A DNA stretch of 53,609 nucleotides, from contig JAPLLV010000030.1 of the NCBI GenBank assembly GCA_026387405.1, positions 1 through 53,609 on the forward strand. The letters run 5' to 3'. The position numbers were made by a program, and so were the translations under genes. This stretch comes from Candidatus Omnitrophota bacterium. Lineage in GTDB: Bacteria; Omnitrophota; Gorgyraeia; Gygaellales; Profunditerraquicolaceae. The notes beneath the pieces were generated by a model, which saw only the letters and a list, made by a program, of their open reading frames with translations, made no database searches and was not told the DNA's origin. Shown here one piece after another: positions 1 to 53,609 of the stretch; the stretch's first letter is position 1; each line of letters begins with the position of its first letter.

Positions 1-28
1 CTTCGTCGCTATCGCTCCTCGCAATGAC
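1..28. repeat. REP-like palindrome, family A (right half, cut by the window edge)
   Basis: cttcgtcgctatcgctcctcgcaatgac matches the ...gattgcttcg...ctcgcaatgac half of the copies at 1498-1592 and 40261-40314. Confidence 0.75.
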
Positions 29-49
29 AATTTGCTTAGTGCGTTCGTA

Positions 50-1000
50 TCAATCCAGCTCTTCTCCCACCAGACTCTCATAAAATTCCCGGTAATTTTC
101 TTTCTTGGCGCTGTTACGCAGGACCATTGCCGCCTTGGGATGTTCATCCAGTATTCCGGTTATGGCGTAAGGAATTATATAACCCCATTCTATTTTATTC
201 CGCAGGGGGATAAATTCGTTGGAGATAAGGTCCAGTATAGGGCGTATGTCGAACTTGGGATTCTTCAAGAAACCGATCAACAGCTCAAGGGGGCAGTTTC
301 CCGCTGCCCTGCCAAGACCGTAGACCGTCCCATCCACAAAATTGGCATCATGGATGATTGCCTCAATGGTATTGCCAAAGGCGAGTTGCTGGTTGTTATG
401 GGCATGGATCCCGACCTCTTTGGATTTTAGGATACTCTTGAATTTCTTTACCAGGAACTCTATTGATTCCTGATACAACGCCCCAAAGCTATCCACTAAA
501 TAAATTACATCGGCCTTGCACTCCTCTTCCAGCTGATGCAGTGCCTCGTTCAACTCGTTATCCAGGGCGCGCGAAATCGCCATTATATTCACCGTTGTCT
601 CATAACCCTTATCCGCGAAATGGTTCACCAGGAATATCGCCTTATCGATATCCTTTACGTAAGAGGCAACCCGCACCATATGCACGGGGCTCTCTTTACG
701 CGGCAGGACGTCCTCTATATCCACGCGGTCCACGTCCACCATCACCGATATCTTGGTTTTGGATTCAATGCCGTCAATGATCTTTCTGATATGGTCGTCG
801 TCGCAGAATTTCCACTTGCCGAAATCTTTTTGCGAAAACAGTTTCTTGGAATTCTTATAGCCTATCTCCATATAATCCACTCCGGCAGCCGAAAGCGCTT
901 TATAGACCTCCCTGACAAACCGGTCGTCGAAATCGTGATTGTTGATCAGGCCGCCGTCGCGGATAGTGCAGTCAAATACCTTGATCTTTTCCCTGAACAT
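50..1000 (-). CDS. HMGL-like (DRE-TIM) aldolase catalytic-domain protein, 4-hydroxy-2-oxovalerate aldolase-like
   Basis: DCTIRDGG, GIHAHNN metal-binding and GLGRAAGN motifs. Confidence 0.85.
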   Translation of the reverse strand: MFREKIKVFDCTIRDGGLINNHDFDDRFVREVYKALSAAGVDYMEIGYKNSKKLFSQKDFGKWKFCDDDHIRKIIDGIESKTKISVMVDVDRVDIEDVLPRKESPVHMVRVASYVKDIDKAIFLVNHFADKGYETTVNIMAISRALDNELNEALHQLEEECKADVIYLVDSFGALYQESIEFLVKKFKSILKSKEVGIHAHNNQQLAFGNTIEAIIHDANFVDGTVYGLGRAAGNCPLELLIGFLKNPKFDIRPILDLISNEFIPLRNKIEWGYIIPYAITGILDEHPKAAMVLRNSAKKENYREFYESLVGEELD

Positions 1001-1002
1001 TA

Positions 1003-1467
1003 TTATTCCTCCGTTTTTACGTCCGGCTGGAGCTTTGCCTTGACTAATTCACTTACAATCTTGCCGTCCGCTCGCCCCGCGATTTTCTGGGTAACCTCTT
1101 TCATCACCTTCCCCATATCCTTCAGGCCTTGCGCGCCGAGTGCCCCAACCGCATCATCGATTATCTTCTTGATCTCCTCCATCGGCAATTCCTTGGGCAG
1201 GTAGGATTTGAGTATTTCCATCTCTTTTTGTTCCTTATCCGCCAGGTCCTGACGAGCGCCTTTAGTAAATTGTTCGATAGAATCCTGGCGCGCCTTGATC
1301 TGTTTGCGGATGACCGCTATTGTTTCCTCATCATCCAGCTTGTTCTTTTTCCTGGCTATCGCCACATTCAACATATCCGCGCGCAAGAAATTCAGCACCG
1401 ACTTCTTAAGTTCATCCCTGTTCTTCATTGCCTCTTTGTAGTCCTGCAAAATTTTTTCTTCTAACAT
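1003..1467 (-). CDS. yqeY: GatB/YqeY domain protein
   Basis: YKEAMK start, RQDSIEQF..GARQDL..KE..E..IL..YLP, DMGKVM, GRADGK. Confidence 0.92.
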   Translation of the reverse strand: MLEEKILQDYKEAMKNRDELKKSVLNFLRADMLNVAIARKKNKLDDEETIAVIRKQIKARQDSIEQFTKGARQDLADKEQKEMEILKSYLPKELPMEEIKKIIDDAVGALGAQGLKDMGKVMKEVTQKIAGRADGKIVSELVKAKLQPDVKTEE

Positions 1468-1497
1468 GCTATCTCCTCTCGAAATTGTTCAATAATC

Positions 1498-1592
1498 GTC
1501 ATTGCGAGCCCCGAAGGGGCGAAGCAATCACTTTTTTAGATTGCTTCGGTCGCTTCCCTGCCTGCCGGCAGGCAGGGCTCCCTCGCAATGAC
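1498..1592. repeat. REP-like palindrome, family A, carrying a nested 20-nt palindrome
   Basis: gtcattgcgag..gaagcaatc / gattgcttcg..ctcgcaatgac inverted halves; cctgcctgccggcaggcagg sits at 1557-1576. Confidence 0.85.
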
Positions 1593-1605
1593 ATTGAATC
1601 TCCTC

Positions 1606-2505
1606 TTAGAAACGGGTTATTTTTTTGAAATGCGCCATCCGCTGTTCCATTTGCCGCATGGTCAATGTGCTGGTCTTATCCACTCCGAAATCTTCGACAT
1701 TAAAAGAGGCGGCGATCGTCCCGTAGGCGAGCGCCTTTCTGATATTCGCCTCGTTTATCCTCTCTTTCTTGACAAGATACCCCATAAATCCTCCGGCAAA
1801 GGTATCTCCGGCTCCGGTGGGGTCGATCACCTTATCCGTGGGATATGCCGGCAGAGAAAAAACGAATCTGTCGCTATAGAGCAGTATACCGTGCTCGCCT
1901 TTCTTTATAAGCACCATTTGCGGCCCGAACGAACGCAAGCGCCTGGCTGCCTTTAACAGGTTATTTTCTCCGGACAAATCCCTGGCTTCCTGGTCATTGG
2001 CTACGTAAATATTTACTTTTTTCAAGAGCCTTAAGAGTGACGGCCGCTTATTCTGGATCCAATAATTCATGCTGTCTAGCCCCACGAAAACCGGTTCGCG
2101 CATCTCTTCCAGAAGCCGCCTTTGAATATCCGGATCGACATTGGCGAGAAATACATACTTTATCGCCTTCTGCTGCTTAGCTACCTCTGGTTTGAATGTG
2201 GAAAGCACGCCCAGTTCCGTATTCAGGGTGAGCGCAGAATTAAGGTCCCCCTGATACTCGCCTTCCCATTTAAAGGTCATCCCCTTCTCCTTGATAAGCG
2301 AGGTGAGGACTATGCCTTTGGCCTTGAGGAATTCGATATGTTCCCGGGGGAAATCCTCTCCGACGATCGCTACCAGGTTCACGGTAGTAAAAAGACGCGC
2401 GGACATGGAAAAATGCACGGCAGAACCTCCCAGCATGTGGATCCTTTTGCCAAAAGGGGTCTTTACCGTATCCAGCGCAACTGTGCCTAATACAAGTATG
2501 CTCAT
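1606..2505 (-). CDS. PfkB-family carbohydrate/nucleoside kinase
   Basis: LGGSA N-terminal motif and DPTGAGDTFAGG signature; start moved to MSILVLG (ATG 2505, ATGA overlap with the uppP stop). Confidence 0.9.
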   Translation of the reverse strand: MSILVLGTVALDTVKTPFGKRIHMLGGSAVHFSMSARLFTTVNLVAIVGEDFPREHIEFLKAKGIVLTSLIKEKGMTFKWEGEYQGDLNSALTLNTELGVLSTFKPEVAKQQKAIKYVFLANVDPDIQRRLLEEMREPVFVGLDSMNYWIQNKRPSLLRLLKKVNIYVANDQEARDLSGENNLLKAARRLRSFGPQMVLIKKGEHGILLYSDRFVFSLPAYPTDKVIDPTGAGDTFAGGFMGYLVKKERINEANIRKALAYGTIAASFNVEDFGVDKTSTLTMRQMEQRMAHFKKITRF

Positions 2506-3245
2506 TTTACTAATAATAAGGTTAATGCTGCCGCTATAATACAATAATAACCGAAATAATGCAATTTTGCCTTCTGCATGATCTTTTTTAATAGCCACAG
2601 GGCGGCAAGCCCCGTCAGAAAACTAAAGATAAAACCTACGGTGAAATTTTTAAAGTTGGACTTTAAAGCAAAGTCGATATCCCTACCTTCCAATAAACCC
2701 GCGCCCAATATTGCCGGTATGGAAGCGAGGAATGAAAAACTGAAGCTGAGCTCCCTGCTGATACCTCTGAATAACAGGGTAGAAATAGTGATACCGGAAC
2801 GAGAGATCCCCGGGATTATGGCTAACCCCTGCGTGACGCCCAGGATCACCGCGTCCTTGATGCCGACGGCCTTCCTTTCTCCGTCGGAGAATCTCCTGGT
2901 CAATAAAAGCACGAGCCCTGTGATGATCCAGGCAATGCCGATGGCCTTACTGGAATCAAACATGCCCTCAAAAAGATGTTTACCGCATACGCCTATAATT
3001 CCAGTGATCAGGGTAACTATGATTATAAAGGAGGATATTCTCAAGCTGCGCATTGCAGCCCATATATCTTTAAAGAAAAAGATAATCACTGCCAAGGCCG
3101 TGCCAAAATGTAAGACTACGGACAGGGCTACCACATCCTTAGTCATGCCTAATAACTTCTGTAAGATAGCCAAGTGTCCGGAGCTGGAGACCGGGAAGAA
3201 TTCCGTGAATCCCTGGATAATACCTAAGAGTATATATTTCAACAT
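2502..3245 (-). CDS. uppP: Undecaprenyl-diphosphate phosphatase
   Basis: QGFTEFFPVSSSGHL and PGISRSG motifs; multi-pass membrane protein. Confidence 0.95.
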   Translation of the reverse strand: MLKYILLGIIQGFTEFFPVSSSGHLAILQKLLGMTKDVVALSVVLHFGTALAVIIFFFKDIWAAMRSLRISSFIIIVTLITGIIGVCGKHLFEGMFDSSKAIGIAWIITGLVLLLTRRFSDGERKAVGIKDAVILGVTQGLAIIPGISRSGITISTLLFRGISRELSFSFSFLASIPAILGAGLLEGRDIDFALKSNFKNFTVGFIFSFLTGLAALWLLKKIMQKAKLHYFGYYCIIAAALTLLLVK

Positions 3246-3265
3246 AGGGTTATTAAACTCCCTTT

Positions 3266-5089
3266 TTATATGGCATCAAAAACTTTTCGCAATGCCTGAT
3301 CCGCCAGATCCTTGTCCCAATTATGAGCCGTCAGTTCACGAAGGACCGCATCACGTGAAACACCCTGGGATCTCTTAGCCAGGATATAAGTCACTAATAT
3401 CTCCAGGTTGTATTTCTGTATATCATCCAGGTAGGAGGCTAACGGCCTTTCTCTCTCCTGCCTGTTGATGAGGTATGCCGCACCCGCGAATAACAAAGGT
3501 ATTGCTAACACAAAGACCGATCCCCCGAATAGATACGCGCTGCCGGGGCTTAATATATGCGCAGCTATCCCCCAGAAGACATCAAATAAATAATGCGCCA
3601 CGATCAGGGGAATAAGCCCATAACGTAGGAATATAAAACCGTACAATAATCCTATAACGCTGACTTCAATGCCCCTGAACCATACCGGGAATACGGGATA
3701 GGCGGTATGGCCGAACCCCCAGATAAAAGCAGAAAACACAACTGCCAGGACCGTATTTTTAAGATATTTTTTTGCCCAGCTTATGCCAAAGATGCGGAAC
3801 ATTACTTCCTCGTTAAGGCTGGCGCTTATACCTATCGCGAAAGCGCTCAGGAACGGGATATGCGCCGAAGAAAACTGCGCGAGGTTAATCCATTCCTTCC
3901 ATACCCCCAGGTATCTCTGGCCAAGGGAAAAAAGCCCGGCCTGCAGCCCCAGCATGATGAAAAATACGATGTAACCGAACAAGATCGATTTAGCCACCTG
4001 GCGGCTGCAAAAGGTAGATTTAAGATAGTGCGAGAACCCGCTATAGCGCATGTCCGGAAATACCTCGCCTGCTAGGCCCTCGCCGGCCAGGCCCGGGAAT
4101 ATGAGCGCGGCGCTGGCCAGAATTATGCTGATCATGACGTTAGCAAAATAAATACCCATATACGAAACAAAGGAAACGCTTGTGGGATAGTCTATGATCT
4201 TAGACGGAAGATTGTCAAAAATATATATAATATTAACTAGGGCTATGAAAACCGCCAGGGACAAAAACCATTTTTTACAGATGCGGCTTATCACGGCGTT
4301 TCTTTTCTTAACCACTATGAATATTGAAAATACCAGAAGAAAAATAAATACCAAAAAATGAAAACTATAGATATACTGCCCGAGGGTAAGCTGATTCTCG
4401 ATAAAACGCTGAAATTTCTCAGGCACATCCAGGCTCGGCCCATAAAATTTCCTTATTTCGTCTCCGGAAACAGTAGCTCCCACAAGCAGCTTTGCCCCGC
4501 CCTGGTCCTTCTTCCAGGGGATATAAACGCCCTTCTTTTCCCAGGAAAAGCTGTAATCGGTCCTCTTTTCAAAACGGGTTTCCTTCTCCTCGTGAAAATC
4601 ATATTCTTCTAATTTTATCCCCAGAGAGTTTCTTAAGAAATCTTCGGCCTGCCTCCGGGAAATTTCTTTTTCCAGATTCGGGCGCGAGGCGATATCTTCT
4701 ATAAGATGCCTGAAACTTATCACCCTGCCGTTTCTAGGACTGATATCTACCAGATACTCCTCTTTCTGGAACTCCTTGAAGAACCTGACCTGCCAGTAGA
4801 ATAGTTCATAATCATTCCGGCGGATGAATTCGCTCTCCTTTTTGAAACCGATCGTCTTTTGCAGGTATCGGTCTGTCCAGTCATCGCTGTTAAATACAAC
4901 CACCTTCTTATATGAGCGGGTATCCACTCCGCGTAAGACGAGGTAATCTTCGGCCTTAAGCGCGGCTGTGGATTTATCTACGGATAGGTTTACGAACGAA
5001 AACTGCTCGTATCCGAACTTAAGCCAGAGCGCAAAGGCTGCCAGCGCGATGAGCAGAAAAATTACCCATTCTTTAAGGGATATCTTCAT
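3266..5089 (-). CDS. CPBP (CAAX/Abi) intramembrane glutamic protease with a large N-terminal extracytoplasmic region
   Basis: EEVMFR, WGFGH and AHYLFD motifs in a hydrophobic C-terminal half. Confidence 0.85.
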   Translation of the reverse strand: MKISLKEWVIFLLIALAAFALWLKFGYEQFSFVNLSVDKSTAALKAEDYLVLRGVDTRSYKKVVVFNSDDWTDRYLQKTIGFKKESEFIRRNDYELFYWQVRFFKEFQKEEYLVDISPRNGRVISFRHLIEDIASRPNLEKEISRRQAEDFLRNSLGIKLEEYDFHEEKETRFEKRTDYSFSWEKKGVYIPWKKDQGGAKLLVGATVSGDEIRKFYGPSLDVPEKFQRFIENQLTLGQYIYSFHFLVFIFLLVFSIFIVVKKRNAVISRICKKWFLSLAVFIALVNIIYIFDNLPSKIIDYPTSVSFVSYMGIYFANVMISIILASAALIFPGLAGEGLAGEVFPDMRYSGFSHYLKSTFCSRQVAKSILFGYIVFFIMLGLQAGLFSLGQRYLGVWKEWINLAQFSSAHIPFLSAFAIGISASLNEEVMFRIFGISWAKKYLKNTVLAVVFSAFIWGFGHTAYPVFPVWFRGIEVSVIGLLYGFIFLRYGLIPLIVAHYLFDVFWGIAAHILSPGSAYLFGGSVFVLAIPLLFAGAAYLINRQERERPLASYLDDIQKYNLEILVTYILAKRSQGVSRDAVLRELTAHNWDKDLADQALRKVFDAI

Positions 5090-5719
5090 TTAATCTTTAT
5101 GCTTTTTTAGAAAATCCTCAAAATCCTGCTCCGGGCCGGAATCTAAACGCAAGGCCTTATTATTGATAGGGTGCGTGAATTCCAGGGTATTGGCGTGTAA
5201 CATAAGCCTCTTGGCCTTTAATTTGTAGTCTTTACGAAAAGCGAATTTCGTATCTCCGACTACAGGATGTCCGATGTATTTAAAATGGATGCGGATCTGA
5301 TTTTTTCTTCCGGTCTTAGGCATAACCTCGACCACGCTAAAATATGCCCTCTCTTCTATAACCCTGTAATTAGTTACCGCGCTAAGCCTCTCGATGGGCG
5401 TGTCTATAACGCCCTGTTTTTGTTTCAAGATACCCTGCACAAAGGCAATATAAGTTTTCTTCACTTTTTTATCGTGGAACAAAGCCATCATCTTCTTCTG
5501 GATGGATTTGCCCTTAGCATACACTATTAGACCCGATGTCTCCCTGTCTAAGCGATGAGCCGGATGAAGGCGGTAGGCCTGGCCTCTCTCTTTGGCATCG
5601 TCATTTAAGATACTGGTAAGGGTGCGCGTTTCATTGCGCGGGGTAGGGATGGTCAGGAGCCCCGACGGCTTATTCAAAACCATAATAAACTCATCTTCAT
5701 AGACTATAGGGATATTCAT
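5090..5719 (-). CDS. RluA-family RNA pseudouridine synthase
   Basis: NKPSGL, HRLDRETSGL, TGRKNQIRIH, GHPVVGD, RLMLHA; start moved to MNIPIVYED because the upstream extension is a repeat. Confidence 0.92.
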   Translation of the reverse strand: MNIPIVYEDEFIMVLNKPSGLLTIPTPRNETRTLTSILNDDAKERGQAYRLHPAHRLDRETSGLIVYAKGKSIQKKMMALFHDKKVKKTYIAFVQGILKQKQGVIDTPIERLSAVTNYRVIEERAYFSVVEVMPKTGRKNQIRIHFKYIGHPVVGDTKFAFRKDYKLKAKRLMLHANTLEFTHPINNKALRLDSGPEQDFEDFLKKHKD

Positions 5720-5796
5720 ATGTTCTCGACTCGGCGGCAAATTTATTCTTCGAGCTTGTCGAGAAGATAAATTTGCTCGCCTCGCTCGAACAATAT
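5718..5796. repeat. REP-like palindrome, family B
   Basis: atgttctcgactcg...cctcgctcgaacaatat with an inner hairpin gcaaattta..taaatttgc; same arms at 18244-18330. Confidence 0.8.
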
Positions 5797-5812
5797 TATT
5801 ATTTAGATTCTC

Positions 5813-6730
5813 CTATACTATCTCCAGCATCCTGTCGATCGCCTTTTTGGCGCGCAGCCGTATATCATCAGGGACGCGGACCTCTTCTTTTAATTCCTCC
5901 AGCGCCCAGAGTATCTTCTCCTGCGTTGTGCGCTTCATATTGGGGCATACGGCCGCCTCCGAAGCGGGATAAAATTCCTTGGCGGGATTATCCTTCTTGA
6001 GGCGATAGATCAACCCTACCTCGGTGCCCACGATCATCTCTTTGGCCTCTGTTTCCCTGGCAAATTTAGCCATCTGGCTGGTAGAAAGCACGGCATCGGC
6101 CATGGCCACCACCGAAGACAAACACTCCGGATGCACCATGACCTTGGCAAAGGGATGAAATGTCCTCTCGCGCCTGATATCCTCGGGTAATATCTTGGCG
6201 TGCGTGGGACAAAACCCGTTCCAGGATATGAGTTTCCTGCCCGTCTTCTTGGAAACATAATCCGCCAGGTATTTATCCGGGACAAAGATGATCTCTTTTT
6301 TGTCTTTTAGGTAATTCACCACCGTCACGGCATTGGTTGAGGTGCAGCTATAGTCCAATTCCGCCTTCACTTCCGCCGAGGTATTCACATACCCCACAAC
6401 CGCGGCCTCGGGGTGCTCTTTCTTCAATTTCCTTACGTCGGCAGCGGTGATCATATTCGCCATGGGACAGCCGGCATTGACATCAGGCATAATGACTAAT
6501 TTTTCGGGTGAGAGTATCGAGGCGGTCTCGGCCATAAAATGCACCCCGCAGAAAACTATGACCTTGGCGTTGGTATTCGCGGCCGCGCGGCTCAGCTCCA
6601 AAGAATCACCCCGGAAATCCGCGACATCCTGCACCTCCGGCAACTGATAATTATGTGCCAGGATCACGGCCTGGCGCTCTTTTTTCAATACTTCGATTTT
6701 CTTGCTTAGGTCCTGATATCTTTTATGCAT
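5813..6730 (-). CDS. nadA: Quinolinate synthase
   Basis: LAHNYQ, CGVHFMAE, GCPMA, YVNTSA, CPTH, HPEC, CPNMK. Confidence 0.97.
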   Translation of the reverse strand: MHKRYQDLSKKIEVLKKERQAVILAHNYQLPEVQDVADFRGDSLELSRAAANTNAKVIVFCGVHFMAETASILSPEKLVIMPDVNAGCPMANMITAADVRKLKKEHPEAAVVGYVNTSAEVKAELDYSCTSTNAVTVVNYLKDKKEIIFVPDKYLADYVSKKTGRKLISWNGFCPTHAKILPEDIRRERTFHPFAKVMVHPECLSSVVAMADAVLSTSQMAKFARETEAKEMIVGTEVGLIYRLKKDNPAKEFYPASEAAVCPNMKRTTQEKILWALEELKEEVRVPDDIRLRAKKAIDRMLEIV

Positions 6731-6731
6731 A

Positions 6732-7811
6732 TTAGCCCAACACCTTTCCTATAATCCCCCCGCCTACTACTCTATCTGAATCATAAAACACCGCGGATTG
6801 GCCTGGCGTTACGGCGAACTGCGGTTTGCGAAAACGTACCTCTACTGTTTTTCCTGATAACCCTAGATCGGCAAACGCTTCTTTGTGATTATACCTTATC
6901 TTCACCTTCAGGGCAATTCTCTTTTTTATAGGATCTCCGACGAAATGGATATCCCCGGCCAAGAAATCTTTGGCCAGGGCCTCATTTTTTGCGCCCACGC
7001 AGATACTGTTATTGCGGTAATCTATTTTGGTGATGTATACCGGATACCCCATAGCGATACCGAGGCCCTCGCGCTGGCCTACAGTGTAAAAGGCAATGCC
7101 CTTGTGGGAACCGATGATATTACCTTGCGTATCCAAAATATAGCCCGGTTTAATCCTGCCGTGAAAATCCGGGATCGTCTTTTGCAGGAACGTCCGGTAA
7201 TCCATATCAGGCACAAAACAGATCTCCTGGCTGCCCGGCTTGTCTGCTACCGGAAGATCAAACTTCCGGGCCAGGCTTCTTACCTCTGTCTTAGTGTAGT
7301 TACCCAGGGGAAAAAGGATATTCTTAAGCTGCTCCTGGCCCAGGCGGTATAAGAAATAAGATTGATCTTTATGTTTATCCTTTGCTTTCTTGAGAAAATG
7401 ACCAGCGCCGCTTTTTGTAATGCGCGCGTAATGGCCTGTGGCCAGAAACGCAGCTCCTAATGACAGGGCCTTCTTCAAAAGCAGGTCGAACTTCAAATAT
7501 TGGTTACACCTTACGCAAGGGTTGGGAGTCCTGCCTTTCATGTATTCCCGGCAGAAATCCTTGATCACCCGCTCTTTTAAGGCTTTTTGCATATTCAAAA
7601 CATAATGCCGGATACCCAAAGCATGCGCCACGCGCCTGGCATCCTCTATACCCTGTAAACCGCAGCAGCCTGGCCGTTTGGTTTTTGCATCAGGCAGATT
7701 GAAACACATGGTTATGCCGATCACCTCATATCCTTGTTTTTGTAATAGGGCAGCGGCTACAGAAGAATCTACGCCTCCGCTCATGGCTACTACTACGCGC
7801 TTTCTTTTCAC
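6732..7811 (-). CDS. mnmA: tRNA-specific 2-thiouridylase
   Basis: AMSGGVDS, TPNPCVRCN, ATGHYA, KDQSYFL, SQEICF, TPGQ; GTG start. Confidence 0.97.
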   Translation of the reverse strand: MKRKRVVVAMSGGVDSSVAAALLQKQGYEVIGITMCFNLPDAKTKRPGCCGLQGIEDARRVAHALGIRHYVLNMQKALKERVIKDFCREYMKGRTPNPCVRCNQYLKFDLLLKKALSLGAAFLATGHYARITKSGAGHFLKKAKDKHKDQSYFLYRLGQEQLKNILFPLGNYTKTEVRSLARKFDLPVADKPGSQEICFVPDMDYRTFLQKTIPDFHGRIKPGYILDTQGNIIGSHKGIAFYTVGQREGLGIAMGYPVYITKIDYRNNSICVGAKNEALAKDFLAGDIHFVGDPIKKRIALKVKIRYNHKEAFADLGLSGKTVEVRFRKPQFAVTPGQSAVFYDSDRVVGGGIIGKVLG

Positions 7812-7886
7812 CCCGCACCTTCTTTTTTATTCGTTAATCTGTTCATTCCCCCCGATCCTCCCAAATAATGCCTAGAAGGTGCGGGG
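7811..7886. mobile_element. 76-bp MITE-like element (CCCCG..CGGGG family)
   Basis: 13-bp terminal inverted repeat ccccgcaccttct/agaaggtgcgggg flanked by a ttca direct repeat (7807-7810 and 7887-7890). Confidence 0.8.
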
Positions 7887-7887
7887 T

Positions 7888-9237
7888 TCATATCTTAATC
7901 CCCTGAGCCTCTATAACCCGGTAACTCCTCTTTAGGATATCATGAAGTTCGGATTTCTTTACGCAAAGAGGCAGGAAAAAATAAATTATATTACCCATCG
8001 GCCTTAATACGAGCCTTTTTTTTAAGCCCTGCTCATAAATCTTATAGCCCAGCCTCTTCCCGGAATCAAGCGCCTTCTTTGTCTTCTTATTCTCGACCAG
8101 TTCCAAGGCCCCGATAAGGCCAAGCTGCCTTACATCTCCTACTAAGGGCAGCTCCCTGAATCCCTGCAGCCTGTTATGGAAAAACGGGATAACCTGGTTA
8201 ACCTTATCCAATACCCTGTTTTTTTCAAAAACCTCAAGGCTGGCCAGGGCAGCGGCGCAGGCCAGGGGATTGGCAGTATAGGTATGCCCGTGGTAAAAGG
8301 TCTTTTGGCTATCGTGCTCGTCGCAAAAGGCCCGATAGACCTCATCCGTAGTCAGGGTCGCGCCAAAGGGCAGGTATCCTGCGGTAATGCCTTTAGAGAG
8401 GCACAAAAAATCCGGCGTGAGATTCCCCGCGTGTTCGCAGGCAAACATCTTTCCCGTGCGGCCAAAACCGGTGGCCACTTCGTCAAGTATCAAATGGACA
8501 TTAAACTTTTTACACAAAGAGGCGGCTCTCGCCAGATACTCCTTAGGGTAAACGATCATTCCGCCGGCACCCAATACCATGGGTTCCAATATCATCCCGC
8601 AGATCTTTTTTGATTTTTCCGTTAATAATTTTTCCAAAGGTTTAATACAATCCACAACGCAAGAAGCCCTCTCCTTGCCCATCGGGCAGCGGTAACAATA
8701 AGGGGTCGGGACCTTGTAACCGGAAAAAAGCAGCGGCTGGAAAAGCTTGTTGAATAAATCCACTCCACTCACGCTCATAGTGCCGACTGTATCCCCGTGG
8801 TAACCGCGATCCAGCGAGATAAACCGTGTCTTGGCAGTATTGCCGATATTGCGCCAGTATTGGAAGGATAGCTTAAGCGCTATTTCCACAGAGGTAGAGC
8901 CGTTATCAGAGAAAAACACCTTGGTCAGCCTTCCGGGTGCCAGGGAAATGAGTTTCTCTGACAGCTGGATTGCCGGCCTGTGCGTGAAACCGGAAAATAA
9001 GACGTGTTCCAGGCAATCAAGTTGATTCTTGATCGCCTTTTTTATCGCGGGGTGGTTATGTCCGTGGACATTACACCACCAGCTGGAGATAGTATCGTAA
9101 TACCATCTCCCTTCGGCATCAAAAAGCTTGATGCCTTTAGCCTTCTCAATAAGTATAGGTGGGAATTTGCGGCAATGCGCCATCTGAGTGTAAGGATGCC
9201 AGATGTATTTTAAATCTTTCTTGAGCCAAGTGTTCAT
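7888..9237 (-). CDS. bioA: Adenosylmethionine-8-amino-7-oxononanoate aminotransferase
   Basis: WHPYTQM, SSWWCNVHGH, DNGSTSVEIALK, YHGDT, DEVATGFGRTG, SKG, HGHTY. Confidence 0.97.
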   Translation of the reverse strand: MNTWLKKDLKYIWHPYTQMAHCRKFPPILIEKAKGIKLFDAEGRWYYDTISSWWCNVHGHNHPAIKKAIKNQLDCLEHVLFSGFTHRPAIQLSEKLISLAPGRLTKVFFSDNGSTSVEIALKLSFQYWRNIGNTAKTRFISLDRGYHGDTVGTMSVSGVDLFNKLFQPLLFSGYKVPTPYCYRCPMGKERASCVVDCIKPLEKLLTEKSKKICGMILEPMVLGAGGMIVYPKEYLARAASLCKKFNVHLILDEVATGFGRTGKMFACEHAGNLTPDFLCLSKGITAGYLPFGATLTTDEVYRAFCDEHDSQKTFYHGHTYTANPLACAAALASLEVFEKNRVLDKVNQVIPFFHNRLQGFRELPLVGDVRQLGLIGALELVENKKTKKALDSGKRLGYKIYEQGLKKRLVLRPMGNIIYFFLPLCVKKSELHDILKRSYRVIEAQGIKI

Positions 9238-9962
9238 TTGGTCGTTAGTCGTTGGTCGTTAGTCGTTAGTTCGTTGATTCTTTTTAATATCTCCTTGCCA
9301 ATAGGTAAAAACCCGTTATATAACTCATCGATTTTTTTTACCCACGGCAGAACCCCGAGGATCCTTTCGCCGCTTAATTGCCTTACAATCAGGGGATTAT
9401 CCTTAAGGATCCTTTTGTCTTCATTCTTGGCGTTATTAAATACGATCCCCAGGATATGCATCCTTCTTCTGCGTAAGGACTCTATAGTCAGAAGCGCGTG
9501 ATTGATCGCGCCCAGCTTATTCTCGGCCACTACCAATACCGGGAGGCGCAGTTTCTTCGCCAGATCTATGACCAGCCTTTTATTATTCAAAGGCACCAAC
9601 GCTCCGCCCAGGCCTTCTACAAGCACAAAATCAAATCTGCGCGATAATAACTTAAAACTCCCGATGATCTTATCTTCCCGTATATTTTTATGCTCCATCC
9701 TGCTTGCCAGATGGGGAGAGGCGCCGAATTTAAAACTATAGGGAGAGATGTGCTCAAGATAGCCCTTGATATAACCTTTGTCCTTCCGCATCAGTTTAAG
9801 ATGCCCCAGGATATCCGGGGAGAAACTTGAGCCGGACCCGGTCTGGACCCATTTTTGCGTGACCACACTATAATCTTTTTCCAGAAGGTATCTTGCCAGA
9901 AGCCCGGTGATCACGGTCTTGCCCACTCCTGTTCCGGTTCCGGTAACAAATATACCCCTCAC
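9234..9962 (-). CDS. bioD: Dethiobiotin synthase
   Basis: FVTGTGTGVGKT, KWVQTG, SPHLA, VEGLGG, LGAINH. Confidence 0.95.
   Translation of the reverse strand: MRGIFVTGTGTGVGKTVITGLLARYLLEKDYSVVTQKWVQTGSGSSFSPDILGHLKLMRKDKGYIKGYLEHISPYSFKFGASPHLASRMEHKNIREDKIIGSFKLLSRRFDFVLVEGLGGALVPLNNKRLVIDLAKKLRLPVLVVAENKLGAINHALLTIESLRRRRMHILGIVFNNAKNEDKRILKDNPLIVRQLSGERILGVLPWVKKIDELYNGFLPIGKEILKRINELTTNDQRLTTK
9241..9276. repeat. Heptamer tandem repeat (GTCGTTR x4 plus one degenerate unit) in the bioD 3' end
   Basis: gtcgtta gtcgttg gtcgtta gtcgtta gttcgttg; encodes the low-complexity tail ELTTNDQRLTTK. Confidence 0.85.
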
Positions 9963-10723
9963 TTTTTTACTCCTTTACAAAAAAAGACCTGATAAGTGGC
10001 CCTGATCTGCTTATGCATATCCAGGTAGGCCTCTTCGATCTTCTTTAAGCTCTTTGGGCCTAAGATTGCCTTGCTGTTAACTGCCTCGCCGCGAATACCG
10101 GTATATTTGATCTTGCGCAGCAGATCTCGCAGACAGGGAAAAGTCTCCCGGTATATCTCTTCGCGTATCTCTATCCCATTAAAATTTCTATTTAGTATCC
10201 CAGCTATCTTATCCCTGGGCAAAAAGGCTGCCGCGGGGATACTCTTATCCTTTAGGCAGGCTGCCAAAGCGTCATTGAGTTCGAAAAATGTGCGCGGCCC
10301 AAATATGGAAAAAATGATCCATCCCCCGGGGGTTAACATCTTTTCATATTCAAGAAACGCCTTCTCCAGGTCCACAAACCACTGGAAACAGGCATTGGAA
10401 GTAATAAGATTGAATTCCCCGGGAAAGGAAAAATTCTCGGCATCCGCAGTTACGAATTCGACCTCTCTGCCCTGCAGTTTATTCCTAGCTACCTCGATCA
10501 TCTCTTGTGATATATCTACAGCAAGCAGCCCGGAATATTCAAACTTATTCTTTAGCCTGAGGGTGTAATTTCCCGTGCCGCAGCCTATCTCAAGGATACG
10601 CCTGAATCCGTCCGTATGTATCCAACCCGCGAGTTCTTCGGCCGCCTGCTTCTGTATATCCGCATAATCGTCGTAGAGGCGGGCGCATCTGGAAAAGGCC
10701 TTAACAATTGCCTGTTTATTCAT
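9959..10723 (-). CDS. bioC: Malonyl-ACP O-methyltransferase
   Basis: FSRCARLYD..A..Q, LEIGCGTG, SNACFQW, LK.TG-like motif; start moved to MNKQAIV (10723). Confidence 0.9.
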   Translation of the reverse strand: MNKQAIVKAFSRCARLYDDYADIQKQAAEELAGWIHTDGFRRILEIGCGTGNYTLRLKNKFEYSGLLAVDISQEMIEVARNKLQGREVEFVTADAENFSFPGEFNLITSNACFQWFVDLEKAFLEYEKMLTPGGWIIFSIFGPRTFFELNDALAACLKDKSIPAAAFLPRDKIAGILNRNFNGIEIREEIYRETFPCLRDLLRKIKYTGIRGEAVNSKAILGPKSLKKIEEAYLDMHKQIRATYQVFFCKGVKK

Positions 10724-11405
10724 GGAAAAACTTTTCCTTAAACGCGGGGCTAAAGAAACACGCGTGCCCTGCGCAAGGCAGCCGGATAAATTCCGCCTGA
10801 GGCAAACAAGATCCAAACCCTTCTGCCTCAGCCAATGGCACAACCGAATCCTCTTGGCCGTGGAAGACCCTTATTTTTTTTATACCTGAAAGCGCGCGCG
10901 CATCAAGTTCTACGCGGGAAAGATACTCCAGCCCTAACGCTAAATCCTCTAAACCGATTGATCCTGTATAGTCCTTTAACAATTTTTCCTTAAACCAACG
11001 AAACTTTGTCACCTCTTTCCGGGTGAACAAACCCTGATAAAATTTGTAAAGCCAGGCCTTTTTATTTTTTACGAGCTTGATGTTTATCTCCCGCAAGGCT
11101 TCCGGTTTATATTTCTCGCGCATGCCCAGAAGAATAAGCTCATTTACGCGCCCCGGATATTGCGCGCAAAAATCCGCTGCCAAAAACCCTCCCATTGACC
11201 AGCCCAAAAGGGATACCTTATCCAGGGGCCTCTTATCTAAGGCTTCCCGCAGCTCCCGCGCGAAGCTAAAAGGAGAAAAACTAACCGGCAGCAGGTAATT
11301 ATAAGGTATATCCAGGCAGCCGAAGACCCTATAATCCGTTGCCCACCCCGGGATCAATACCAAACTCTCCTTATAACCCCTATCGATATATTTAAGCTCT
11401 AGCAT
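10716..11405 (-). CDS. bioH: Alpha/beta hydrolase, probable pimeloyl-ACP methyl ester esterase (BioH-like)
   Basis: LIPGW, GWSMGG nucleophile elbow, HGQEDSVVP, GHACF; lies between bioF and bioC. Confidence 0.75.
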   Translation of the reverse strand: MLELKYIDRGYKESLVLIPGWATDYRVFGCLDIPYNYLLPVSFSPFSFARELREALDKRPLDKVSLLGWSMGGFLAADFCAQYPGRVNELILLGMREKYKPEALREINIKLVKNKKAWLYKFYQGLFTRKEVTKFRWFKEKLLKDYTGSIGLEDLALGLEYLSRVELDARALSGIKKIRVFHGQEDSVVPLAEAEGFGSCLPQAEFIRLPCAGHACFFSPAFKEKFFHE

Positions 11406-11414
11406 AGTTTGAAA

Positions 11415-11590
11415 GGCTTTCTGGTTTTGATTCGAGGCGCATTAGAAAATTTTTGCCAAATGTGTGCAAGGTCTTACGGCGAGATGAAGCCGAGTTACCC
11501 GACCTTTACCGGGTAAGTCGCGAGCGAAATCGAGCCGTAAGCCGTAGCACACGGCAAAAATTTTCGCGCCGAGAACAAAACCAGAGAACC
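11415..11590. repeat. Rod-like imperfect palindromic element, copy 1
   Basis: Nested arms ctggttttg/caaaaccag, gaaaatttttgcc/ggcaaaaattttc, gtgtgc/gcacac, cttacggc/gccgtaag; homologous to 13713-13943. Confidence 0.8.
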
Positions 11591-12747
11591 TAACTACAAG
11601 TTACAGATTCAGCAATAACTTGAATCAATCTATCTAATACTTCCTTATCGTGATCATAGCTTAATGAGAAGCGCAGGCGGGCCTGGCCTTGAGGGACTGT
11701 CGGCGGCCGAATAGGCAAAACCCAAAAGCCTTTTTCCTGCAGCTTCTGCGCCGCTTCCACTGCTTTAAGGTTATCGCCAATGATCAGAGGAACTATCTGT
11801 GAGTCCCCTTTTACCTGAAAACCTTTATCGCGCAGGCCTTGACGAAAATAACGCGCCGACTCAAGAAGCGACTTGCGGCGCAATGGCTCCTCTTTGACCA
11901 GAGCAAGTGCCGCTATATCACAGGCAATTACCGCAGGAGGTAAAGCGGTAGAATATATGAAAGCCCTAGAGGTATTTATCAAATACTCAATTATTTCTTT
12001 GGAAGCCGCCACATAGGCCCCAAAACCCGCCATGGCCTTGCTAAAAGTCCCCATAATAATATCTACCTGTTCCGAAACCCCTTCTTCCTCAACCATGCCG
12101 CTGCCTCTTTGGCCGAATATTCCGGTAGCATGCGCCTCATCTACCATAAGCTGGCAATTATATTTTTCCTTTAAGACAACCAATTCCTTTAACGGGCAAC
12201 GGTCGCCATCCATGCTAAATACAGTCTCTGTAACGATCAAGGCTCGCTTGAATCTTGCGCGTTCTCTCTTAAGTAACACCTCAAGCTGTTCCATATCATT
12301 GTGTTTAAAACGTAGAAATCGCGCTCCTGAAAGCATGATCCCATCAATAATACTGGCGTGGTTAAGACGGTCGGAAAATATACAATCCCCCTTATTAAAA
12401 AGGGTGCTGATGATACCTATATTAGCCTGATAGCCGGAATTAAATACCAGGGCCGACTCTTTATTCTTGAGGCGCGCTACCGCCTCTTCCAATTGATGAT
12501 GGATCTGGAGGTCTCCGCTTAAAAGGCGCGAGGCAGAACTGGCCGTGCCGAATTCCTGCGCGGTTTTATTTGACGCCTCGATAAGCCTGGGATGTCCGGA
12601 CAGGCCCAGATAATCATTCGAGGAAAAATCAATGTAATCTTTGCCTCCCAGGCGGATCTTTGTCCCCTGGCGCGCGCTGATGGGCCTTAAAGTACGCAAT
12701 AGCCCTTCTTGTTTCTTATGAATAAGGAAATCCCTTAATCGCTCCAT
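11590..12747 (-). CDS. bioF: 8-amino-7-oxononanoate synthase
   Basis: FSSNDYLGL, SGYQAN, NHASIIDG, FSMDGD, DEAH, GTFSKA, IRPPTVP. Confidence 0.97.
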   Translation of the reverse strand: MERLRDFLIHKKQEGLLRTLRPISARQGTKIRLGGKDYIDFSSNDYLGLSGHPRLIEASNKTAQEFGTASSASRLLSGDLQIHHQLEEAVARLKNKESALVFNSGYQANIGIISTLFNKGDCIFSDRLNHASIIDGIMLSGARFLRFKHNDMEQLEVLLKRERARFKRALIVTETVFSMDGDRCPLKELVVLKEKYNCQLMVDEAHATGIFGQRGSGMVEEEGVSEQVDIIMGTFSKAMAGFGAYVAASKEIIEYLINTSRAFIYSTALPPAVIACDIAALALVKEEPLRRKSLLESARYFRQGLRDKGFQVKGDSQIVPLIIGDNLKAVEAAQKLQEKGFWVLPIRPPTVPQGQARLRFSLSYDHDKEVLDRLIQVIAESVTCS

Positions 12748-13652
12748 GCCTTTTTTATCTCTTCGATTAACCTGCGGTCACGCTCTACCTCTTGCCCTTT
12801 TATGGTCAGATACCCTCCGATAAGCATCCCGTTTGCCCCTGCCTTAAACGCGGACACCTGAGTATCGCCGAAAAATGATTCCCTTCCCGCGGCAATCTTG
12901 ATGATCTTGTCTTTTAGGATAATACGGAATAGGGCGATCGTCTTTAGCGCGTCTTTTACAGAAAGCTGCTCCTGCTTCTCAAGAGGAGTCCCTTTTATGG
13001 GCACCAGGATATTTAGAGGGATCGAGTCTACATCCAGCTCCTTTAACCAAAACACAAGCTCTATCCTGTCATCCATCGTCTCCCCCATTCCGACTATGCC
13101 TCCGCTGCAGACCTGGAGGCCCGCTTTTTTTGCGGCGCGAATAGTCTCTACCCGCTCTTCGAAGGTATGGGTGGTAACGATCTTGGGAAAGTATCCCGGA
13201 GAGGTTTCCAGATTATGGTGATAACGGCTTAAACCCGCCCCCTTAAGGAGTAAAAAATCTTCTTCCTCCAATGAGCCCAAGGAAGCGCACATCTTGATAT
13301 TCAGGCTGGTAGTAATTTCAAAAATAGCCTCGGCAATTGTCTTTAATTCTTCTTTAGATAACCGGTCACCGCTGGTAACAATATCAAACCGCTCTGCGCC
13401 TATATCCCTGGCGCGCCGGGCCGCTGCCAGCATCTCTTCTTTATTTTTCAAAGGATAGGTATTTATTCCGGTGTGATGACGGCTTGACTGGGCGCAAAAT
13501 TTGCAATCCTCGCTGCAGAGGCCGCACTTTGCGTTCATAATGCTGCAGAGCTCCAGGCTATCTCCCAGAGAATCCCGGCGAGCGCGGTCGGCCAAAGAAA
13601 TGAGCTCTTTAAACGGCAAATCCAAAAGTTTTAGTATCTCTCTTTTATCCAT
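12735..13652 (-). CDS. bioB: Biotin synthase
   Basis: CSEDCKFCAQS radical SAM motif, YHHNLETS, CSGGIVGMGE, GYLT. Confidence 0.97.
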   Translation of the reverse strand: MDKREILKLLDLPFKELISLADRARRDSLGDSLELCSIMNAKCGLCSEDCKFCAQSSRHHTGINTYPLKNKEEMLAAARRARDIGAERFDIVTSGDRLSKEELKTIAEAIFEITTSLNIKMCASLGSLEEEDFLLLKGAGLSRYHHNLETSPGYFPKIVTTHTFEERVETIRAAKKAGLQVCSGGIVGMGETMDDRIELVFWLKELDVDSIPLNILVPIKGTPLEKQEQLSVKDALKTIALFRIILKDKIIKIAAGRESFFGDTQVSAFKAGANGMLIGGYLTIKGQEVERDRRLIEEIKKAWSD

Positions 13653-13662
13653 TGTTCAATCC

Positions 13663-13690
13663 GTCAACTATTTTAATATATCTAGTTGAC
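13663..13690. promoter_or_regulatory. BirA operator upstream of bioB
   Basis: GTCAAC-N16-GTTGAC inverted repeat about 10 nt before the bioB ATG, matching the known BirA site geometry; HTH-bearing birA is adjacent. Confidence 0.8.
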
Positions 13691-13712
13691 TAAAGCAAGT
13701 GAAAATCTTGTG

Positions 13713-13943
13713 GGCTTTTCGTTTGCTCGGGATATTGTGAGCGTGCCCCGTATAAATCCCTCTGGGATTATACGGGGCGTGTATTAGAAAATTTTTTCCA
13801 AATGTGCCCAAGGATTTGCGTTGAGTGGAGTGAGCTTGCCGTAAGCATGCCTTCCAGACGCCTGGCGAACGCAACGAGACGCAAACCGTAGGGCACGGAA
13901 AAAATTTTCACACGCGAACAATATCCCGAACAAACGAAAAACC
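13713..13943. repeat. Rod-like imperfect palindromic element, copy 2
   Basis: Arms ttttcgtttg/caaacgaaaa, cgggatattg/caatatcccg, gaaaattttttcc/ggaaaaaattttc, gtgccc/gggcac, tttgcgt/acgcaaa. Confidence 0.8.
13746..13777. mobile_element. 32-bp CCCCG..CGGGG mini-element nested in the rod element
   Basis: ccccgtataa..ttatacgggg flanked by a cgtg direct repeat (13742-13745 and 13778-13781). Confidence 0.75.
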
Positions 13944-13980
13944 AAAAAGACTATCTACAATTAAGTTTTAGCGGGCGGGA

Positions 13981-14937
13981 TCAGCGGCAGTGGACGATGT
14001 CCCCGGAGGTAACCTTCTGGGTGAGGCCGGCGTCGTTGCGTAAAAGCAGCCCCCCGTCCTTATCGATATCGACGGCCATCCCCTCGAGGTACTCCTCATG
14101 GTAGGTAAGCTTTATCCTCTTGCCCAGGGTGATATTATGGGCCTTCCACTTCTGGATTATGGAACTGGGCCCTTTTTCCTGGAACTCCAGATAGTTCGCC
14201 TCAATGCGGCGCAATATCTCCTGGAGCAATTGGATACGGTTTAGCTGGTGTTTATTGTGTTCTTTTAAAGAAGTCGCGCCCGGGATAAGGCTATTCTTAT
14301 CGTTATTCACATTCAGGCCTAGACCGATGATCACAAAACGCGTACTATCCATCTCGGCATTCAGCTCGGTAAGTATGCCTCCCAATTTCTTATGCTGGAG
14401 CAATATATCGTTGGGCCATTTGATCTTTGCCTCCAGGCCGCACGCTATATTGATCGCTTCGCAGATACTTACCGCGCAAAGGAGCGTAAGCACCGGAGTC
14501 GCACCTGGCAATATTTTCGGCCTTAAGATCAAGGACAGGTATATACCTTTATATTTTGGCGAGTGCCACGACCTGGCCAACCTGCCCCTGCCTTTAGTCT
14601 GGGACTCGGATATGACCACTGTACCCTCTGGAGCCCCTTTTATCCCCAGTTCCTCGGCGCTATCCATAGTAGAAGAAACCGTATCAAAATAATGGATTTT
14701 TCTTGCGATAAATTTTGTGCGCAGTTCGTGCGTTATCTCGAACGGAAGCAGGCGGTCGGGAGAATTAACCAGCCGATACCCCAGATGCGGCACAGCCACT
14801 ATGTCGTAGCCGGCGTCCTTGAGTTGCTGGATATGCTTCCACAGGGCCTGACGGGATACCTTAAGCAGAGAACTCAGTTCTTCTCCGGAGACATGCTCGC
14901 TTTTTGACTTTAAACAGTTGAGTATCCTCTCGTGCAT
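13981..14937 (-). CDS. birA: Bifunctional biotin--protein ligase / biotin operon repressor
   Basis: N-terminal HTH (SGEELS..L.VSRQALWKHI), QTKGRGR, IKWPND, KKLGGIL. Confidence 0.97.
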   Translation of the reverse strand: MHERILNCLKSKSEHVSGEELSSLLKVSRQALWKHIQQLKDAGYDIVAVPHLGYRLVNSPDRLLPFEITHELRTKFIARKIHYFDTVSSTMDSAEELGIKGAPEGTVVISESQTKGRGRLARSWHSPKYKGIYLSLILRPKILPGATPVLTLLCAVSICEAINIACGLEAKIKWPNDILLQHKKLGGILTELNAEMDSTRFVIIGLGLNVNNDKNSLIPGATSLKEHNKHQLNRIQLLQEILRRIEANYLEFQEKGPSSIIQKWKAHNITLGKRIKLTYHEEYLEGMAVDIDKDGGLLLRNDAGLTQKVTSGDIVHCR

Positions 14938-14939
14938 GA

Positions 14940-16103
14940 TTATTTCTTCTCGTAAAGGGGGGACATGGCGCGCAGGTTCTCAACGACTTTAGGCAGATGC
15001 TCCAATAAATAATCGATATCCTCTTTCCTGCTCCATCTGCCCAGCGTCAGGCGTAACGATCCATGCGCGACCTCGTGTTTCAAGCCGATAGCCAAAAGCA
15101 CGTGCGATGGTTCCAGAGAACTTGAGGTGCAGGCAGAGCCGGTTGAAGCGGCGATACCCAGCATATCCAGGGATAAAAGCATCGATTCGCCTTCGATGTA
15201 TTTTATGGAAAAATTGGCGTTATTGGGTAAACGTTTAGCGGCATGCCCGTTAAGTATAGTATCGGGGATTTTAGCGGGTATTTCTTTGATCATGCGGTCG
15301 CGCAGCAAGGTAAGTATTTTCATTTCTTCCCGCATATTCTTCTTGCACAATTCAACGGCCTTGCCTAATCCTACGATGCCGGTAGTGTTCTGCGTGGAAG
15401 CGCGCCGACCCCTTTCCTGATCCCCGCCGTGCAAAAACCTTTCCATGCGGGTGCCCTTTCTTACATACAAAGCCCCTACGCCTTTTGGCCCGTAAAACTT
15501 ATGCGCGGACAAAGATAACAGATCGATGTTTTGCTCATCTACGTTAACGGGGATGTGGCCTACAGTCTGGACTGCGTCGGTATGAAAATAGATGCCTTTT
15601 GCCCTGGCGATCTTGCCTATATCGGCAATAGGCTGGATCGTGCCGATCTCGTTATTGGCGTGCATCACGGAAATAAGGATGGTCTTGTCGGTGATGGACT
15701 TCTTAATGTCCTCGGGGTCAACCAATCCCTGCTTATCCACGCCTACGGCGGTCACCACAAACCCGCGCTTTTCCAGCGCCTTGCAGGTCTCGCTCACCGC
15801 ATGGTGCTCGATCGCGGTAGTAATAATATGATTCCCTTTAGCCTGCAAGGCGTAAGCCACTCCGGAAATCGCGGTGTTATCGGATTCCGTGCCCCCGGAG
15901 GTAAAAATTATCTCTTCGGGCTTGGCCCCCAGAAAACTTGCCAGCATCTCCCGCGCGTCCTCGATCGCATGCTTTGCCTCCTGGCCAAAGGAATGAATGC
16001 TCGAGGGGTTGCCGAACTTATGGAAAAAATAAGGCTCCATCGCCTTTTGGACCTCGGGGTCGCAAGGCGCGGTAGCCGCGTAGTCTAGATATATCCGTTT
16101 CAT
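14940..16103 (-). CDS. iscS: Cysteine desulfurase (NifS/IscS)
   Basis: YLDYAAT, GNPSSIH, FTSGGTESDN, SAHKFYGPKGVG, STGSACTS. Confidence 0.95.
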   Translation of the reverse strand: MKRIYLDYAATAPCDPEVQKAMEPYFFHKFGNPSSIHSFGQEAKHAIEDAREMLASFLGAKPEEIIFTSGGTESDNTAISGVAYALQAKGNHIITTAIEHHAVSETCKALEKRGFVVTAVGVDKQGLVDPEDIKKSITDKTILISVMHANNEIGTIQPIADIGKIARAKGIYFHTDAVQTVGHIPVNVDEQNIDLLSLSAHKFYGPKGVGALYVRKGTRMERFLHGGDQERGRRASTQNTTGIVGLGKAVELCKKNMREEMKILTLLRDRMIKEIPAKIPDTILNGHAAKRLPNNANFSIKYIEGESMLLSLDMLGIAASTGSACTSSSLEPSHVLLAIGLKHEVAHGSLRLTLGRWSRKEDIDYLLEHLPKVVENLRAMSPLYEKK

Positions 16104-16945
16104 TTTATCACCTCATTCACCCCGTTTTTCCTTAGAGGATATCGCACTTTTCTTTTAGGAAGAACGGGGTTCATGCTCCCCGTGCGGTAACCTTCCAGAT
16201 CCACAGTGATATAGCTATAACCCAATTTTTTTAATCTCCCTACTACAAAGCGGCGTTTGCGTATGAGTTCGGGTATATCGCTTTTTATGACCTCTATGCG
16301 GCATAGGCCGTTGTAGTGCCTTAGGCGCGACTGTTTAAACCCGAACCCCCGCAAGATATCCTCTGCCCGGCTTATCCGAGTAAGAGTATGCGGTAGCAAT
16401 CTTGTGCCATAAGGGACCCTTGAGGCAAGGCAGGCCTGCGCCGGCTTATCCCAGGTTGAAAGCCCCAGCTTCTTGCTCTCCCGGCGTATATCTTCTTTGG
16501 TAAATCCCACTTCTTCAAGCGGAGAACGAACCCCTGATTCCATCCTGGCTTGAGTGCCCGGCCGAAAGTCATTTTTATCCGAGAGGTTGCTTGCGTCAAC
16601 GACAAAACGGATCTTATGCCGCGCCGCGATTTTTTTCAGTTTGCCGAAAAGCTCGTTCTTGCAATAATAACAGCGGGTTAAGGAATTGGCAATAAACCTC
16701 TTATCCTTAAACTCATCTGTCTTTATTATCTTGTGCCTGGCGCCTAATTTCCTGGCAGTCTCTCTGGCCAGGATGAGCTCAGAACGCGGATACGTGGCAG
16801 AGGCAGCGGTAACTGCCAACACCTTACCGCCCAGGGTATCAAGCGCTGACTTTAGAAGGAAAGTGCTGTCCGCTCCTCCGGAATAAGCCACTAAAACCGA
16901 ATCCATCTTCTTTAAAATGGTTTTTAACTTGGATAGTTTATCCAC
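16100..16945 (-). CDS. larE: ATP-dependent sacrificial sulfur transferase LarE
   Basis: AYSGGADS PP-loop, RCYYCK, DFRPG, ACLASRVPYG, DLEGYRTGSMN; start moved to GTG 16945 because the longer ORF overlaps nifU. Confidence 0.88.
   Translation of the reverse strand: MDKLSKLKTILKKMDSVLVAYSGGADSTFLLKSALDTLGGKVLAVTAASATYPRSELILARETARKLGARHKIIKTDEFKDKRFIANSLTRCYYCKNELFGKLKKIAARHKIRFVVDASNLSDKNDFRPGTQARMESGVRSPLEEVGFTKEDIRRESKKLGLSTWDKPAQACLASRVPYGTRLLPHTLTRISRAEDILRGFGFKQSRLRHYNGLCRIEVIKSDIPELIRKRRFVVGRLKKLGYSYITVDLEGYRTGSMNPVLPKRKVRYPLRKNGVNEVIK
16120..16169. mobile_element. 50-bp CCCCG..CGGGG mini-element inserted in frame in larE
   Basis: ccccgtttttcct/aggaagaacgggg arms with a ttca direct repeat (16116-16119 and 16170-16173); 54 nt equals 18 codons. 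Confidence 0.8.
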
Positions 16946-16947
16946 TG

Positions 16948-17169
16948 TTATATGGCAATAACCTCTTTTATTTCCGGAACCTCCTGTTTCAATATCCTTT
17001 CTACCCCCATTTTCAAGGTCATTTGTGACATAGGGCAGCAACCGCAGGTTCCGGTAAGCCTTAATTTTACCACGCCGTCCTTGGTTACCTCAACCAAATC
17101 CACATTACCGCCGTCAGCCATAAGCATGGGGCGGATCTTCTCTAATGCCTTCTCGACTTTTTCTCTCAT
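16948..17169 (-). CDS. NifU C-terminal / Nfu-type Fe-S carrier
   Basis: [30 protein letters not shown]. Confidence 0.93.
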
Positions 17170-17309
17170 GTTTTCTCCTTAAAATTCAGTCTGCCTCTAG
17201 CGGTTAGGCTGAATTTTACACCGTCCTCTAAGACGGTGCCTACCTGCCTTTGGCGTTGTAGGTTTATTATATCACGCTCAGTAAAAAAATATAGTCACTT
17301 TTGCAGTTA

Positions 17310-18215
17310 CTAAAATCTATTTTGGATTAAATACCGGAAGGCGCTGAGAGCGGCCTTGGAACCTTCACCCGCGGCAATAATGATCTGTTTTTCCGGAACA
17401 TCCGTAACGTCTCCGGCAGCGAATATCCCGGGGATATTAGTCTCATTTCTACCGTTCACCTTAATCTCACCAAGTTCATTTTTGGCGACATCCCCGGCAA
17501 AATGGCTGTTGGGGATAAGGCCCATCTCCACAAATACCCCCGCAACCGCCAACGTCTCTTCTTTCGCGTCTTTCAACACTTTGATCCCGGTAACCATCTT
17601 GCTTCCCAAGACCGCGCCTACCTTCGCGTTATTCAATATCGTTACCTGGGGATTATATAAAAGTTGTTCCTGCATTATAGGATCGCCTGTTAAGCCAGGC
17701 GCAATATTGATTATCGTTACCCGGCGCGCGATCTTAGTCAATTGTATGGCCGCATCCAGGGCAGAATTTCCTCCGCCGATTACCGCCACGTCTTTACCGG
17801 AAAATAACGGCCCATCACAGGTGGCGCAATAGGTCAGTCCTTTGTTCTTACACTCGTTTTCTCCGGGCACGCCCAATTCCCGCGAGCGTTTTCCCGAAGC
17901 GATAATCAGCGTCCTGGATTCGAATGCGCCCTTGTCCGTCTTTACCTTAATGCTGTTGTCCTGCTTTCTTACCTCCAAAACCGCTTCGTTCTCCCGCAGG
18001 TTGATGCCGAATTTACGCATATGTTCTTCGAACTTCTGCGACAGCTGCGGCCCGGTGATAAACTGATACCCGGTATAGTTCTCTATATCGCCGCTCCAGG
18101 CAGCCTGACCGCCGATATCCTGCGTAATAACCATAAGGTCCAGCCTCTTTCGCGCAGCGTAAACGCTTGCGGTTATGCCGGCTGGACCTGCCCCTACGAT
18201 GATCAAATCATACAT
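17310..18215 (-). CDS. trxB: Thioredoxin-disulfide reductase (TrxB/AhpF-like)
   Basis: GAGPAG, YCATCDG, GGGNSA, AAGD. Confidence 0.9.
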   Translation of the reverse strand: MYDLIIVGAGPAGITASVYAARKRLDLMVITQDIGGQAAWSGDIENYTGYQFITGPQLSQKFEEHMRKFGINLRENEAVLEVRKQDNSIKVKTDKGAFESRTLIIASGKRSRELGVPGENECKNKGLTYCATCDGPLFSGKDVAVIGGGNSALDAAIQLTKIARRVTIINIAPGLTGDPIMQEQLLYNPQVTILNNAKVGAVLGSKMVTGIKVLKDAKEETLAVAGVFVEMGLIPNSHFAGDVAKNELGEIKVNGRNETNIPGIFAAGDVTDVPEKQIIIAAGEGSKAALSAFRYLIQNRF

Positions 18216-18243
18216 ACTATTTAATATCCTTACGGCTCCTGAT

Positions 18244-18330
18244 TATGTTCTCGACTCGCCTTGAGTAAAACCTAAGGCCTCGCTCGAACAATATTCTTCG
18301 AGCGAGGCCGCAGGCCGAGTCGAGAAGAAT
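18244..18330. repeat. REP-like palindrome, family B, inverted doublet
   Basis: tgttctcgactcg..cctcgctcgaacaat followed by an inverted unit ttcttcgagcgagg..cgagtcgagaagaa. Confidence 0.8.
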
Positions 18331-18340
18331 CCGGCTTACT

Positions 18341-18577
18341 CTACAAACCTAATGACTGTTTTATCTTCTCCTTATCAAACCCGACTATGATCTGGCCGTC
18401 GATATCCAGCACGGGAACCCCCATCTGCCCGGATTTTTCGATCATCTCTTCGCTCGCCTTCGCGTCGGAAGAAACATCCACATTCTCAAAAATAACATTA
18501 TTATCTTTCAAAAATTGCTTTGCCCTGATGCAGTATGGGCAGGTAGGTGTGCTATAAATTTTTACGTGTTTATCCAT
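18341..18577 (-). CDS. Glutaredoxin / NrdH-redoxin
   Basis: YSTPTCPYC, SGQMGVPV, IVGFD. Confidence 0.93.
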   Translation of the reverse strand: MDKHVKIYSTPTCPYCIRAKQFLKDNNVIFENVDVSSDAKASEEMIEKSGQMGVPVLDIDGQIIVGFDKEKIKQSLGL

Positions 18578-18586
18578 AGTTATCTC

Positions 18587-19063
18587 CTAAATTTGCCTTT
18601 TTAATTCCAGAAGCTGCCTCAAATGGCTCTCTTCCTGCGCGATCAATGCCTCAACCGTCTCTCGGTTATAATCAGGCACTATCCTTTTCATCCCCGCGTA
18701 GAAAACAATGGAATCCTGCTCAAAACCTATACCCGTCTCAACGGCTACGCGGTCGCTGGTGATCTGCCTGGCGATCAGGGTTCCCTGACCTTCCTTCGTA
18801 AATATATGCTCACCGGCAAGGGCCTTCATATAGGCAAAATATTCTCCGGGATAAGCCTCGGGCGGCTCGTACTGGTCCAACTTGCTCAGTAGGCCCTCAA
18901 AGACCTTAATATGCTTTTCTTCCTCTTTGGCCAGATACTTAAAGATATCCGCGGCCTTGGGACTCTTTGATATATTAACCAGCGCATTATAAAAATCCCT
19001 GCCGTTCTTTTCAATCTGAATACCCAGTTCCACGATTTCACTGCCCGCAAAAATGTCCCCCAT
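18587..19063 (-). CDS. Rubrerythrin-type ferritin-like protein
   Basis: Two repeats of E..G/S..FY and EExxH (EEEKH, EESH). Confidence 0.88.
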   Translation of the reverse strand: MGDIFAGSEIVELGIQIEKNGRDFYNALVNISKSPKAADIFKYLAKEEEKHIKVFEGLLSKLDQYEPPEAYPGEYFAYMKALAGEHIFTKEGQGTLIARQITSDRVAVETGIGFEQDSIVFYAGMKRIVPDYNRETVEALIAQEESHLRQLLELKRQI

Positions 19064-19079
19064 ACTTAGACTCCTTGCT

Positions 19080-19535
19080 TTATAGATGAGGCGCGAGATC
19101 CACGATTTCTTCCACCTGCATCTGGATCAGGTATTTAGGTTCGGGTAACATAATCTCGGGATGGCGCGCGTGCCCCTTCTGGCCGCTGATATTTTTCAGC
19201 ACTCTTTGCGTTAACCTGCTGGTAATCCTGTCTTCCCAGGCCCTGATGAGCTCATTATCAAGCTTGTCGCCTTTAATAAGCCTGGTTATCCCTTTAAGAC
19301 AATAACCTTTAAATTTATGCTCATCCACCGCGGTTATGCTTATGCTCGGATTTTTATTCAGGTTCGCATAGGTTTTACTATGATAAAGGTCCAATAGAAA
19401 GACTTCTCCGTTGCTCTTTATTTCCACTATGCCCTTGCAGGAATTATGCGGCATCCCCTTATCGTCAATAGTTGAAACAATTACAAAACCCTGATTCTGA
19501 AAAAAATGTATCACGTCGCTATTCAGCTTTTCCAT
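19080..19535 (-). CDS. Pyridoxamine 5'-phosphate oxidase-family FMN-binding protein
   Basis: VSTID..G.P, KT..NL..NP, GYCLKG. Confidence 0.8.
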   Translation of the reverse strand: MEKLNSDVIHFFQNQGFVIVSTIDDKGMPHNSCKGIVEIKSNGEVFLLDLYHSKTYANLNKNPSISITAVDEHKFKGYCLKGITRLIKGDKLDNELIRAWEDRITSRLTQRVLKNISGQKGHARHPEIMLPEPKYLIQMQVEEIVDLAPHL

Positions 19536-19546
19536 CGCCGCGTACT

Positions 19547-19705
19547 TTATACTTTCTCAAACATATCCTTGGGTACGCCGCACTCGGGGCATACCCAGGA
19601 ATCAGGCAGTTCTTCAAAAGCCGTGCCAGGCTTTATCCCGTTATCCGGATCGCCCTTCTCCGGATCATAAATATACCCGCACACCGTACACCGATACTTT
19701 ACCAT
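19547..19705 (-). CDS. Rubredoxin (52 aa, absent from the ORF track)
   Basis: Hand translation [52 protein letters not shown]; SD gaaggag. Confidence 0.97.
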
Positions 19706-19732
19706 AACTTACACTCCTTCTTCGCAGTAGTA

Positions 19733-19901
19733 GACACCCGATTTTATCATGCACCCGGCCATACCTGATTGGCCGGTGCGCCGCCACTGCGGCGATAAAT
19801 CGGTGTCCCGCCTTCTGCGGGAACACCCGCGCAATCGCCTCACAAGAGGCGCACTTTGCCATCCGATAGGCAAAGGTGTCTATCGCTTAGCGCGGGGTGT
19901 C
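19733..19901. repeat. Composite of four nested two-hairpin (CAC..GGTG) elements
   Basis: Units at 19733-19822(-), 19751-19794(-), 19824-19901(+) and 19836-19881(+). Confidence 0.8.
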
Positions 19902-20076
19902 ACTTGGTCAACTCGACTATTTTCTTCTCAAGCAATATCTTATGCTTGGTTTCCTCGCCGAGCAAGAATAGAAAGGTCTCTTGCGCAACCGGGTAATCAA
20001 GAGAGAATTTCCGATAGAGGTCCATTGCCTCGATCTCTTTGGATAAAGCCAATTTTAACGCCTCAATAGGCCCCAT
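19900..20076 (-). CDS. 58-aa half-ferritin / rubrerythrin-like mini-protein (absent from the ORF track)
   Basis: MGPIEALKLALSKEIEAMDLYRKFSLDYPVAQETFLFLLGEETKHKILLEKKIVELTK; a single E..A...Y plus EExxH set; SD ggag. Confidence 0.8.
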   Translation of the reverse strand: MGPIEALKLALSKEIEAMDLYRKFSLDYPVAQETFLFLLGEETKHKILLEKKIVELTK

Positions 20077-20095
20077 AGAGCGTCTCCATTTTTTT

Positions 20096-20127
20096 GGGGA
20101 CGGTTCTCCATAGCGAGAACCGTCCCC
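20096..20127. repeat. Hairpin with perfect 13-bp arms (REP-like)
   Basis: ggggacggttctc-catagc-gagaaccgtcccc; no 3' U-tract on either strand. Confidence 0.65.
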
Positions 20128-20136
20128 CTGATCATA

Positions 20137-20196
20137 CTATTTCTTTTTCTTTGCCTTTTTCTTCGGTTTCTTTGGACCGCAGCTTCCGCAGCTCAT
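20137..20196 (-). CDS. Putative 19-aa peptide MSCGSCGPKKPKKKAKKKK
   Basis: ATG preceded by a strong SD (aaggaggtgagct), TAG stop, co-directional with its neighbours. Confidence 0.55.
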   Translation of the reverse strand: MSCGSCGPKKPKKKAKKKK

Positions 20197-20207
20197 AGCT
20201 CACCTCC

Positions 20208-20256
20208 TTGTCCACAAGGACAACACCCGCGCAAATCCTATCTGCGCGGGGTGTCT
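20208..20256 (+). repeat. Two-hairpin CAC..GGTG element
   Basis: ttgtcc-acaa-ggacaa CAC ccgcgc-aaatcctatct-gcgcgg GGTG tct. Confidence 0.8.
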
Positions 20257-20263
20257 CTCCTTA

Positions 20264-21460
20264 TTAACTATGAGAAACTATCTTTGCCGCAAACTCATTT
20301 CCCCATTGATAACACTGCTTTAACATAGACTCGTCCGGAGAGTATTGAGTAGTCAGGGCCGGCTGCGTGATCTCTATGCCGGCCTCTTTCATTATACCCT
20401 CTATTTCTTTCTGCGCACCTCCTGCCCAGCCGTAAGAGCCGAATGTGGCGCCTACCCTGTTCTTGGACCTTATCCCTTTTATAAATTCCAGGAAACCCGC
20501 GATATTCGGGAGCATATCATTATCGTGAGTAGAAGAACCGAACAGGAATCCTTTTGCATCCAGCATCTCGCTAATCACCTCGGTGCGGTCAGTCAAGGCA
20601 ATATCAAAAAGTTTTACCTTTATACCCGCGTCTTCTAAGCCTTCCAGAATTTTTCTTGCCATCTTCTCAGTCGCTCCCCACATCGTTTCATACGCTATCA
20701 CAACCTTTTCTTGCGTGGTATTCTTAGCCCATCCCGAGTAGGCATTTAAAACCTTTGCGGGATCCTTGCGCCAGATAATGCCGTGGCTGGGAGCGATCAT
20801 ATCGATAGAGATACCGGATTTCTGGATCTCTTCGATCTTTTTCAAGATAACCCCGCCCAATGGCCAGAGGATATTGGCATAATATTTTTTTGTCTCCTCC
20901 ATGAGCGCGCAGGGGTCTGTCTCGTCATCAAACCTTTCAGCTGTGGCATAGTGCTGGCCAAAGGCGTCATTAGGCATAAGCAATTTTTCTTCCGGGCAAT
21001 AGGTAAACATGCTGTCCGGCCAGTGGATCATCGGGGCCTCGAAAAAGTTGAGGGTGCGTTTCCCCAGATCCAATTTGTCGCCGGTCTTGACTACCTGAAA
21101 ATCCCAGTCTTCGTGATAATGCTTCCACAGGCCTTCTTTACACTTAGCGGTACCCAGCACTTTTGCCTTGGGGCAGAGCTTTGTTATTGCGGGGAGGGCG
21201 CCTGAATGGTCGGTCTCCACGTGATTGGCAATGATATAATCGATTTTCTCAAGAGGGATGATCTCTCTTATCCTTTCGATCAATTCGGAGGCAAAAGGAC
21301 CGTACACCGTATCCACCAGGGCTATTTTTTCATCTACCACCAGATAGGCATTATAGGTAGTCCCGCGTTTAGTCGTATAGGTATGCCCGTGAAAGCTGCG
21401 CATATTCCAATCCACTGCGCCCACCCAAAAGATATTCTTTTTGATCTCGATCTTGTTCAT
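20264..21460 (-). CDS. fprA: Flavodiiron protein (FprA / rubredoxin:O2/NO oxidoreductase)
   Basis: GTTYNAYL, NHVETDHSG, HWPDSM, DAFGQH, PSHG, flavodoxin domain FGSYGW. Confidence 0.95.
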   Translation of the reverse strand: MNKIEIKKNIFWVGAVDWNMRSFHGHTYTTKRGTTYNAYLVVDEKIALVDTVYGPFASELIERIREIIPLEKIDYIIANHVETDHSGALPAITKLCPKAKVLGTAKCKEGLWKHYHEDWDFQVVKTGDKLDLGKRTLNFFEAPMIHWPDSMFTYCPEEKLLMPNDAFGQHYATAERFDDETDPCALMEETKKYYANILWPLGGVILKKIEEIQKSGISIDMIAPSHGIIWRKDPAKVLNAYSGWAKNTTQEKVVIAYETMWGATEKMARKILEGLEDAGIKVKLFDIALTDRTEVISEMLDAKGFLFGSSTHDNDMLPNIAGFLEFIKGIRSKNRVGATFGSYGWAGGAQKEIEGIMKEAGIEITQPALTTQYSPDESMLKQCYQWGNEFAAKIVSHS

Positions 21461-21480
21461 TGAAACCTCCCGCGGTCAAC

Positions 21481-22338
21481 TTACTGAGTAATCAGTAATT
21501 CGTCGATAATTTTCGCCATGATAAAGTCATTCTCTGTCAAGCCGCCGGCTGCGTGAGTGGTAAGCGTGATCTTGACTTTATTATAGATTATTGTAATTGT
21601 AGGGTGATGCCCTTGTTCCTCGGCAATCACCGCGACTAGATCTACGAAGTACTTTGCCTCTACGAAATCCTTGAACTTGAATTCCTTTACCAGCTTCTTG
21701 TCTTCAACAAATTCCCAGCCCCGGTACTTTGCCAGTAATCTCTCTATCTTTTCTTTGGGTAAAGGCGGCGTCCCCCCTTCGCAGGGCCGGCAATGTTCGG
21801 GAAGCTCGTCCTTTTTTGCAACTGCCGGAAGATTAATCACCTCTTCTAATTTTTTTAGTGCAGCTTCGTAATCCGGAGGCGCGGTCAACTCTCCGACAAT
21901 CTGTATATACCTGATAATGTCTTCTTTGTCTACTATAATTATAGTCCTGGCCAATAGATTCAATTCTTTTATAAGTAACCCGTAGTTTATGCCGAAAGAA
22001 CCTGTCTTGTAATCGGAAAGTAGCGTGACGTTCTTGATGCCGTTTTCCGAACAGAATCTTTTCTGGGCAAAAGGGAGGTCTTTGCTTATCCCGATAATGG
22101 CCACTTCCGAAGAAATACCCGTAGCCCTCTTATTAAATTCCTTTACCTGCAGGTCGCACACCGGGGTATCAATGGAGGGAAAGCTGGTGATGATCCTGAG
22201 TTTATTTTTAAAATCAGCCAGAGTAACTTCTTTTAGATCCTGGGAGGTTACCTTAAAGTCCGGAGCAACAATCCCCTCTTTTAAGGCCCTGCCCACCAGC
22301 GTCAAAGGATTTCCTTTAAAAGTTATTGTTTTAACCAT
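21481..22338 (-). CDS. tpx: Thiol peroxidase fused to pterin-4a-carbinolamine dehydratase
   Basis: N-terminal TFKGNP, PSIDTPVC, DLPFAQKRFC; C-terminal CRPCEGG, AEEQGHHP, THAAGGLTENDFIMA. Confidence 0.9.
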   Translation of the reverse strand: MVKTITFKGNPLTLVGRALKEGIVAPDFKVTSQDLKEVTLADFKNKLRIITSFPSIDTPVCDLQVKEFNKRATGISSEVAIIGISKDLPFAQKRFCSENGIKNVTLLSDYKTGSFGINYGLLIKELNLLARTIIIVDKEDIIRYIQIVGELTAPPDYEAALKKLEEVINLPAVAKKDELPEHCRPCEGGTPPLPKEKIERLLAKYRGWEFVEDKKLVKEFKFKDFVEAKYFVDLVAVIAEEQGHHPTITIIYNKVKITLTTHAAGGLTENDFIMAKIIDELLITQ

Positions 22339-22350
22339 TTTCCCCCCTCT

Positions 22351-23061
22351 TCAGTATCCTATAAATTGTTCGGTTTTTATCTGCTCCTTGGAACAACCCA
22401 TCCCCAGGCACAGGTTATTCATCGCCTCTACCATCTTAGGAGGGCCAAAGGTAAATATAACCCTCTGGCTCATATCGCACATATATTTTTTTAATAAACC
22501 TTCATCTATCCTGCCGAAGATACAGGTCGCTTCCCTGGGCGGACAATCAGTCACCACATAGCTTACCTTTATATTCTTATTCTTCAGCTTCCACCCATCC
22601 AGCTCATTCTTAAAAGCTATCTCTTCTTCAGTGCGGTTGGAATAAATAAGACACACGTCCGTATCCAGCTTCTTATCCATTATATACTCGATAATAGAGA
22701 TCACCGGAGTGATACCTATGCCTCCTATGAGAAAGGCGATCTTCTTGTAGCTATCCTGGAACACGCAGGAACCTAGCGGCGTCTTAAACAGAAGTTCGTC
22801 ATTGACCTTTAGTACGTTGAGCCTCTGCGAAAATTTGCTTTCGCTTAACCTCTTGGTAACCTCAATATATTTTTTAGTGGGCGAAGATGAGAAAGAAAGA
22901 TATTTATTCAATTCCTTGTTATCCCTATTTAGCTCATCAAAGATAACCTGGGAGAACTGGCCCGGGATAAAATCAAGCGCCTGGGGCAGTTGAAATCTAA
23001 AACTCTCTACTGTCCGGGTCCTGACTATCTTTTCGAGAAAACTCAAACCTATCTCTTTCAT
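22351..23061 (-). CDS. FAD/NAD(P)-binding oxidoreductase (ferredoxin reductase-like)
   Basis: FIPGQF, SFSSSP, GGIGITP, YSNR, GPPKM. Confidence 0.88.
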   Translation of the reverse strand: MKEIGLSFLEKIVRTRTVESFRFQLPQALDFIPGQFSQVIFDELNRDNKELNKYLSFSSSPTKKYIEVTKRLSESKFSQRLNVLKVNDELLFKTPLGSCVFQDSYKKIAFLIGGIGITPVISIIEYIMDKKLDTDVCLIYSNRTEEEIAFKNELDGWKLKNKNIKVSYVVTDCPPREATCIFGRIDEGLLKKYMCDMSQRVIFTFGPPKMVEAMNNLCLGMGCSKEQIKTEQFIGY

Positions 23062-23996
23062 AGGCCGACTTCCTTGATCACCGCCTTGATCGTATCAGCG
23101 GATTTCCTTAAAGAAACCAGCTCCTGCTCGCTGGGGTTGATCCTGAGCAGCTCACGTATGCCTGCGCGGTGGACTACCGCCGGAACGCTTAAATACACGT
23201 CGCTGATACCATGGTAATCCTCCAGATAACAGGAAACAGGCAAAATAGAATTCTCATCTTTTAAGATCGCCTCACTGATCTTCACCAGGGCCAGGGCAAT
23301 GCCGTAGGAAGTCTCTCCCTTCCTGGTAATTATTTGATATGCGTAGTCCCTGGCCTCTTTAAAAATATCATCTAACCGGCTATGGTCGCACTTATGGCAG
23401 GCAGGGCAGTATTCCGTGAAGAACATACTGCCTATAATAGCCTTACTCCATAAAGGGAACTCGGAATCCCCGTGCTCGCCCAGGATATAGGCGTGGACAT
23501 TACGGGCATCTATATTGCAGTGTTTGGCCAGAAGCCACCTGAAACGCGAACTGTCAAGGACCGTCCCGGAACCTATTACTTCCTGCCAGGGCTTTCCGGA
23601 AAACTTATGCGCCGCGTAGGAAAGCACGTCTACGGGATTAGTAACTACCAACCATACCGCTTTTTGGGCATGCCTGGCTACGTGGGGAATGATCTCCTTG
23701 AATACTTCGACATTATCGCGCACAAGGTCAAGCCTGGTCTGGCCGGGCTTCTGTTTTGCCCCCGCTGTGATAACCACTAAATCCGCGTCTTCCAGATCAG
23801 GATAATCTCCTACTTTTATCTCTACGGGAGACATATAGGGCATGCCGCTGGCCAGGTCCAAAACCTCGCCTTCAGCGCGCGCCTTATCCCGGTCAAGGAT
23901 GACTACGGAACGCGCGACTCCGCTTATCACCAGGCTATAGGCGTATCTTATACCTACGTTTCCTGCGCCAATGATCCCTATTTTTGGCTTAAGCAT
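23058..23996 (-). CDS. ldh: L-lactate dehydrogenase
   Basis: GAGNVG, TAGAKQKPGQTRLDL (Gln indicates LDH specificity), TNPVD, LDSSR, GEHGDS. Confidence 0.93.
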   Translation of the reverse strand: MLKPKIGIIGAGNVGIRYAYSLVISGVARSVVILDRDKARAEGEVLDLASGMPYMSPVEIKVGDYPDLEDADLVVITAGAKQKPGQTRLDLVRDNVEVFKEIIPHVARHAQKAVWLVVTNPVDVLSYAAHKFSGKPWQEVIGSGTVLDSSRFRWLLAKHCNIDARNVHAYILGEHGDSEFPLWSKAIIGSMFFTEYCPACHKCDHSRLDDIFKEARDYAYQIITRKGETSYGIALALVKISEAILKDENSILPVSCYLEDYHGISDVYLSVPAVVHRAGIRELLRINPSEQELVSLRKSADTIKAVIKEVGL

Positions 23997-24018
23997 ATAT
24001 AGTATCCTTCACAGTAAT

Positions 24019-24065
24019 AGACACCCGATTTTACCGGATAAATCGGTGTACTGCCTTCTGCAGTA
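24019..24065 (-). repeat. Two-hairpin CAC..GGTG element
   Basis: Minus strand: tactgc-agaag-gcagta CAC cgattt-atccggta-aaatcg GGTG tct. Confidence 0.8.
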
Positions 24066-24122
24066 TTATCTCATTGCCACTTACCTTTATCAATTATTTA
24101 ATTCCGCTTTCTATTGACTTTT

Positions 24123-24169
24123 CGCCACAGAAGGTGGCGCACTTTGCCTTCCGATAGGCAAAGGTGTCT
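24123..24169 (+). repeat. Two-hairpin CAC..GGTG element
   Basis: cgccac-agaag-gtggcg CAC tttgcc-ttccgata-ggcaaa GGTG tct. Confidence 0.8.
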
Positions 24170-24173
24170 CCGA

Positions 24174-24434
24174 CTATCCAAATATATCCTTTAAATCCTT
24201 CTCCGGGTGGAACCCTTTTAATTCTCTCCACTTGTCTTCGCCAATACACTCCCGGGCATGCTTACACCAATCTACGCACGAAGGAAGCCTCTCCCGGCAG
24301 ACCAGGTTCTTGCACTTGGGGCACCCCACCTTTACTTCATCGGAAAAGATCTCTAATTTATGTCCGCAATCAGGGCACCTGATGGTCTCGACCTTCAAAT
24401 TCCTGTCGTCCTGCCCCGGGCATTTCTGCATCAT
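24174..24434 (-). CDS. Small Cys-rich metal-binding protein
   Basis: CPGQD, CPDC, CPKC, CVDWC..AREC; 4-nt overlap with the upstream ferredoxin gene. Confidence 0.75.
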   Translation of the reverse strand: MMQKCPGQDDRNLKVETIRCPDCGHKLEIFSDEVKVGCPKCKNLVCRERLPSCVDWCKHARECIGEDKWRELKGFHPEKDLKDIFG

Positions 24435-25111
24435 GCTATTTTTTCTCCTTTTATACTAATAGTGATCTCCTTAAACGGCACTTTTTTACCGCTGCGCCGG
24501 ATCGCTTCCTGGATAATGCCTACGAGCCCGAAGCAACAAGGCACCTCCATGTGCGCATAGGTTATCGACCACACGTTGTTATTCTCCAGTATCTGAACAA
24601 ATTTTTCTTGATATACCTCTAGATCGTCAAGTTTCGGACACCCCACAAGCAGGGTCTTTCCTTTTAGTAAATCCTCATGGAAATTCGCATAGGCAAACGG
24701 CACGCAATCCGCGGCGATCAACAGATCCACATTATTTAAATAGGGCGCAAAAGGAGGAACGAGCGCCAACTGCACAGGCCATTGGCGCAGCTGCGACTCA
24801 ATCCCTCCTCCAGCTTGCCCCTTACCTTCCGTGGCAGGCGCGGCTTCTTTTTTCCTGAAATCCATCATCTTTGACCCGGGACAACCGGGAGATCCCGGAT
24901 GCACAAATTCCTTAGCCTCCCTCTCTTCAATGGTAATCGCGTCCTGAGGACACTTGCCGAGGCATGCGCCCAGGCCGTCGCATAATACATCGCTCACTAA
25001 GCGCGCTTTGCCATCTACCAACCGTATCGCTCCCTCTTGACAATTAGGTATGCATAAACCGCAACCGTTACATTTATTTTCATCAATTTTGATTATTTTT
25101 CTTTTTACCAT
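24431..25111 (-). CDS. 2x[4Fe-4S] ferredoxin-domain iron-sulfur protein
   Basis: CNGCGLC..NC, CDGLGACLGKCP, GCPG, QWPVQL, AADC, GCPKLD, MEVPCC. Confidence 0.9.
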   Translation of the reverse strand: MVKRKIIKIDENKCNGCGLCIPNCQEGAIRLVDGKARLVSDVLCDGLGACLGKCPQDAITIEEREAKEFVHPGSPGCPGSKMMDFRKKEAAPATEGKGQAGGGIESQLRQWPVQLALVPPFAPYLNNVDLLIAADCVPFAYANFHEDLLKGKTLLVGCPKLDDLEVYQEKFVQILENNNVWSITYAHMEVPCCFGLVGIIQEAIRRSGKKVPFKEITISIKGEKIA

Positions 25112-25114
25112 ACA

Positions 25115-25516
25115 TCAGTCTCGCGCTAAATTACCTATGGTTATCTTTCCTATGTCCTTCAACGCCTGCCTCTCTATCTCCATTATTTTCTTTCTCAGGC
25201 CGCATGAATATCGCCTGGGACAGCATTCTTTTTTAAAAAGGCACTCGTTAAGGGAAAACTGGCCCTGGAAAACCCGCATCACCTCTATTAAGCTTATTCT
25301 CCCCGGGGAGATCGCCATGGAGAACCCTCCACCCTTACCTTTATATGCCTTTAATATGCCCTTATTGTGCAATAGCTGAAGGATCTTGCGTAAAAAAGGC
25401 CGCGGTATCTCAAGTGCCTTTACCAGCTCAGGCACGGATATCGTCCTCTCCCGATGCTTAGCCAGGTAACACAGCGCCCTTACCGCGTAATCAGTGTCTC
25501 TTGTGATTAACTTCAT
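25115..25516 (-). CDS. Rrf2-family transcriptional regulator
   Basis: ITRDTDYAVRAL, FLRKILQ, GKGGGF, C-terminal Cys cluster; start moved to MKLITR. Confidence 0.92.
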   Translation of the reverse strand: MKLITRDTDYAVRALCYLAKHRERTISVPELVKALEIPRPFLRKILQLLHNKGILKAYKGKGGGFSMAISPGRISLIEVMRVFQGQFSLNECLFKKECCPRRYSCGLRKKIMEIERQALKDIGKITIGNLARD

Positions 25517-25524
25517 ACTCCCTC

Positions 25525-25571
25525 TTGTCCGCAAGGACAACACCCGCGCAACCCCTATCTGCGCGGGGTGC
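25525..25571 (+). repeat. Two-hairpin CAC..GGTG element
   Basis: ttgtcc-gcaa-ggacaa CAC ccgcgc-aacccctatct-gcgcgg GGTG. Confidence 0.8.
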
Positions 25572-25578
25572 CTCATCC

Positions 25579-25608
25579 AAATGATACCATAATTGTATCA
25601 TTTGTCAA
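25579..25608 (-). promoter_or_regulatory. Sigma70 promoter overlapped by a palindromic operator (probable Rrf2 site)
   Basis: TTGACA-16 nt-TATCAT with a TG extension; inverted repeat aaatgatac-N7-gtatcattt. Confidence 0.7.
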
Positions 25609-25609
25609 G

Positions 25610-25649
25610 AAAAAAAGGAGGGGGGCGCTAAGAAACGCGCCCCCTCCGG
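25610..25649 (-). terminator. Rho-independent terminator after thi4
   Basis: ggagggggcgc..gcgcccccctcc stem followed by a T-run on the minus strand. Confidence 0.8.
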
Positions 25650-25656
25650 ACTTTCT

Positions 25657-26463
25657 TCAGCTCGCTAATGGCAATGGTTCCCGCAAAACAGATTTCCCCA
25701 GGATCTCTTTCGCAAGCTTAGCGGCCTTTATTCCTGAATAGAGCATCCCCGAAAATGTCGGCCCCATGCGCGGGATCCCGTACGCGCTTGAAACCGCCAT
25801 ACCGCAAACCAACAGCCCCGGGAAGATAACGCCGGTTTTTTCAACCACGAGGTCTTCGGATGTGTTCACGTCCATAGGCCCGAAATCTTTCAATTGAAGG
25901 AGTTTTCTCCTCTCCAGCGCCCTACAGACGTGCGCATCATGCCCGGTGGCATCAATAACTACCTTTGCTTCTAAAGAAACCGGGTCAACGCAGGTGATCT
26001 GCCTGGGAAGCGCAGAAACCGGCGTCCAATTAATTACCACTCCTTCGACGCGGTTGTTACGCAAGACTACGTCATCGAATTTGGTCATATTCAGGATTTT
26101 TGCTCCGGCATCGCAGGCAGCGGCGATCAGCTTTGAGCAGGCCTCGGGACCGGAAGCGGTAAACAAACCCTTCTCTACCTCTTGATGACGGATACCCAAT
26201 TCAGTCAGGATCACTTGCCCCGGGGCTCTAAAGGTCAGCGTATTCATAAGATATCCGCCGATCCAGAAACCTCCTCCGATGTAATTATTGCTTTCCACTA
26301 CCAGCGTTTTAATGCCTGACCCAGCCAAATCCCTTGCCGCGATAAGCCCGCTTGGCCCTCCGCCGATGATGATAATGTCGCTCGTGATATACTCCTGGAA
26401 CCAGCGATCGAAATCTCCCACGATCGCCCTGGTGATACTTGCCTCACTTACCTTTGCAAACAT
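25657..26463 (-). CDS. thi4: Thi4-family adenosine diphosphate thiazole synthase
   Basis: GGGPSGL, GGGFWIGG, CVDP, DATGH, PRMGPTFSGMLYSG; start MFAKVSE (26463); TPP riboswitch upstream. Confidence 0.95.
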   Translation of the reverse strand: MFAKVSEASITRAIVGDFDRWFQEYITSDIIIIGGGPSGLIAARDLAGSGIKTLVVESNNYIGGGFWIGGYLMNTLTFRAPGQVILTELGIRHQEVEKGLFTASGPEACSKLIAAACDAGAKILNMTKFDDVVLRNNRVEGVVINWTPVSALPRQITCVDPVSLEAKVVIDATGHDAHVCRALERRKLLQLKDFGPMDVNTSEDLVVEKTGVIFPGLLVCGMAVSSAYGIPRMGPTFSGMLYSGIKAAKLAKEILGKSVLREPLPLAS

Positions 26464-26509
26464 ACCTCTCCCCCTTTCATCTAGACCAAGATAACCCAGC
26501 CGGATAAAT

Positions 26510-26539
26510 AAAAAATCCCTATTGCCAACCAATAGGGAC
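26510..26539 (-). terminator. Riboswitch expression-platform terminator
   Basis: tccctattg-gttgg-caataggga followed by tttttt, between the aptamer and thi4. Confidence 0.8.
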
Positions 26540-26554
26540 GTCTAAAACAACTAC

Positions 26555-26645
26555 CTATTCCTACGCTGGCATTATCCAGATCAGGTTCTCGGGTCATCCG
26601 CTCTTACAGCGGAACTCTCAGGCCGTTTCACGACCTCCCCGTATT
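26555..26645 (-). ncRNA. TPP riboswitch
   Basis: Minus strand: gggg..ctgaga..gaccc..gaacctgatctggataatgccagcgtaggaa, the canonical THI-box motifs. Confidence 0.95.
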
Positions 26646-26679
26646 TACATTTTCATTAAACCACAAAATAATACCGGAG

Positions 26680-27423
26680 TCAATGTTTAACTTCCGGGAT
26701 CTTATTGAGAAACGGTACGCACAGATTTAAGGCTAAAAGGCCGGCGAGCTCAACGTCAAACGTCGCCCCCGCTTGAGTCAGAACAAAAATTACCGCTGCC
26801 ACGCCAACGCCGAAGATAGTCTTCCCCAGCGGTTTTATGGGGGTAGTCTTGGGCTCGATGAGCATAACAAAGATATAGAAATAACTGAAGATCCCGAATA
26901 TGTTCGATAGAGGGGCGTGCTGGGTAAGCATCTGCATACCGAAGAGAACGAACGAGGTAACGGCGTAACCATACAACACCTCCAGCTTCCTTATCTTCCA
27001 GATGAAATATAGACCAACCGGCACAACGATATACCAAAGATACGTACCTTTCCATTGAGTTTGGGCCTGCAATAAAACCGTGCTCAAAAATATCCCTATA
27101 GCGGCGGGATTAAATAAATGCTTGCCCTTAAAACGAATAAGATGCTTTGAGCAGATTGCGATAAACGCAGCCGCGACAAAAACCCACCAGGGATTGTCGC
27201 TTGCCAGCACATACCCGATAATCAGGCCTGAGATAACAGAGCTCTCAGTCAGGAGTAGTTTCTTTGACCTTATATAGGTAAAAACAGAATCTATGGCTAT
27301 AGCCGAAGCGGTTGCAAGCAAAGTAGTAAGCAGGAACATCGCGCCTTTGCCTACTATAAACAGATAAAATACGAATAAGAACAAGTAGATAACTAATTGC
27401 GACTTAATACTTATATTTTTCAT
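26680..27423 (-). CDS. Stand-alone RnfD/NqrB-family membrane protein
   Basis: SSVISGLII, AICSKHLI..GKHLFNPAA, FVMLIEPKTTP. Confidence 0.75.
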   Translation of the reverse strand: MKNISIKSQLVIYLFLFVFYLFIVGKGAMFLLTTLLATASAIAIDSVFTYIRSKKLLLTESSVISGLIIGYVLASDNPWWVFVAAAFIAICSKHLIRFKGKHLFNPAAIGIFLSTVLLQAQTQWKGTYLWYIVVPVGLYFIWKIRKLEVLYGYAVTSFVLFGMQMLTQHAPLSNIFGIFSYFYIFVMLIEPKTTPIKPLGKTIFGVGVAAVIFVLTQAGATFDVELAGLLALNLCVPFLNKIPEVKH

Positions 27424-27475
27424 AAGCCCTCCATTGTTATTAAGGCTTTTGGTTTCGTCTCGGCGCTAAAATATC

Positions 27476-28639
27476 TTATTTAAAGATGCGGTTAAATAAA
27501 AGCCCTAAGAGAATGATCTGCGGGACGCTAACGACCGGCATCCACAACGCCACCCGCCTGCCCACATACGTCCATAAAAGGCCAATCTCGGTATAATCCG
27601 TAGCCACACCGGCCATCAGGAAAGTAAAACTGTTTCCCAGGGCCCCGGTCTGGCGATAGATCTCAAAGGCAAGCGGCGATGAACCTTCCGAGCATACCTC
27701 TATAACCGTTGCCAAAGCCAATGTCACAAAAAGGCCCAGCAATGTCGGCCCCATATATTTATGGAAAAAATGTACCGGGATATAGGCGCCGGCGAGACTG
27801 GAAATAAATATCCCGATAATAATCCACCAGAGCACCATATCCGCAAGTGACACTGTCCCTCTCAAGACTCCCCGAGAATCGGCAAGCAGGGTCTTTCGCC
27901 CAAAATGATACCTCTTACACCGCGCCTTGATATCATGGAGAATAGAAAAGCCTTCCCTCAACTCCAGGCTATTGCTATTTTTTTCGATCAGGCCTCTTTC
28001 TTCCAGAAACATAAAGATCAGGCCGGTGTTCACTGCCACGATCAAGGCCGCGATAATAATAAATAACCCCTTAAACCCGAAAAACCCGATCAGCATCACC
28101 GTAATAGTAAAATTTGCCCAAGGGCTGGCCAGCAAAAAGGCCACTACCGCAGGATTCGAGGCCCCCTTTTTATGCAGTTGGATGGTAAGCGCCAGGATCC
28201 CGTGGCTGCAGGCGCTCAACAGAAATCCCAACGACACTGCCTTTATTATCGTGCCGGCTTTCTTCTTGGCAAGGATTTTAGAGATGTATTCCCGCGGGAC
28301 ATAATAATCGATTACGCCGCCTAAGAATAAACCAACTGCAACCGCCCACCAGATCATCCTGATATAACTCAAGAATTCCCTGCGAAAGGCTCCCAGAAAC
28401 GGAAAAACGCCGGCGCCTGCTACGCACAATACAGAAACTGCACTTACAAGAAATAACTTATTTTTAAAAAACGGATTCCTGGACTGCGGCAGACACACTA
28501 TTACGTCTTGCGCGCCCTCCTGCTTAAGAAACTTATCCTTGCAGTGCACAGAACAGAAGAAATACTCATCCCCATCCTTAACCACCCTGACGGCAGAGCG
28601 CTCATCTACATCCATACCGCAAACAGGGTCTCTTTTCAT
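27476..28639 (-). CDS. YHS-domain permease (DUF318/ArsP-like)
   Basis: DPVCGM..YFFCS..C YHS domain; ACSHG, FLLASP, EVCSEGSSP. Confidence 0.85.
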   Translation of the reverse strand: MKRDPVCGMDVDERSAVRVVKDGDEYFFCSVHCKDKFLKQEGAQDVIVCLPQSRNPFFKNKLFLVSAVSVLCVAGAGVFPFLGAFRREFLSYIRMIWWAVAVGLFLGGVIDYYVPREYISKILAKKKAGTIIKAVSLGFLLSACSHGILALTIQLHKKGASNPAVVAFLLASPWANFTITVMLIGFFGFKGLFIIIAALIVAVNTGLIFMFLEERGLIEKNSNSLELREGFSILHDIKARCKRYHFGRKTLLADSRGVLRGTVSLADMVLWWIIIGIFISSLAGAYIPVHFFHKYMGPTLLGLFVTLALATVIEVCSEGSSPLAFEIYRQTGALGNSFTFLMAGVATDYTEIGLLWTYVGRRVALWMPVVSVPQIILLGLLFNRIFK

Positions 28640-28650
28640 CGCTTAACCTA

Positions 28651-29796
28651 TCACTTGAGTTTTAAGTGCTCTCTGCTTAACTTAAGAAAAACGTTAAATG
28701 CATTTCTACTCTTTATATTCTTTATCATCCGAAAGGTTTCAATTAACGCCCAGGCGCCGTAAACCCACAGTATCTCCTCCCGGATACCCGGGATCAAAAA
28801 TTGCACCAGCCATAATATAAAGAGGGCCGAGGCCTCAAAGAACGCGAAATCCATGCTGGCCAGAAAAAGAAATCCCAGGTAAGACTGGACGATAGTCAAA
28901 AGTATCTCTAATCTTTGATGTTCGTCAAAAGTAACGTAGGAAATCTTCCCCATCCCGAAAGAATAGATAAAAGGGATCATTGCCACCAGGATAGTCCATT
29001 GATTGATAGAGGAAGAAACAAAATTTACCAGGGCCATAGGCGCCTTGGTCACTTTTCTCGCCCAGTAAAAAGCCGAGAGTTTCTCCGGGAATTCGCTCAA
29101 GAAAGGCGCTACCCATTGCACAAAGACAAATTGCGAAACGCCTACGGAAACCGCTAAGGCGAGCATGGAATTAAGAAAAGGGTGCGCTGAAAAATACAGG
29201 ATAACTGCCCCGGCGATGAAAAACAAGACGATCCAGATGATGTTAACCGGATATTTATACCGCATCATGAACTTCGGGATACGCCCCAGATCATCCATCT
29301 CTTCCTCATCATGGGGAGGCATTTTTGACAAAAGATACAGGTAAACAAAATAAATAGCTCCTAAGACCAGGCCATCAAAGATATTCAGCGTGCCTTTGAA
29401 ATAAATCACCAAAAAGTAAAGCAGGGCCGGCAGGAGCGCTAATATAGCTATAGAATGTTCATCCTCCAATTCTATAGCCCACAAGCCTTTTTTCCCGCCG
29501 CGTTTCTTATGAAAAAATAATGCTACAAAATAGACCATCGGCCAGCCTAAACCGACAAATAACCTCAAAGAACCCGTGTAGTTGGCGGTGATAAGGTGCA
29601 CCTTGGAAGGATCCTTGGCCGCGGTAAGCGCGATCACCCCTTCCACCGCGAATTCAGGAAGGGTCTGTATCCAGGCAAGCATTGCCAACGCCAGGCCCTG
29701 GGAGATGAAGAATTGGCCGCATTCAGCTGCCCAGGCAATAAGCATAGCTGCTAAAACGATCGCCGGGAAGGTCCATAAAGCGCTAAGTGCTTCCAT
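28651..29796 (-). CDS. Ca2+/cation antiporter (Na/Ca exchanger family)
   Basis: QTLPEFAVE, ANYTGS, APFLSEFPE, SSSINQWT alpha-repeats. Confidence 0.82.
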   Translation of the reverse strand: MEALSALWTFPAIVLAAMLIAWAAECGQFFISQGLALAMLAWIQTLPEFAVEGVIALTAAKDPSKVHLITANYTGSLRLFVGLGWPMVYFVALFFHKKRGGKKGLWAIELEDEHSIAILALLPALLYFLVIYFKGTLNIFDGLVLGAIYFVYLYLLSKMPPHDEEEMDDLGRIPKFMMRYKYPVNIIWIVLFFIAGAVILYFSAHPFLNSMLALAVSVGVSQFVFVQWVAPFLSEFPEKLSAFYWARKVTKAPMALVNFVSSSINQWTILVAMIPFIYSFGMGKISYVTFDEHQRLEILLTIVQSYLGFLFLASMDFAFFEASALFILWLVQFLIPGIREEILWVYGAWALIETFRMIKNIKSRNAFNVFLKLSREHLKLK

Positions 29797-29812
29797 TGGT
29801 TATTATGACTCC

Positions 29813-29862
29813 TTTCACAGAAAGTGAAACACCCGCGCAAATCCGCTTAGCGCGGGGTGTCT
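29813..29862 (+). repeat. Two-hairpin CAC..GGTG element
   Basis: tttcac-agaaa-gtgaaa CAC ccgcgc-aaatccgctta-gcgcgg GGTG tct. Confidence 0.8.
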
Positions 29863-32800
29863 ACAATTTACCCACGTCCACCGTTCCATATTTCATCTCA
29901 TAACGCCATTTCCATATCGCGTAAATCGGCGGATAAACCAATAATTCCAGGATAAAGCTGGTAAATATACCTCCGATCATAGGCGCGGCAATGCGCTTCA
30001 TCATATCCGCGCCCGTGCCCATAGAGTACATAATCGGAATGAGACCCAAGAACATCGCTGTTACTGTCATCATTTTAGGCCTTATGCGTTTTACCGCGCC
30101 GTGGATTATTGCCTCTTTTAAATCTTCAAAGGTCTTCATCTTCCCCTGCCTCACTCTTTCGTAATAAGAAAGGTCCAGGAATAATAACATAAATACCCCT
30201 GTTTCAGCATCAAGGCCCATAAGCGCGATCATTCCCACCCAGACTGCAATGGACATATTGTAGTGCAGAAGGTATAAAAACCAAACTGCGCCGATGAGCG
30301 AAAACGGCACTGCCAGCATTACAATTCCGGCCTTAACAGGAGATTTTGTATTCATGTAAAGCAAAACGAATATTATAAATATGGTAATCGGTATCACTAA
30401 CTTTAACCTTTCTTTGACCCTGAGCATATTTTCGTATTGTCCGCTCCACTGCAAAGAATAGCCTTGCGGGATACGTAGTTCATTTTGCACCACCCTTTTT
30501 GCCTCAAAAACAAAGCTGCCCACGTCACGCCCGGAGATATCCACATACACATAACCGGCAAGCATACCATTTTCATCACGTATCATCGACGGCCCAAGCG
30601 CTAAATGAATATCGGCTAATTGGCCTAAGGGAATCTGCGTTCCGGACATTGTGGGCACAAGCACGCGTTTTAATTTATCCAGATCATCGCGTAATTCTCT
30701 GGCATAACGCACATTCACCGTGTAACGTTCTCTGCCTTCTACGGTAGTAGTAACGGGCTCGCCTCCTATGGCAGAGACAATTACCTCTTCTACTTCTTTT
30801 ACAGTTAAGCCGTATCTGGCGATCTGCTCGCGCTTGATATCAAAATCCACAAAATAGCCGCCGGTAACGCGCTCCGCATATGCGCTGCGCGTGCCCCTTA
30901 TGTTCTTTACAATAGTTTCTATGCGCTTTCCGATTGCTTCTATTTCTTTTAAGTCAGCGCCGTAAATTTTTATGCCTATCGGCGTACGCACTCCGGTAGA
31001 TAACATATCAATGCGCGCTTTTATAGGCATAGTCCAGGCGTTAGTTACTCCGGGAAACTGCATTTTATTATCCAATTCATTGACTATGTCTTCCCCGGTT
31101 ATACGATCACGCCATATCGGCCGCAAAGGCGCCTGTAAAAAATTCGGCATCCGGGAATACCATCTATGCACCTTTCTCCACTCACTCTCAGGCTTTAATA
31201 CAATGGTGGTCTCCATCATAGAAAAAGGCGCCGGGTCGGTTGAGGTCTCTGCTCGGCCTGCCTTGCCGAAAACCCGTTCCACCTCAGGGACGGTTTTGAT
31301 GATCTTATCCATGGTCTGCAAGAGCCTTTGCGTTTCGGTCACAGAGATCCCGGGCAGGGTCGTAGGCATATAAAGGATCGTGCCTTCATTTAAAGGAGGC
31401 ATAAATTCTGACCCTAATTTCATGAACACGGGGATAGCGGAAAGAACCAATAGGCCGGCGGCAATTAATGTGGCTTTGCGGTATTTCAAGACAAAATTAC
31501 AGGCGGGTTCATAAATTCTAAATAGGATCTTACTCACCGGGTGCTTTTCTTCCGGATAATATTTTCCTACGGTAATGGCATTGAATATATTCGATAGCCA
31601 CCTCGGTCTAAAATGTTTGTAATCCATCCTGGCAAATAGCATACGCATTGCCGGGTCTAATGTTATCGCTAAAATAGCGGCGATTGCCATGGCAAAGTTT
31701 TTGCTGAAGGCCAGAGGCTTAAACAGCCGGCCTTCCTGGTCTACTAATGTAAATACAGGCAGGAACGCCACCGCGATCACAAGAAGCGAGAAAAATACCG
31801 ACGGCCCCACTTCCTTTAAGGCATTTAACCTTACTACGTGAAAATCGCCGATACGCCCGCCTTCCTCCCATAGCTGTAATTTTTTGTAAGCATTTTCCAC
31901 TTCGACAATCGCGCCATCCACCAATACGCCTATTGATATGGCTATGCCGGAGAGAGACATAATATTACTGGTTAAGCGCATTCCATAAAGCAGGATAAAA
32001 GACAGAAGCACTGCTATAGGTATGGTGACAATGGGAATTATTGCCGAAGGAAAATGCCACAAGAATAATAGTATGACAAAGCTGACGATGATCATTTCTT
32101 CCGTCAGCTGATGCTTCAATGTCTCAATAGAGCGTAAAATCAGTTCTGAGCGGTCATAGGTTGTAACGATCTCAACTCCCTTGGGCAAGGCGGGTTTTAT
32201 CTCTTCTATCTTTTCCTTTACCCGTTTAACCACATTAAGCGCGTTCTCGCCCTGGCGCATCACCACAATGCCGCCTACCGTATCACCTTCTCCGTCTAAA
32301 TCCGCAACGCCCCGCCGGATCTCCGGGCCCAAAACCACTTGCGCGATATTTTTAATCAGTATCGGCGTACCGTCCATATTATTGCCGACTACAATATTCT
32401 CTATATTCTGCACGCTCTTTGCATAACCGCGGCCGCGCACCATATATTCTGTGCCGGATAATTCAACCAGCCTACCGCCTACATCATTATTCCCGGAACG
32501 GATCGCCTCCATAACCCGCGTTAAGGGGACTTTATATGCCAGTAACGCGTTAGGATTGATATTTACCTGATATTGCTTCTGGAACCCGCCTATAGAGGCT
32601 ACCTCTGCCACGCCCGGCACGCTTTGCAGCCAGTAACGCAAATACCAGTCCTGGAAACTGCGCAATTGCGCTAAATTATTCTTCCCACTTCTATCTACTA
32701 ACGCGTATTGATAGACCCAGCCGACGCCTGTGGCATCAGGACCTATTTCTGTGCGTACTCCTTCGGGAAGCTTGGGGATGATTTTACTTAAATACTCCAA

Positions 32801-33127
32801 AGTGCGTGAGCGCGCCCAATAAATATCCGTACCATCCTGAAAAATGATATAAACATAAGAAAAACCAAAATCAGAAAAACCTCGAATGGCTTTTATTTTT
32901 GGCGCGCCCAGCATCGCGCTTACAATAGGATAGGTAACCTGATCCTCAATAATATCCGGCGACCTATCCCAGCGCGAATAAATAATTACCTGGGTATCGG
33001 ACAAATCAGGAATCGCGTCCAGGGGGATATTCCTGGTGCAGTAGACCGCGCCGAACATTGCCACGATGGTGAAAATAATAACCAGGTATTTATTTTTTGC
33101 TGAAAACTCGATTACTCTTTCTATCAT
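29861..33127 (-). CDS. cusA: CusA/CzcA heavy-metal RND efflux pump (Cu/Ag type)
   Basis: DAIPDLSD, YWARSR, GPDATGVGW, NIMSL.GIAI, GSEFMPPL.EG.ILYM, RIRPKMMT. Confidence 0.95.
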   Translation of the reverse strand: MIERVIEFSAKNKYLVIIFTIVAMFGAVYCTRNIPLDAIPDLSDTQVIIYSRWDRSPDIIEDQVTYPIVSAMLGAPKIKAIRGFSDFGFSYVYIIFQDGTDIYWARSRTLEYLSKIIPKLPEGVRTEIGPDATGVGWVYQYALVDRSGKNNLAQLRSFQDWYLRYWLQSVPGVAEVASIGGFQKQYQVNINPNALLAYKVPLTRVMEAIRSGNNDVGGRLVELSGTEYMVRGRGYAKSVQNIENIVVGNNMDGTPILIKNIAQVVLGPEIRRGVADLDGEGDTVGGIVVMRQGENALNVVKRVKEKIEEIKPALPKGVEIVTTYDRSELILRSIETLKHQLTEEMIIVSFVILLFLWHFPSAIIPIVTIPIAVLLSFILLYGMRLTSNIMSLSGIAISIGVLVDGAIVEVENAYKKLQLWEEGGRIGDFHVVRLNALKEVGPSVFFSLLVIAVAFLPVFTLVDQEGRLFKPLAFSKNFAMAIAAILAITLDPAMRMLFARMDYKHFRPRWLSNIFNAITVGKYYPEEKHPVSKILFRIYEPACNFVLKYRKATLIAAGLLVLSAIPVFMKLGSEFMPPLNEGTILYMPTTLPGISVTETQRLLQTMDKIIKTVPEVERVFGKAGRAETSTDPAPFSMMETTIVLKPESEWRKVHRWYSRMPNFLQAPLRPIWRDRITGEDIVNELDNKMQFPGVTNAWTMPIKARIDMLSTGVRTPIGIKIYGADLKEIEAIGKRIETIVKNIRGTRSAYAERVTGGYFVDFDIKREQIARYGLTVKEVEEVIVSAIGGEPVTTTVEGRERYTVNVRYARELRDDLDKLKRVLVPTMSGTQIPLGQLADIHLALGPSMIRDENGMLAGYVYVDISGRDVGSFVFEAKRVVQNELRIPQGYSLQWSGQYENMLRVKERLKLVIPITIFIIFVLLYMNTKSPVKAGIVMLAVPFSLIGAVWFLYLLHYNMSIAVWVGMIALMGLDAETGVFMLLFLDLSYYERVRQGKMKTFEDLKEAIIHGAVKRIRPKMMTVTAMFLGLIPIMYSMGTGADMMKRIAAPMIGGIFTSFILELLVYPPIYAIWKWRYEMKYGTVDVGKL

Positions 33128-33135
33128 TTAAATGA

Positions 33136-33270
33136 GCAGACAACTTACGGAGCTATTACTTACGTTATTTGCGACGTAAGTTGTAGCCTGTAGGGCGTCT
33201 GCGAATTAATCCCGAGCTTACGCATAAGATTCCGAAGGAATCTTAAAGTGATTAAGCTAGGGAATTATTG
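33136..33270. repeat. Nested palindromic intergenic element(s) between cusB and cusA
   Basis: acaacttacg..cgtaagttgt, taagattcc-gaa-ggaatctta, cccgagctta..taagctaggg. Confidence 0.6.
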
Positions 33271-33273
33271 ACC

Positions 33274-34341
33274 CTATTTTTTCTCTTCCCCTGAACTGAT
33301 TGCGCCCTTTAATTTACTTTCAGAATCAACCAGGAAATTTCCGCTGGTTACAACCATATCGCCCTCTTTTAGGCCATCTAACACTTCATAAAACCCGGCT
33401 GCCTTTTGGCCCAAACCAACCTCTCGCGCTTCCAGCATATCGCCTTCCTTGACCAGATAAACTATTTTTCTTACTCCGGTATCCAAAACAGCGGATTCCG
33501 GTAAAGCCAATTTTTCACCCAGATCAACTAAGATGCTGGCATTAATATACATCTCGGGCTTAAGTTTATGCGCGGGATCCTTGATCTCCGCTCTTACCTG
33601 GGAGGAACGGGTAGCCGTATCCAAAACCGGATTTATGGCAATAACCTTTCCTTCGAAAGACTCTCCCGCAAATGCAGTTGCCTCTATTTTAACCGGCGTG
33701 CCCTCCTTGATCAGCCCGATTTCGTATTCATACACCGCCAGATATCCCCATACGGTATCTTCATCCGTAGAAAAGAGGAGATTTTCCTGAGGCCTGTTGC
33801 GCTTTGCCAGCTCTTTTATCTCTCCCTCGGTCATTCCTAGAAGACGCAGCCTCTTTTGCGCCGCGCTCACCAGCCCTAAAGTCTGTTTCTTGATTATAGG
33901 AGCAGAGTATCCATAAATCCTGTTCCTGGTCTTTAGCGCCTGCAGGTATTCCTGTTGCGCCGTATATAAACCCGGATCATAGGCAATTTTGCCTACCGCG
34001 AGAATCTCGTGCACTAGTTTTCTTTTCTCGACTTTATCTTTTTCCACTCCGATAAGTTGCTGTTTTTCCGAAGATATGTGTATCCCCGAAACAGCATCTC
34101 CACCAGAGGATTCTTCATACACAGGGACATAATCCATGCCCATGGAGTCTTTCATCGGCACAGGGCTAGTTACTTCCGGGTTCATGGGGTTGCGGTAATA
34201 AAGAACCTTGCGTTGGGATTTCACGGGGGCAGGCTGCCCGCTCATTTTATCCCGGTGCTCGAAATAGCTAAAAATTAAACCCGTAAGCACCGATGTCAGC
34301 GCGATAGCCAGGATAATTAATAAAACTTTAGTCTTTTTCAT
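33274..34341 (-). CDS. cusB: CusB-like periplasmic adaptor (appears to lack the lipoyl domain)
   Basis: YRNPMNP..KDSMGMDYVP metal motif, AQQEYL, LKPEMY, PESAVLDTG, SGNFLVDSE. Confidence 0.85.
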   Translation of the reverse strand: MKKTKVLLIILAIALTSVLTGLIFSYFEHRDKMSGQPAPVKSQRKVLYYRNPMNPEVTSPVPMKDSMGMDYVPVYEESSGGDAVSGIHISSEKQQLIGVEKDKVEKRKLVHEILAVGKIAYDPGLYTAQQEYLQALKTRNRIYGYSAPIIKKQTLGLVSAAQKRLRLLGMTEGEIKELAKRNRPQENLLFSTDEDTVWGYLAVYEYEIGLIKEGTPVKIEATAFAGESFEGKVIAINPVLDTATRSSQVRAEIKDPAHKLKPEMYINASILVDLGEKLALPESAVLDTGVRKIVYLVKEGDMLEAREVGLGQKAAGFYEVLDGLKEGDMVVTSGNFLVDSESKLKGAISSGEEKK

Positions 34342-35402
34342 TTGTTTTCCTCCATCAAATCAATGCCTACGGAAAACTCCAGATCCGACAAGCCCATATG
34401 ATAATCAACAAGGGCTCGGTAATATGACATCTTGGTCTCCACCAGCATCCGCAGGGTATCCAACAAGCCCATAAAGTCGCCTTTGCCCGTACGAATGGCT
34501 GAAAGAGAAGATTCGATAGAGTTCTCTAATAAAGGTATCTGACTATTCTTATACAGGTTGATCTTACTTTTGGCTATCCCTATCTTTACCACCATATCCT
34601 GCGTCTGGATAAAAGCCCTGTTCTTCATCGACTGATACGCCGCCTTTGCTTCATCTAAATTGGCTATGGCCTCTTTTATCTCATAACGCTGCTTGGCCCA
34701 GAACCAGAAAGGCATGGTAAATGAAAGCGCGATATCCCAGGGGCCGATCGACCCTGAGGTAATACCGCGCATGACTATCTCGGACATTAGATCCGGCAGA
34801 AGGCTTCTCTGAGCCAAAGACTTGGCGAATTTGTTCCTTTCTATGGCCAAGGCAAAGGTCGATAACTCCGGCTGATTCTCAAGGGTCAGCTTATACAAAG
34901 AATCAACGTCTTTATTAAAGTTGACAGCTTCCTCTAATTGAGGAACACCTAAAGATACGCGCGCGTCCCGGTTTAAGAGCATGTTTATGCGTGTTTCTAT
35001 GGCCCGTTTTTCCTGGTTTAAATTTTCGATATCATTACTTAATTTTGCCATTTCCAGGACTATTTTAAAGAACTGTTCTTGCGAGGCCTCTCCTACAATA
35101 TATTTAGACTCAATAATATTGGCAACGGAGTCTAGAACCGACAGGCTCTCTTTATCTAACTCCGCCTGCTTATAATTCATAAAAAGGTCGTGATAGGCGT
35201 GCTTCAACTCTTCGATAACCCCTAACTCTTTATTTTTGTACTCCGCGGCGAACATCTGTGATTCTAAAAAGGCGATCTTGCCTTTAAGGGAAAGCTTGCC
35301 AAAAAGCGGAGAAAGGACCTGGGCCTTCTCTTCTGAATACAAAAACCCCACATTAAGGAAAAAAGTAGTGATCAATATAAGAATACTGACCTTTTTAATC
35401 AT
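34338..35402 (-). CDS. TolC/CusC-family outer-membrane factor, short (possible internal deletion)
   Basis: Signal peptide, GKLSLKG, NQPEL, LPD, MPFWFW, helical OEP repeats; adjacent to cusBA. Confidence 0.75.
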   Translation of the reverse strand: MIKKVSILILITTFFLNVGFLYSEEKAQVLSPLFGKLSLKGKIAFLESQMFAAEYKNKELGVIEELKHAYHDLFMNYKQAELDKESLSVLDSVANIIESKYIVGEASQEQFFKIVLEMAKLSNDIENLNQEKRAIETRINMLLNRDARVSLGVPQLEEAVNFNKDVDSLYKLTLENQPELSTFALAIERNKFAKSLAQRSLLPDLMSEIVMRGITSGSIGPWDIALSFTMPFWFWAKQRYEIKEAIANLDEAKAAYQSMKNRAFIQTQDMVVKIGIAKSKINLYKNSQIPLLENSIESSLSAIRTGKGDFMGLLDTLRMLVETKMSYYRALVDYHMGLSDLEFSVGIDLMEENK

Positions 35403-35415
35403 ATTTATATAAAAC

Positions 35416-35703
35416 TTATTTTCTATACCTGGAAAGCAGCTCTACAACCTCGTTTACTTTCTTCGCCTTCTCGCCTTCAGACTTACCGGCAAAAGCATGG
35501 ACCACGCAGCCTTCAATGTGCTTCCTGAAGACCTCGTTTTCCACCCGGTAAAGCGCTCCGATAATGGAATGTAACTGCGTGATTATGTCCACGCAATAGC
35601 GCTTTTCCTGGATCATCTTCTCGATGCCGCGGATCTGCCCCTCTATTTTGCTTAAGTAGGCAAGCTGCTCCTCATGGGTAGTAAGTTGTTCCATGGTATA
35701 CAC
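35416..35703 (-). CDS. csoR: CsoR/RcnR-family metal-sensing repressor
   Basis: IEGQIRGI, YCVDIITQ, HIEGCV (C-H-C ligand set). Confidence 0.9.
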   Translation of the reverse strand: MYTMEQLTTHEEQLAYLSKIEGQIRGIEKMIQEKRYCVDIITQLHSIIGALYRVENEVFRKHIEGCVVHAFAGKSEGEKAKKVNEVVELLSRYRK

Positions 35704-35721
35704 CTCTTTTAATATCTAATC

Positions 35722-35830
35722 TTATTTCCCGCCTGTCGTGTTTGTAAATACAAAACACGCCAAACGGCGGGATAAATTTGGCCAAACAACTTATGTTCGC
35801 TCACTTCGTTCACTCCATAAGTTGTGGCCT
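35722..35830. repeat. Palindromic intergenic elements upstream of csoR
   Basis: tcccgcc..ggcggga hairpin, then acaacttatg..cataagttgt, related to 33140-33184. Confidence 0.55.
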
Positions 35831-35837
35831 CATTTAA

Positions 35838-35867
35838 AGTATACCATACCCCCCTACCCTATGTCAA
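35838..35867 (-). promoter_or_regulatory. Sigma70 promoter with a CsoR/RcnR-type G-tract operator
   Basis: TTGACA-18 nt-TATACT enclosing CATAgggtaggggggTATG. Confidence 0.8.
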
Positions 35868-35917
35868 GTTTTTTTTAAAAATTCCCTAGCTGTATATTTA
35901 AGCCAGGGATTTTATTC

Positions 35918-36517
35918 CTAAAAAAGCTCCTGGAACCTCTCTATCTCTCTCTTCACGTCCCTTTTGGCCACTACTGCCGATACGGCGCAGATACAATCCG
36001 CGCCCGCCCTGACTACCTCTCCCCCGTTTAATAGATCTATCCCGCCGATTGCCACTATAGGAAGAGAAACGCGTTTTTTTATCATGCGGATCAGCCCGGT
36101 GCCGCAAGGCCTCCCGGCATCAAATTTGGTCAGCGTGGCAAAGACAGGGGAAACTCCGATATAATCCGCCCCCTCCTCTTCGGCCGCGAGTGCCTCTTTA
36201 ATGTTATGGACCGTAAGCCCAATGATCCTCTTTTTTCCTAACAACCTGCGGGCAACCCGGTACGAAAGATCTTCTCTTCCCAGGTGCACTCCGTCTGCCT
36301 CAACCGCCAGTGCAATATCCACCCTATCGTTGATCAGAAATTTTATGCGCTGGCATATCGCCCTTAATTTCAGGGCCTCAATAAAAAGTTCTTTCGTGTC
36401 TTTGTGTTTGTCGCGGTATTGTACGATCTCTACCTTAGCGGCTAGAGCGGCTTTGACATCGGATATATTTCCCGAGCGGGATAGGCCGGCATCGGTGATA
36501 AAATAGTAACCCCTCAT
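35918..36517 (-). CDS. thiE: Thiamine-phosphate synthase
   Basis: YFITD, QYRDK, INDRVD, GVHLG, T.TK, VAIGGI. Confidence 0.95.
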   Translation of the reverse strand: MRGYYFITDAGLSRSGNISDVKAALAAKVEIVQYRDKHKDTKELFIEALKLRAICQRIKFLINDRVDIALAVEADGVHLGREDLSYRVARRLLGKKRIIGLTVHNIKEALAAEEEGADYIGVSPVFATLTKFDAGRPCGTGLIRMIKKRVSLPIVAIGGIDLLNGGEVVRAGADCICAVSAVVAKRDVKREIERFQELF

Positions 36518-37317
36518 GCCTCGACTTTTTGCAGCGTATCTATGGTATTTTTATCTAAATGATAAAGGTTGTCGTAGAGTTTCTCTTTAAACTGGCCCGG
36601 CCCCCGGGAACCGGCAGCGGCGAGTTCCGCGGCGATCTCAAAACAGACCAAACCACAGGTTGAGGCATAAACCATATCTTCATTTACAGAAGCAAATGTC
36701 CCGATAACCGAAGCAGCCATGCAGCCGGTGCCCACAATATGCGTCATCAAAGGGTGGCCGTTCTTGACTATATAAAGCCTCTCTCCATCGGTAACAATAT
36801 CTTCCTTGCCGGTAACTACAACCGTGCACTTACGGGCTAGCGCCAGGCCTTTAGCCAGAAGCAACAGGTCTTTTTTCACCTTACCCGCGTCCACACCCCT
36901 GGTCTTCACCTCTTCGCCCGCTATGCGCGCTATTTCCGAGGCATTACCTTTTACGATATCGATTTTTACCTCATCCAATAACTCAAAAGATTTCCTATCC
37001 CTTAGATGCGTTGCCCCGGCGCCGCAGACATCTAATAGCACAGGGATCTTCTTTTTGTTCGCGGCCTTAGCGGCGATCTTCATCGCCTCAATAAAGTCTA
37101 CTGTAAGCGTACCGATATTTAACACTAGGCCTGAAGCAATGCCGGCCATCTCGGCAACCTCTTCCGGAGCGTGAGCCATTACCGGAGACGCGCCCAGGAC
37201 CTTTACTACGTTGGCGCAAGTCTCGATAGTAACCCAGTTGGTCAAGTGATGCACCACCGGCTTCTTGAGGCGCACCTTCTCCAGGACTTCATACGCGCGG
37301 ATCTTTATCTTCTTCAT
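36514..37317 (-). CDS. thiM: Hydroxyethylthiazole kinase
   Basis: HHLTNWVT, GASPVMA, LNIGTL, KGNASEI, VGTGC; start moved to MKKIKIR. Confidence 0.93.
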   Translation of the reverse strand: MKKIKIRAYEVLEKVRLKKPVVHHLTNWVTIETCANVVKVLGASPVMAHAPEEVAEMAGIASGLVLNIGTLTVDFIEAMKIAAKAANKKKIPVLLDVCGAGATHLRDRKSFELLDEVKIDIVKGNASEIARIAGEEVKTRGVDAGKVKKDLLLLAKGLALARKCTVVVTGKEDIVTDGERLYIVKNGHPLMTHIVGTGCMAASVIGTFASVNEDMVYASTCGLVCFEIAAELAAAGSRGPGQFKEKLYDNLYHLDKNTIDTLQKVEA

Positions 37318-37333
37318 CTTTATGTGGAGCTTT

Positions 37334-37513
37334 TTATGCGAAGAATTTCTCTCCCTGCGCCCAGTTTTCGCCCGGCACCTCATCGATCACCAGGTAAGTA
37401 TACTCCTTGGGCTTTCCCGCGACCTTAAGCAGCGTGTCGGAGAATTCCTTTGCGATCTTTACTTTTTGCTCCTTAGTCAATTTCCCTACCAGCTTTAGAT
37501 TAATAAAAGGCAT
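37334..37513 (-). CDS. 4-oxalocrotonate tautomerase-family protein (59 aa, absent from the ORF track)
   Basis: MPFINLKLVGKLTKEQKVKIAKEFSDTLLKVAGKPKEYTYLVIDEVPGENWAQGEKFFA; Pro-1 and ENW..G; SD aggaggtg. Confidence 0.9.
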   Translation of the reverse strand: MPFINLKLVGKLTKEQKVKIAKEFSDTLLKVAGKPKEYTYLVIDEVPGENWAQGEKFFA

Positions 37514-37529
37514 ACGCGCACCTCCTGCT

Positions 37530-37575
37530 TTTTCCAGACCCGCGGTGGAATATATTCCACCGCGGGTCTGGAAAA
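37530..37575. repeat. Perfect 46-bp palindrome
   Basis: ttttccagacccgcggtggaata|tattccaccgcgggtctggaaaa with no spacer. Confidence 0.9.
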
Positions 37576-37579
37576 CCCC

Positions 37580-38170
37580 CTATCTTGACACTAGAAATAT
37601 CCCGGTATTGGCAAAGAGATTGGGGAAGAAAATAACCCGCCTCTTGATCCCTAAATACACCGCGCGCTCGATCTTTGTATCATTCTTACGGCAATAATCC
37701 AAGAAATCGAGTATGCTGAAGAAATGCAGGTTGGGGCTTTCGTACCAGGTATAGGGCAAAGTCTTTGTAACCGGGGCCCTGCCGGAAAAACCCAGCTGAA
37801 GCCGGGCCTTAAAATAGGCGAAGTTTGGAAAACCCACGATTACTTTCTTGCCCACGCGCAAGGCATCCTGAAACACCTTGTCAAAATGCTCGACCTGCTG
37901 CAGGCTCTGGTTCAGGATAACGTAATCGAATGACCCGTCCTGGTATTCGGCTAGGCCGGTGTCAATATCCCCGTGGAAGACATTTAAAGCCCTGGCTACA
38001 CATTGATAGATAGCCTGCTCGTCTATCTCTATACCCTGGCCACGCACCTCTTTATTCTTTACCAAAAGTTCCAGAAGCTCTCCCGCGCCGCATCCCAGAT
38101 CCAGCACTGACGCGCGCGGAGGAATAATATCCAGGATCACCTTATGGTCTATGCGAATATCGGATCTCAT
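37580..38170 (-). CDS. metW: Methionine biosynthesis protein MetW
   Basis: LDLGCGAG, DYVILNQSLQ, GFPNF, LPYTWYESPNLH; follows metX. Confidence 0.95.
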   Translation of the reverse strand: MRSDIRIDHKVILDIIPPRASVLDLGCGAGELLELLVKNKEVRGQGIEIDEQAIYQCVARALNVFHGDIDTGLAEYQDGSFDYVILNQSLQQVEHFDKVFQDALRVGKKVIVGFPNFAYFKARLQLGFSGRAPVTKTLPYTWYESPNLHFFSILDFLDYCRKNDTKIERAVYLGIKRRVIFFPNLFANTGIFLVSR

Positions 38171-39312
38171 AGTTTGGCCTCATTTTGGCTTACCGAGAAT
38201 ACCTTTTTTAAAAAATGCTTCACCAGATGCGTCTCTTCCTCAAATTCCAAAAGAAACGCGTCATGTCCATAAGTAGAATCTATCTCGCAGTAAGATGCCT
38301 CAAGCCCGGCGAACTTACAGGCTTTGATGATCTCTTTGGACTGGTATGCCGGGTATAACCAATCCGACTTAAAGGCAATTACCAACACCTTTACCTTTAA
38401 TCCTTTCCATACTTCCTGTAAAGGCTTACTCCTGGTAGCATCAAAATTATCCATAGCCTTGGTAATATAAAGGTAAGAATTGGCGTCAAAGCGCTTGACG
38501 AAATTATCGCCGCGGTAACGCAGGTAGCCCTCCACTTCAAAATCAGCGGTGAATTTGAATTGCTCGCTATCTTTCTTCTTCTGCCTGCCGAATTTATCGG
38601 CCATTGAGGCATCGCTCATATAAGTGATATGCCCGATCATCCTGGCCACTGCCAGGCCTTTTGCGGGATGAGCCCCGCCGTAATAATCGCCATCTTTCCA
38701 GCAGGGATCAGCCATGATCGCCTGCCTGCCCACTTCATCAAAGGCGATCTGCTGCGGCGAATGTCTCATCGCCGTGGCGATGGGAATGGCGCTATGTATC
38801 TTATTCGGATACTTCACCAGCCACGCAAGGGCCTGCATACCGCCCATAGACCCGCCTACCACCGTCAACAGCTTCTTGATGCCCAGATATTCGATCAGCC
38901 TCTTTTGGCATTCGACCATATCGCCTATGCTTACTATGGGAAAATCAAGGCAATAGGTTTTGTTGGTCCTGGGATTAATGCTTGAAGGCCCGGTAGAACC
39001 TGCGCATCCTCCCAGGATATTGGAACAGATAACAAAGTATTTATTGGTATCAAAGGCCTTCTCCGGTCCAACCATAGAATCCCACCAACCCGGGTCTTTT
39101 TCTCCCTCGTGGAAACCGGCAACATGGGCATCTCCGGATAGGGCGTGGAGGATCAAGACCGCGTTGGTCTTTTCCTTATTCAACTCGCCGTAAGTTTCGT
39201 AAGCAATAGTTACCGGCCCTAACCTGGCGCCGGATTCCAGTTTCAATTCATCCGGTGGGTTAGCAAAAGTAAAGTATTGGGTCTTGACAACGCCTAAACT
39301 CTTCTTTTCCAT
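38167..39312 (-). CDS. metX: Homoserine O-acetyltransferase
   Basis: HALSGD, GGCAGSTGP, GGSMGGMQ, RFDANSY, SDWLYP, GHDAFL. Confidence 0.95.
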   Translation of the reverse strand: MEKKSLGVVKTQYFTFANPPDELKLESGARLGPVTIAYETYGELNKEKTNAVLILHALSGDAHVAGFHEGEKDPGWWDSMVGPEKAFDTNKYFVICSNILGGCAGSTGPSSINPRTNKTYCLDFPIVSIGDMVECQKRLIEYLGIKKLLTVVGGSMGGMQALAWLVKYPNKIHSAIPIATAMRHSPQQIAFDEVGRQAIMADPCWKDGDYYGGAHPAKGLAVARMIGHITYMSDASMADKFGRQKKKDSEQFKFTADFEVEGYLRYRGDNFVKRFDANSYLYITKAMDNFDATRSKPLQEVWKGLKVKVLVIAFKSDWLYPAYQSKEIIKACKFAGLEASYCEIDSTYGHDAFLLEFEEETHLVKHFLKKVFSVSQNEAKL

Positions 39313-40241
39313 TACGCGTACTCCTGAAATAGCCAGGTAGAGAGATAGCGCTCTCCGGTATCCGGCAATATTACAACTATGGTTTTCCCTTCAGAGCCCT
39401 TGCGTTTGGCAACCTCAAGGGCCGCCCACATAGCCGCTCCGCTGGAGATACCGACCAGGATCCCTTCTTTGCGCGCTAATTCCTTGGCAATGTTTCCGGC
39501 GTCTTCATTTTTAACCGTGATGATCTCATCGAGTAATTTCGTATTTAAAACACCAGGCACGAACCCTGCCCCTATACCCTGGATCTTGTGCGGTCCGGGT
39601 TTGCCTCCGGAAAGGACCGGAGAATCCGCCGGCTCAACGCCTATCAGCTTGACCTGAGGCTTCTTTTTCTTCAATACTTCTCCTACTCCGGTGATCGTCC
39701 CTCCTGTGCCTATACCGGAAATAAAAATATCAACGCTCCCCCCGGTGTCGCCCCATATCTCTTCGGCAGTAGTCTTACGATGTATCTCGGGGTTTGCCGG
39801 ATTATTGAACTGCTGGGGCATAAAACTATTCGGTGTATTTTTAACCAGCTCTTCCGCCTTCTCAATCGCTCCGCGCATACCTTTTGCGCCTTCGGTTAAA
39901 ACAAGTTCCGCGCCAAAGATTTTCAAGAGCTGCCTGCGTTCAAGGCTCATGGTATCCGGCATAGTCAGGATAAGACGATAGCCCTTGGCTGCCGCCACAA
40001 ACGCCAGGGCAATCCCGGTATTCCCGCTAGTCGGTTCAATGATCACCGAATCTTTTTTCAGGAGCCCTTTTTTCTCTGCGTCCTCAACCATAGCTAATCC
40101 GATCCTGTCTTTGACACTGGACAGAGGATTGAAAGACTCAAGCTTAGCTAAGATATTTGCCTCAAGCCCTGCGCTAAGTTTATTAATACGCACCAACGGC
40201 GTGCGGCCGACAGTCTTAGTAATATCGCTATAGATGTTCAT
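39312..40241 (-). CDS. cysK: Cysteine synthase A
   Basis: [45 protein letters not shown]. Confidence 0.97.
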
Positions 40242-40260
40242 TGCTTAAACCTCCTCTATA

Positions 40261-40314
40261 GTCATTGCGAGCCCGTCCTGAGATTGCTTCGGCTGACTTC
40301 GTCAGCCTCGCAAT
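40261..40314. repeat. REP family A element, left part (interrupted by the IS; continues at 41350-41370)
   Basis: gtcattgcgagcccgtc..gattgcttcg..ctcgcaat, resuming as gcaatgacgggcgaagcaatc after the IS. Confidence 0.75.
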
Positions 40315-41341
40315 GGGCATAATATCCAAAAAGTGTTGGTGCCCGATTTTATAAGTACTTGTATTTCTTAACGATAATGCTATTTTATTACTTGTTTATT
40401 AAACCCGTTCAATAAAGGAATCTTTATGATAAAAAAAGCACTGTCCCAAATGTGGGATGTAATAAGTGTTGTAAATCGTTCATCTGGCAAAGAGCGGATA
40501 ATAAAAGGTACCGCGAACAACATTGGTTTAAGTTATGGGTCATCGAAAGCTATACCGTTCGGCAACTTGTTAATCTATCAAACTATAGCAAAACGAAACT
40601 AAGGCGTATTATTCATTATTGGCTCAGCCAGTTGCCCAAAGAACCCATTGATCTTTCAAAACATAAATACCTTATTTACGATGGTACGTATTTCCATAAA
40701 AATGGCTGTTTAATTTGCCTGATGGATTCGGTGCGCCCGAAAATTATTGCAAATATTTATACTGCTAAAGAAGGCTTTAAGAATGTACGCCCATGGCTTG
40801 AAGAACTTAAGCAGCAAGGCCTTGCCCCTAATTTTATCTCGATGGACGGCGAAAGATCCGTTATTCGTGCCATAAAGGCAACATGGCGAAAGGTTAAGAT
40901 CCAACGCTGCCTTTTCCATATACAGCGCGAAGGAATGCGCTGGTTAAGATCGCATCCAAAGACCTTAGCAGGTAAAGAACTAAGGCAGCTGCTTAGTACT
41001 TTGAACAATGTTAAAAGTATCAAAGAGCGGAACGAATTCACAAGAAGCTTTCGGCAATGGATCAGACGCTATTACAATTTTGTGCAATCATTGCCAACAA
41101 GTACCGTTGCTTTTAAGGATTTAAAGCGTACAATCGCATTAATTCACAATGCGCTTCCAGATATGTTTTATTATCTTAAGAATCCTTTAGCGCCGGCAAC
41201 AACGAATTCGCTAGAAAGTTTTTATTCACGGCTTAAAGCCGATTACCAACGTCACCGTGGGCTAAGCGAAACTCACAAAATTCACTACTTAAAATGGTAT
41301 TGTTACTACAAAAATACCAACACTCTGTGAGTATTAAGCCC
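40315..41341 (+). mobile_element. IS256/Mutator-like insertion sequence, about 1.03 kb
   Basis: 26-bp imperfect TIRs gggcataatatccaaaaagtgttggt / accaacactctgtgagtattaagccc; AT-richer than the flanks. Confidence 0.85.
40426..41330 (+). pseudogene. DDE transposase (IS256-like) with a disrupted N-terminal Zn-ribbon; open frame 40452-41330
   Basis: YDGTY, MDGE, IQRCLFH, TTNSLES; ATG 40426, HCPKCG and CNKC..SF lie in three different frames. Confidence 0.7.
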
Positions 41342-41368
41342 TTAAGCCCGCAATGACGGGCGAAGCAA

Positions 41369-42661
41369 TCACGCTTTCCCTAAAGCCTGTTCTATATCGC
41401 CAATAATATCGTCAATATGTTCGATGCCGATTGACAAACGGATAAAATCCGGCGTCACCCCGGTAGACAACTGTTCCTGGGGAGATAATTGCTGGTGTGT
41501 GGTGGTTGCCGGGTGTATAGCCAGACTTTTGGCATCTCCGATATTGGCCAGATGCGATATTAACTGAAGCGAATCAATGAATTTCTTTCCCCCCTCTAAA
41601 CCGCTCTTAATGCCAAATCCTATAATTGCGCCCGCGCCTTTAGGGAGGTATTTTTTAACCCGCGGCTTTTCCGGGCTCGAGTCCAGTCCCGGATAATTCA
41701 CCCAGGCAACCTTGGGATGTTCTTCAAGATATTTCGCTACTGCCAGCGCGTTCTCGGAATGTCTGGGCATCCTCAGATGCAGCGTCTCTAAACCCTGCAG
41801 GAACAAGAAGGCGTTAAAAGGAGACATTGCCGGGCCAAGGTCGCGGAGCAGGGAAACCCTCGCCTTGATAATATACGCGATGTTCCCCAATGGTTTTAAT
41901 GCCTCCACAAAGTTTATTCCGTGATAACTGGGATCGGCTCCGGCGATCAAGGGAAACTTACCGTTAGTCCAGTCAAATTTCCCTGAATCGACGATTAACC
42001 CGCCGAGCGAAGTACCGTGCCCTCCGATGAATTTCGTGGCCGAATAGACCACGATATCCACGCCATAATCAATTGGCCTTAATAGATACGGCGAAACGGT
42101 ATTATCCAGGACAAACGGGATGCCGTTTTTGTGCGTCAGTTTTGATATCCCTTCCAGGTCCGCGACATCCAATTTAGGGTTACCGATAGATTCCGCGTAA
42201 ACAGCCTTGGTCTTAGGGATAATCGCCTTTTGCATCGCGTCAAGGTCATTGGATTTGACAAATTTTACCTTTAGGCCTAAACGCGGGAACGTATAGTGAA
42301 AGAGGTTATAGGTCCCGCCGTAGAGGTTATCCGCGGAGACGATCTCATCGCCTGCCTGAGCGATATTCAATAGCGCCAAGGTAATCGCAGACTGACCGCT
42401 TGCAACAGCCAGCCCTCCCACGCCGCCGTCAAGAAGAGCGATCCTTCTCTCTAGCACGTCATTGGTAGGATTCATCAGGCGGGTATAGATATTGCCGAAT
42501 TCCTTGAGCCCAAAAAGATTTGCCGCGTGCTCAGTGCTTTTGAACTGATAAGAGGTAGTCTGATATATCGGCACGGCCCTTGAGCCGGTTGTGGGATCCG
42601 CTTCCTGCCCTCCGTGTAAAGCCAGTGTCTCGACTTTTAGTTTTGCGTCTATCTTGCTCAT
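41369..42661 (-). CDS. metY: O-acetylhomoserine sulfhydrylase
   Basis: [55 protein letters not shown]. Confidence 0.95.
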
Positions 42662-42672
42662 ATATTTCCTCC

Positions 42673-42707
42673 ATATAGTACTAAACCGATAAGCTTAATC
42701 AGTATTT
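42673..42707. promoter_or_regulatory. Candidate Rrf2 (IscR/CymR-like) site upstream of metY
   Basis: Shares TACTAAnnCnATnAnCnTAnT with the site at 44518-44553. Confidence 0.4.
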
Positions 42708-42754
42708 TACTGCAAACCCAAAGACTCTGCAAACTAAATTCTTCAGATCATCTC

Positions 42755-43588
42755 TTAGAATGCGTATTGAGCGCTTAATACTACACCGTTGCCTAACCCG
42801 ACCTTGCCGGCCGACTTATGGTCTCCGGCATCGACATATGCCAGGACAAGGGTAAGATTTTTGTTCGGCGTCCATGCTATATGCGCATCCCAATAATCAG
42901 CGTCTTTCCAATCTTTATAATGCGCTCCCTGTTTATATTCAAAACCGGCAATTAAATCCTTAGGCAGGATCACATCAATGTTGCCGAAGCCGGTCTCCCT
43001 CCTGTCCTTATCATATCCAAACACTCCTGTAGTCTTGCCTTTAGTGGAGAGTACGCCCCCGGAAAGCAGCACCGGCCTGGGCAGGCGGGTAATAAGCTTT
43101 GTCGCCACCACATAATAATCTTCACCGCCTGCATCAATTCCCGATCCCACATTAGAAGTATGTTTAAAGATGGTCCCTGCTGATAACGCGGGTATGAATT
43201 TAGTACTAAAGGAATTCTCCGGCAATAACAATAGCTTTGCCCCAACGTTACTCTTACGCTTGGTGGCGGCATTATCCTGGGCAATTGTTTCATACCCATA
43301 AGAAACTTCCAGTCTTTTAAAGAACGTATCGGCAACGCCTATGGCGGTCCAGTCGACTTTAACATGGTCGAGATTAACATACCAGGCGCCGAATCTCGGT
43401 TTACCTGCAATCTCGGCGTTACCTGCTTTAAAATGACTATCTTCGCCATCTGAATCTGCCAGGTACGCCAGAGGATTAAACGCTACCCCTCCTACGCCTT
43501 CCAAATTCGTAAGCGGAGCCCCGGCAAAGACGTTCCTCGTAACTAAAACCGCAACAACAAGTATAGCCAGAAAAGTAAGCTTTCTCAT
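42755..43588 (-). CDS. Outer-membrane beta-barrel protein, DUF3034-like
   Basis: Signal peptide, LEGVGG..FNPLAYL, alternating beta-strands, C-terminal SAQYAF barrel signature. Confidence 0.65.
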   Translation of the reverse strand: MRKLTFLAILVVAVLVTRNVFAGAPLTNLEGVGGVAFNPLAYLADSDGEDSHFKAGNAEIAGKPRFGAWYVNLDHVKVDWTAIGVADTFFKRLEVSYGYETIAQDNAATKRKSNVGAKLLLLPENSFSTKFIPALSAGTIFKHTSNVGSGIDAGGEDYYVVATKLITRLPRPVLLSGGVLSTKGKTTGVFGYDKDRRETGFGNIDVILPKDLIAGFEYKQGAHYKDWKDADYWDAHIAWTPNKNLTLVLAYVDAGDHKSAGKVGLGNGVVLSAQYAF

Positions 43589-43702
43589 TTAAAGAACCTC
43601 CCTTGAAAACTTTATGTGCGCTTTTCCAGCTGACTGGTTGAATTTGCACGGTTATTTTTTTAGATCGCCCTCTCTTCGGTTAACCGGTAAGAGAAACCTT
43701 CT

Positions 43703-43894
43703 TTAAATACCACCTCCTTCCTCAAGCTTCCACACATCATCAAAACGCCTTCTCTGTGTCATCTCTATCTGGATTATCTTATTATTATGCACCTTAATAT
43801 TTACTTCCCCATATTCTAAAGACCCTACGGCGTCGCTGATCTCTTTTATAATTGTGTCGTTCAGTAATTTTTTAGAACTTTGAATGATGCTCAT
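43703..43894 (-). CDS. YezD/OscA (DUF2292) small protein
   Basis: I..AV.SLEYGEV.I.VHN.KIIQIE.T...RF; SD aaggag. Confidence 0.85.
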   Translation of the reverse strand: MSIIQSSKKLLNDTIIKEISDAVGSLEYGEVNIKVHNNKIIQIEMTQRRRFDDVWKLEEGGGI

Positions 43895-43914
43895 CTGTTT
43901 CTCCTTGTCATAGG

Positions 43915-43954
43915 AAAAAAATACCCACTAACCTTTTTTATATCCGGTAGTGGG
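43915..43954 (-). terminator. Attenuator-type terminator upstream of the YezD-like gene
   Basis: cccactacc..ggttagtggg stem followed by tattttttcc. Confidence 0.65.
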
Positions 43955-43998
43955 CTGCGCCGCCCTATGTATTATATTTTCCTCGTGGCTACATAGGT

Positions 43999-44055
43999 TC
44001 AACCTCCCCCACCGCAGCAACAACACATTGCCATCATATTGGAATAAATAATCAT
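43999..44055 (-). CDS. Putative Cys/Met leader peptide MIIYSNMMAMCCCCGGGG
   Basis: Hand translation; aaagg SD just after the Rrf2 stop; terminator downstream; precedes Cys/Met biosynthesis genes. Confidence 0.75.
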   Translation of the reverse strand: MIIYSNMMAMCCCCGGGG

Positions 44056-44068
44056 TTTTGTATGCCTT

Positions 44069-44509
44069 TTATATCGAATAAAGAAGCGCTTCTTGCCTGG
44101 CATTAGTTTCAGCCGCCAAAGTCTCAAAGGTTACCTTATCCACGACATTCGAGGTAGCCTCAGCAACATTCTGCCAGATCTTTCTAAACGCGCATTTATA
44201 CACATCAGCGCATTCTGAATAACCATGTTTTACACAAGCTATGGGTTCTATCGGCCCATCGATAAACCTGATCACCTCTCCTACGGTCATCTGGGACGGC
44301 GCCCTGGATAACATATAACCTCCGATATTGCCGCGCCTGCTCTCTACAAAACCACCCCTCTTTAACTCAAGTAATACCTGCTCCAGGAATTTGAGCGGCG
44401 CGTCTATTTGCCTGGCTAATTCATGTATGGTGATTACGTTGCTGCCATAATGCGCAGCCAAATACAATAGCGCTTTTAAAGCATAATCTCCTTTATAAGT
44501 TATTTTCAT
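44069..44509 (-). CDS. Rrf2-family regulator (IscR/CymR-like, 3 Cys)
   Basis: ITYKGDYALKAL, FLEQVL, SRRGNIGGY, DGPIEPIAC..C..C; start moved to MKITYK. Confidence 0.92.
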   Translation of the reverse strand: MKITYKGDYALKALLYLAAHYGSNVITIHELARQIDAPLKFLEQVLLELKRGGFVESRRGNIGGYMLSRAPSQMTVGEVIRFIDGPIEPIACVKHGYSECADVYKCAFRKIWQNVAEATSNVVDKVTFETLAAETNARQEALLYSI

Positions 44510-44517
44510 GGTTAGCT

Positions 44518-44575
44518 CATAATCTACTAATTCTATCAACATAGTAGAGTATACATGAAAAAAAATATTTGTCAA
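44518..44575 (-). promoter_or_regulatory. Sigma70 promoter plus palindromic Rrf2-type operator
   Basis: TTGACA-16 nt-TATACT; tctacta..tagtaga inverted repeat just downstream of the -10 box. Confidence 0.7.
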
Positions 44576-44583
44576 GTATTTTT

Positions 44584-45936
44584 TTATTTTGCCAGGGAAA
44601 TGCCTGCGGCATCCAGGATATCCTTACCTTCCTTCCAGGGGTTTATGTAACGGGCGATGCTTAGCTGCCCGTTCTTCTCTTTTAAATCAATGACCTCCTT
44701 TTTATCCACCGGGTAAAATACCTCAACCTTGGGCAAGAGGATGGCATCCTCGTTCTCCTCTTTTACCAGGGCCACCCTTTCGTCGCTTAAATAGACAAGG
44801 GAACCGATCGGCCAGACTCCCATGATCTGAAAAAACTTTTCCAGAAGCTCAGGTTCAAAAGAAGTACCCTTTTCCTTCAACATGATATTATAGATCGTGT
44901 CCGGGGCGTAATCCGCCTTATAGCTCCTCTTTTGGAAAAGGGCATCATAGACATCGCAGATGGTCACGATCAATGAGGCAACGTGGGGTTTCTTAAGATT
45001 CTGGACCTTGGGATAGCCTGAAAGGTCATACTTAAGATGGTGCTCAAAGGCAACCACCACCGGTAGAATGCCAAGGCTGTCCACATAATCCAGAAGCAGT
45101 TCAGCGCCCAGGAGGGCGTGGCTCCTGATCTTATCAAATTCCTCATCCGTCAATTTCTCTGTCTTTCTGATAATCTTGCGGGATATGTAAAGCTTGCCGA
45201 TATCGTGGAAGAGGGCAGCAGTCCCCAGGTCCATCACGTCGTCTTTAGAAAAACCTGCCTTGGAGGCAAGATGCATCGATAGAATTGCCACATTCAGGAG
45301 ATGGACAGAAGTTCCTAGATCATATCTCCTCATGGTGGATACCTTGAGTAATTCCGGAGACTGGTTTATCAACCCCTCCATCATGCCCTGCATCACCAGC
45401 TTCAAACCCAGAGGGTCGATCGACCCTCCGTCCAGGACATTTGTGAGGGATTGGGAAACACTGTGAAGAGAATCGACAAATACCGCGCCCACTCCTTTTT
45501 CTTCCTGCGACGGTGGGACTTGAGCCTTTAATTTACCGACGACTATGTTCCTGACACCCGCCAGCATCAAATATTCCTGTACCTCTTTTTTAATCTCCAG
45601 TTTTCCGGCGCCGAGAAATCCGATAAAGGCATCCAGCTCCCTTTTCTCTATGCCGCGCAAGAAAGTCACCTTCTCTATCTTCTTCTCTTTTAGGTACGAT
45701 ATCGGCGAAAGGTTCAATCTGGCCGCGTCAGAAATAACTTGATCCTCAAAAGCCAATTCTCCTTCTATAACTCCGAGGGTAAAGGTTTGCCTCCCGGCAA
45801 GGACCGCCTGCAGGCTTTTATAGGGGGGGGACAGCGAATCCTTGAAAAGCCTGTGCCCCAGGCCGTAGAGTTTGGCCGTCTGCAGGCTGATAAGTAAATC
45901 CCTTAAGAATATCTCGATCTCTCCTAGGCTTGCCAT
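44584..45936 (-). CDS. HD-GYP domain phosphohydrolase
   Basis: HLLNV, FHDIGK, FEHH..YDLSGYP, DVYDAL..RSYK. Confidence 0.9.
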   Translation of the reverse strand: MASLGEIEIFLRDLLISLQTAKLYGLGHRLFKDSLSPPYKSLQAVLAGRQTFTLGVIEGELAFEDQVISDAARLNLSPISYLKEKKIEKVTFLRGIEKRELDAFIGFLGAGKLEIKKEVQEYLMLAGVRNIVVGKLKAQVPPSQEEKGVGAVFVDSLHSVSQSLTNVLDGGSIDPLGLKLVMQGMMEGLINQSPELLKVSTMRRYDLGTSVHLLNVAILSMHLASKAGFSKDDVMDLGTAALFHDIGKLYISRKIIRKTEKLTDEEFDKIRSHALLGAELLLDYVDSLGILPVVVAFEHHLKYDLSGYPKVQNLKKPHVASLIVTICDVYDALFQKRSYKADYAPDTIYNIMLKEKGTSFEPELLEKFFQIMGVWPIGSLVYLSDERVALVKEENEDAILLPKVEVFYPVDKKEVIDLKEKNGQLSIARYINPWKEGKDILDAAGISLAK

Positions 45937-47840
45937 TTATGCAGCAACTCCCTGGCCTTTCTCCTGATATTCCTATTCCAGAAAAAATGCCTTTTGTTTA
46001 AAACCTCCAGGCGCGGGCCTGCCTGCCTTAAACCTGCCTCTTCTATAAAATCCACATTATCCATAAGTATACTGTTTTTCAGGCCCCAGGGGCTGCGGAT
46101 ACCCAGCAATATATCCAGCACCCTCTCCTGCGCGAGAGCATTCTTGGAGAGGGCTTTCGCTGCCTCCTTCCTGAGGCCGGCATCTTCGCTGGTCAGGATA
46201 GAAAAAAGGAATTCTTCATCCACTTTAGACAGGCAGCCCATAGCCCTTAATACTTCAACCTTGACTATCTGGTCTGTGATAGGATAGATATATTTAAGAA
46301 TACCTACGACCAAGAATGAATCTATTTTCTTTAAGGAGTCAATGATCTTTACAAGAAAATCGGCATTAAAACGCTCGTTCGCCAAATTATCGCAAAACGC
46401 GGAGATACTGCCGGGGAAAAACCTCAGGAAAAGCCTCAGTCCATAGGGGCTTGTGTTATACTCTTTGAATATCTTATCGAGATAGAACTGCGCTTCCAGA
46501 TTAACGCCTTCCAGGTTATCTATAAAATAACCCAGGGCGGGATCTTCCCGACCTTCCCAGGCCAGGCTCTCGATCAAGATCGAGATATTCTTTTCAATAT
46601 CCGAAAGAATCTCCGCCAGGTCCGGTTCGGCCTTCTTTCTTTTATGTATGGTATCGAAAATATTCCTTATATACTCCCAGTCTTTGTCGCCGGCAATGGC
46701 GGGCCATTCCTGGGATATCCTCCTTGAGACAGCCTTTAGTTTTTCCTTGTCCTTCTCCTGGCTTAATAAACCCAGAAGTATAAAACGGTAATTTAAGTCC
46801 AGAAGCGCGCGGTCAAAGACCTTACCTTTTCCGAAAGTAACATTTTTTAATAAGGCGGACAACGTATTGCGATACACATCCGAAATTGAATGGCTATCCG
46901 CGCCGGATAATAAATTCTGGATATTCCTGGCCACCCTGGGATTCTCCTTTAAGGTGTCTGCCTCACCCAGCGCAAGCAGCGAATCGGGAATGCCCATATT
47001 CCTTTTTTCTCCGGCAATACGCAAGAAGAACCGAAAACTCAAGACGTCAAAATCTTCAGAAGTCGAAATTTCGTCTAAGAGAATACGCGCCATGTCCTCT
47101 TCATTGAGATTCTTGAGCATATCGGCCGCGTAATCGGTATCCACCCCCTGCATAGCGGCCTTATATTTTGTTATAAACCTATAGACTTCCGCGGCGCATT
47201 TATCGAATTTATCTTTCTGGTTAAGTTTAAGGTGAGCAAGGAAATTACTGATATTGCGTTTTAGGGCTTCGTTGTGTAATAAATCCTCATTCTTGAACTT
47301 CCCCATTACCACGCCGAAGTTATCGGAAAATTCGCTTATCTTCCGGGGGTCTTTCTCCTTATCCGGGTCGCCGAACGCCGACAGGACCTCTTCGCACTCC
47401 CGGGCGGTAGCCTCTAAAAGATAAGAATAGTCTATCTCTTGCACCAGGATATGCGGCGCTTTCTCCGGAGGCAATAATTTCTTTATGCCTCCGGACTTGA
47501 CTATATCCTTGACCGATAGTGACGCGACGTTGAGAAAACTGATCAACTCCTCGAGGTTGAGCCCTTTTTTGAATACAATGCTTTTTATCTTGCGCTGGTG
47601 CAGGGTCCGGGCCAGCTCCACGATTAACGCCGGCTTTTCCCAGGATGTTCCATCAAGCGAAAGCGATCCCACCGATATGTCGATCTCAATGGACTCGAGG
47701 AACGTAAACAAGGTATCGATTTTTTGCTTGAAACTCTCCACGGATTTTATCAAATACGGATGGCCCCTGAAATAAGCGGCGTTATTCAGGGACATCTGTA
47801 ATCCCATCAAAAAAGCGGATGAAGCCTCAACTTTATTCAT
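45924..47840 (-). CDS. Large helical hypothetical protein with C-terminal HEAT-like repeats
   Basis: VKVEVLRAMG, LRKEAAKAL; N-terminal domain resembles that of the neighbouring HD-GYP protein. Confidence 0.65.
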   Translation of the reverse strand: MNKVEASSAFLMGLQMSLNNAAYFRGHPYLIKSVESFKQKIDTLFTFLESIEIDISVGSLSLDGTSWEKPALIVELARTLHQRKIKSIVFKKGLNLEELISFLNVASLSVKDIVKSGGIKKLLPPEKAPHILVQEIDYSYLLEATARECEEVLSAFGDPDKEKDPRKISEFSDNFGVVMGKFKNEDLLHNEALKRNISNFLAHLKLNQKDKFDKCAAEVYRFITKYKAAMQGVDTDYAADMLKNLNEEDMARILLDEISTSEDFDVLSFRFFLRIAGEKRNMGIPDSLLALGEADTLKENPRVARNIQNLLSGADSHSISDVYRNTLSALLKNVTFGKGKVFDRALLDLNYRFILLGLLSQEKDKEKLKAVSRRISQEWPAIAGDKDWEYIRNIFDTIHKRKKAEPDLAEILSDIEKNISILIESLAWEGREDPALGYFIDNLEGVNLEAQFYLDKIFKEYNTSPYGLRLFLRFFPGSISAFCDNLANERFNADFLVKIIDSLKKIDSFLVVGILKYIYPITDQIVKVEVLRAMGCLSKVDEEFLFSILTSEDAGLRKEAAKALSKNALAQERVLDILLGIRSPWGLKNSILMDNVDFIEEAGLRQAGPRLEVLNKRHFFWNRNIRRKARELLHKWQA

Positions 47841-47844
47841 AATA

Positions 47845-48441
47845 TTAACGTAAGGCCCGGACTATTCTGCCATAGTCAGCCTTCTTGGCCCCTTTTTTAA
47901 GCATCAGGCTGATGGCGCGCGATGCATCTTGCGGCCGTATATTGACCCCTTTAATCGAATCTAGTAATACCTTGACCTTTAATCCCCTTCTTAAAGCATC
48001 AAGGCTGGTAAACTTCACGCAATAATCTGTAGCCAACCCCGCGATGTAGATCTCCTTGACCCCTAAGACCTTAAGCAGAGACAAAAAACCGATCCCATCT
48101 CCGTCTTCAGCCTGGAATACAGAATAACTGTCTTTTTCGGGATCCATGCCCTTATACAAAAAGATGGGCCGCTTCGGCAGCCTGAGCTTAGGGTGAAAAC
48201 CGGCGCCTCGGGTGTTCCGGATACAATGCACCGGCCAGATCCCCCCGTACTGTTTAAAATGCCGGGTCTTCCGGGGATGCCAATCGCGCGAAATGAATAC
48301 CGGTAGCCCTTTTTTAGAGAAAAGCCTGATGTATCTGTTAATTACAGGAATGATCTTGTCCCCTGCCGGAACACCCAAGGCGCCTCCGGGACAGAAATCA
48401 TTCTGCATGTCTACTATCAATAACGCCTTTTTGTATCGCAT
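47845..48441 (-). CDS. pncA: Nicotinamidase/pyrazinamidase
   Basis: VDMQNDFCPGG, RDWHP, WPVHC, KG..DSYS, GLATDYCV. Confidence 0.95.
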   Translation of the reverse strand: MRYKKALLIVDMQNDFCPGGALGVPAGDKIIPVINRYIRLFSKKGLPVFISRDWHPRKTRHFKQYGGIWPVHCIRNTRGAGFHPKLRLPKRPIFLYKGMDPEKDSYSVFQAEDGDGIGFLSLLKVLGVKEIYIAGLATDYCVKFTSLDALRRGLKVKVLLDSIKGVNIRPQDASRAISLMLKKGAKKADYGRIVRALR

Positions 48442-48499
48442 AACAAGTTATCTTCTCCCTGCCTGCGGCGGATCGCTCGAAGAATAATCGAACGAATTT

Positions 48500-49513
48500 C
48501 TATACGAATACGCCTTTTATTGCGGAGTTGCAAAAAACACATTTTCCCTGTTTGATATTATACTCCAAAACCTCAAAAACTTCCCGCTTAATTAATAACT
48601 TTTTACACTCCGGGCAATATGTATCATTGCCCAGGCCCAGGACATTACCTACGTATATATAGGTAAGGCCGGCGTCTTTACCTATATCCAAAGCCTTTTT
48701 AAGCGTGGCCTCCGGAGTGGCCTGGCGATCGCCGAATTCGAAATCCGGATGAAAACGCGAGATATGCCACGGCATATCCTTGTCAAGACCGGCGATAAAA
48801 TCAGCTATATCTTTTAGCTCAGGGCCAGAATCATTCTCTCCCGGCACGATCAAAGTGGTGATCTCAACCCACACCCCCATTTCTTTCATAAGACGTATGG
48901 AATCTAAAACCGGGGATAAGCTCCCCGAACAAACCCTGCGGTAGGACCCATCTTTAAAAAACTTTAAGTCCACGTTTGCCGCATCCAGGTACGGCCTGAT
49001 CATCTTAAGACAGTCTCTGCTCATATAACCGTTAGTGACAAAAATATTATACAGCCCCCTTGGCTTTGCTAATTTAGCTATAGCCTGGGCGTACTCGAAA
49101 AAAATAGTAGGTTCGGTATAGGTATAGGAAATACTTTGGCATTTATTCTTAAGCGCGGATTCTACGATAGTCTCGGGCAAAACAATACCCGTCCCTTCCA
49201 GGCCGGCTCCGTCTTTTACGCGCGCCTGGGAGATCTCCCAATTCTGGCAAAAACCGCAGTGGAAATTGCAGCCGATCGTGGCAAGAGAAAAACTGCTTGA
49301 GCCGGGGAGAAAATGGTACATGGGTTTCTTCTCGATAGGGTCGACGTGCATGGCAATGGGCTTGCCAAACACCTGCGTATATAAGGTGCCGTTAATATTC
49401 TGCCTTACCCCGCAAAAACCCCATTTATCAGGAAGGATCTTGCAATGGTGGGCGCACAAGAAACAATGGACTTTATTGTCTTCTAACCTTTCATAAAGTA
49501 AGGCTTCGGTCAT
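48500..49513 (-). CDS. amrS: AmmeMemoRadiSam-system radical SAM enzyme
   Basis: C.LCAHHC, DPIEKKPMYHF.PG, CNFHCGFCQNWEISQ, YTYTEP, HISRFHP. Confidence 0.9.
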   Translation of the reverse strand: MTEALLYERLEDNKVHCFLCAHHCKILPDKWGFCGVRQNINGTLYTQVFGKPIAMHVDPIEKKPMYHFLPGSSSFSLATIGCNFHCGFCQNWEISQARVKDGAGLEGTGIVLPETIVESALKNKCQSISYTYTEPTIFFEYAQAIAKLAKPRGLYNIFVTNGYMSRDCLKMIRPYLDAANVDLKFFKDGSYRRVCSGSLSPVLDSIRLMKEMGVWVEITTLIVPGENDSGPELKDIADFIAGLDKDMPWHISRFHPDFEFGDRQATPEATLKKALDIGKDAGLTYIYVGNVLGLGNDTYCPECKKLLIKREVFEVLEYNIKQGKCVFCNSAIKGVFV

Positions 49514-50520
49514 ATTCTCAAAGGCATAAGCCCGGCTTCATCAAGAGGGAAAACTTTTAGTTTAGCAAGCGGCGGGACTGTCCCTGTATTTCCATATACT
49601 ATATCTGCCTCGCTGCTGCCATTTAAATCACAATATCGTGCGACAATGCGACAGGAGCGGGTCAATAGCTCATCATTGAAGACGCCTCTGCCCAAAGCCG
49701 TGGGTCCGGCAGTGTCTTCCGGCGCCATAAATAGATGGTCTTGCGCAAGCGCGAGGCTAAGGATGTTCTTATTTTCCTGCTCATTCCTTCCCACGATCAG
49801 CTTCACCCCTTTACTCAAACGGAAATGCCTGCCTAGTTTAAGCAAAAATATATCGTTAAGCGTAAAATCGCTGGTGTGGCGCATAAGATCTCTAAGGCGT
49901 TTGCTGAATTCCGGGTCAGTAAGAAGACAGCCGCCGCTAGGGCAAGGAAAATCCTTAACCCCTAATGCGCCGGCCAGGGCAAACTGGTCTTTTCTCCCTC
50001 TGCCGCTTATGGCTAAAAGCTTATCCCTGGGAACCCAGCCTTCTCTTTCCGGAATAGTGGGCTCAAGCACCTTTGCCGATAATGGCCGCAGCACCAGATC
50101 CGTTAATTGCGCCTCTCCTTCAATCAGGGTCATCGTACGGCGCATCTGCGACATCGGCCTCTGGCCTAGAACCTCACCCGTGATCACAAAAGATGCCCCC
50201 TCCTGCCGCATCAGCTCCTTGGCCTTCTTAAAAAGCAGTATCCGGCAGTCAATACAGGGATTCATGTTGGAGCCATATCCATGTTTTGGTTTCTTTACTA
50301 TCTCCAAGATCTCTTCAGCCACGTTGATACTCACCAACCTGATACCCAACTCCTTGGATACCGAGGCAGCGCCGTGGAAACATCCTTTTGCGGAATGGTG
50401 ATTACAAAGACAAAAAGGGCTGACGGTATTTAAGGCCACCAATTCTATGCCCAAATCCTGCATGAGTTTGGTCGCCAGGGTACTATCCAGTCCTCCGGAA
50501 ATCAGGGCTATTGCGCGCAT
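49510..50520 (-). CDS. ThiI/MnmA-like PP-loop tRNA sulfurtransferase with a C-terminal DUF814-like region
   Basis: ISGGLDS, NPCIDCR, TGEVLGQRPMSQ, GGCLLTD, GRHFRL, VGRN..EN. Confidence 0.8.
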   Translation of the reverse strand: MRAIALISGGLDSTLATKLMQDLGIELVALNTVSPFCLCNHHSAKGCFHGAASVSKELGIRLVSINVAEEILEIVKKPKHGYGSNMNPCIDCRILLFKKAKELMRQEGASFVITGEVLGQRPMSQMRRTMTLIEGEAQLTDLVLRPLSAKVLEPTIPEREGWVPRDKLLAISGRGRKDQFALAGALGVKDFPCPSGGCLLTDPEFSKRLRDLMRHTSDFTLNDIFLLKLGRHFRLSKGVKLIVGRNEQENKNILSLALAQDHLFMAPEDTAGPTALGRGVFNDELLTRSCRIVARYCDLNGSSEADIVYGNTGTVPPLAKLKVFPLDEAGLMPLRI

Positions 50521-50526
50521 AATTAA

Positions 50527-52257
50527 TTAAGTAAGGATGCAACAGTTAAGCAAGGTTCCCACGATAATACTGACGATGATCATGATCAAGGTCGCCTTGA
50601 TCAAATCCTTGACCCCTAATTCTTTCCACAAGACCACGAAGGTGGCTATGCAGGGAAATGAAATGGCCAGCAGTGTTGCCGCGATGAACAATTGCTTGGC
50701 ATTTAATCCTAACGGCATAAGCATACCCACTGCCACATCCTTACGGAAAAAACCAAGCACCAGCGCCACCACCGCTTCGCGAGGCAGCCCGAAAAGGCCT
50801 TTGACCACCGGCGCTGCCAGGCCGGTCACAAAATCAAATAATTTAAAATACAACAATATATTGATCGCCAAAACGCCCATTAACACTATCGGCACTGCCT
50901 CCATCAGGAATCCCTTGATGCGAAAATAAAGTTTTTTGCACAAAAGTAATAGCGGCGGAAAACGATATGGCGGGATCTCCAGCAGGAACTCCGGGCTATA
51001 CCCATGCATGGTAAAATTAAGCACTGCCCCGATTATGATCAACAGGGAAAATAGCACCAGATATACCCCGGCCACATAGAAACCGCCGAAAGCCCCGAGC
51101 AGGCCGAATATCATTGCCTGTAACGGCACGCAGGGCACGCCTATGGAGATGAGCGTGGAGGCAATGAACCTCTCGCGCTTTGACTCCAGGACACGCGTGG
51201 ATAATATCCCGGGGACATTGCAGCCAAAACCTAATAAGACCGGGATTATCGCATACCCGTGCAGGCCCAGCCGGTGCAGGACATTATCCAGAAGTATCGC
51301 CAGGCGCGGAAGATACCCAATATCCTCCAGTAAACTAAGCATAAAATAAAAAGAAATTACATACGGCAGGACCATCGCGAATTCAATATACGGGGCGGTG
51401 GTGAGAACGCCCATAGACTGCCTGAAGTCGATCTTGCCGTTTATCAATTCCCCGATAACCAGATGATGTAAAAACCCCGCCTTCCCCAAGAAACTGCTTA
51501 ATTTATCCAGGAAGGGAAGATAAAGGTCGGTAAATACCGGATCGAATATCTTATTTATCAACGACTCCCCGAAAAAACGCACTGCCTTAAAACAGGTATA
51601 TACAACTACTATTGACATAAGCAGGCCGCTTAAGGGCCGCACGGAAATATCTTCCAGGAGCTCTCTAAGGGTATGGTGGCGATGCGTAAGCTGCTGCACT
51701 TCCTGGATGATCCGGCCGATCTCCTGCCAGCGCATCTCGTGGCTGAGCGGCTTCTTGGGCCGCGGTTTTGCCTCAATCAATCTCTCCAATAAAAATTTTA
51801 TCCCTACGCCTGTAACCGCGCAGGTGGGAATCACCGGAATACCCAGGAGTTCTTCCAGTTTACGGGTATCCAGATGTATACCCCGGTGCTCGGTATCATC
51901 GCACATATTCAGGCAGGCGATTACCGGATATCCCTGCTCGATCAATTCCAGGGTCAGGAATAGATTGCGCTCGAGGTTGGTGGCATCAATGATATCAATG
52001 ACTACTGTTTCATCCTGAGAGCTCTCTTTGAGTAACGATACGGCTACCTCTTCTGCCGTAGAGGTAGGCTCAAACGAATACGTCCCCGGCAGATCTACCA
52101 CTTCGATATTTTCTTCCCCGATCTTAAAATACCCTCTGGTAATACCGACGGTGGTCCCGGGATAATTGGAAGAGATGACCTGCACTCCGGTAAGGCGGGA
52201 GAAAATAACGCTCTTTCCCACATTGGGATTACCTATCAACAATATCCTTTTGATCAT
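50527..52257 (-). CDS. feoB: Ferrous iron transporter B
   Basis: GNPNVGKS, NYPGTTV, DLPG, LEDIGYLPR, GFGCNVP, EIPPYR, FPCIAT. Confidence 0.95.
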   Translation of the reverse strand: MIKRILLIGNPNVGKSVIFSRLTGVQVISSNYPGTTVGITRGYFKIGEENIEVVDLPGTYSFEPTSTAEEVAVSLLKESSQDETVVIDIIDATNLERNLFLTLELIEQGYPVIACLNMCDDTEHRGIHLDTRKLEELLGIPVIPTCAVTGVGIKFLLERLIEAKPRPKKPLSHEMRWQEIGRIIQEVQQLTHRHHTLRELLEDISVRPLSGLLMSIVVVYTCFKAVRFFGESLINKIFDPVFTDLYLPFLDKLSSFLGKAGFLHHLVIGELINGKIDFRQSMGVLTTAPYIEFAMVLPYVISFYFMLSLLEDIGYLPRLAILLDNVLHRLGLHGYAIIPVLLGFGCNVPGILSTRVLESKRERFIASTLISIGVPCVPLQAMIFGLLGAFGGFYVAGVYLVLFSLLIIIGAVLNFTMHGYSPEFLLEIPPYRFPPLLLLCKKLYFRIKGFLMEAVPIVLMGVLAINILLYFKLFDFVTGLAAPVVKGLFGLPREAVVALVLGFFRKDVAVGMLMPLGLNAKQLFIAATLLAISFPCIATFVVLWKELGVKDLIKATLIMIIVSIIVGTLLNCCILT

Positions 52258-52490
52258 GATTCTTTTTCCAGCAAGATTTTAGCCGCCATGCTATGGCCGA
52301 GGGCGATCAGCGACCTGCCTACTTTCACGGTAACCGGACCGCGCAGGGCAAAATGGCTCACCTTGGTGATCTCTTTACCCGGATAGATACCCATGCTCAT
52401 CATCTTATGCTGCAGGTTGCCGCCTCCGGAGATCTCCAATACCCTGGCCTTGGTATTTTTCTTAAGCTTGATCAGGGATAATTTTTTCAT
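52254..52490 (-). CDS. feoA: Ferrous iron transport protein A
   Basis: MSMGIYPG, GPV.V.VG...ALG..MA..I. Confidence 0.93.
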   Translation of the reverse strand: MKKLSLIKLKKNTKARVLEISGGGNLQHKMMSMGIYPGKEITKVSHFALRGPVTVKVGRSLIALGHSMAAKILLEKES

Positions 52491-53304
52491 TTGCGTGATG
52501 ATCTAGATGTTCGTGTGGATGAATATGCGTTTTATCTTTATGGCGATGGGCGTGCATGTGGATAAGATTATTCTGCTCCAGAAACACCCTGTCTGCCAGC
52601 AATTCCTCCGCGGCCCCGCACCTGACTATCCTTCTTTCTTTTCCCAGGCAGCAAATACAGTCAGCGATCTCTCCCACGATATGCATATCGTGCGTCGCGG
52701 TGATAATCGTCCGGCCGGATTCGTTCTCTTGCAAAATGATATCCACGATGTGCCTTACGGTTAAAGGGTCCAACCCTGCCGTCGGCTCATCCAGGAGCAG
52801 GACTTGCGGCTCGATGGTTAAAACCGAGGCTATGGAAACCTTCCTTTTCTCCCCGATACTTAATTGATGCGGAGACCTTTCCAATAAATCCCCGAGATCA
52901 AAAACCTCAACCACTTTTTCCAGCCGTTTTTTGACCTCTTCCCGGGGGAACCCCAGGTGCAAAGGCCCAAATATGATATCCTCCTTTACGGTAGGGCAGA
53001 ATAATTGCACGTCCGGATTCTGAAATACAAAACCCACGCTGCACCTGAATTCCCGCGAAAAATCCTCATCCCTGAACTCTTTTTCGCTTAAGTCTCTGCC
53101 AAATGCCCGTATCTTTCCCGAATCAGGAAAGATCAAACCGTCCAAAAGAGACAGGAGCGTGGATTTACCGGTGCCGTTTGAGCCGATGATCGCCAGCTTC
53201 TCTCCCTGTATGATCTGTGTCGTAATACCGCAGAGTGCGGGGAAACGGCCAAGATACGAGTAAGAGACTTCTTCCAGTTCAAAGACCGGCTTTTCGTTAT
53301 TCAT
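52462..53304 (-). CDS. cbiO: ECF Co/Ni transporter ATPase with a His-rich tail
   Basis: GSNGTGKST, FQNPDVQLF, LSIGEK, LLDEPT; C-terminal HMHAHRH..HIHPHEH. Confidence 0.88.
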   Translation of the reverse strand: MNNEKPVFELEEVSYSYLGRFPALCGITTQIIQGEKLAIIGSNGTGKSTLLSLLDGLIFPDSGKIRAFGRDLSEKEFRDEDFSREFRCSVGFVFQNPDVQLFCPTVKEDIIFGPLHLGFPREEVKKRLEKVVEVFDLGDLLERSPHQLSIGEKRKVSIASVLTIEPQVLLLDEPTAGLDPLTVRHIVDIILQENESGRTIITATHDMHIVGEIADCICCLGKERRIVRCGAAEELLADRVFLEQNNLIHMHAHRHKDKTHIHPHEHLDHHANEKIIPDQA

Positions 53305-53609
53305 TTAACCGCGTAAGTGACGGACAGTAATAGAATTAAAATAAGCAGGGAGAAAAATAACCAGACCCAGTCCAACGTCCTGGTTTTATATTCATCAAGC
53401 TCCTGCGGCTCGCCCCTGTATCCCCGGGAAAGCATAGCCGCATAGACCTGGTTATTCAACTGATACGACCTTTGCCACAAAGAAGCAATGCTCCAGGTGA
53501 CGATCTGCTGCCCTTTTTGCGCAGGCAATGCCCTGCCGATGCGACTCTTCATACCCATATACATGTTCTCGATCATCTCCACAAAAAGATAAATATAGCG
53601 ATAGCACAT
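53301..53609 (-). CDS. cbiQ: ECF transmembrane component T (3' part only, cut by the window edge)
   Basis: YRYI, MKSR, AMLSRGY.G motifs. Confidence 0.85.
   Translation of the reverse strand: MCYRYIYLFVEMIENMYMGMKSRIGRALPAQKGQQIVTWSIASLWQRSYQLNNQVYAAMLSRGYRGEPQELDEYKTRTLDWVWLFFSLLILILLLSVTYAVK

Follow-up and report, generated by a model that had tools for sequence, protein, structure and literature searches.

A nested two-hairpin repeat family of the Omnitrophota: probable non-autonomous mobile DNA of miniature size

The REP, BIME and REPIN sequences of proteobacteria are among the described repeats that come closest to the family reported here: in both cases the units are short, extragenic and hairpin-forming, occur in high copy number, fall into stem-sequence subfamilies within one genome, form inverted pairs and mosaic clusters, and are transcribed within operons of genomes in which RAYT genes are present. 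In the account of Di Nocera et al. (2013; PMC3733652), a REP palindrome carries, by definition, a conserved GTAG (or CGTC) tag at one of its ends, and REPs are reported inside small target palindromes. Unlike a REP, the present unit consists of two different hairpins instead of one palindrome, has no GTAG or CGTC tag, flanks no RAYT gene, lies flush 5' of ribosome-binding sites and not mainly at gene 3' ends, and nests regularly in its own loops, in one orientation only. GTAG is seen only in some first-hairpin loops, the invariant columns of the alignments (A2 and A7) being CAC and GGTG.

Elements of the IS200/IS605 type, such as IS608 and ISDra2, have no terminal inverted repeats, cause no target duplication and carry a different hairpin at each end; IS608 and ISDra2 insert beside a short target in a strand- and orientation-specific manner and favour DNA able to be single-stranded. 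The miniature elements derived from this type (PATEs), which are moved by a Y1 HUH TnpA on single-stranded DNA, share with our units the absence of terminal inverted repeats and of duplication, the hairpin at each end, and insertion in a specific orientation. By contrast, the genome that carries the units has no IS200-type TnpA over cut-off and no TnpB, the target of the units appears to be a loose pyrimidine tract rather than a defined word of 4-5 nt, and the units at ribosome-binding sites run against the replication-strand rule. A classical MITE was considered and rejected, since terminal inverted repeats and target-site duplication are both absent in the unit flanks. The small dispersed repeats (SDR) of the Nostocaceae, studied by Elhai et al. 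in 2008, are reportedly about 21-27 nt long and nested in one another and in other repeats, with no known transposase; they are, like the units, very small and nested, but they are shorter, belong to another phylum, and are not known to have two hairpins or to abut ribosome-binding sites. The mycobacterial MIRUs are repeats of about 50 nt which lie in one orientation in the intercistronic gaps of operons, touching stop and start signals, as tandem direct repeats carrying small reading frames; they are similar to the units in size and intercistronic siting, but they are not known to be covarying hairpins or to be nested.

A preliminary description of the window, that is, the whole stretch of 53,609 nt analysed here, had listed nine copies of a two-hairpin structure. 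All nine are present, with coordinates that agree within 3 nt (Table 1), and no tenth copy was returned when the 53.6-kb window was scanned with both covariance models, R1 and R2. The nine copies belong to a two-hairpin repeat family found in part of the phylum Omnitrophota, whose behaviour is probably that of a very small mobile element without autonomy of its own. Parsing of the window copies bore out the proposed architecture and the stem sequences listed for it: the unit, roughly 45 nt long, consists of a first hairpin (stem of 5-7 bp, loop of 4-5 nt), CAC, a 6-bp stem, a loop of 8 or 11 nt, the return stem and GGTG.

Table 1. Repeat units of the window and an adjoining small gene, with their positions (nt)
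Feature	Position	Strand	Sequence elements	Covariance-model score
Outer unit	19735-19822	(-)	TCCCGC agaag GCGGGA, CAC, CGATTT ... AAATCG, GGTG	
Inner unit	19752-19794	(-)	CGCCGC agtg GCGGCG, CAC, CGGCCA atcaggta TGGCCG, GGTG	R1 52 bits
Outer unit	19806-19899	(+)	CAC CCGCGC ... GCGCGG GGTG starting 19824	
Inner unit	19836-19878	(+)	CGCCTC acaa GAGGCG, CAC, TTTGCC atccgata GGCAAA, GGTG	R1 50.5 bits
19-aa peptide gene	20137-20196	(-)		
Single unit, 11-nt loop	20208-20253	(+)		R2 77.6 bits
Single unit, 8-nt loop	24022-24065	(-)		R1 64.4 bits
Single unit, 8-nt loop	24123-24166	(+)		R1 66.5 bits
Single unit, 11-nt loop	25525-25570	(+)		R2 72.7 bits
Single unit, 11-nt loop	29813-29859	(+)		R2 50.7 bits

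The outer (-) unit, which lies in sense 29 nt upstream of the rubredoxin start codon, has its 8-nt loop split by the inner (-) unit in the same orientation, and the whole composite has a second occurrence on contig C76 (39067-39154). The outer (+) unit, whose loop is split by the inner (+) unit, had been placed at 19824-19901; the copy is there, but its own first hairpin is absent and is borrowed from the palindrome at 19806-19822, which is common to the two outer units and sets them head-to-head. This head-to-head arrangement recurs on contig C53, and an identical pair of the inner (+) unit in its CCGCGC host is found on contig C82. On the (-) strand, the unit at 20208 begins immediately behind the flavodiiron stop codon and reaches the GGAGG that precedes the gene for the 19-aa peptide, and the unit at 29813 occupies the gap from the TAG stop of a 1088-aa gene to the GGAG of the Na/Ca-exchanger gene; the unit at 25525 is flush with the ribosome-binding site (GAGGGAG) of the (-)-strand Rrf2 gene. 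The two single units with 8-nt loops form an inverted pair 57 nt apart, the first being in sense in the ldh leader, with the start codon 25 nt further on, and the second antisense to the genes, 7 nt past the stop codon of an 86-aa gene.

The family is not limited to the window. At least 104 units in 74 loci were found in the genome (1.92 Mb, in a source assembly 92.9% complete), with 59 units in a strict search and 72 (R1) and 78 (R2) covariance-model matches at E <= 1. As had been proposed, it is a dispersed family in which structure is conserved and sequence is variable. When genome sites were selected on CAC, the loop consensus and GGTG, pairing not being required, 46 of the 52 sites had all 6 stem pairs, the chance expectation of full pairing being about 0.3% per site by our own arithmetic. 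In 71 copies from other genomes, picked by the unpaired motifs with no pairing rule (alignment A7), 95.0% of cells pair, vs 74.1% in shuffles (0 of 500 reaching the observed value) and 26-42% in slid controls, and both sides change in 11 of 15 pairs. Six single units gave folding z-scores between -4.0 and -6.6, and the nested cluster gave -5.96. In other genomes, 77 sampled units have 32 distinct second-stem sequences among them, which agrees with the expectation that a sequence-only repeat search would split the family. The constancy of CAC/GGTG, by contrast, holds within the window but not genome-wide, where CGC...GGCG, TGC...GGCA, TAC...GGTA and GTG without the extra G occur. The units match no catalogued Rfam family at the gathering or E-value threshold, with nothing meaningful at E <= 10 over 19650-20300, and no description of the two-hairpin repeat was found in the literature searched. 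The only Rfam model passing in the window is the TPP riboswitch, at 26541-26651.

The REP-like reading of the preliminary description is supported, and the units behave like mobile DNA, as seen in their nesting and in filled and empty orthologous sites. Units occupy each other's loops up to three deep, and composites make up 26 of the 74 loci (23 two-level, 3 three-level). Nesting keeps orientation, with 29 same-strand hosts and an opposite-strand host for 0 of 75 inner-level units, and nested copies sit at TTCCT or TCC of the host unit's loop. If the segment from the first hairpin to GGTG is removed from the sequence, 4 of 29 hosts are left with a loop of 11 nt, 3 of these loops being letter for letter that of an uninterrupted copy, and most of the others come out 1-2 nt longer. 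Mosaic clusters like that at 19735-19899 are found also in the single-contig genome of a relative, G208.

Orthologous junctions proved to be filled in some relatives and empty in others. The site of the unit at 20208 is filled in three orthologous loci (L078, L112 and L124) and empty in most others, and among 80 loci the junctions between stop codon and ribosome-binding site around the flavodiiron gene are filled in a few and empty in most. A block of 269 nt with at least three units in G208 is absent in G162, of the same genus, and in G182, where the flanks are contiguous; this is the one clean empty site, but the block also contains non-unit sequence, and the bases on either side of it do not form a pyrimidine tract. 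The relatives compared showed no insertion polymorphism at strain level in which the empty site of a single unit is clean, and the terminator-adjacent site that was compared is diverged, not cleanly empty.

Units have been copied to many unrelated places, without target duplication in the flanks of nested or single copies, in fixed orientation and in stretches that are pyrimidine-rich on their own strand. Three such stretches recur, namely the loops of the units themselves, ribosome-binding sites on their antisense strand, and the run of T that follows a terminator hairpin. The last four bases of the left flank are all pyrimidines for 62 of 150 units, vs 8.5% of random 4-mers, a T-run precedes 19 of 76 units from other genomes, and on the right the unit is directly followed by a pyrimidine in 69/74 and 73/76 cases. 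In the unit's own genome pyrimidines are enriched on the left and YCT stands on the right; no fixed target word emerges, the element ends being placed to within 1-2 nt. The two ends differ, one being the first hairpin and the other the CAC...GGTG hairpin, and terminal inverted repeats are absent. A ribosome-binding site and start codon lie within 32 nt on the opposite strand at 30 of the 74 loci and on the same strand at 4; between co-directional genes, 43 units are antisense and 13 sense by crude gene calls, and the units at terminator T-runs are in sense. The earlier argument from occurrence in both orientations has to be corrected in that orientation is not free but strongly tied to context.

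These observations suggest that insertion would take place at the DNA level, with a pyrimidine tract as its target, and a single rule of this kind would account for units that are antisense at ribosome-binding sites and sense beside terminators. The pyrimidine-rich flanks could, in part, reflect tolerated positions such as gene boundaries rather than aimed insertion. Covariation in the stems, beside constancy of the loops, CAC/GTG and the extra G, suggests that an enzyme would recognise the folded form of one strand. Once in place, the units are transcribed within the adjoining mRNAs. What is new here is two rules, one on nesting and one on pyrimidine tracts, together with the negative outcome of the RAYT tests.

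That a RAYT-type Y1 (HUH) transposase of the same genome mobilises the units in trans on single-stranded DNA, as in a classical REP/REPIN family, would fit the lack of target duplication and terminal inverted repeats and the orientation-specific insertion, hairpin loops included. Four Y1/RAYT-like (Y1_Tnp) genes are indeed present, two of them above the NCBIfam cut-off for REP-associated tyrosine transposases, and the RAYT-like gene on contig C40 is preceded by a two-hairpin-like unit (R2 13 bits, E 0.03) and followed by an inverted half-copy. However, this hairpin pair occurs once in the genome and a similar pair lies near 0 of 28 orthologues of the gene, a canonical unit flanks 0 of the 4 Y1 genes, and the RAYT on contig C80 is flanked by a different repeat, GGGGGACAGTTCTA. 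Five element-rich relatives have 14 Y1 loci between them, and a unit lies within 1.5 kb of just 1 of these, about the background density. Across relatives Y1 genes are found in 29 of 39 with R2 matches vs 15 of 21 without, counts which refer to incomplete genomes and to the 11-nt-loop model; G024 (94% complete) has 10 units and no Y1, and G042 has 12 Y1 matches and no unit. Thus the earlier suggestion of an HUH-enzyme substrate, to be sought through a transposase gene consistently flanked by the motif, finds no backing either at Y1 loci or in co-occurrence. In G208, 31 of 37 R1 matches have the element on whichever strand is locally G-rich, a bias that would suit transposition on single-stranded DNA but is confounded with gene direction and broken by the units at ribosome-binding sites. 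No visible tie links the unit family to the genome's RAYT-type Y1 transposases, and, with the REP tag lacking in the alignments as well, we regard mobilisation by them as improbable. An enzyme that mobilises the units was not found, and searches of the 92.9%-complete assembly returned no TnpB (PF07282), IS110 or reverse transcriptase, and no IS200-type TnpA over cut-off (NF033573, 28.8 bits vs a cut-off of 55).

A more specific form of the mobile-element reading, which we put forward tentatively, is that the family may be moved by an as yet undescribed mechanism. An enzyme other than RAYT would recognise the folded two-hairpin DNA by its shape together with CAC/GTG, the extra G and the loop. 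It would paste the unit, always the same way round and with no duplication, into pyrimidine tracts that are exposed, such as those of hairpin loops, of terminator T-runs and of the strand antisense to ribosome-binding sites. Given its position directly beside these sites, the unit may have been taken over by the host as a standard leader module that serves many genes of these very small genomes.

Since the units are transcribed within abundant RNA, a role in RNA is possible: metatranscriptome contigs of depth 95-455 cross five units at 19651-20738, with neighbouring bins at 0-13, although such contigs cannot reveal RNA ends. The units might then be kept mainly for an mRNA function, as modular leaders or intercistronic punctuation whose fold 5' of the ribosome-binding site would insulate the site, protect the 5' end of the downstream cistron or mark processing, copy-and-paste being a mere route of spread. 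The 30 loci flush with a ribosome-binding site in one orientation speak for this, as do the relatives' units at the flavodiiron junctions, which lie exactly between stop codon and ribosome-binding site, and the persistence of the element across families of the class. Nevertheless, copy number varies from 0 to 48 among the 60 relatives scanned, and from 0 to about 60 between related genomes, most orthologous junctions lack the unit, and nested copies destroy the host loop. Units in sense form a second class after terminator T-runs and make up 13 of 56 units between co-directional genes, and one RNA reading does not account for both contexts. Mismatches in other genomes show a slight excess of A.C, equivalent to G.U on the mRNA strand, over G.T (21 vs 10), which would fit selection on the mRNA, but in the own genome G.T and A.C stand at 5 vs 4, and G-U pairs make up about 1% of A7 cells. 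The loops carry GGA, as in a CsrA-type leader (GGA in a hairpin loop and GGA again in the ribosome-binding site), a candidate rejected on finding no CsrA (PF02599) in the 92.9%-complete assembly. Overall, retention mainly for an mRNA function seems rather unlikely, and the mobile DNA element is the reading that we prefer.

Far less credible is a cis-regulatory RNA specific to certain genes, such as a riboswitch or an attenuator common to a regulon, as was already doubted in the preliminary description. Conserved hairpins and the location of several copies in leaders would be in keeping with it, but the units lack an Rfam match, nest in one another, use both strands and exceed 100 copies. They are not a switch for particular genes, because the genes that they adjoin are unrelated, encoding, for example, Rrf2, a Na/Ca exchanger, Ldh, a flavodiiron protein and rubredoxin.

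The Omnitrophota, which are uncultured, are ultra-small bacteria, and their genomes are compact, yet the genome that holds the window carries more than 100 copies of a folded repeat of 45 nt, and about four in ten of its loci touch a ribosome-binding site (RBS). The unit consists, on the strand on which it is drawn, of a first hairpin, the trinucleotide CAC, a 6-bp stem, a loop, the return stem and GGTG, in which one G is unpaired. The first hairpin has a stem of 5 to 7 bp and a loop of 4 to 5 nt (AGAAG, AGAAA, ACAA or AGTA), and the loop of the second hairpin has one of two lengths, 8 nt (resembling ATCCGATA) or 11 nt (resembling AATTCCTATCT or AAATCCGCTTA); the ends of the unit are uncertain by 1–2 nt. 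When the sequence is read directly, the nine copies listed in the preliminary description are all present, displaced by 3 nt at most. Two outer units, or hosts, hold an inner unit, or guest, in their loop and lie head-to-head, with a common palindromic first hairpin (Table). Six units fold as drawn when treated as single strands (z-scores –4.0 to –6.6), and the nested cluster folds into a branched structure (z = –5.96). Spurious ORFs of 54–106 aa cross this cluster on both strands (window 19472-20069), and automatic gene callers could annotate them.

Table. Positions of nested units, other repeats and neighbouring features (window coordinates unless a contig or locus is named)
Feature	Location	Strand	Remark
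Outer unit	19735-19822	minus	holds inner unit 19752-19794 (minus) in its loop
Outer unit	19806-19899	plus	holds inner unit 19836-19878 (plus) in its loop
Palindromic first hairpin	19806-19822		common to both outer units
Second repeat, GGGGAC(A/G)GTTCT	20096-20127		13-bp palindrome between peptide gene and 58-aa gene
Second repeat, inverted copies	L001 (contig C80) 1317-1380 and 1873-1991		flank RAYT gene
Hairpin pair and inverted AGACRCTTTCCC	L002 (contig C40) 1320-1365 and 2003-2014		
Larger module of ~130 nt	G000 (own genome) contigs C3, C73, C64, C33, C4, C42, C25		loci L163-L166
19-aa peptide gene	20137-20196	minus	MSCGSCGPKKPKKKAKKKK
Oxidative-stress gene set	19547-21460		rubredoxin (52 aa), 58-aa protein, flavodiiron protein (ODP and flavodoxin domains)
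TPP riboswitch	26541-26651	minus	67.2 bits vs gathering score 54.3

In the whole assembly (1.92 Mb, 84 contigs, 92.9% complete; the window is contig C17) a strict pattern occurs at 60 places, and 59 units with 8- or 11-nt loops are obtained when the first hairpin is required as well. An iterative parse, in which inner units are excised before rescanning and a loop filter removed 21 doubtful rows, resolves 104 units at 74 loci, of which 48 are single, 23 two-level and 3 three-level. The expectation that covariance models would recover further copies genome-wide was borne out: R1 (8-nt-loop units) and R2 (11-nt-loop units), two models built from gap-free subsets and with rough E-values, give 72 and 78 matches, respectively, at E ≤ 1, including copies missed by the patterns. 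Gap-free subsets were chosen because the first hairpin was misregistered in a MAFFT alignment of all 54 units, as were some rows of the model-fitted alignment. A relaxed descriptor alone gives 73 matches, vs 11 in the reversed genome and 20–28 in shuffles, and owing to this high background it was applied solely together with the loop filter. Selection of sites without regard to pairing (CAC, loop consensus and GGTG) yields 52 places in the genome, 46 of them with all six stem pairs, five with five and one with two, the units of one genome being related copies and not independent. Six apparent “new” hairpin families were rejected as the reverse strand of nested copies.

The pairing was also weighed across genomes, using an exact pattern of the unpaired and constant positions alone, scanned in one genome per species (185,579 species). 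The pattern is found in 74 stretches with 77 units, confined to Candidatus Omnitrophota/Omnitrophica records, third-party assemblies named “uncultured Planctomycetales/Planctomycetia bacterium”, one “bacterium” record and Candidatus Velamenicoccus archaeovorus LiM, the last match lying in a complete genome; a viral contig collection gave no match to it. In a gap-free alignment of 71 units from other genomes, from which three loci with two matches or a cut match were omitted, standard pairs occupy 95.0% of 1005 pair cells, vs 74.1% in shuffles (0/500 reach 95.0%), and 26–42% pair when the partner is slid by 1–3 columns. Changes on both sides are seen at 11 of the 15 pairs, G-U pairs make up about 1% of the cells, and the units from other genomes have 32 distinct second-stem sequences. 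On the strength of this pairing with its slid controls, of the two-sided changes and of the number of stems, the fold of the unit is maintained across genomes while its stems are replaced. The comparison with Rfam that had been suggested, at gathering and at E-value thresholds, returned nothing relevant to the unit in the window or in four loci of the larger module.

Nesting follows a strict rule. A guest always lies within the loop of its host, the junction being aaWt^cc where that loop has 11 nt and at^cc where it has 8 nt. In the genome, 29 hosts carry guests on their own strand, and a dedicated search for opposite-strand hosts found none for the 75 inner-level units. Excision of exactly the segment from the first hairpin to GGTG restores an 11-nt loop in 4/29 hosts, and the restored loops on contigs C2, C72 and C82 are identical to those of uninterrupted copies elsewhere; most of the other hosts retain 1–2 extra bases, and no target duplication was seen. 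Subfamilies nest in a regular order: CCGCGC units host TGGCCC units, and these in turn host CGGCGC units. Whole composites recur at unrelated loci, as exemplified by the minus-strand composite of the window, found again on contig C76, so an outer unit can carry its guest along. Nests occur in other genomes too, namely in L124, a locus with a flavodiiron orthologue, and in several units of the species scan. The strict same-strand nesting and its site are a new contribution of this analysis.

The orientation of the units is also tied to their surroundings. At 30 of the 74 loci the strand complementary to the unit has an RBS and a start codon with an open frame within 32 nt past the first hairpin, as is the case in the window for the genes of the 19-aa peptide, Rrf2 and the Na/Ca exchanger, vs only 4/74 loci on the unit’s own strand, among them those ahead of ldh and rubredoxin in the window. 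Between co-directional gene calls, which are crude ORF picks, 43 units are antisense and 13 sense, and a tRNA gene is 23–27 nt away at two loci. The base 3' of GGTG is a pyrimidine at 69/74 loci of this genome, where the right flank reads YCT, and in 73/76 units of other genomes. In 62 of 150 units, vs 8.5% of random 4-mers, the four bases just 5' of the first hairpin are pyrimidines without exception, with a CTCC-like left flank (the antisense of GGAG) at 22/74 loci of this genome and a T-run, usually after a terminator-like hairpin, in 19/76 units from other genomes. We infer that the unit sits inside a pyrimidine tract of its own strand, a single rule that would join all context classes and would therefore place it antisense at RBSs, in sense after terminators, and at TTCCT or TCC in loops when nested; the pattern could partly reflect where insertions are tolerated. 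In the single-contig genome of a relative, G208, the element strand is the locally G-rich strand for 31/37 R1 matches, gene direction being confounded with replication, and the six exceptions, among which orientation mostly follows the neighbouring gene, include units at RBSs.

Position at an RBS would also fit a different, purely RNA-level reading, in which the unit acts in the mRNA. In four metatranscriptome runs of one study, contigs with a depth of 95–455 run through the units at 19651-20738, vs 0–13 in the upstream bins, and the units are therefore transcribed within abundant RNA, the ends of which are not readable from contigs. Besides the hairpin cluster, the deep contigs span the genes of the peptide and of the 58-aa protein and the 3' third of the flavodiiron gene, the rest of which has a depth of 1–13. 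The step could reflect either a promoter inside the gene or a processed RNA that is stable, and the contig ends at 19651-19851 are in or near repeats and are probably assembly breaks. A role in mRNA is possible and is favoured by units lying flush against the RBS and, outside this genome, by a slight excess of A·C over G·T mismatches (21 vs 10, as compared with 4 vs 5 within it), these counts being few and not independent. Against a purely RNA-level reading, however, stand the two context classes with opposite orientations, the destruction of the host loop by nesting, the near absence of G-U pairs, and the absence of CsrA, which was not found in this genome (92.9% complete), though the loops carry GGA.

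Among relatives, which are incomplete MAGs, R2 matches 31/36 further members of the taxonomic family to which this genome belongs and 8/24 genomes from elsewhere in the order, each with between 1 and 48 matches. In an even sample of the phylum, R1 matches 14/151 genomes, this one counted, concentrated in families f1 (7/9) and f29 (3/3), with 1/47 in f35. Across 80 metagenome loci with a flavodiiron orthologue (52–74% identity, 601 kb), R1 and R2 give 16 matches, which fall at 13 places. The position of the 20208-20253 unit is occupied in L078, L112 and L124, the last of which retains a small Cys/Lys peptide gene and has a unit of the other loop class; at most other loci the stop codon is directly followed by AAGGAGG and ATG, with no unit between. 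The junction upstream of the flavodiiron gene is TAGGAGG in many loci and holds one or two units in L123-L125, those of L124 forming a two-level nest.

Empty orthologous sites, the search for which had also been suggested, were obtained in part. A 269-nt block of G208 with at least three units is cleanly absent from G162 (same genus) and G182 (another genus), where its flanks are contiguous (GATTGAATT|ACGCAAC); this is suggestive of an insertion that took place in the lineage of G208 and is the cleanest case of gain, in a block that also carries non-unit sequence and lacks pyrimidine-rich flanks. G162 also lacks a terminator-adjacent unit of G208; the spacer there has diverged, so that this is not a clean empty site, and at two further sites the units are kept in both genomes or the sequence is too mosaic to read. 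Many units of G208 (L241-L269) lie inside long mosaic repeats resembling BIME clusters, with recurring spacers that include ...GTTAACCCAGAAAGGGTAGGCCTCCGCA... and ...CCATAAATTCTCAAGATAC...

As to the enzyme, the preliminary description had considered the unit a possible substrate of an HUH enzyme. Four Y1_Tnp proteins are encoded in this genome; two pass the NCBIfam cut-off for REP-associated tyrosine transposases (RAYT), none passes the IS200 model, and TnpB, IS110 transposase and reverse transcriptase were not found in the assembly (92.9% complete). With search filters off, no canonical unit lies beside any of the four Y1 genes. The RAYT gene of contig C80 lies between murG and ftsW and has on its two sides inverted copies of another repeat, GGGGGACAGTTCTA, which forms palindromic dimers and has 13 genome matches for its 11-nt core. 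This second family (GGGGACAGTTCTA, GGGGGACAGTTCTA) and the C80 gene together resemble a classical REP-RAYT system that is distinct from the two-hairpin unit. The RAYT-like gene of contig C40 has upstream a hairpin pair of the unit’s architecture, with other loops, no extra G and 13 bits, and downstream an inverted half-copy (of AGACRCTTTCCC); the pair is unique in the genome, and none like it was found within ~350 nt of the 28 orthologues in relatives. In five element-rich relatives a unit lies within 1.5 kb of 1/14 Y1 loci, and among 60 relatives Y1 genes occur in 29/39 with the element vs 15/21 without it. Apart from the weak pair at C40, no transposase gene flanked by the unit thus emerged, and with both flank tests and co-occurrence negative, the genomic comparisons leave the HUH link of the two-hairpin family unsupported.

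The best-supported reading is that of a miniature, non-autonomous mobile DNA repeat, which would be recognised by its shape and would enter pyrimidine tracts in a single orientation; it has no visible tie to the RAYT genes of this genome. A later or parallel role in mRNA is possible. In its workings the unit resembles REP/BIME/REPIN elements, but it lacks the features that define them, having neither a GTAG or CGTC tag nor a RAYT gene flanked by it. Like miniature elements of the IS200/IS605 type, it shows no target duplication and has unlike hairpins at its two ends, but no matching transposase is present in this genome. By term search, no description of the unit was found in the main text of PMC10066038, PMC3733652, bioRxiv 10.64898/2026.06.07.730766 and PMC12306157; the supplementary repeat tables of PMC3733652 and PMC12306157 could list the family. 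Also new here are the pyrimidine-tract rule that unites the context classes, the finding of a separate REP-RAYT pair in the same genome, the RAYT tests with their negative outcome, and the evidence from transcripts. If the unit is mobile DNA with structure-based recognition and no RAYT partner, the REP-like range would be widened beyond proteobacteria, pointing to a mobilising enzyme of another kind; if it is also active in mRNA, the unit would serve many genes as a naturally occurring, modular leader that sets their translation-start context. In practice, the unit breaks assemblies, makes spurious reading frames and can pass for riboswitches or regulons, and it is a ready strain-typing marker in Omnitrophota.

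Among the neighbouring features, the 19-aa peptide is rich in Cys and Lys, its gene is part of the RNA segment that is most abundant in this region, and in L124 the flavodiiron orthologue is followed by a similar gene, MGCGCCGAAKKKPKKKAKKRK. The 58-aa helical protein has no Pfam match, and at many loci relatives of it come after the flavodiiron gene. The larger module, without an Rfam match at the four loci L163-L166, is composed of AATGGAAAACAAC, a hairpin, YTAGTGACAT, a two-hairpin unit and a further hairpin, and in L163 its first word, AATGGAAAACAAC, is the end of a reading frame.

What the first reader, a model, noticed from the sequence alone, without database searches (positions are those of the whole stretch)
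43895..44068. Probable Cys/Met-sensing leader-peptide attenuator (MIIYSNMMAMCCCCGGGG)
Seen: right after the Rrf2 stop is an 18-codon ORF (43999-44055) with three clustered Met codons and four consecutive Cys codons. It is followed by a cctatgta/tacatagg hairpin and a cccacta/tagtggg + T-run terminator, then the YezD-like gene, the DUF3034-like gene, metY, cysK, metX and metW. The Gly codons (GGUGGG) are complementary to the 5' arm of the terminator (CCCACU). Known: trp/his/thr-type attenuators use runs of the regulated amino acid, whereas Cys/Met operons are usually controlled by S-boxes, T-boxes or protein regulators; I see no S-box or T-box here. Inference: stalling on Met/Cys codons frees the G-rich antiterminator arm, giving dual sulfur-amino-acid sensing layered on Rrf2 repression.
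Basis: partly seen in the sequence, partly recalled or inferred. Interest (0 to 1): 0.9.

Follow-up and report, generated by a model that had tools for sequence, protein, structure and literature searches.

The report
Met/Cys leader-peptide attenuator in Omnitrophota
A tiny upstream gene packed with methionine and cysteine codons, followed by a switchable transcription stop signal, most likely lets the ribosome itself sense shortage of the sulfur amino acids and turn on the genes that make them; the principle is known, but this family, in uncultivated Omnitrophota bacteria, appears to be undescribed.

Summary
On the minus strand an 18-codon ORF (44055-43999, MIIYSNMMAMCCCCGGGG*) is followed by a hairpin, a 10-bp terminator with a U7 run, and the DUF2292, DUF3034, metY, cysK, metX and metW genes.

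It is not chance. Of 80 related DUF2292 loci, 31 carry a homologous Met/Cys-rich small ORF. Of 46 metagenome loci fetched by the terminator sequence alone, 42 have it. The consensus is ..MMMCCMAMC[CR]LRGxGGPPM*.

In 66 unique ORFs the last 22 codons are 15% Cys and 21% Met, against 1.2% and 2.1% in the genome. The Gly codons pair with the terminator's 5' arm. Modelled stalling at the Met/Cys codons keeps this antiterminator, and a ribosome at the stop codon removes it. Three relatives pair the Cys codons with the downstream ribosome-binding site instead.

In other genomes the same leader precedes metY directly, or cysH-type sulfate-assimilation operons.

Best reading, at about 0.75: a classical ribosome-mediated attenuator that reads Cys-tRNA and/or Met-tRNA charging. 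Nothing is shown experimentally. Cys-codon attenuators are already known in mycobacteria and upstream of Rhodobacterales cysS, so this is a new variant, not a new principle.

The parts
44548..44575 (-). Sigma-70-like promoter TTGACA-16-TATACT upstream of the Rrf2 gene; probable start of the transcript that carries Rrf2, the leader and the operon
   Evidence: 11 of 12 hexamer positions match. No comparable promoter lies between Rrf2 and the leader.
44519..44552 (.). Inverted repeat ATAATCTACTA / TAGTAGAGTAT (11-nt arms, 12 nt apart) overlapping the -10 box; candidate Rrf2 operator
   Evidence: Similar repeats sit next to promoters in relatives. Not tested further.
44069..44512 (-). Rrf2-family regulator gene (147 aa from the ATG at 44512)
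   Evidence: Pfam Rrf2, 4.5e-36; closest specific model is CymR, below its cut-off.
43999..44055 (-). Leader ORF MIIYSNMMAMCCCCGGGG* (18 codons plus TGA). Met codons 7, 8 and 10 lie at 44037-44026, Cys codons 11-14 at 44025-44014, Gly codons 15-18 at 44013-44002
   Evidence: A homologous ORF is present in 72 of 76 covariance-model hits.
44006..44014 (-). Antiterminator 5' strand CGGUGGGGG (last base of the Cys run plus Gly codons); pairs with the terminator's 5' arm
   Evidence: folds truncated before the 3' arm. Family-wide: 75% of cells paired against 27-53% when slid; duplex -17.9 against -13.2 kcal/mol for shuffles.
43964..43997 (-). Middle hairpin CCUAUGUA / UACAUAGG, nested inside the antiterminator. 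In most relatives its 5' arm holds the last Pro-Pro-Met codons and the stop
   Evidence: Family helix 75.9% paired; 1 of 500 shuffles reaches it.
43915..43955 (-). Intrinsic terminator: 5' arm 43955-43946, loop 43945-43934, 3' arm 43933-43923, U7 run 43921-43915
   Evidence: 10 pairs, -14.6 kcal/mol. Family: 88.9% paired, 5 pairs changed on both sides, 0 of 500 shuffles.
43703..43894 (-). First regulated gene: DUF2292 / YezD-like small protein
   Evidence: PF10055, 1e-11; weak match to OscA, a sulfur starvation response protein, 33 bits against a cut-off of 85.
42755..43588 (-). DUF3034 protein with a signal-peptide-like N-terminus
   Evidence: PF11231, 2.2e-20.
41369..42661 (-). metY, O-acetylhomoserine sulfhydrylase (homocysteine synthase)
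37580..40241 (-). cysK (40241-39312), metX (39312-38167) and metW (38170-37580). In this genome a transposase-like ORF on the + strand (40452-41330) separates them from metY
   Evidence: In relatives metY is followed directly by cysK.

Best explanation
This is a ribosome-mediated (leader-peptide) transcription attenuator for a sulfur-assimilation and Cys/Met biosynthesis operon.

The transcript from the Rrf2 promoter runs through the Rrf2 gene into a short translated ORF whose core is a cluster of Met and Cys codons. The Gly codons that follow (family consensus GGU-AGA-GGA-GGU-CCG) are complementary to the 5' arm of an intrinsic terminator and to the ACGGGAC box just before it.

When Cys-tRNA or Met-tRNA is scarce, the ribosome stalls in the Met/Cys cluster. 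It then melts the small helices that hold the G-rich strand (CCUCC:GGAGG and, possibly, AUGAUG:CAUCAU) but leaves the G-rich strand itself uncovered. That strand pairs with the terminator's 5' arm, and RNA polymerase reads through into DUF2292, DUF3034, metY, cysK, metX and metW.

When both amino acids are plentiful, the ribosome runs to the stop codon and covers the G-rich strand. The terminator forms and transcription ends at the U run.

Shown here: the ORF, the terminator, the complementarity, their conservation and their gene context. Inferred: translation of the ORF, stalling, which amino acid is sensed, and the direction of regulation.
For: 1. Conservation of the ORF. Of 80 DUF2292 loci from species-representative genomes, 31 have a Met/Cys-rich small ORF directly upstream. 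Of these, 27 also have a hairpin plus T run. Most have an AGGA/GGAG-like ribosome-binding site 6-10 nt before the ATG.

2. A test not biased by the ORF. 46 metagenome loci were fetched with a pattern covering only the pre-terminator and terminator. 42 of 46 have the ORF, ending 24-49 nt (most at 25-29 nt) before the pattern.

3. Codon content. In 66 unique ORFs the last 22 codons are 15.2% Cys and 20.7% Met. The genome's long ORFs have 1.2% and 2.1%. CC occurs in 58 of 66. Both Cys codons are used (TGT 136, TGC 93). The N-terminal 8-12 codons vary but stay in frame.

4. Codon periodicity. Third codon positions vary more (entropy 1.15 against 0.96 and 0.91). No such periodicity is seen after the stop.

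5. RNA helices on 69 distinct sequences.
- Terminator: 88.9% paired, 0 of 500 shuffles.
- CCUCC:GGAGG: 90.9%, 0 of 500.
- Stop hairpin: 75.9%, 1 of 500.
- Antiterminator: 75.0% against 27-53% when slid, 6-9 of 500.

6. Antiterminator strength. The duplex averages -17.9 kcal/mol against -13.2 for dinucleotide shuffles, with z below -1 in 48 of 65.

7. Ribosome masking. The net energy gain from forming the terminator averages -7.8 kcal/mol with the ribosome at the stop. With the A site at codons -18, -16, -15 or -12 it is -3.6 to -4.7. The difference has the predicted sign in 46-54 of 63 sequences. In the window it is -1.5 to +0.9 at Met 7-10 and -6.5 at the stop.

8. Same sensor, other outputs. 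L019 and L026 lack the terminator, and their MFE folds pair the Cys codons with the DUF2292 ribosome-binding site.

9. Same sensor, other cargo. DUF2292 is the first gene in 60 of 75 loci. metY is first in L108, L128 and L136. In L095, L097, L098 and L130 the leader precedes PAPS reductase, a PiT transporter and then cysK and/or a siroheme-type NAD-binding protein; the protein families were read on L097, L130 and L095, with a DUF2061 protein first in L095 and L098.

10. Copy number. One copy per genome in the 7 of 151 phylum genomes that have it.
Against: - There is no expression, 3'-end or ribosome data. No RNA run listed holds the locus.
- Equilibrium folds of the full leader favour the terminator in most sequences whatever is masked. 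The crude measure '5' arm paired with anything' separates the states poorly: 0.65 free, 0.57 at the stop, 0.67 on average when stalled.
- Covariation for the antiterminator is weak, because the 5' arm is nearly invariant.
- The AUGAUG:CAUCAU helix is not supported above controls.
- With the A site at codon -11, the stalled state barely differs from the stop state (+0.9 kcal/mol; 21 of 63 sequences go the other way).
- In the window's copy, stalls at Cys 12-14 would favour termination (-8.4 to -13.3 kcal/mol). The fixed 30-nt duplex window gives z = +1.44 for this copy. Its ribosome-binding site is weak (AAGG, 11 nt before the ATG). Its first Met/Cys cluster has decayed to MIIYS.
- The peptide order MMMCCxAMC..GGPPM is more conserved than codon counting alone requires.
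- Met codons as sensors have no precedent that I could find.
Confidence: 0.75

Rival explanations
1. A nascent-peptide arrest sensor of the TnaC or SpeFL type. The conserved peptide (MMMCCxAMC..GGPPM-stop) would arrest the ribosome at or near the stop codon when a small sulfur metabolite (Cys, Met, SAM or homocysteine) is bound in the exit tunnel. The arrested ribosome would hold the G-rich strand covered, so the terminator forms. Without the ligand, release is fast and the antiterminator forms.
For: The peptide order is strongly conserved. Anchored at the stop: G at -5 in 54 of 66 and at -4 in 55, P at -3 in 36 and at -2 in 40, M or V at -1 in 54. The Ala codon in MAM uses all four synonymous codons. 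A ribosome at the stop is what removes the antiterminator in the folds. That Pro near a stop codon slows release is recalled, not tested here.
Against: The C-terminal conservation is largely explained by RNA pairing: GGAGG and CCGCCUAUG lie in helices with support, and the second Pro codon is mostly CCU in the aligned sequences. The window's own copy ends before PPM, and this is confirmed in independent contigs. The terminator-less variants keep only RMCC and have unrelated C-termini. Cys is often replaced by Arg, Ser or Gly through single-base changes that keep the pairing.
Confidence: 0.1
2. A functional Cys/Met-rich micropeptide, for example one that binds metal or sulfur. It would be co-expressed with the sulfur genes, and the downstream hairpin would be an ordinary partial terminator between cistrons.
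For: The small ORF is conserved at the peptide level across two phyla. A Cys/Met-rich composition would suit thiol or metal chemistry (inference only).
Against: The N-terminus varies freely. The Cys count ranges from 1 to 5, with Cys-to-Arg/Ser/Gly swaps. The ORF's 3' half is complementary to the terminator arm in 48 of 65 sequences at z below -1, which a mere neighbour would not need. Variants pair the Cys codons with the next gene's ribosome-binding site. The element always sits at the 5' end of sulfur operons of different composition.
Confidence: 0.05
3. A ligand-, tRNA- or protein-binding leader RNA (riboswitch-like) whose conserved sequence merely happens to be open for translation.
For: There are several conserved RNA helices and a conserved unpaired box, ACGGGACA, before the terminator.
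Against: No Rfam family matches. An ATG preceded by a ribosome-binding site and an in-frame stop at a fixed place are kept in 72 of 76 hits, although the first 8-12 codons are not conserved as sequence. Third positions vary more than first and second. Cys codons vary synonymously.
Confidence: 0.04
4. A start-stop or internal Shine-Dalgarno anchor acting as part of the switch. GGAGG lies 7-8 nt before an AUG or GUG that is directly followed by the stop. A ribosome could initiate there, or a terminating ribosome could be held there by anti-SD pairing. Either would cover the antiterminator strand.
For: AUG or GUG is the last sense codon in 54 of 66 ORFs. GGAGG-N7-8-AUG-UAA/UAG is seen in all four close relatives. 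It is kept in the window even though it is out of frame with the leader there.
Against: Both motifs lie in supported helices, which is enough to explain their conservation. There is no direct evidence.
Confidence: 0.05

Closest known systems
Classical leader-peptide attenuators of E. coli amino-acid operons (trp, his, thr, ilv); the architecture is recalled from textbook knowledge. PMC1183508 was seen only as an abstract in the listing.
   Same: A short translated ORF holds a cluster of codons for the operon's products. An intrinsic terminator follows. The antiterminator shares the terminator's 5' arm. A small upstream helix sequesters the antiterminator strand. The stop codon is placed so that a terminating ribosome covers that strand. 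Two amino acids may be read by one leader, as the thr leader reads Thr and Ile.
   Different: The regulatory codons are Met and Cys. The element often lies between cistrons, after the Rrf2 regulator gene, not at the 5' end of the transcript. It occurs in Omnitrophota and Elusimicrobiota. There is no sequence similarity to any Rfam leader family.
Polycysteine leaderless short ORFs of Mycobacterium smegmatis (Ms5788A; Canestrari et al., bioRxiv 10.1101/834739; abstract and Discussion read)
   Same: Runs of Cys codons in a short ORF upstream of cysteine-metabolism operons. Stalled ribosomes relieve attenuation. The terminator-less variants L019 and L026 also appear to sequester the ribosome-binding site.
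   Different: The mycobacterial ORFs are leaderless and act on translation. This family has a ribosome-binding site and, in most members, an intrinsic terminator with an antiterminator. It also carries as many Met as Cys codons. The two are not homologous.
uORFC-8-2 motif upstream of cysS in Rhodobacterales (Brewer et al. 2021, PMC8632094; passage read)
   Same: A predicted ribosome-mediated attenuator with tandem Cys codons, two stems and a U run.
   Different: It controls cysteinyl-tRNA synthetase, not biosynthesis. It has two Cys codons and no Met cluster. It is from another phylum and has an unrelated sequence.
Cys-rich candidate leader peptides upstream of cys and cbs operons in Actinobacteria (Seliverstov et al. 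2005, PMC1262725; passages read)
   Same: Short ORFs with runs of Cys codons near the stop, upstream of cysteine genes.
   Different: That paper reports no conserved terminator hairpins and proposes Rho-dependent termination.
S-box (SAM-I) riboswitches and T-boxes, the usual RNA controls of Met/Cys genes in Firmicutes
   Same: The same target genes (metY, cysK, metX) and the same output, premature termination.
   Different: They sense SAM or uncharged tRNA directly through RNA. Neither was found in the window or the genome.

Membership tests
Ribosome-mediated (leader-peptide) transcription attenuator | Short ORF with a start codon and ribosome-binding site in the leader | tested here: met
   ATG at 44055, 18 codons. 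The site is weak in the window (AAGG, 11 nt upstream) but clear in most relatives. The ORF is present in 72 of 76 covariance-model hits.
Ribosome-mediated (leader-peptide) transcription attenuator | Cluster of codons for the amino acid(s) the operon makes | tested here: met
   The window has 4 Cys and 4 Met in 18 codons. Family: Cys 15.2% and Met 20.7% of the last 22 codons, against 1.2% and 2.1% in the genome. The operon encodes metY, cysK, metX and metW.
Ribosome-mediated (leader-peptide) transcription attenuator | Intrinsic terminator between the leader ORF and the first structural gene | tested here: met
   10-pair stem plus U7 at 43955-43915. The conserved helix shows covariation.
Ribosome-mediated (leader-peptide) transcription attenuator | Antiterminator that excludes the terminator and is freed or covered according to ribosome position | tested here: met
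   In silico only. The effect is 3-4 kcal/mol on average, has the right sign in 46-54 of 63 sequences, and rests on weak covariation.
Ribosome-mediated (leader-peptide) transcription attenuator | Read-through rises when the cognate amino acid or charged tRNA is scarce | not testable with these tools
   No RNA data for this locus.
Mycobacterial polycysteine leaderless sORF attenuators | Leaderless mRNA starting at the sORF's AUG, with attenuation by sequestering the ribosome-binding site | tested here: not met
   The ORF lies after the Rrf2 gene and has its own ribosome-binding site. Output is a terminator. Only the variants L019 and L026 resemble the sequestering design.
SAM riboswitches and T-box | Match to the Rfam covariance models | tested here: not met
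   no match in the region, the window or the genome (92.9% complete).
Regulatory arrest peptides (TnaC-like) | Conserved peptide, essential at the amino-acid level, that arrests the ribosome at a defined codon | tested here: inconclusive
   The C-terminal GGPPM is common. It is absent from the window's copy and from the terminator-less variants, and it coincides with RNA helices.

The most novel reading that the evidence does not exclude
The leader is a true two-amino-acid sensor in which methionine codons, not only cysteine codons, act as regulatory codons. In the window's copy only the Met codons are well placed, and Met at position -12 is among the most conserved residues (46 of 66). To my knowledge, and in the searches, this would be the first methionine-reading leader-peptide attenuator. 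It would sit within an operon, behind its own Rrf2 repressor gene, and would be reused with either a transcriptional or a translational output. A bolder version: the conserved GGAGG-N7-AUG-stop and the Pro-Pro tail hold the terminating ribosome in place, so that termination of translation is itself a timed step.
Probability: 0.3. Interest if true: 0.7.

Novelty: new variant of a known kind. Interest (0 to 1): 0.58.

Why it matters
Omnitrophota are a large phylum known almost only from metagenomes, and next to nothing is known about how they regulate genes.

This element would show that classical ribosome-mediated attenuation operates there and in Elusimicrobiota. It would control the core of sulfur assimilation: metY, cysK, metX and metW, and in other genomes cysH, a PiT transporter and a siroheme-synthase-like protein. 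It would take the place that S-box riboswitches and T-boxes hold in Firmicutes.

It also adds a family with mixed Met and Cys regulatory codons to the short list of Cys-codon attenuators.

It ties the uncharacterised DUF2292 (YezD/OscA-like) and DUF3034 proteins firmly to sulfur amino-acid supply.

The covariance model can be used to annotate the element in metagenomes.

Tried and rejected
- **Known RNA families.** Scans of the region (E up to 10), the window (gathering scores) and the genome (SAM-I, T-box) gave nothing relevant.
- **Terminator scan.** The terminator was then established by folding.
- **Equilibrium folding with ribosome masks** did not separate the states, because the terminator dominates. 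I moved to folds truncated before the 3' arm and to energy differences. The first of these measures was also weak.
- **The AUGAUG:CAUCAU long-range helix** looked attractive by eye but does not exceed shuffled or slid controls. I keep it only as a possibility.
- **A wider regulon within one genome** was sought with the covariance model. It found one copy in the own genome and one per genome in 7 of 151 phylum genomes. The stricter filters used above 40 genomes may lose divergent copies.
- **Divergent leaders L035, L047 and L055** (MCMCPxTMTGGGWM type) were classed as members by eye. The model did not find them at E <= 0.01.
- **Rows dropped.** Seven rows (L027, L099, L100, L121, L132, L143, L144) were left out of the entropy count. 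Sequences without a T run or with a stem under 5 pairs were left out (n = 65 and 63 of 66-69 unique sequences).
- **RNA evidence.** No RNA holder is listed. One metatranscriptome from the same sample as a DNA holder laid nothing on the stretch. This says nothing about expression.
- **Literature.** Searches for a methionine-codon attenuator and for Omnitrophota RNA regulation found nothing pertinent. The search on DUF2292, YezD and OscA returned mostly noise. PMC2965389 was searched for Met and Cys leaders and has none. Supplementary files were not consulted, since they are closed; supplements of PMC8632094 and of 10.1101/834739 could hold motifs or sORF lists that bear on novelty.
- **Not used.** No protein database search was made with the leader peptide.
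Full report
**What is in the window**

The finding lies on the minus strand. A strong sigma-70-like promoter, TTGACA-16-TATACT at 44575-44548, matches 11 of 12 hexamer positions. It precedes an Rrf2-family regulator gene at 44512-44069 (Pfam 4.5e-36).

Thirteen bases after the Rrf2 stop, an ATG at 44055 opens an 18-codon ORF, MIIYSNMMAMCCCCGGGG, which ends with TGA at 44001-43999. Three elements follow:
- an 8-bp hairpin, CCUAUGUA/UACAUAGG, at 43997-43964;
- a 10-pair stem, GCCCACUACC/GGUUAGUGGGU, at 43955-43923 (-14.6 kcal/mol);
- a U7 run at 43921-43915.

The genes come next: DUF2292 (43894-43703), DUF3034, metY, a transposase-like ORF on the other strand, then cysK, metX and metW.

**Is it more than chance?**

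Within the genome it is an outlier. Four consecutive TGY codons occur three times in 1.92 Mb, counting both strands. Among 11,795 small ATG-ORFs, only this one has at least 4 Cys and at least 4 Met. Long ORFs hold 1.2% Cys and 2.1% Met.

The DNA is also reproduced without a single difference in contigs from two further studies. So the unusual early stop of this copy is not an artefact of this assembly.

**Comparative evidence**

The organism is a Candidatus Omnitrophota bacterium, judging by the record titles of the closest loci. I took the DUF2292 protein as an anchor and fetched 80 loci from species-representative genomes.
- 31 of 80 have a Met/Cys-rich small ORF directly upstream of DUF2292.
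- 27 of those also have a hairpin plus T run.
- About 30 others have the Rrf2 stop abutting DUF2292, with no leader.
- The Planctomycetota loci have a divergent promoter region instead.

Three of the loci with a leader are labelled Elusimicrobiota-type (L064, L066, L091).

The consensus peptide has 8-12 variable residues followed by M-M-M-C-C-M-A-M-C-[C/R/S]-L-R-G-x-G-G-P-P-[M/V]-stop.

A search not biased by the ORF used a DNA pattern that covers only the pre-terminator box and the terminator. It returned 46 metagenome loci. Of these, 42 have the same ORF, ending 24-49 nt (most at 25-29 nt) before the pattern.

A covariance model built from 18 sequences hit 76 of 79 sources. Of the 76 hits, 72 have the ORF, giving 65 distinct peptides.

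In 66 unique ORFs:
- the last 22 codons are 15.2% Cys and 20.7% Met;
- CC occurs in 58 and MM in 43;
- TGT and TGC are both used, 136 and 93 times.

Third codon positions vary more than first and second (entropy 1.15 against 0.96 and 0.91). The 60 nt after the stop show no such periodicity.

**RNA structure**

Counts were made on 69 distinct aligned sequences.

| Helix | Cells paired | Control |
|---|---|---|
| Terminator | 88.9%; 5 pairs changed on both sides | 0 of 500 shuffles |
| CCUCC (right after the second Cys cluster) with GGAGG (Gly codons) | 90.9% | 0 of 500 |
| Stop-codon hairpin | 75.9% | 1 of 500 |
| Antiterminator: GGUAGAGGA plus GUCC, with the terminator's 5' arm plus GGAC | 75.0% | 27-53% when slid; 6-9 of 500 shuffles |
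| AUGAUG with CAUCAU | 63.6% | not above controls |

Covariation for the antiterminator is weak because the 5' arm hardly varies. Where it does vary, the partner follows: U-A 35, U-G 12 and C-G 3 at one pair.

Sequence by sequence, the duplex between the last 30 nt of the ORF and the terminator arm averages -17.9 kcal/mol, against -13.2 for dinucleotide shuffles. z is below -1 in 48 of 65 and below -2 in 27 of 65.

The pieces therefore form the classical 1:2 / 2:3 / 3:4 arrangement.

**Ribosome masking**

Equilibrium folds favour the terminator whatever is masked. This is also true of the trp leader (recalled), so it does not decide the matter.

I then measured the net gain from forming the terminator under a mask running from 15 nt before to 12 nt after the A-site codon. 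This footprint is recalled from the ribosome-profiling literature.

| Ribosome position (A site) | Mean net gain, kcal/mol |
|---|---|
| Stop codon | -7.8 |
| Codons -18, -16, -15, -12 | -3.6 to -4.7 |
| Codon -11 | -6.9 |

The difference from the stop state has the predicted sign in 46-54 of 63 sequences. At codon -11 it nearly vanishes.

In the window's copy the values differ by codon:

| A-site codon | Net gain, kcal/mol |
|---|---|
| Met 7-10 | -1.5 to +0.9 |
| Cys 11 | -4.6 |
| Cys 12 | -8.4 |
| Cys 13 | -12.1 |
| Cys 14 | -13.3 |
| Stop | -6.5 |

So in this copy the Met codons and the first Cys are the well-placed sensors. The last three Cys codons lie too close to the G-rich strand.

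Compared with the family, this copy is somewhat decayed:
- its first cluster reads MIIYS where relatives have MMMCC, each difference a single base;
- its second cluster is expanded to CCCC;
- one extra base creates a stop three codons early, so the PPM tail is lost.

**Other outputs and other cargo**

L019 and L026 keep only ..RMCC[F/L].. and have no terminator. In their MFE folds the Cys codons pair with the DUF2292 ribosome-binding site (UGUUGCUUCC with GGAGGCAGCA; UUGUCUUUC with GGAGGACAA). L044 is less clear, and L018 has lost its T run.

Across the 75 non-window loci hit by the model:
- DUF2292 is the first gene in 60;
- at least 12 loci with enough flank show the same order, DUF2292, DUF3034, metY, cysK, metX and sometimes metW;
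- metY is first in L108, L128 and L136;
- in L095, L097, L098 and L130 the leader precedes PAPS reductase, a PiT-family transporter and then cysK and/or a siroheme-type NAD-binding protein (families read on L097, L130 and L095), with a DUF2061 protein first in L095 and L098.

One sensor reused with two expression platforms and several sulfur-related cargoes is the signature of a cis-regulatory element. It argues against a mere neighbouring micropeptide.

**Mechanism and rivals**

The best-supported reading is a ribosome-mediated attenuator that reads the supply of charged tRNA-Cys and/or tRNA-Met (confidence 0.75).

The main rival is a metabolite-dependent arrest peptide, suggested by the conserved GGPPM-stop. 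Three points count against it:
- the tail coincides with supported RNA helices;
- it is missing in the window's copy and in the terminator-less variants;
- Cys is often swapped for Arg, Ser or Gly by changes that keep the pairing.

A riboswitch and a functional micropeptide are less likely still.

One feature remains unexplained. GGAGG lies 7-8 nt before a terminal AUG or GUG that is followed directly by the stop (54 of 66 ORFs). The window keeps this arrangement even though it is out of frame there.

**What is known**

- Cys-codon leaders were predicted upstream of actinobacterial cys and cbs operons, without terminators (PMC1262725, passages).
- They were shown experimentally, as translational attenuators, in M. 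smegmatis (10.1101/834739, abstract and Discussion).
- They were predicted with a terminator upstream of cysS in Rhodobacterales (PMC8632094, passage).

My searches found no leader-peptide attenuator with methionine codons and nothing on RNA regulation in Omnitrophota. The library is not complete, and supplements were closed.

I therefore rate this a new variant of a known kind. The principle is textbook. The family, the phylum, the mixed Met/Cys codon set and the position behind the repressor gene appear to be new.

**Limits**

All of this is computation on DNA. No transcript end, footprint or response to starvation has been seen, and the relatives are not statistically independent.

Noticed in passing
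window 40452-41330 (+): A transposase-like ORF (weak Transposase_mut, IS66 and MULE matches) sits on the opposite strand between metY and cysK. In relatives metY is followed directly by cysK. In this genome, cysK, metX and metW may therefore be uncoupled from the leader.
   Followed up: partly
window 44519-44552: An inverted repeat, ATAATCTACTA / TAGTAGAGTAT, overlaps the -10 box of the Rrf2 promoter. It is a candidate Rrf2 operator. Similar repeats lie next to promoters upstream of DUF2292 in relatives: L051, L053 and L061, and TAGTAGGA-type repeats in the Planctomycetota loci L065-L087.
   Followed up: partly
window 43703-43894 (-): The DUF2292 protein gives a weak match, below the cut-off, to NCBIfam OscA (sulfur starvation response protein; 33 bits against 85). 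Its fixed position behind the Met/Cys leader ties this uncharacterised family, and DUF3034 after it, to sulfur amino-acid supply.
   Followed up: partly
window 43990-44007, and the relatives in alignment A3: GGAGG lies 7-8 nt before an AUG (or GUG) that is directly followed by a stop codon. This looks like a minimal start-stop unit or an internal Shine-Dalgarno anchor. AUG or GUG is the last sense codon in 54 of 66 leaders. The window keeps the arrangement although it is out of frame with its leader ORF.
   Followed up: partly
L030, about 1325-1500 (between terminator and DUF2292); L031, after its terminator: L030 has three tandem copies of a hairpin-forming unit of about 50 nt (GCAGGAAGCGGCACACCGGACC..GGGCCGGGTGTAA) inserted between the attenuator and DUF2292. 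L031 has one similar copy. It may be a small repetitive extragenic element.
   Followed up: no
L095, L097, L098, L130, L114: In other Omnitrophota genomes the same leader heads sulfate-assimilation operons: (DUF2061 or DUF2292), PAPS reductase, a PiT/PHO4-family transporter, cysK and a siroheme-type NAD-binding protein. In L105 it heads a phosphate-type porin and a periplasmic binding protein.
   Followed up: yes
window 26541-26651 (-): A TPP riboswitch (Rfam RF00059, 67 bits) is the only Rfam family above its gathering score in the window.
   Followed up: no
window 44584-45936 (-): An HD/HD_5 domain protein (HD-GYP-like) is encoded directly upstream of the Rrf2 promoter on the same strand.
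   Followed up: no
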